The position numbers and the translations under genes were made by a program. 21,701 bases of DNA, taken from positions 1 through 21,701 of the IMG/VR virus record IMGVR_UViG_2671180921_000015. One strand, 5' to 3'. The notes under the pieces are model-generated. The model searched no databases. It saw only the letters and a program-made list of their open reading frames with translations, and was not told the origin of the DNA. This DNA is from a virus (taxonomy: Duplodnaviria; Heunggongvirae; Uroviricota; Caudoviricetes). Of the stretch, positions 1 through 21,701 are shown one piece after another (positions within the stretch are counted from its first letter, which is position 1; every line of letters starts with the position of its first letter).

Positions 1-8152: not shown

Positions 8153-8338
8153 ATGGCGTCCGGCAAAAAGGGCGCGCCGGTTGACTATGTTGTGCTGCGC
8201 GGTTGTGTGCAGCACAACGGACAACGGGTGGCGCAGGGCCATGTGATTACCCTGAGCGAAAGTGAGGCGCAGCGTCTTCTGCGTCTGGGGGTGATTGTTT
8301 CACTGGCGGAGATGAAGGGTGATGACCGGACCGGTTGA
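8153..8338 (+). CDS. Small hypothetical head/neck protein
   Basis: ATG 8153 lies 2 nt after the capsid stop with a GGTG-like RBS, giving 61 aa (MASGKKGAPVDYVVLRG...). Tight coupling to flanking genes supports it being real; function not recognised. Confidence 0.5.
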   Translation: MASGKKGAPVDYVVLRGCVQHNGQRVAQGHVITLSESEAQRLLRLGVIVSLAEMKGDDRTG

Positions 8339-8657
8339 CTGGGACAAAAACCTGCTCTCCCCGTTGTTCGGGGTGTTTGGTGAGGAATGCGAACACCGCC
8401 CGCGTGGCGGTGAGGCGTACCGGCTGACGGGGGTTTTTGACCGTGCGTACACGCAGCAGCTTGTCGGCGAGGACGGGGGCACGGAATCAAACTCCACGCT
8501 GCCCGTGCTGGGTGTGCGGGATGCGGAATGCCGCGTGAAGCCGAAACAGGGCGATATCTTTCTCATCGTGCGGACGGGGGAGCTGTATATCGTGCGGGAT
8601 GTGCAGCCGGACAGCCACGGCGGCACGCGACTTGAACTGAACAGGGTGAAGGGATGA
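8319..8657 (+). CDS. Putative head-tail joining / head closure protein
   Basis: About 112 aa, overlapping the previous gene; start GTG 8319 or ATG 8322. Position between capsid and tail genes; size typical of head-tail adaptor proteins. Assignment is by synteny. Confidence 0.55.
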   Translation: MMTGPVDWDKNLLSPLFGVFGEECEHRPRGGEAYRLTGVFDRAYTQQLVGEDGGTESNSTLPVLGVRDAECRVKPKQGDIFLIVRTGELYIVRDVQPDSHGGTRLELNRVKG

Positions 8658-9214
8658 ATACTGCAGAAGCCAGAAAGATTGTCACCCGGGCACTGAGTGA
8701 TGCCACCGGGGCAGGATGGCAGGTGTATTCCCCGCGCACCCTGCCGGTACAGCCGGACCAGTACCCGCTTGTCATTGTGTCCGTGCAGTCTGAACACAAG
8801 GTGTCACAGGGGCGGCATGTGCCGCAGTACACGACCACGACGACGTTGCGTATCGACGGTCGCGTACTGGCGTATGCCAGCGGTGATGATACGGAGAGCG
8901 CAGCCGGTGTTGCGTGGGAAGAGGCGGAGGCGATGAAGGAGGCGTTAGAGCGTGCCATCATCGGTAATCCGGACGTCCGCATGAAGTTTCAGCAAATCAG
9001 CAATATCCGGGCGCATATCGGTGTGGACTCCGAAGGTGAAGGACACGCCGGCATTGTGGTGCTGGAGCTGGATCTGGAGTACTACCAGGGGCCGGAGGAT
9101 TTCTTCCCGTCTGAGATCGTGCCACTGCGTGAGGTGAACGTTCGCGGCGTGCATCCGCCACTCCACCTTCATTTTGATTTGCCTGCCGGTGATGAAACCG
9201 GCAGCGAAACCTGA
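8654..9214 (+). CDS. Putative neck / tail completion (tail terminator-like) protein
   Basis: 186 aa with ATGA overlap with the upstream gene, immediately upstream of the sheath cluster. Family not recognised from sequence. Confidence 0.5.
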   Translation: MNTAEARKIVTRALSDATGAGWQVYSPRTLPVQPDQYPLVIVSVQSEHKVSQGRHVPQYTTTTTLRIDGRVLAYASGDDTESAAGVAWEEAEAMKEALERAIIGNPDVRMKFQQISNIRAHIGVDSEGEGHAGIVVLELDLEYYQGPEDFFPSEIVPLREVNVRGVHPPLHLHFDLPAGDETGSET

Positions 9215-9227
9215 CAGGAGAAATTCC

Positions 9228-9452
9228 ATGTTTGTGAAACCTGTACCGGGGCGCAGGGTGCGCTACCCCGGCGACCCGTCACGCCTGCTGCCTGATGAGG
9301 GGGCGGAGGTGCCGGATCGTGATTTGTTCTGGCGACGCCGCCTGAAGCAGGGGGATGTGGTGCTGGCTGACAAAGCCACCACGGCAGCCAGCGGCAAAGT
9401 GACCGTGTCCACGGCAGCAACAGGCAGCACGGCGAAAGGGGGTGATGCATGA
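9228..9452 (+). CDS. Small tail protein preceding the sheath gene (DUF2635-like by position)
   Basis: ATG 9228 preceded by AGGAG (9216-9220); 74 aa; its stop overlaps the sheath start (ATGA). The track's 9174 start is less likely because it lacks an RBS. Confidence 0.55.
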   Translation: MFVKPVPGRRVRYPGDPSRLLPDEGAEVPDRDLFWRRRLKQGDVVLADKATTAASGKVTVSTAATGSTAKGGDA

Positions 9453-10951
9453 CGGTCTCGTTCAGCAATATCCCGTCAAATCTTCGTGTGCCACTGTTCT
9501 ACGTCGAAGTGGACAACTCGATGGCGAACAGCGCCACGGAGACACAGCGCACACTGCTGATTGGTCAGATGACGGCAGAGGGGACCGCCACGGCAGGGAC
9601 GGCATACCGCTGTTCGTCGGCCTCCACGGCAGCCGGACTGTGTGGTGAAGGCTCAATGCTGCATACCATGCTGACAGCCTACCTTAAAAACGACAGCTAC
9701 GGAGAGACCTGGCTGCTGCCGCTGGCGGATGATGACAGCAGCATGACGACGGCCACGGGCAGCATATCTGTTGACAGTGTGCCGACGGCATCCGGCGTCA
9801 TTTACCTGTACATCGCAGGGACCCGTGTTCGCCTGACGGTGAAGTCAACGTACACGCAGTCGGAGATAGCCAGTCTGCTGGCGGCAAAAATTAATGCAAC
9901 CTCTGCGCTGCCGGTGACCGCATCGGTGGCCAGCGACGGCACGACCATTGAACTCACCGCCAGAAATGCCGGTGAGACGGGAAACACCATTGATATCCGG
10001 CTGAACTATCTCGGTTCATCCGGCGGTGAGTCCACCCCGGACGGCCTGACGCTGACCATCACGGCGATGAGTGGCGGGGAGGGGGCGCCGGACCTTGCGG
10101 ATGCGCTCGCCTCTCTGGGCGACCGCACGTTTGATTTCATTGTCCTTGCTTATCCGGACACCACTTCGCTCAACGACATGAAGGATTTTCTGTCGGATGA
10201 CGAAGGGCGCTGGGCGTGGGACAAACAAATCTACGGTCATGCCTTCACGGCGGCGAGCGGCAGCTACGGCGAGCTGGCGGACAAGGGGGAAAGCCGCAAC
10301 GACCGGCACATGACCATCTGGGGCGTGTATGACGGTCCGAACACTTCGTATGATTATGCTGCCGCGATGGTGGGAGCGCTGGCGCAGTCGGTCCGTAACG
10401 ATCCGGCGAGACCTACGCAGACGCTGTCGGTGTCCGGTGTGCTGGCTCCACCGCTGGCAAGTCGTTTCACCCTGACGGAGCGGAACACGCTTTTGTACAG
10501 CGGCATCTCAACCTTCACGGTGTCAGACGACGATACGGTGACGCTTGAGAACACCATCACCACGTACCAGACCAACAGCTACGGTGCGGCGGACGACAGT
10601 TACCTGCAGATCGAGACGATGTACACACTGATGTATGTGATGCGCTCCATGAAGACGCAGGTGACGTCGAAGATGGGGCGGATGAAGCTGGCGGACGATG
10701 GCGCGAATATTCCGGCAGGGAGTGCGATTGTCACCCCGTCGATCATCCGGGCCGAACTGATTGCTCAGTTCAACACGCTGGCGAACAACGGCTACGTACA
10801 GGATGCGGATGCGTTTGCGGAGCAACTGGTGGTTGAGCGTGACAGTGACAACCCGAACCGCGTGAACGTGGTGTGGCCGGGCCGCCTGATGAACCAGTTA
10901 CGCATCTTTGCGGTGCGGAACCAGTTCAGGCTGAACAGCAGCAGTGATTAA
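9449..10951 (+). CDS. Tail sheath protein (Mu gpL-like)
   Basis: 500 aa. N-terminus MTVSFSNIPSNLRVPLFYVEVDNS is, to my recollection, the characteristic start of Mu-type sheath proteins. Followed by an intrinsic terminator and the tube gene. Confidence 0.88.
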   Translation: MTVSFSNIPSNLRVPLFYVEVDNSMANSATETQRTLLIGQMTAEGTATAGTAYRCSSASTAAGLCGEGSMLHTMLTAYLKNDSYGETWLLPLADDDSSMTTATGSISVDSVPTASGVIYLYIAGTRVRLTVKSTYTQSEIASLLAAKINATSALPVTASVASDGTTIELTARNAGETGNTIDIRLNYLGSSGGESTPDGLTLTITAMSGGEGAPDLADALASLGDRTFDFIVLAYPDTTSLNDMKDFLSDDEGRWAWDKQIYGHAFTAASGSYGELADKGESRNDRHMTIWGVYDGPNTSYDYAAAMVGALAQSVRNDPARPTQTLSVSGVLAPPLASRFTLTERNTLLYSGISTFTVSDDDTVTLENTITTYQTNSYGAADDSYLQIETMYTLMYVMRSMKTQVTSKMGRMKLADDGANIPAGSAIVTPSIIRAELIAQFNTLANNGYVQDADAFAEQLVVERDSDNPNRVNVVWPGRLMNQLRIFAVRNQFRLNSSSD

Positions 10952-10958
10952 CCATGAT

Positions 10959-10980
10959 GCCGCCTGCGGGCGGCTTTTTT
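10959..10980 (+). terminator. Intrinsic terminator after the sheath gene
   Basis: GCCGCC-tgcg-GGCGGC stem-loop followed by TTTTTT, starting 8 nt after the sheath stop. Confidence 0.6.
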
Positions 10981-10990
10981 ACGGGAGACG

Positions 10991-11356
10991 ATGATGAGTA
11001 AGAACGCGTTAGCGGGCACCTGTACCGTGACGATTGACGGCGTGTCGGTCAATGTGGCCGGGACGTTCAGATATTCCGTGGGTGAAATCGAGCGTGAAAC
11101 GCTCACGGGAATGAGCGGCATACATGGCTTTAAGGAGTCGTACAAAGCGCCGTTTATCGAGATGACGGTACGTGATTCCGGCTCACTGTCACTGAAGGAT
11201 TTTGCGGCATATACGGATGTGACGGTGGCGGCTTATCTGGTGAACGGCAAGACCATTCTCGGCCAGAACATGTGGCTGGTTGGCCGGATTGAGACAGACA
11301 ACAACGATGCAACCTTTACGGCCCGTTTTGAAGGGCAAACGGTGTCGGAGAGCTGA
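10991..11356 (+). CDS. Tail tube protein (Mu gpM-like)
   Basis: 121 aa. Size and position directly after the sheath gene and before the frameshifted chaperone pair; RBS GGGAG at 10982-10986. Confidence 0.75.
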   Translation: MMSKNALAGTCTVTIDGVSVNVAGTFRYSVGEIERETLTGMSGIHGFKESYKAPFIEMTVRDSGSLSLKDFAAYTDVTVAAYLVNGKTILGQNMWLVGRIETDNNDATFTARFEGQTVSES

Positions 11357-11637
11357 TGATGAATGAGAAACAGACAGAAGAACTGGTGGTGACCCTGAAA
11401 CGTCCGGTAAGGGATCCGGATACCAGGACGGAGTTCCGTGAGCTGCGCCTGAAAGAGCCGGTGCTGTTCCAGGCGGAGGACTTTCACCGCAATACCGCCT
11501 CACTGGGCGCAATGGCGGCCATGCGTGAGCTGATTGCGGCAGTGGCGGGTGTGCCGTCTGCCCCGCTGAAGTTCATGGCGGTGTCCGATTACAAAAAGTG
11601 CGAACGGTTCCTGACGGGTTTTTTCCTGGAAGCCTGA
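11356..11637 (+). CDS. Tail assembly chaperone (short, in-frame product; lambda G / P2 E analogue)
   Basis: 93 aa, start overlapping the tube stop (TGATG). Lies immediately upstream of the tape measure gene and ends just after a TTTTTTC slippery heptamer. Confidence 0.75.
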   Translation: MMNEKQTEELVVTLKRPVRDPDTRTEFRELRLKEPVLFQAEDFHRNTASLGAMAAMRELIAAVAGVPSAPLKFMAVSDYKKCERFLTGFFLEA

Positions 11638-11783
11638 GCCAGTGGCAGGCGAGGGCGGCTGAACTGACGTGGTTCTTTCGCTGGTCCCCGCGCGAGGCGT
11701 GGGGGCTGACGTCAGGGGAAATTCTCTGGTGGGCGTCGCAGGCAGCGCGGATCAACAGACTGAGGAGTGGCGATGGCGGGTAA
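11356..11783 (+). CDS. Tail assembly chaperone, -1 frameshift fusion product (GT / E+E' analogue)
   Basis: Slippery heptamer T_TTT_TTC at 11619-11625 in the zero frame. The -1 frame is open from there to 11783 and encodes PGSLSQWQARAAELTWFFRWSPREAWGLTSGEILWWASQAARINRL, overlapping the tape measure start. No independent RBS for the -1 ORF. Confidence 0.65.
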
Positions 11784-13740
11784 TGCTTTCAATTTTGAGC
11801 TGAATGCACGGGATAACGCGAGTGCGCTTCTGCAGAGAGCCTCAGAGGCTGCCGGGTCGCTGGCGGGTAACGCAGAGCAGGCGGCCGCCTGCGTGTCGTC
11901 ACTGTGTGACGGTCTTGATGCGGTGAATGAAACGCCCCTGAGCGGGGCATCCGGTGCGGCAGATGCGCTGGGCGGGAAGATAACGCAGATCCACGACTCG
12001 GTAACGCTACTGATGAATGCGCTGCTGGCCACAGACAGTGCGGGCAAAAGGGCGCTGGGAAAGGAGAGTCAGGAGAATGCGGACAGGATGTCCGGATATT
12101 TTGAACGTCTGTCCCGGCTGGGGAAAGACACATCACAGCACTTCGGGGATATTGTGCCGCCGCTGCGCAATGTCGGGGCACTGTCATCGGAGCTGTTCAG
12201 CGCACTGGGGCGCGGAGGTCTTGTGGGGCTTACGGCTGCCGTCGGTGGTAAGGCGGTGAAGGCGGTCGTCAGTCATCTTTATGATGCCTCGAAAGCGGCA
12301 TACAGCCTGGATGTGAACGCAAGAAACGCCGGAATGAGTGTGAGTGCGTTCAGCCGGTTTGCCGGGGTGTTCCGCCTGATGGGGCTGTCGGCAGAGCAGG
12401 CGCAGGCGGAGACCGGTTCACTGTTCACGACACTGAACGATGCGCTGAACACCCGTTCACCGGAGGTGGTGGGCATACTGAACCAGTTCGGTGTGACGCT
12501 GGCGGAGAACAGCAACCACACGGTGAACCTTGAGAAAAGCACGCAGAACCTGACTGACGCCTTCGGGCGGATGAACAGCTCATCGCAGAAGGTGGTGGCG
12601 GACGCACTGGGGCTGTCAGATGCACAACTGGCGCTGCTGCGGGGAACAAAAAACCTGAATGCGGCGCTGGCGGAGTCCGATCGCCTGAAACTGACGATGC
12701 CGGACAGCCTGAACGCAAAGCTGGTTCAGGCGAACAGCAACCTGAACCTTCTGTCTGCTGCGTGGGACGGCTTCACTGACAGAGTGAAGGCGAAAGTGCT
12801 GGGCAGTGATGCCGTCACCGCCTCTGTTGACTGGGCGGTTGACGTCATGAGCGACAGGCGCAGCAGCCAGCAGAAAACGGGTGATCATCTGTCAGAGCTG
12901 CGCAGTTATCTGTATGCGCATCCGGAGAAACTGAAGTCACTGACGTCGCGGCAGAGATACAATCTCGAAAACAATATCGCGACATCCGATCTTCTGGCGA
13001 TGCACACGCGTCTGTCCGGTCAGCGGTCCGACAGGCTGAATGCGCTCACGGCAACGCTCAGCAACGACCTTGCAGCGGCGCTGTCGGCACCGTCACAGGC
13101 GATATCACAACCGCCCTCATCATCACAGCAAGGTGGTACAGGTCGCAACGACATCACCCCTGAACTGCTGGCGCATTTTGCGGCGCTGGAGAAGCAGTAC
13201 AACCTTCCGGCAAACACGCTGTACGGTCTGGCCATGACGGAGTCGTCGGGACGGGCGGATGCGGTCGGGCCGCTCACCCGTTACGGTGCGGCAAAGGGGA
13301 TGTTTCAGTTCATCGACCCGACGGCGCGGGAGTTCGGGCTTTCCGGCATGGATGTGTTTAACCCTTACCGGGCCTCGGAGGCGGCGGCCAGAAAACTGGC
13401 GGGGCTGATGGCGCAGTATGGTGGTGACATGCAGCGCGCCTTTCAGGCGTACAACTGGGGCGAAGGCAACATGAGTGCCTGGCTTCGCGGACATAAGGGG
13501 ATGCCGCAGGAGACGCAGGCCTACGCGCCGAAGGTACTCAGGCACATGTCACAGATATCCGGCGGCAGCATCATCACGCCGCAGTCCGGCAGTTCAGTGG
13601 CAGACGTGCGGGATGAAATCAGTCGCGGTTTCAGCGAAAACAAAATCCGGCTGGACATTAACGTCACCAACACGACCACGGGGCAGACAACCCGCCGGAC
13701 GGTGAAGGGAGGCGCGGTGTCCACGGCGATGGATGTGTGA
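11773..13740 (+). CDS. Tail tape measure protein with C-terminal lytic transglycosylase (SLT) domain
   Basis: About 655 aa, Ala/Leu-rich and helical in composition. ATG 11773 preceded by GAGGAG (11762-11767). C-terminal region carries SLT-type motifs: AMTESSG (catalytic Glu-Ser), GMFQF, AYNWGEGN. Confidence 0.85.
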   Translation: MAGNAFNFELNARDNASALLQRASEAAGSLAGNAEQAAACVSSLCDGLDAVNETPLSGASGAADALGGKITQIHDSVTLLMNALLATDSAGKRALGKESQENADRMSGYFERLSRLGKDTSQHFGDIVPPLRNVGALSSELFSALGRGGLVGLTAAVGGKAVKAVVSHLYDASKAAYSLDVNARNAGMSVSAFSRFAGVFRLMGLSAEQAQAETGSLFTTLNDALNTRSPEVVGILNQFGVTLAENSNHTVNLEKSTQNLTDAFGRMNSSSQKVVADALGLSDAQLALLRGTKNLNAALAESDRLKLTMPDSLNAKLVQANSNLNLLSAAWDGFTDRVKAKVLGSDAVTASVDWAVDVMSDRRSSQQKTGDHLSELRSYLYAHPEKLKSLTSRQRYNLENNIATSDLLAMHTRLSGQRSDRLNALTATLSNDLAAALSAPSQAISQPPSSSQQGGTGRNDITPELLAHFAALEKQYNLPANTLYGLAMTESSGRADAVGPLTRYGAAKGMFQFIDPTAREFGLSGMDVFNPYRASEAAARKLAGLMAQYGGDMQRAFQAYNWGEGNMSAWLRGHKGMPQETQAYAPKVLRHMSQISGGSIITPQSGSSVADVRDEISRGFSENKIRLDINVTNTTTGQTTRRTVKGGAVSTAMDV

Positions 13741-13750
13741 GGAGCAGAAG

Positions 13751-15163
13751 GTGGGCATTATCACAGACGCGGTGGCGGACACGCTGGGGCTGTCTTCCAC
13801 CGGCGGGTGGGACTGGCAGTCGCATATTAATCAGGCGTCCTTCCGCGGTGTGCCGTTTGGCGTCATCAGCGGTGAGAGCGTGGTGGGCCGCCGGGTGGCG
13901 GTACATGAATATCCGTACCGGGATACGGTGTGGGTGGAAGACCTGGGACGCAGCGCCCGGAAGTTCACGCTGCGTGGGTTCCTGATACAGGACAGTCTGG
14001 TGTACAGCGCCGGAGATGTGTTCAGCCAGCGTGACGCGATGATTGCGGCCTGCGAGACATCCGGTGGTGGTCTGCTGGTGCATCCGACGCTGGGTGAGAT
14101 GACGGTTTACGTGCCGGACGGCGGTCTGCGCATTGAGGAGGGGGTGGAGTCCGGGCGTGTGTTTTCGTTCATGCTGACCGTCATTGAGTCAGGTGAAAAA
14201 GCGTTTTCACTGGTGACGGGGACAAGCTCCACGTCATCGGAGACGTGGTATCAGACGCTGACCACAACGGCCGCCGTGATGCTGGCGGCGATTACCGGTG
14301 AGATGAACAGTGTCACCGGGGCGGTTAAGACGATAAAGAGCACGGTGAGCGCGTGGGAGACGATATTTTCGCGGGCGGTGACATCGGTGACCAGTATGAC
14401 CAGCACGGTGTCGTCCCTGTTTTCTCCGGACAGCTACGGGCGTTACTGCACAGCCAGTGACAGCGGGACCGCATCAGGCAGCACGGCCTCGTCACTTTCC
14501 ACGTGGCTTGCCACCACGGAGGCGGATGATGACAGCATTCTGGAAACCATTCAGGCCTGCTCCGTGCGGGACCGGTCGGCGGCGGAATCGGCGATAGCGG
14601 CGCTGGATGACATCTCGTCCGTATCCGGTGCTGTGTCCGCGATACAGGCGGTCATCACCACGCTGGCGGAGGCCACGGGCAGTGACACGGAGAAAATCCG
14701 CGTCATGGCAGAGATTGCGTCGGCGGAAGACGGGACGTATTACGAAGGGGAGACGGCCTGCGCCATCAGTGCATCCGTGCAGGCCTTCATCCGCACCCTG
14801 GGCGCCGGTGCGATGCTGTGGCGACTGATGCAGTACACCCCTCAGGGTTACGATGATGCGGTGTCGGTGATGCGGAAGGCCCGCACGGTGACAGAGGCGG
14901 TACTGCTTCTGCTTGCTGATGCCGGAGATGACGACAGTCACGATGCGCTGAATGCGCAGTACACGCAGTTTGTCACGCACTGGCAGACGAATTATCTGTC
15001 ACAACAGGACGTGATGAAGGTGACCAGCCGCTCACCGCAGCCGTCGCTGGCGCTGGCAAACCGGCTGTATCAGGACGCCGCGCGTGCGGACGAACTGGTA
15101 CAGGCGGCCTCTCCCGTCCATCCGGCGTTCATGCCGCTTTCCTTCACAGCGAGAAACTCATGA
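13751..15163 (+). CDS. DNA circularization protein (Mu N / gp43-like)
   Basis: About 470 aa, directly after the tape measure gene as in Mu. Start placed at GTG 13751 (GAGGAG at 13739-13744, 6-nt spacer); ATG 13733 overlapping the tape measure stop is the alternative. Confidence 0.7.
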   Translation: MGIITDAVADTLGLSSTGGWDWQSHINQASFRGVPFGVISGESVVGRRVAVHEYPYRDTVWVEDLGRSARKFTLRGFLIQDSLVYSAGDVFSQRDAMIAACETSGGGLLVHPTLGEMTVYVPDGGLRIEEGVESGRVFSFMLTVIESGEKAFSLVTGTSSTSSETWYQTLTTTAAVMLAAITGEMNSVTGAVKTIKSTVSAWETIFSRAVTSVTSMTSTVSSLFSPDSYGRYCTASDSGTASGSTASSLSTWLATTEADDDSILETIQACSVRDRSAAESAIAALDDISSVSGAVSAIQAVITTLAEATGSDTEKIRVMAEIASAEDGTYYEGETACAISASVQAFIRTLGAGAMLWRLMQYTPQGYDDAVSVMRKARTVTEAVLLLLADAGDDDSHDALNAQYTQFVTHWQTNYLSQQDVMKVTSRSPQPSLALANRLYQDAARADELVQAASPVHPAFMPLSFTARNS

Positions 15164-16248
15164 GTACAACCACAGACGACACCCTGACACTGAAGGTAAA
15201 CAACACCGTCATGTCGGGGTGGAATGATATCCGGGTGACGCGGGGCGTAGAGCGTCTGCCGTCGGATTTTGAGCTTTCGCTCACGGACTGGTATCCGCAG
15301 GAAGGATACCAGCTTGCCCCGCCGGGGAGCAGCTGCACGATAACCATCGGCGACGACCGGGTGATGACCGGCTATGTCGACCAGTGGGTGAACACCCTGA
15401 CGCCGCAGTCGCATGACATCCGGGTGACGGGCAGGGGGATGTGTCAGGACCTGGTGGACTGCTCCGCCTGGTGGGAGAACAACATGATAAAGGGCGGTGA
15501 TGCGCTGGCCATCATCAGAAAACTGGCGTCGGTGTACGGCATCACGGTGACGACAGACGTCGACAGTTTCACCACGGTGCCGGATTTTGTCATCAACTGG
15601 GGAGAGTCGTCGCAGCAAATCATCGACCGCATCTGCCGGTATGAGGGGCTTCTGTATTACGACCTGCCGGATGGCAGCCTGTTCCTGACGCGTGCGGGAA
15701 CGGCGTCGGCAGCCAGCGGGGTGACACAGGGGGTGAACCTGCAGAAGGCGGAGTACACACGAAGTATGAATGAACGGTTTTCGGAATACACCGGCCTGTC
15801 GGTGTCAGTGAACAGTATCAGCGAACTGTCGCCGGCATCCGGTTATGACAGCGTGATGCTGGCAACAGCCAGCGACCCGGAAGCGGCCGGTATGCGCACC
15901 CGCCGTCACGTCACGATAGTGGAGAGTACGCTGATGACAACGGGGTGTGCACAGCAGGCGGTGAACTGGGAAATGAACCGGCGCTACGGGCGTTCAATGG
16001 CCCTGAATGTGACGGTGGACAGCTGGCGTGACAGTGCAGGGGTGCTGTGGCAGCCCAACACCTTTGTGCCGGTGAGCATACCGGCACTGGGGGCGGACAG
16101 TCTGAACTGGCTGGTTTCTGAGGTGACATTCAGTCGTGACGATGAGACGGGGACCACGGCATCGCTGGTTCTGATGCCGCCGGAAGCGTTCAGCGTGCAG
16201 CCGTACCGTTTTTATTCCGGCGTGGCCGGAAGGGATGTGTCGTCATGA
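15160..16248 (+). CDS. Baseplate hub protein (Mu P / gp44-like, P2 gpD-like)
   Basis: 362 aa with ATGA overlap with N. Size and order (N, then P, then spike) match the Mu tail module. Confidence 0.7.
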   Translation: MSTTTDDTLTLKVNNTVMSGWNDIRVTRGVERLPSDFELSLTDWYPQEGYQLAPPGSSCTITIGDDRVMTGYVDQWVNTLTPQSHDIRVTGRGMCQDLVDCSAWWENNMIKGGDALAIIRKLASVYGITVTTDVDSFTTVPDFVINWGESSQQIIDRICRYEGLLYYDLPDGSLFLTRAGTASAASGVTQGVNLQKAEYTRSMNERFSEYTGLSVSVNSISELSPASGYDSVMLATASDPEAAGMRTRRHVTIVESTLMTTGCAQQAVNWEMNRRYGRSMALNVTVDSWRDSAGVLWQPNTFVPVSIPALGADSLNWLVSEVTFSRDDETGTTASLVLMPPEAFSVQPYRFYSGVAGRDVSS

Positions 16249-16826
16249 ATCCTGTACAGGTGCTTTTCCGCCGTCTGGTATCACTGCTGAGCGTGGGGCG
16301 CGTGACGGCGGGGGATGACAGCGGTGTGGTGCAGACCGTGCAGGTGCAGAGTCCGTCAGAGGTGCGCAGCGACACGCCGGTTCTTCAGCAGTTTGGATTT
16401 TCCTCAGTGCTGCCTGCCGGAACGGATGTGGTGGTAATGAGCCTTGCCGGAAACCGCAGCAGCGCGGTGGTGGTGGCGTCCGGGCATCAGTCATACCGGA
16501 TTAACGGTCTGAACAGCGGCGAGGTGGTGGTGTACAACCAGTGGGGGCAGTACGTCCGGCTGGGTGAGGATGGGATTGTGGTGGAGGCGTCAGGGCAGCA
16601 GGTGTTGGTGAACAGTGCCACCACGCTTGAGGTGACGGCGACGGACGGGGTCACCCTGAAAACGCCGTCGCTGAAGGTGACGGGGGATATCACGGACAAC
16701 TGCGAAAGCAACAGCACCACGCTGAAGGCGCTGCGGGAGGCATACAACGACCACACACATCCGGTCAGCGGTGTGGAAAGTGGCGGCAGCACGGTGACAA
16801 GTCAGGCAACCACGGAGACGGTGTGA
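16245..16826 (+). CDS. Baseplate central spike / assembly protein V (Mu gp45-like)
   Basis: 193 aa with ATGA overlap. Gly/Val-rich beta-type sequence with a C-terminal HxH motif (YNDHTHPVSG), as I recall for gp45/gpV-type spikes. Confidence 0.7.
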   Translation: MNPVQVLFRRLVSLLSVGRVTAGDDSGVVQTVQVQSPSEVRSDTPVLQQFGFSSVLPAGTDVVVMSLAGNRSSAVVVASGHQSYRINGLNSGEVVVYNQWGQYVRLGEDGIVVEASGQQVLVNSATTLEVTATDGVTLKTPSLKVTGDITDNCESNSTTLKALREAYNDHTHPVSGVESGGSTVTSQATTETV

Positions 16827-16827
16827 G

Positions 16828-17265
16828 ATGAGCGATATCACGCTTTTTTACGATGAAGAGGCGCTGCATTGCGACTGGTCGGTGGGGACGGGCGATATGG
16901 TCTGCGGAAATGACCTGCAGACGGCCATTCTCATCAGCCTGTTCACGGACCGGCTGGCGGATGCATCAGATGAGACGGACGACGGCAACCGGCGCGGATG
17001 GTGGGGTGACCTTGAGCAGGATTACCGGGTCGGCTCCCGGTTGTGGCTGCTGCGCAGGCAGAAACTGACCACGCAGGTGGCGCTGAAAGCGGAGGCATAC
17101 GCCCTTGAAGCGCTGCAGTGGCTGAAGGACGACGGCGTGGTGGCTTCACTGGATGTGGAGGCGTGGATAGTGCCGCCGGACCGGCTGTACATGACCATCG
17201 CATATCAGCGTCCGGATGCGGACACGACGGAATACCAGAAATTTTATCAGGTGTGGGAGGTATGA
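16828..17265 (+). CDS. Baseplate protein, GP46 family (Mu gp46 / P2 gpW-like)
   Basis: 145 aa, coupled between the spike and J-like genes; size and position typical of the GP46 family. Confidence 0.7.
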   Translation: MSDITLFYDEEALHCDWSVGTGDMVCGNDLQTAILISLFTDRLADASDETDDGNRRGWWGDLEQDYRVGSRLWLLRRQKLTTQVALKAEAYALEALQWLKDDGVVASLDVEAWIVPPDRLYMTIAYQRPDADTTEYQKFYQVWEV

Positions 17266-17266
17266 C

Positions 17267-18421
17267 ATGCCGTTTGAACGCCCCGGATTAAGTGAGCTGC
17301 GGGAGAAAAGCCGGTCGTATGTGACCGGTCAGCTGGATGAGGCGGGGGCTTTGCTGCGGTTTTCCACGCCGGGGATTCTGGCGGATGCCGTGGCGGGCAT
17401 GACACATCTGCATTACGGCTATCTTGACTGGATAGCGCAGCAGTGCACACCGGCCACGGCCACCGGGGAATATCTGGCGGCGTGGGGCGCGCTGAAGGGT
17501 ATCATCCGCAAGGCCGCAGAGGCCGCGGCCTGTGACGAGGTGCAGTTCACGGGAACCGTCGGCAGCACCGTGAGTGCGGGGGCGGTACTGAACCGTGCGG
17601 ACGGGTATCAGTACACGCTGGATGAGGATGTGAGCATTGACAGTGACGGCAGCGGTTCAGGGAGTATTACCGCCGTGCTGCCGGACCCGACGGATGACAG
17701 CAGCGGCGGTGGCGACGACGGTAACGCGGATGCCGGTACGACACTGACACCGGATGTCACCTGGTCCGGTATTGACTCAACGGTGACGATGGTGACGGCT
17801 GCCACCGGCGGCAGTGACACTGAGGAAGAGGAGACGTACCGTCAGCGTGTGCTGTATGCGTACCAGAACCCGCCTCAGGGCGGTGCGGCGGCGGACTATG
17901 TGCAGTGGGCACTGGAGGTTCCCGGCGTGACCCGGGCGTGGTGCGTGAACCGTGCGCTGGGGTTCGGAACGGTGGGTGTCTACATCATGACGGACGGTGA
18001 CGACGAGGACAACGCCGGGGGCTTTCCTGACGGCACGGACGGCGTGGCAACGGATGAGGACTGGACAGACCGGAAAGCCACGGGGGTACAGTTCACGGTG
18101 GCGGACTATATCCGCGATTACCAGCCGGTCACGGCGGTGGTGTATGTGATGTCGCCGGTGGCCAGAAGCATTGATTTTGAAATACAGGGGCTGAGTGATG
18201 CCACGGCGGCACTGAGGGCACAGGTGGAGAGCGCCATCAGCGAGGTGCTGTACAACGTGGATGAACTGGACGGCAGCGGGGTGATTAATCTTTCTGACCT
18301 GTATTACGCCATTGCGGACATTGAGGGGACAGACGGCTTCATTCTGGTGTCTCCTGACAGCAACATCACGCTGTCGCAGGGAGAGCTGCCGGTCACCGGA
18401 AGTATCACATGGGCAACATGA
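17267..18421 (+). CDS. Baseplate J-like protein (Mu gp47-like)
   Basis: About 384 aa from ATG 17267, preceded by GGGAGG (17255-17260). Size and position match baseplate J. Contains an acidic Gly/Asp-rich insertion (DDSSGGGDDGNADAG). Confidence 0.75.
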   Translation: MPFERPGLSELREKSRSYVTGQLDEAGALLRFSTPGILADAVAGMTHLHYGYLDWIAQQCTPATATGEYLAAWGALKGIIRKAAEAAACDEVQFTGTVGSTVSAGAVLNRADGYQYTLDEDVSIDSDGSGSGSITAVLPDPTDDSSGGGDDGNADAGTTLTPDVTWSGIDSTVTMVTAATGGSDTEEEETYRQRVLYAYQNPPQGGAAADYVQWALEVPGVTRAWCVNRALGFGTVGVYIMTDGDDEDNAGGFPDGTDGVATDEDWTDRKATGVQFTVADYIRDYQPVTAVVYVMSPVARSIDFEIQGLSDATAALRAQVESAISEVLYNVDELDGSGVINLSDLYYAIADIEGTDGFILVSPDSNITLSQGELPVTGSITWAT

Positions 18422-18429
18422 GGAAAATC

Positions 18430-19599
18430 ATGAGTCGTTTTTCACATGATGACTACACGTGCGCGATGGTGAATCTTCTGCCATCGGGGATGGCGTGGAA
18501 CCGGCTGCCTGACAGCGTGCAGTACAGGCTGATACGCGGGCTGGCGCAGGCGTATCAGCAGAGTGACGCTGATGCGTGTGCACTGATAACAGGGGCCTTC
18601 CCGGAAACGGCGGATGCGCTCACTGATGAGTGGTATGCCTCGCTGGGGCTGAATGATGAATGCGGAACGCAGGTATCCACCACAGACCTGGCGCAGGCCA
18701 GAAAATTCATTCTGGCGAAACTGCTGTCGACGGGCGGGCAGAGCGTGGCGTATTTCACGGAGCTGGCGGCGACGATGGGCTACAGCATCCGTATCCGTGA
18801 GTACCGCACACCGCTGTGCGGGTTTTCGTGGTGCGGGCACCTGCTGAGTGATGACAACCGGTTCAACTGGACCGTGGTGGTGGCCCCGCCGGGGGATGAC
18901 GTGACCACCTCACGGGCGTACCTGGAATGCCTGTTTCGTCGTTATGCCCCGGCACAGACGCTGGTGACGTTTGAGTGGCAGTCGTCATACAGCGCCGTCC
19001 TGAGTATGGCGTGGGACAACAGCACGCGCCTTCTTTCTGGTGCACTGATGGCGGATGAGGGTGTGGTGGTGTCGGGCGTGACTGTGAATGTCGTCATCAA
19101 ATCCATGTCGGGACAGCGGTATGTGGCGACGGTGTCCACAGACAGTGACGGGGGCTGGTCGTTTGAAGCGGATGATGAAACCTTCACAAATGGCAGTTAC
19201 ACGGTTTATGCGCAGGCGGACGTGGATATGCCGGATGATGTCACGGTGCCTGTACGAAGCGCGTTACTGAATGTACGGGTACAGACACAGGGTGAGGGGG
19301 ACAACGGTGATGATGAGCCGGCATCTGACGACACGACGCAGGAGCCGCTGGTCATTAACAGGGTGATGCTTCAGTCGGGGCGCACGACGCAGGAGCCGCT
19401 TGTCATTAACAGGGTGATGCTTCAGTCGGGGCGCATGACGCAGGAGCCGCTTGTCATTAACAGGGTGATGCTTCAGTCGGGGCGCATGACGCAGGAGCCG
19501 CTTGTCATTAACAGTGCGATGCTTCAGTCGGGATATCTGACGCAGGAGCCAGTGGTCATTAACAGGCTCTGGCTGAATTTTGCCGTCACTAATGAGTGA
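18430..19599 (+). CDS. Baseplate/tail protein, Mu gp48 / YmfQ (DUF2313)-like, with C-terminal Ig-like domain and 17-aa tandem repeats
   Basis: N-terminal roughly 190 aa sits in the gp48 position after the J-like gene. Start is ATG 18430 (GAGGA at 18420-18424), with 18409 or 18418 as alternatives. C-terminal extension holds a beta-rich Ig-like segment (GVTVNVVIKSMSGQRYVATVSTDSDGGWSFEADDETFTNGSYTVYAQA) and then 4.7 copies of TQEPLVINRVMLQSGRM. Confidence 0.7.
   Translation: MSRFSHDDYTCAMVNLLPSGMAWNRLPDSVQYRLIRGLAQAYQQSDADACALITGAFPETADALTDEWYASLGLNDECGTQVSTTDLAQARKFILAKLLSTGGQSVAYFTELAATMGYSIRIREYRTPLCGFSWCGHLLSDDNRFNWTVVVAPPGDDVTTSRAYLECLFRRYAPAQTLVTFEWQSSYSAVLSMAWDNSTRLLSGALMADEGVVVSGVTVNVVIKSMSGQRYVATVSTDSDGGWSFEADDETFTNGSYTVYAQADVDMPDDVTVPVRSALLNVRVQTQGEGDNGDDEPASDDTTQEPLVINRVMLQSGRTTQEPLVINRVMLQSGRMTQEPLVINRVMLQSGRMTQEPLVINSAMLQSGYLTQEPVVINRLWLNFAVTNE
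19336..19575 (+). repeat. 51-bp direct tandem repeat (about 4.7 copies) in the 3' end of the gp48-like gene
   Basis: acgcaggagccgct(g/t)gtcattaacagggtgatgcttcagtcggggcgca(c/t)g repeated head-to-tail from 19336; copies 2 and 3 are nearly identical, copies 4 and 5 diverged. In frame, encoding 17-aa units. Confidence 0.85.
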
Positions 19600-20686
19600 C
19601 AACAACGAAAGGAGACTGTTTTTGAACTCAATCATACTTGAAGGATTCCGGCAGATAGCGGCGGATGAGGCGCTGTGCGACAGCTACACTTCACTCAACA
19701 TTCTTTCCGCACTGAACAAAAACGGCGTCACACTTATCACCGAAATGTCAGGTTCGGTGAGTTCTGTGTGCCGCACCACGCAGACCATCAATACGGTGGC
19801 GCGTACCGGGCTGGCATTCACGACATCATCAAACCTCATGCTCAGGTGTCTGCTGCCTGATTTGAGTGAGACGGCGGTGCAGTTCGGGTTTCGCCTGTCA
19901 CTGGGGGAGGGAGAGAAGTATTCCTCTTCTCCGTCTCACATCGGGATTGGCAGCGCATCGTTCACCACCCCGTATCCGGATGAAGCCGCCAGCTACTATT
20001 TTGAGATTTTTGCTGCCTGGAACGGCAGCAGCACGGTCAGTGCCAGTCTGTACTGTAACCGCGCGCTGGTCGGGAGCACGACTCTCGGTGTGTCATCGTC
20101 AGGAACAGGGGCGGTGAGTGTCCGGATTGGCGGTGGCAACAATGTATTTGCATCAGGTGTGAGCGGCATTTTCATGCCGGGTGATATGTACTGCATGACG
20201 GTGCCGTATGGTGATAACTATGATGCCTCACCATCACTGCTGGGGAGTATTGAGGTCGGCTACAGTCCGGTAACGGCATTCACCGGGGGGAGTGCCACAA
20301 ACTCGCTGAGTAAAGATATTGTCACCGGGCTGAACGCATCTGATGACGACAGCGGGTATCTGATACTGAACAGTTCAGGTGAAGCCGCCGGGGTCACGTT
20401 TGAGGATATTGATAACACCGGGGGAACCCTGGTTGCGGTGCAGGCAGCGGTCACCCTGCGGGAGTCAGCTTCGCCGAATAATCTTCTTGCATGGAGTGTG
20501 GGGTGCGGAAGCAGCAGGGGCGATGTGATATCAGAAACGGAGGCAGTAAGCGACACAAACAGCTGGACGACGGTGACGCAGGGGGTCATGAGCATGCCCG
20601 GAGATGGCGGTGCGTTTGAAACAGGCGCACTGACCTTCACGGCGAATCTGTATAACCGGAAGAAAAGTGAACAGGAGACGGCCTGA
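19592..20686 (+). CDS. Hypothetical protein between baseplate and tail fiber genes (possible receptor-binding or fiber-associated protein)
   Basis: 364 aa from ATG 19592, overlapping the gp48-like stop (ATGAGTGA); its own stop overlaps the fiber start (TGATG). Ser/Gly/Thr-rich, beta-type composition. I recognise no family. Confidence 0.6.
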   Translation: MSDNNERRLFLNSIILEGFRQIAADEALCDSYTSLNILSALNKNGVTLITEMSGSVSSVCRTTQTINTVARTGLAFTTSSNLMLRCLLPDLSETAVQFGFRLSLGEGEKYSSSPSHIGIGSASFTTPYPDEAASYYFEIFAAWNGSSTVSASLYCNRALVGSTTLGVSSSGTGAVSVRIGGGNNVFASGVSGIFMPGDMYCMTVPYGDNYDASPSLLGSIEVGYSPVTAFTGGSATNSLSKDIVTGLNASDDDSGYLILNSSGEAAGVTFEDIDNTGGTLVAVQAAVTLRESASPNNLLAWSVGCGSSRGDVISETEAVSDTNSWTTVTQGVMSMPGDGGAFETGALTFTANLYNRKKSEQETA

Positions 20687-21477
20687 TGAGAAAAATATCG
20701 GACATCACATCATATGTGGATGAGAATGACGAGTTCACGGACGGTGAGCCAGCCACAGGCGTGAAGCCGACGCCGTTGCTTGCTCTCTGGTTCAACGTCA
20801 TACAGCGGGAGCTGGTGAAGGTGGTGGAGAGTGCGGGGCTGACACTGGACCCGACAGATGACACACAGCTATGGCAGGCGCTGTCGGGCTATTTTGCCTC
20901 ACAGGAGAATGTGAACACCACAATCAGCGCGCTGGGCACGATGGCTTCCCAGAACAGTGATGCGGTGGATATCACCGGCGGCGCGATAACAGGCACCTCC
21001 CTCACCGGTGACCTGACGGGCAATGCGGACACGGCCACAAAACTGAAAACGGGGCGGAAAATCCGGACAAATCTTGACAGCACGAGTGCTGTCAGTTTTG
21101 ACGGCAGTGCGAATGTCACGCCGGGCGTGACCGGCACATTGCCGGTGAGCAATGGCGGTACGGGGGCCACGACGGCATCAGACGCCAGAACAAATCTGGA
21201 GCTGGGAGATGTGGCAACCCAGAGTCTGAGTACGCTCGATGCCCGTTACCTGCTGACGACAGGAGGTGTGTCGGCGGTAAGGCTGGGGAGTGTCAGTTCA
21301 TATAGCCCTCCCGGCAACGAGTCGTCGTGGACGCAGAATCTTTCCTCCGGCAATGTGCTCACAGGGATTATCGTTCAGGATACAGGGTCCAATTCTGCGG
21401 ATAACATTGGCGGAATTTATTACAGGCAGGTTCAGTACTGCATAAACGGCACATGGATAAATGCGGTATCACTGTAA
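20686..21477 (+). CDS. Tail fiber protein (short; Mu S / P2 H-type C-terminus)
   Basis: 263 aa with RBS AGGAG (20673-20677). Contains the fiber-type motif LPVSNGGTGATTASDARTNLELG and ends YRQVQYCINGTWINAVSL, resembling the P2 H C-terminus (RPIQKYINGTWYNVAQV) as I recall it. Followed by a tail fiber assembly gene. Confidence 0.75.
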   Translation: MRKISDITSYVDENDEFTDGEPATGVKPTPLLALWFNVIQRELVKVVESAGLTLDPTDDTQLWQALSGYFASQENVNTTISALGTMASQNSDAVDITGGAITGTSLTGDLTGNADTATKLKTGRKIRTNLDSTSAVSFDGSANVTPGVTGTLPVSNGGTGATTASDARTNLELGDVATQSLSTLDARYLLTTGGVSAVRLGSVSSYSPPGNESSWTQNLSSGNVLTGIIVQDTGSNSADNIGGIYYRQVQYCINGTWINAVSL

Positions 21478-21489
21478 AGGAGAGTGTTA

Positions 21490-21701
21490 ATGATAAACAT
21501 CAAAAATTTCACGCCATACATCCCGGAAAACCCGCCCGTGCCGTGGGCGTCATATCTCATCAGCGAGGATGGTCAGGACTGGTATGAATGCCAGACGCAG
21601 TTTGCAGAGGATACATACAAAGTTGCGTACGGCAGTGACGGTATCGTGCGCAGCATTTCGACCGATGTGTCGGCACTTTTTCCGCTCAACATGAGTGTTG
21701 C
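21490..21701 (+). CDS. Tail fiber assembly chaperone (Tfa / Mu U / P2 G family), 3'-truncated by the window end
   Basis: ATG 21490 preceded by AAGGAG (21477-21482). N-terminus MINIKNFTPYIPENPPVPWASYLISEDGQDWYECQTQFAEDTYKVAYGSDGIVRSI matches the Tfa N-terminal pattern. The ORF runs off the end of the window. Confidence 0.8.
   Translation, partial: MINIKNFTPYIPENPPVPWASYLISEDGQDWYECQTQFAEDTYKVAYGSDGIVRSISTDVSALFPLNMSV

Follow-up and report, generated by a model that had tools for sequence, protein, structure and literature searches.

The longest gene of the tail module described here appears to encode the tape measure protein (TMP) of a temperate myovirus, made up of a ruler of ~450 residues, an SLT lytic transglycosylase domain of ~148 aa and a C-terminal tail of ~50 aa, with the SLT domain opening the cell wall at entry. 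We give this reading as a whole a probability of roughly 80%. It builds on the observed identity of the domain, the conservation of its catalytic residues, its fold, its gene context and the modular slot in which it lies. The window, by which we mean the whole stretch of 21,701 nt that was analysed, comes from the late (structural) part of a temperate E. coli phage. Its head genes resemble those of lambda (gpA-type large terminase, lambda-family portal, S49 protease, decoration protein D and capsid protein E) and its tail genes are Mu-like, comprising sheath, tube, Phage_TAC_7 chaperone, a DNA_circ_N (gp43-like) protein, a GpP/gp44-like hub, a Mu gp45-like spike, gp46, Baseplate_J/gp47 and a Mu gp48-like protein. 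Copies 92–98% identical across at least 87% of the window are held by 8 of 5,426 complete E. coli genomes, and in the copy of strain EC12 a tyrosine integrase of the prophage adjoins dusA.

The TMP gene spans 11773–13740 on the plus strand, as do all features placed below within it, immediately upstream of it and downstream to the spike. The likely start is the ATG at 11773, with GAGGAG upstream; a GTG at 11767 is also in frame. The RefSeq start of the 98%-identical EC12 copy is the same ATG, and homologues start likewise. Identification of the ORF as the TMP was based on its position, its protein matches, the frameshift-type chaperone gene upstream and the lack of a rival long ORF in the tail module. 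The gene order sheath–tube–chaperone–TMP–gp43–hub matches that of Mu (gp41–gp45) and puts the ORF in the position of Mu gp42. Its N-terminal part matched PHROG 2276, 'tail length tape measure protein', with E = 1.5e-44, and the protein shares 35% identity with the annotated tmp of Citrobacter phage phiNP and 27.5% with that of Serratia phage BZS1. Downstream, 13733–16826 encodes the expected partners by Pfam match: the gp43-like protein (DNA_circ_N, 1e-29), whose Mu counterpart is the tube initiator, the gpP/gp44-like hub (GpP-like domains) and the gp45-like spike (Phage_Mu_Gp45, 4e-15). For the gp43-like ORF, a possible ATG at 13733 overlaps the TMP stop by 8 nt, while the RefSeq start of the EC12 copy is, by coordinate offset, the equivalent of 13751.

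At the nucleotide level, megablast of the gene against the phage collection gave no match, and relatives in that collection were found at the protein level only. The exact 655-aa protein is present in NCBI and carries no name other than 'lytic transglycosylase domain-containing protein', and none of the Pfam TMP families scored above threshold on it. Both facts would suit a separate tail-associated lysin, with tail length set by another protein, but the tail module has no other long ORF, this one sits in the gp42 position at a length close to that of Mu gp42 (690 aa), and it has the PHROG 2276 match, the resemblance to the phiNP tmp and a putatively frameshifted chaperone directly upstream. 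We therefore consider a separate lysin extremely improbable and treat the ORF as the TMP.

In long-tailed phages, the tape measure gene is usually preceded by a frameshifted chaperone pair. Here, the gene directly upstream of the TMP (11356–11637) encodes a 93-aa tail assembly chaperone, assigned by its matches to Pfam Phage_TAC_7 (E = 6.4e-07) and PHROG 166. In-frame slippery heptamers and an open −1 frame mark G GGT TTT TTC at 11616–11625 as a candidate site of −1 programmed frameshifting; the −1 frame (11625–11783) would add 52–53 aa to the chaperone and overlaps the TMP start. The candidate site and the extension peptide are kept in EC12, in the sibling prophage locus L007 described below, in phiNP (TTTTTTG) and in BZS1 (TTTTTTA). 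Over the final 120 nt of the Mu gp41 gene as annotated, no in-frame slippery heptamer of this kind was found.

The SLT domain itself was confirmed at the level of sequence, motif and fold, since the motifs, the Pfam match, the profile search and the structural model agree. A sequence-only reading of this DNA had proposed a lytic transglycosylase domain on the tape measure, bearing three SLT signature blocks, and the proposal held up, with the Pfam profile and PHROG 2276 matches and the gene context all bearing it out. Pfam SLT (PF01464) matched residues 472–578 (13180–13500) with E = 2.1e-18 and 66.4 bits against a cut-off of 21.3, whereas NCBIfam gave weak, sub-threshold matches only (MltD and a flagellar transglycosylase). 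All three blocks are present and conserved. Motif I (TESSG, 13237–13251) contains the predicted catalytic glutamate, which is encoded by the GAG codon at 13240–13242 within MTESSG, was assigned from conservation and alignment with known SLTs, and is Glu490 counted from the ATG or Glu492 from the GTG. Motif II (GMFQF, 13297–13311; G-x-x-Q) has its G and Q conserved in alignments of 13 and 27 sequences, and motif III (AYNWGEGN, 13447–13470; A-Y-N-x-G) its Y and N-x-G. All 13 E. coli and Yersinia homologues compared, which reach down to ~33% identity, have the predicted catalytic glutamate, and it is nearly invariant (at least 90%) in the 27-sequence alignment, which reaches down to ~22% identity.

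To place the domain among known structures, a profile was built from the SLT domains of this TMP family and searched against PDB sequences. The best match was the tape measure protein gp41 of phage Pa193 (9B45, E = 2.2e-22), and MltD, P. aeruginosa Slt, T7 gp16 (8e-19) and E. coli Slt70 (1.5e-17) were matched as well. By residue count, the glutamate column of the family aligns with E503 of P. aeruginosa Slt, for which PDB entry 6fc4 was deposited as 'inactive mutant E503Q', and with E37 of T7 gp16. An AlphaFold (AF2) model from 27 diverse sequences predicts a lysozyme-like, mostly helical fold with pLDDT >94 over the residues encoded by 13150–13560; it supersedes a run with a shallow alignment of 13 mostly redundant sequences, which was unusable (pLDDT 48.9). 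The domain had also been called C-terminal. It does lie near the end of the protein, but it is sub-terminal, with 59 residues after it and a conserved tail coming last.

Comparison with a sibling E. coli prophage (TMP P0020; loci L007 and L008) showed that the SLT domain (GH23 family 1) is a swappable cassette, at ~13125–13570, in a muralytic slot of the TMP. The gene context of the sibling matches. Over residues 1–455 its TMP has 94% amino-acid identity, and it agrees at 53 of 55 C-terminal positions, whereas the ~145 residues in between are unrelated. Alignment of the DNA with the L007 gene (6001–7956) gave the same boundaries: identity is 90–100% up to ~13120, falls to 32–48% over ~13125–13570 and returns to 97–98% from 13573. 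The N-terminal ruler part common to relatives with other cassettes, as delimited by L007 identity and the family search, thus corresponds to 11773–13124.

The sibling cassette had no Pfam match; against PDB it matched the Enc34 endolysin's catalytic domain (7Q47, E = 2.1e-29) and Gp29 of 9VVP (E = 2.5e-36), an entry with the Enc34-type domain for which a literature search found no relevant paper. The Enc34-type domain of the sibling TMP is of the PHA02564 type, and the motif holding the proposed catalytic glutamate of Enc34 is invariant in our alignment. The Enc34 domain is experimentally muralytic, and the authors who described it propose that it is a glucosaminidase relying on a catalytic Glu (PMC8943055). 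We ruled out, at the sequence level, that the SLT and Enc34-type cassettes are diverged versions of each other, because profile–profile comparison detected no relationship (probability 1.5%). The two cassettes are nearly equal in size in the E. coli siblings (148 aa for SLT and 144 aa for Enc34-type).

A stronger interpretation would make the ~445 nt of 13125–13570 hot-swappable, with the ruler and anchor flanks serving as recombination arms and the exchange of enzymes bringing an advantage, for instance where hosts modify their peptidoglycan or have periplasmic inhibitors of lysozymes and transglycosylases. The enzymes in the slot would then include SLT transglycosylases, Enc34-type glucosaminidases, Phage_lysozyme2 domains and SleB-like hydrolases. 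The near-equal size of the two sibling cassettes might also come from a limit on length set by the ruler. We hold this interpretation to be rather unlikely, at a level well short of even odds.

The slot was surveyed across the family by searching the ruler part alone (residues 3–455) against 1.84 billion representatives clustered at 50% identity, which returned 173 proteins at E ≤ 0.001. Domains were counted in the 114 full-length representatives among the 150 listed of these 173 matches. Among the matches listed, the sub-terminal slot held an Enc34-type domain in 46 of the 114, SLT in 20, Phage_lysozyme2 (PF18013) in 19, Hydrolase_2 in 3 and Peptidase_M15_4 in 1, so that 89 (78%) have a recognised peptidoglycan-degrading domain there. 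None was recognised in the remaining 25, 2 of which are lambda-lysozyme-like by eye. Judging from these matches, a muralytic domain is the rule in this family of Mu-type TMPs, and the SLT feature is therefore not unusual within it. Mu gp42 itself showed no recognised muralytic domain in the profile search, and has Pfam TMP_3 and a glycine zipper instead.

Whichever cassette lies upstream, the last 50 aa are conserved (…IRLDINVTNTTTGQTTRRTVKGGAVSTAMDV; 13588–13737): this tail was found in 70 relatives, and its DNA is 97–98% identical to that of L007. We propose that it is probably an anchor to the baseplate hub and spike, by analogy with two TMPs whose C-termini bind the hub. The last 17 residues of Mu gp42 (674–690) bind the hub gp44 and the spike gp45 (PMC11915804), and the last 19 residues of Pa193 gp41 (840–858) bind the tail tip and hub (PMC11456595). 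The AF2 model of the tail is of low confidence (pLDDT 40–69). A tail held in common with Mu gp42 was considered and rejected, as the HMM of the family C-terminus had no match to that protein.

Taken together with the literature on P1, Pa193, Mu and siphoviruses (PMC6116005, PMC9024508, PMC11456595, PMC11915804), from which we infer where the protein lies in the virion, that it is ejected and refolds, that it is enzymatically active and that it contributes to infection, this organisation suggests the following route of entry. The ~450 N-terminal residues would act as the ruler, followed by the SLT domain and then the conserved tail, which, at the distal tube end, would fasten the TMP to hub and spike. 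Upon sheath contraction, the spike and the C-terminal end of the TMP would be the first parts to emerge from the tube into the periplasm, where the SLT domain would fold or refold and cut glycan strands locally at the MurNAc–GlcNAc bond by means of its single catalytic Glu. The cell wall would thereby be opened locally for DNA delivery. Such local digestion of the wall during penetration is the standard interpretation of domains of this kind. Three copies of a folded 15-kDa domain are unlikely to fit inside the tail tube's lumen, and an unfolded or extended state before ejection must therefore be assumed, as has been hypothesised for the Pa193 TMP (PMC11456595).

Given that no muralytic domain is recognised in Mu gp42 or in 25 of the 114 representatives among the matches listed, the SLT domain may be dispensable. 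It could be a competent enzyme that is in practice an accessory for hosts or growth states with thick or highly cross-linked peptidoglycan, with contraction and the spike doing the main work. Moak and Molineux in 2000, for transglycosylase mutants of T7 gp16, and Piuri and Hatfull in 2006, for deletion of the Tmp motif of TM4, are reported to have seen conditional defects only, which favours the accessory role. On standard hosts, a mutant in the catalytic residue may show no visible defect. However, 78% of the listed relatives keep some muralytic domain in the slot and the catalytic glutamate is invariant in the 13 homologues down to ~33% identity and nearly so in the 27 down to ~22%, both of which argue for sustained selection. 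We put practical dispensability at slightly less than an even chance.

A role at the other end of the infection cycle, as an endolysin or lysis helper rather than at entry, seems very improbable. SLT domains do serve as endolysins in some phages, such as gp144 of phiKZ, which was among the fold matches of this domain. However, the domain is part of a structural tail gene, flanked by the ruler and the conserved C-terminal tail, the TMP lacks a signal sequence, and the tail module has no holin gene nearby. In the 98%-identical EC12 prophage, a separate lambda-family holin and GH24 endolysin are encoded upstream of the packaging genes, outside the part that corresponds to the window; the SLT domain is therefore not needed for lysis, and we rejected its assignment as the phage endolysin.

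An SLT domain in a TMP is an ordinary and already annotated arrangement, given the precedents in P1 and Pa193, the well-known SLT-bearing TMPs (review PMC6116005; enterococcal survey PMC10194240) and the name that the exact protein already has in NCBI. As in the TMP-embedded lysins P1 Sit, Pa193 gp41, TM4 Tmp and T5 pb2, the peptidoglycan-degrading domain is present within the TMP. The sequence-only reading had taken such domains to be better documented for siphoviruses than for Mu-type contractile tails, which agrees with the experimental cases cited by the review (TM4, T5 and phiIPLA35; PMC6116005); SLT-bearing TMPs have nonetheless been described already in P1 (Sit) and Pa193 (gp41), both of which have contractile tails.

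Among the closest known systems is the TMP of phiNP (WOZ57174.1), a viable temperate Citrobacter myovirus (PMC6456863) whose genes follow the same order: decoration protein, capsid E, DUF2635, sheath, tube, frameshifted chaperone, TMP, DNA_circ protein and hub. Its TMP is 35% identical in the N-terminal part, has its SLT at residues 410–509 (Pfam E = 2.6e-26) and ends in the same conserved tail, although the two SLT domains are too diverged to be joined by tblastn and the integration site of phiNP is ssrA instead of dusA. No mention of the SLT domain of this tmp gene is made in the paper on phiNP (PMC6456863), and the record says tape measure protein only. BZS1 shares the ruler, C-terminal tail and gene context but has an Enc34-type domain in the slot, as does P0020, which otherwise resembles our TMP in its ruler, tail and gene context.

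More distant systems share parts of this organisation. P1 Sit (structural injection transglycosylase/tape measure), described as the source of the tail-associated muralytic activity (PMC9024508), also belongs to a contractile tail and has a sub-terminal SLT, 41% identical over residues 466–609 of our protein; it differs in its length of 1140 aa, the position of its SLT (~750–900), a T4-like baseplate and a ruler part that is not similar. Pa193 gp41 (9B45) likewise combines a contractile tail, an SLT (491–582) and C-terminal residues bound to the tail tip and hub; however, it is 858 aa long with ~260 residues after the SLT, and comes from a virulent phage with a Pbunavirus baseplate. Mu gp42 occupies the same position in an otherwise homologous tail module and has its C-terminus bound to gp44 and gp45, but has TMP_3 and a glycine-zipper-rich C-terminal part in place of a recognised muralytic domain. 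T7 gp16, the best single-sequence match in PDB (E = 3.5e-05), is an ejected virion protein acting at entry, though in that podovirus it belongs to the internal core and is no tape measure, and its SLT is N-terminal.

What our analysis adds is modest. First, the ORF is identified as a TMP, and its product should be called the TMP of a Mu-type tail with an embedded virion-associated lysin. Second, the boundaries of the cassette are sharp and come with a natural pair of SLT and Enc34-type siblings in E. coli, which would make a convenient system for studying the role of tail-borne lysins in the entry of contractile phages, on which the published evidence is mostly bioinformatic or structural. Third, a muralytic slot appears to be the norm in this Mu-type TMP family even though Mu lacks a recognised one. 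More generally, a muralytic domain just before the C-terminal tail would be the norm and is exchanged as a cassette between near-identical prophages.

Several other features of the prophage were observed. In EC12 (locus L006; NZ_CP070229.1, 2528000–2562000) the early region is lambdoid, with a Q antiterminator, Cro/CI-type and LexA-family regulators and RusA, and the prophage has four tRNA genes, a GT9 glycosyltransferase adjoining the holin and a Panacea-domain gene near its end. In the window, a tandem repeat at 19335–19566 (51 nt × 4.5, 92% matches) yields a repeated 17-aa unit (TQEPLVINRVMLQSGRM) at the C-terminal end of the Mu gp48-like baseplate ORF (18409–19599), which is far longer than the Pfam Gp48 profile of ~150 positions. 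A second tandem repeat (6144–6305; 75 nt × 2.1, 88% matches) lies within ORF 6067–6639, which has no Pfam match. The genes of the S49 protease and the decoration protein flank this ORF, a place in which one might look for a scaffold-like protein. Lastly, the region 630–780 (TRF array 684–723) contains five perfect tandem copies of ATGTCCCA and more copies of GTCCCA/TGGGAC in both orientations, immediately ahead of the putative small terminase ORF or at its start. In the same place, the 98%-related EC12 prophage has repeats of GGTAACAG instead of ATGTCCCA, and these arrays may serve for terminase recognition and co-vary with the small subunit.

Follow-up and report, generated by a model that had tools for sequence, protein, structure and literature searches.

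A putative lectin-like accessory tail protein paired with a repeat array at the C-terminus of a gp48-like baseplate protein

What is a separate gene doing between the baseplate gene and the tail fibre gene of a Mu-like tail operon? In phage Mu the order is gp46-gp47-gp48-fibre-assembly protein, gp48 has 180 aa without any extension, and the fibre gene comes directly next (PMC11915804), as an earlier note on this DNA had stated. The same order, gp48 then fibre, is found in a sister prophage with a short gp48 (L042). The window considered here (the whole stretch of DNA analysed, 21,701 nucleotides) has a homologous gp48 core and a similar gene order, but it contains an extra ORF between the gp48-like gene and the tail fibre gene, an arrangement noted earlier and borne out by the Pfam and PHROG matches of both neighbours. 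Mu has no equivalent either of the 354-aa protein encoded by that ORF (the target protein) or of the repeats that precede it.

The ORF lies on the + strand and is open without interruption to a stop at 20684-20686. Judged by its sequence relatives, it is a real gene: the match to a catalogued family is full-length, and there are 22 homologue clusters at 40-98% identity. The product had been described as a 364-aa protein, beginning at ATG 19592. The ORF stands, but the length does not, for the conserved start is the TTG at 19622, with a Shine-Dalgarno sequence AAGGAG (19609..19614, + strand, read from the sequence) 7 nt upstream, and the target gene so defined (19622..20686, + strand) encodes 354 aa. 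TTG occupies the same position in 32 of 32 Escherichia-type loci, which span nine upstream contexts, all nine with a purine-rich element 5' of the TTG, and the RefSeq start in a 96%-identical prophage (L001) is the same codon. ATG 19592 is probably not used. The ten extra codons that it would add (19592..19621, + strand; probably untranslated) are exclusive to the 364-aa gene call (P0001), while the other full-length homologues in the family alignment begin at position 11 or later.

The junctions were also described differently at first, as ATGA-type overlaps on both sides. Upstream, the overlap of ATG 19592 with the gp48 stop is 8 nt long (ATGAGTGA), unlike a 4-nt ATGA, and the gap between the gp48 stop and the TTG-started gene is 22 nt. 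Downstream, the overlap with the fibre gene is a single nucleotide, TGATG. A programmed frameshift joining gp48 to the ORF may be set aside: the frames differ by +1, but a slippery or prfB-like context is absent, a conserved Shine-Dalgarno sequence and TTG lie beyond the stop, and 0 of 16 family representatives are fused.

Serine, glycine and threonine make up 34.6% of the residues and the predicted structure is mostly beta, in agreement with the earlier description of a Ser/Gly/Thr-rich beta-type protein. Its lower GC content relative to the head genes is confirmed as well (0.556, against 0.597 +/- 0.020 in the genes from terminase to the gp48 core); the fall in GC starts within the gp48 extension and persists through the fibre and assembly genes. 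The N-terminus of the protein has neither a signal peptide nor a membrane segment.

The earlier note recognised no family for the protein. One exists, PHROG 8291, whose HMM matches residues 11-357 on profile positions 1-347 of 349 (E 1.9e-138, 462 bits), although it is catalogued as a family of unknown function. NCBIfam gave no family match, PADLOC defence models (E up to 0.1) gave none, and literature searches on phrog_8291 and on gp48 extensions found no description. The family is tiny, with 16 representatives among 1.84 billion proteins, and its named members are all from Escherichia. It is known only from prophages, and no cultured phage carries it: a tblastn search of 50,697 phage records with the window protein and a divergent member (P0026), up to E 10, gave zero matches. 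By DNA search, the phrog_8291 gene together with the repeats described below occurs in about 1% of complete E. coli genomes (61/5426). Per-column entropy of the family alignment did not reveal a single hypervariable domain; variable patches are scattered at residues 78-86, 141-150, 160-185, 305-320 and 340-350. The existing PHROG family, the TTG start and the pairing with a repeat array at the gp48 C-terminus are additions to what had been noted before.

The gene immediately upstream (18409..19599, + strand) encodes, according to Pfam and PDB matches, a gp48-like baseplate wedge protein (BW3) with a C-terminal extension, called the anchor in what follows. It starts at ATG 18409, or at ATG 18430 (MSRFSHDDY) as in most homologues. 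Pfam Phage_Mu_Gp48 covers aa 19-189 (E 3.3e-21), and PDB entry 9ki1, 'Baseplate protein gp48' (180 aa), aligns to aa 17-190 (E 1.4e-13). The extension opens with an Ig-like beta-sandwich domain at about aa 195-292 (18991..19284, + strand), predicted by AF2 with pLDDT 80-95 over aa 195-292 and matched weakly in Pfam by Big_13, CarboxypepD_reg and SdrD_B at aa 210-273. An acidic linker (QTQGEGDNGDDEPASDD) follows, reaching 19334, and leads to five tandem 17-aa repeats (TQEPLVINRVMLQSGRx; 19335..19596, + strand), recognised by TRF and by comparison and proposed here as a docking stalk. The last copy is degenerate and terminates in LNFAVTNE. TRF reports a period of 51 nt, 4.5 copies and 92% matches over 19335-19566, and near-identical prophages have either 4 or 5 copies, a difference that arises by change in the 51-nt DNA unit.

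AF2 predicts no autonomous fold for the repeats (pLDDT about 30), and the lack of a confident monomeric fold is what one would expect of a segment that requires a partner. No match to them was found in Pfam (up to E 10) or in the PDB, and a database search with the repeat profile returned four fragments only. They may resemble the shaft repeats of adenovirus fibre (xPLxV....L). A triple beta-spiral of the adenovirus or reovirus kind is nonetheless unsupported, as neither the repeat region nor a two-repeat profile matched any PDB chain, and Pfam Adeno_shaft did not appear at E 10. The trimeric context of such a spiral is also missing: in Mu each of the six wedges has one gp48, whose core loop 133-155 is the docking site of the trimeric fibre (PMC11915804).

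All family-carrying loci examined also encode an anchor that ends in tandem repeats of 17-18 aa (consensus xPLxINRxxLQSGxxTx). In 31 of 33 family loci it is the ORF directly upstream that ends in repeats, and in the two exceptions (L018 and L019) a gp48 gene two genes upstream bears seven. The anchors belong to four classes: Mu gp48, P2 gpI, and two truncated tail-fibre stubs, Phage_tail_fib and phage_tail_N (Stf). The P2-like loci L036 and L037 encode a 300-aa gpI ending in 18-aa repeats, and at L041 a repeat-ended gp48 (P0060) is followed by family member P0019. Repeat-free variants of gp48 do not have the gene downstream, whether the gp48 is short (L042, L043) or fused to leucine-rich repeats (L002, L003). 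Partner proteins that are 87% identical sit with anchors from different classes, only 35% identical over their last 40 aa, the generic repeat motif alone being kept. Linkage by itself accounts for part of the pairing, since neighbouring genes are inherited together. In two lambdoid prophages the module looks decayed: L005 retains only a 61-aa repeat remnant, and L006 has a partner without the conserved N-terminus. The gene there is either kept without a functional anchor or itself decaying.

The repeats and the gene are also exchanged together. In sister prophages L002 and L003, positions 19257-20691 are replaced exactly, as judged from blastn breakpoints, by LRR_5-containing (BspA-type) sequence fused to gp48. 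The cassette so delimited (19257..20691, + strand) takes in the last part of the Ig domain, the linker and repeats, and the target gene in full; the gp48 core is retained, and the flanks, including the 263-aa fibre gene, are 88-91% identical. The gp48 extensions with LRR (Pfam LRR_5) or Big_2 domains in sister E. coli prophages (E24377A, 844 aa; DS26-1, 1470 aa; P0053; P0055) lie at the same place, with the gp48 core and Ig-like domain on one side and the same 263-aa fibre gene on the other. These fused extensions are presumably surface-binding appendages too. They differ in that the binding domain is covalently part of gp48 and, with LRR, forms a solenoid, whereas here there is a separate gene, a protein of lectin-type sandwiches and attachment presumed to be via repeats. 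Most likely, the repeats and the target gene constitute a two-part host-recognition cassette swapped among E. coli prophages.

What sort of protein might the cassette deliver? The AlphaFold model, built on 21 sequences (pLDDT 80.3 for the best model, 67-70 for the remaining four), consists of two ConA/lectin-type beta sandwiches at about aa 50-205 and 225-357 in the 364-aa numbering, with the curved two-sheet architecture of the ConA-like lectin/glucanase (LamG-like jelly-roll) superfamily. Against the PDB, Foldseek found only weak lectin-type matches, and no lectin, LamG or CBM sequence profile was matched in Pfam (E up to 0.1), NCBIfam or PDB sequences (E up to 10). On the strength of the predicted fold, the target is most likely an accessory tail protein of the sugar-binding type.

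The nearest full-length structural matches, in BFVD, score TM 0.59-0.62 and E 2e-13; they are proteins of about 350 aa whose genes lie at the distal end of the tail module in siphophages. The best is AchV4_0026 (gp0026) of Achromobacter phage vB_AchrS_AchV4 (Casjensviridae), and similar proteins of about 350 aa occur in Serratia JS26, Cronobacter JC01, Providencia Kokobel1 and others. All agree with the target in length and in predicted two-domain architecture, and the N-termini have a motif in common, of general form MxxxxxEGFxQ (MNIIxLEGFRQI in the family, MxxxxMDGFDQ or LEGFER in the AchV4 type). Alignment by hhalign of the wide family with AchV4_0025-0027 gave 92.6% probability and E 4.6e-7 over 195 columns, and together with the full-length Foldseek match this extends the homology to AchV4_0025/0026-type proteins across both domains. 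A narrower, single-family profile does not detect the AchV4 paralogues significantly. The relationship is remote: identity is just 12-17%, and the AchV4 genes are tandem paralogues in siphophages, situated directly after a short fibre gene and with no 17-aa repeat anchor upstream. Both AchV4_0025 and AchV4_0026 were detected in virions by LC-MS/MS, with 22 and 14 peptides (PMC7996906, Table 1). Virion incorporation has been observed, then, for very distant relatives only, and the presence of the target protein in the virion of this phage is presumed. The predicted lectin fold, the AchV4 homology and the LRR-swappable cassette all lend support to the earlier suggestion of an accessory receptor-binding, fibre-associated or carbohydrate-binding module.

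Other accounts deserve consideration. Perhaps the protein is a depolymerase carried on the baseplate, a PL7/PL14 lyase or a GH16/GH131-like jelly-roll that cleaves capsule or O-antigen. The predicted fold does resemble PL7-type lyases, in fold only, but the sequence is 5-15% identical to such enzymes, and the scores of non-catalytic lectin and CBM domains are just as good. PL7 lyases depend on an invariant catalytic histidine. The window protein has one histidine, in a variable alignment column, and it matches no lyase profile, nor any other enzyme family, in Pfam even at E 0.1. A depolymerase is accordingly unlikely. There is far less to be said for a canonical tail fibre split in two, with the target as its N-terminal or proximal half, an outcome named beforehand as one that would speak against an accessory protein. 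The gene does adjoin the fibre gene, its end overlapping the fibre start by one nucleotide, and it has a fibre-like richness in S, G and T. The 263-aa fibre (20686..21477, + strand), outside the cassette, nevertheless has its own N-terminus, since it matches the N-terminal parts of several PHROG tail-fibre families (aa 1-262, down to E 8e-30) from residue 1, and the same fibre gene (88% identity) comes directly after the gp48-LRR fusions of L002 and L003, where the target gene is absent. The target itself matches no canonical fibre profile (Mu gp49/S, P2 H, lambda Stf) in Pfam or PHROGs, its sole PHROG match at E up to 0.1 being phrog_8291, and the predicted fold is globular and two-domain, with no fibrous trimer shaft. 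Profile searches and sister prophages together effectively refute the split fibre, leaving it scarcely any credence.

The protein might instead help the repeat stalk or the anchor to assemble, as an assembly factor or chaperone, and be absent from the virion or present, like Tfa, at the tip only. The strict genetic pairing with repeats that have no autonomous predicted fold would suit a chaperone as well as a structural partner, and the TTG start suggests low abundance. A protein of 354 aa with two lectin-type sandwiches is, however, unlike known fibre chaperones, and no Caudo_TAP, DUF4376 or other assembly or chaperone profile in Pfam or PHROGs matched it; the tail fibre assembly protein of this operon lies further on (21490..21701, + strand, truncated by the end of the window; phrog_136, E 7.9e-24, with a RefSeq equivalent in L001). 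Moreover, the distant AchV4 relatives are abundant enough in virions to yield the peptides cited above (PMC7996906), and a bare repeat stalk would have no evident purpose, when sister phages bear a binding domain (LRR) at the same position. Such a helper seems improbable. A non-structural moron or lysogenic-conversion gene, lying by chance of position beside the tail genes, is very improbable. It would fit a family known solely from prophages, a GC content below that of head and tail genes, and the typical moron position, last phage gene before host DNA, that the gene occupies in lambdoid L005 and L006. Against it stand the gene's place on the same strand and tight within the tail operon, the missing signal peptide and membrane segment, the constant company of a repeat anchor across four anchor classes, exchange in one piece with part of a structural gene, the distant relationship to virion proteins and the failure of defence models to match.

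The best reading, and a rather probable one, is that of a lectin-like adhesin with a gene of its own, mounted on the repeat stalk of gp48. The target would be a non-enzymatic accessory tail protein of two ConA/LamG-like beta sandwiches, made in the cytoplasm, forming one half of a two-part module of which the C-terminal 17-aa repeat array of gp48 would be the other. By binding that stalk non-covalently, the 354-aa protein may furnish the baseplate with six further adhesins at its periphery, in addition to the six fibres. During initial adsorption these appendages could attach to a glycan of the host surface, such as LPS, O-antigen or capsule, and host range would thereby be modulated. Docking on the repeats, the stoichiometry of that docking, glycan binding and the effect on adsorption are parts of the proposal that we infer. 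Perhaps one adhesin binds per repeat, in which case valency might be set by repeat number; yet many partner copies per array are disfavoured, because the conserved TTG start implies modest expression.

A broader version of the adhesin reading is possible, though doubtful: the repeat array may be a universal docking socket and the phrog_8291 protein its plug, the two genes making a portable adhesin that could be grafted onto anchors unrelated in architecture and oligomeric state, whether wedge proteins that are monomers (Mu gp48, P2 gpI) or fibre stubs that are trimers. There are parallels. The gp38 protein of the T2/T6 type sits on the tip of gp37; the lactococcal phages TP901-1 and Tuc2009 have BppL and BppA, the latter an accessory carbohydrate-binding module, mounted on BppU. 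By analogy the logic would be similar, a conserved adaptor with an exchangeable, separately translated binding subunit. No sequence or fold relationship of the target to the gp38, BppL or BppA systems was found; their adaptors are folded domains of trimeric proteins, in contrast to 17-aa tandem repeats on a protein present in one copy per wedge.

In temperate E. coli phages, as in phage-derived tools, host range is set by the distal tail proteins. On these comparisons the gp48 wedge protein is a platform that displays one of several interchangeable heads, or none: the heads are Big_2, LRR, or a repeat array with a separately encoded lectin-like protein. If the repeats do dock the protein, they amount to a compact attachment tag of about 85 aa, already working on at least four anchor proteins, and a tag of this kind could be used to fit tailocins, or tails of the Mu-like, P2-like or lambdoid type, with new binding modules. 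A PHROG family and a repeat, neither of them annotated, would then have a role. Should the socket and plug prove general, they would represent a new principle for mounting receptor-binding proteins and a ready handle for host-range engineering.

The open reading frame between the gp48-like baseplate gene (18409-19599) and the gene for the 263-aa tail fiber (20686-21477) is uninterrupted and ends at 20686, as the earlier note had it. It is a real gene: the match of its product to PHROG 8291 spans the full length (E = 1.9e-138), and homologues share 40-98% identity with it. The protein is indeed rich in serine, glycine, and threonine (together 34.6% of residues), and the gene is indeed lower in GC (0.556 vs 0.597 +/- 0.020 in the upstream genes), a drop that already begins within the extension of gp48. 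Its start had been placed at the ATG at 19592, giving 364 aa and ATGA-type overlaps on both sides, and this needs correction. There is an 8-nt overlap between that ATG and the gp48 stop, and translation probably does not begin there. All 32 of the 32 Escherichia-type family loci have a TTG start at the position equal to window 19622. A purine-rich ribosome-binding site precedes it, the sequence upstream falls into nine different contexts, and RefSeq annotation of a close relative places the start at the same TTG. The product is therefore 354 aa long and begins 22 nt after the gp48 stop. At the downstream junction there is a 1-nt overlap (TGATG). (The TTG may be seen at window 19622 and in prophage loci L001, L004, L005, L008, L018, L019, L023, L024, and L041.) The strict conservation of so weak a start suggests that low expression relative to the anchor, the repeat-tailed protein described next, matters. 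For gp47 and gp48, the longest-ORF starts (17216 and 18409, respectively) probably lie too far upstream; in RefSeq the equivalent genes start at positions matching window 17267 and 18430, and MSRFSHDDY is the beginning of most gp48 homologues.

The gp48-like protein has four parts: a core of the Mu gp48 type (residues 17-190, equal to Mu gp48 in alignment with the 180 aa of PDB 9ki1), an Ig-like domain (residues 195-292, confidently modeled), an acidic linker, and five 17-aa repeats in tandem (TQEPLVINRVMLQSGRx). The array is encoded by a 51-nt DNA repeat at 19335-19566, followed by a degenerate last copy with the ending LNFAVTNE. The repeats matched nothing in Pfam and PDB searches, and their pLDDT is about 30 when modeled as a monomer. 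Among gp48 proteins of at least 88% identity (372-389 aa) from near-identical prophages, there are 4 or 5 copies (the number differs in L009 vs L010 and in proteins P0040 vs P0050), and individual copies are shuffled variants (RVMLQSGR, RAHLQSGY, SAMLQSGY), which suggests slippage or recombination inside the array.

Comparison by blastn with two sister prophages, from E24377A and DS26-1, places breakpoints at window 19257 (19179 for E24377A) and 20691. The swap takes out the last part of the Ig domain together with the linker, the repeats, and the entire target gene; in their place lie 3.6 kb or 1.8 kb that code for a gp48-fused extension of BspA-type LRR (Pfam LRR_5), and the flanks, fiber and assembly genes included, are 88-91% identical. 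It follows that the repeats and the target gene move as one unit, that the 263-aa fiber is independent of them, and that the functional alternative to them is a domain of an adhesion-associated type, attached covalently. Within the lineage of this prophage, the gp48 C-terminus is a hypervariable platform for display.

Every locus found with a family member also encodes an anchor ending in this type of repeat. The anchor is the ORF immediately upstream in 31/33 loci; in L018 and L019 fiber and assembly genes intervene, and gp48 nonetheless ends in seven repeats. In L041, family protein P0019 is preceded by a gp48 ending in repeats, and in P2-like loci gpI is lengthened to 300 aa by five 18-aa repeats (SVPVKAINGTxINAGNVL). 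The anchors belong to four unrelated classes: Mu gp48, P2 gpI, Phage_tail_fib stubs (with the P2-H-type N-terminal domain), and phage_tail_N stubs (with the lambda-Stf-type N-terminal domain). Since many loci are near-duplicates, we count about ten independent combinations. Conversely, where gp48 stops after the Ig domain (L042, L043), the fiber gene comes directly next, and the target gene is likewise absent beside gp48 variants with Big_2 or LRR extensions. Partners that share 87% identity are found with anchors that differ in class and, over their last 40 residues, share only 35% identity, so recognition would rest on the generic repeat motif or on the last, hydrophobic copy (LxFAVV).

The gp48 variants seen end after the Ig domain (286-293 aa) or carry Big_2 domains (547 aa), Big_2 plus BspA-type LRR (681, 844, or 1470 aa), or the repeat array; examples are L002 6248-8782, L003 7431-11843, and proteins P0053, P0055, P0056, and P0058. 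The module has a decayed look in two lambdoid prophages. The family gene of L005 is preceded only by a 61-aa ORF of three repeats (5793-5978). In L006 (4945-7092) the Stf stub has the ending ...LQSGVINYNESDEGAE and the conserved MNIIxLEGF N-terminus is missing from the partner, a junction that looks as if disturbed by an indel.

The AlphaFold2 model of the target (pLDDT 80.3, pTM 0.82; 21-sequence alignment) has two beta-sandwich domains, roughly residues 50-205 and 225-357. Foldseek against PDB matched legume lectins at E about 1e-4 and found the two-domain arrangement in none of the solved structures. Against predicted viral structures, the target matched over its full length a set of roughly 350-aa proteins encoded by cultured siphophages (TM about 0.6, E 2e-13 to 1e-9). 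At their head stood AchV4_0026 of Achromobacter phage AchV4, a protein of 352 aa labeled 'virion structural protein'. Its gene and two paralogues stand in tandem right after a putative fiber gene, where the tail module has its distal end, and LC-MS/MS of AchV4 virions detected AchV4_0025 and AchV4_0026 (PMC7996906, Table 1). The three paralogues have the N-termini MTLLHMDGFDQF, MIRFMDGFDQEV, and MAIIDLEGFERLV; the PHROG 8291 family has MNIIxLEGFRQI there. A narrow family profile gave no link to AchV4-type proteins; a wider one, P2-type members included, aligned with the trio at 92.6% probability (E 4.6e-7, 195 columns). The target can thus be counted a remote relative of tail proteins proven to be in virions.

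Each wedge of the Mu baseplate holds one gp48, on whose loop 133-155 the trimeric fiber docks (PMC11915804). The gp48 extension would therefore form a second, separate set of six peripheral appendages. Our explanation, held with moderate confidence, is that the 354-aa lectin-type protein docks non-covalently on the gp48 repeat stalk and serves there as an accessory adhesin. This adhesin, whose ligand is probably a surface glycan, would complement the fibers in adsorption and host range. The analysis shows the anatomy of the locus, the pairing with repeat anchors, the cassette swap, the predicted fold, and the remote homology, and from these the docking and its stoichiometry, presence in the virion, and the ligand are inferred. 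The protein might instead be a depolymerase, as jelly-roll lyases are among its fold matches, but it has no conserved His, and no enzyme profile matched. Other rivals would make it a dedicated assembly factor for the repeat stalk or a moron. A further reading, as part of a split fiber, is effectively refuted.

PHROG 8291 is a very small family. Among 5.8 billion proteins, a word-indexed search turned up 22 clusters of it, all those with names being from E. coli, and 1.84 billion representatives, searched exhaustively by HMM, yielded 16 hits; a scan of species-representative genomes added Escherichia albertii. By DNA search, 61 of 5426 complete E. coli genomes carry the family, and three have the window's exact cassette. 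Divergent members (P0026-P0029, 23-28% identity) lie in P2-like prophages absent from the complete E. coli genomes. None of 50,697 phage genome records carries the family, and Pfam, NCBIfam, PADLOC, and PDB-sequence searches with the target found no match.

The prophage is a mosaic of lambda-type packaging and head genes (1341-8151: gpA terminase, lambda-family portal, S49 protease, gpE capsid) and a Mu-type contractile tail (9449-19599: sheath, tape measure with SLT domain, DNA-circularization protein, gp44, gp45, gp46, gp47, gp48). The protein in the tape-measure position (657 aa, 11767-13740) has its lytic transglycosylase (SLT) domain at aa 472-578. The left end (1-1500) is markedly lower in GC (0.51-0.52 vs about 0.60) and holds, directly upstream of the large terminase gene, a 269-aa ORF with a TTG start (578-1387) and no Pfam match, which could be a small terminase subunit or a foreign insert. 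The 96%-identical prophage of E. coli 377323_2f adjoins integrase and dusA (L001 15252-17475, a tyrosine integrase beside dusA). Past the position of the window's end, just beyond the fiber assembly gene, all three related prophages carry on the opposite strand a gene for an alpha/beta-fold hydrolase, intact in L001 (13532-14320) and split in L002 (10412-11202) and L003 (13473-14170), which may be a moron.

Separately encoded adhesins ride on adaptors in other phages, for example T2 gp38 on gp37 and BppL/BppA on BppU. These are similar in logic to the target and its repeat anchor, and no relation of sequence or fold to them was found. The nearest relatives are the distal tail proteins of the AchV4 type. 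They are homologous to the target and would share its place in the virion, but lack a repeat anchor. In function, the nearest analogues are the gp48-LRR fusions of the sister prophages, in the same place but covalent. Literature searches found no paper mentioning the PHROG 8291 family or the 17-aa repeat. We rate the target a probable accessory receptor-binding module, of a known kind, with an unusual and portable proposed attachment device that is worth an experiment.
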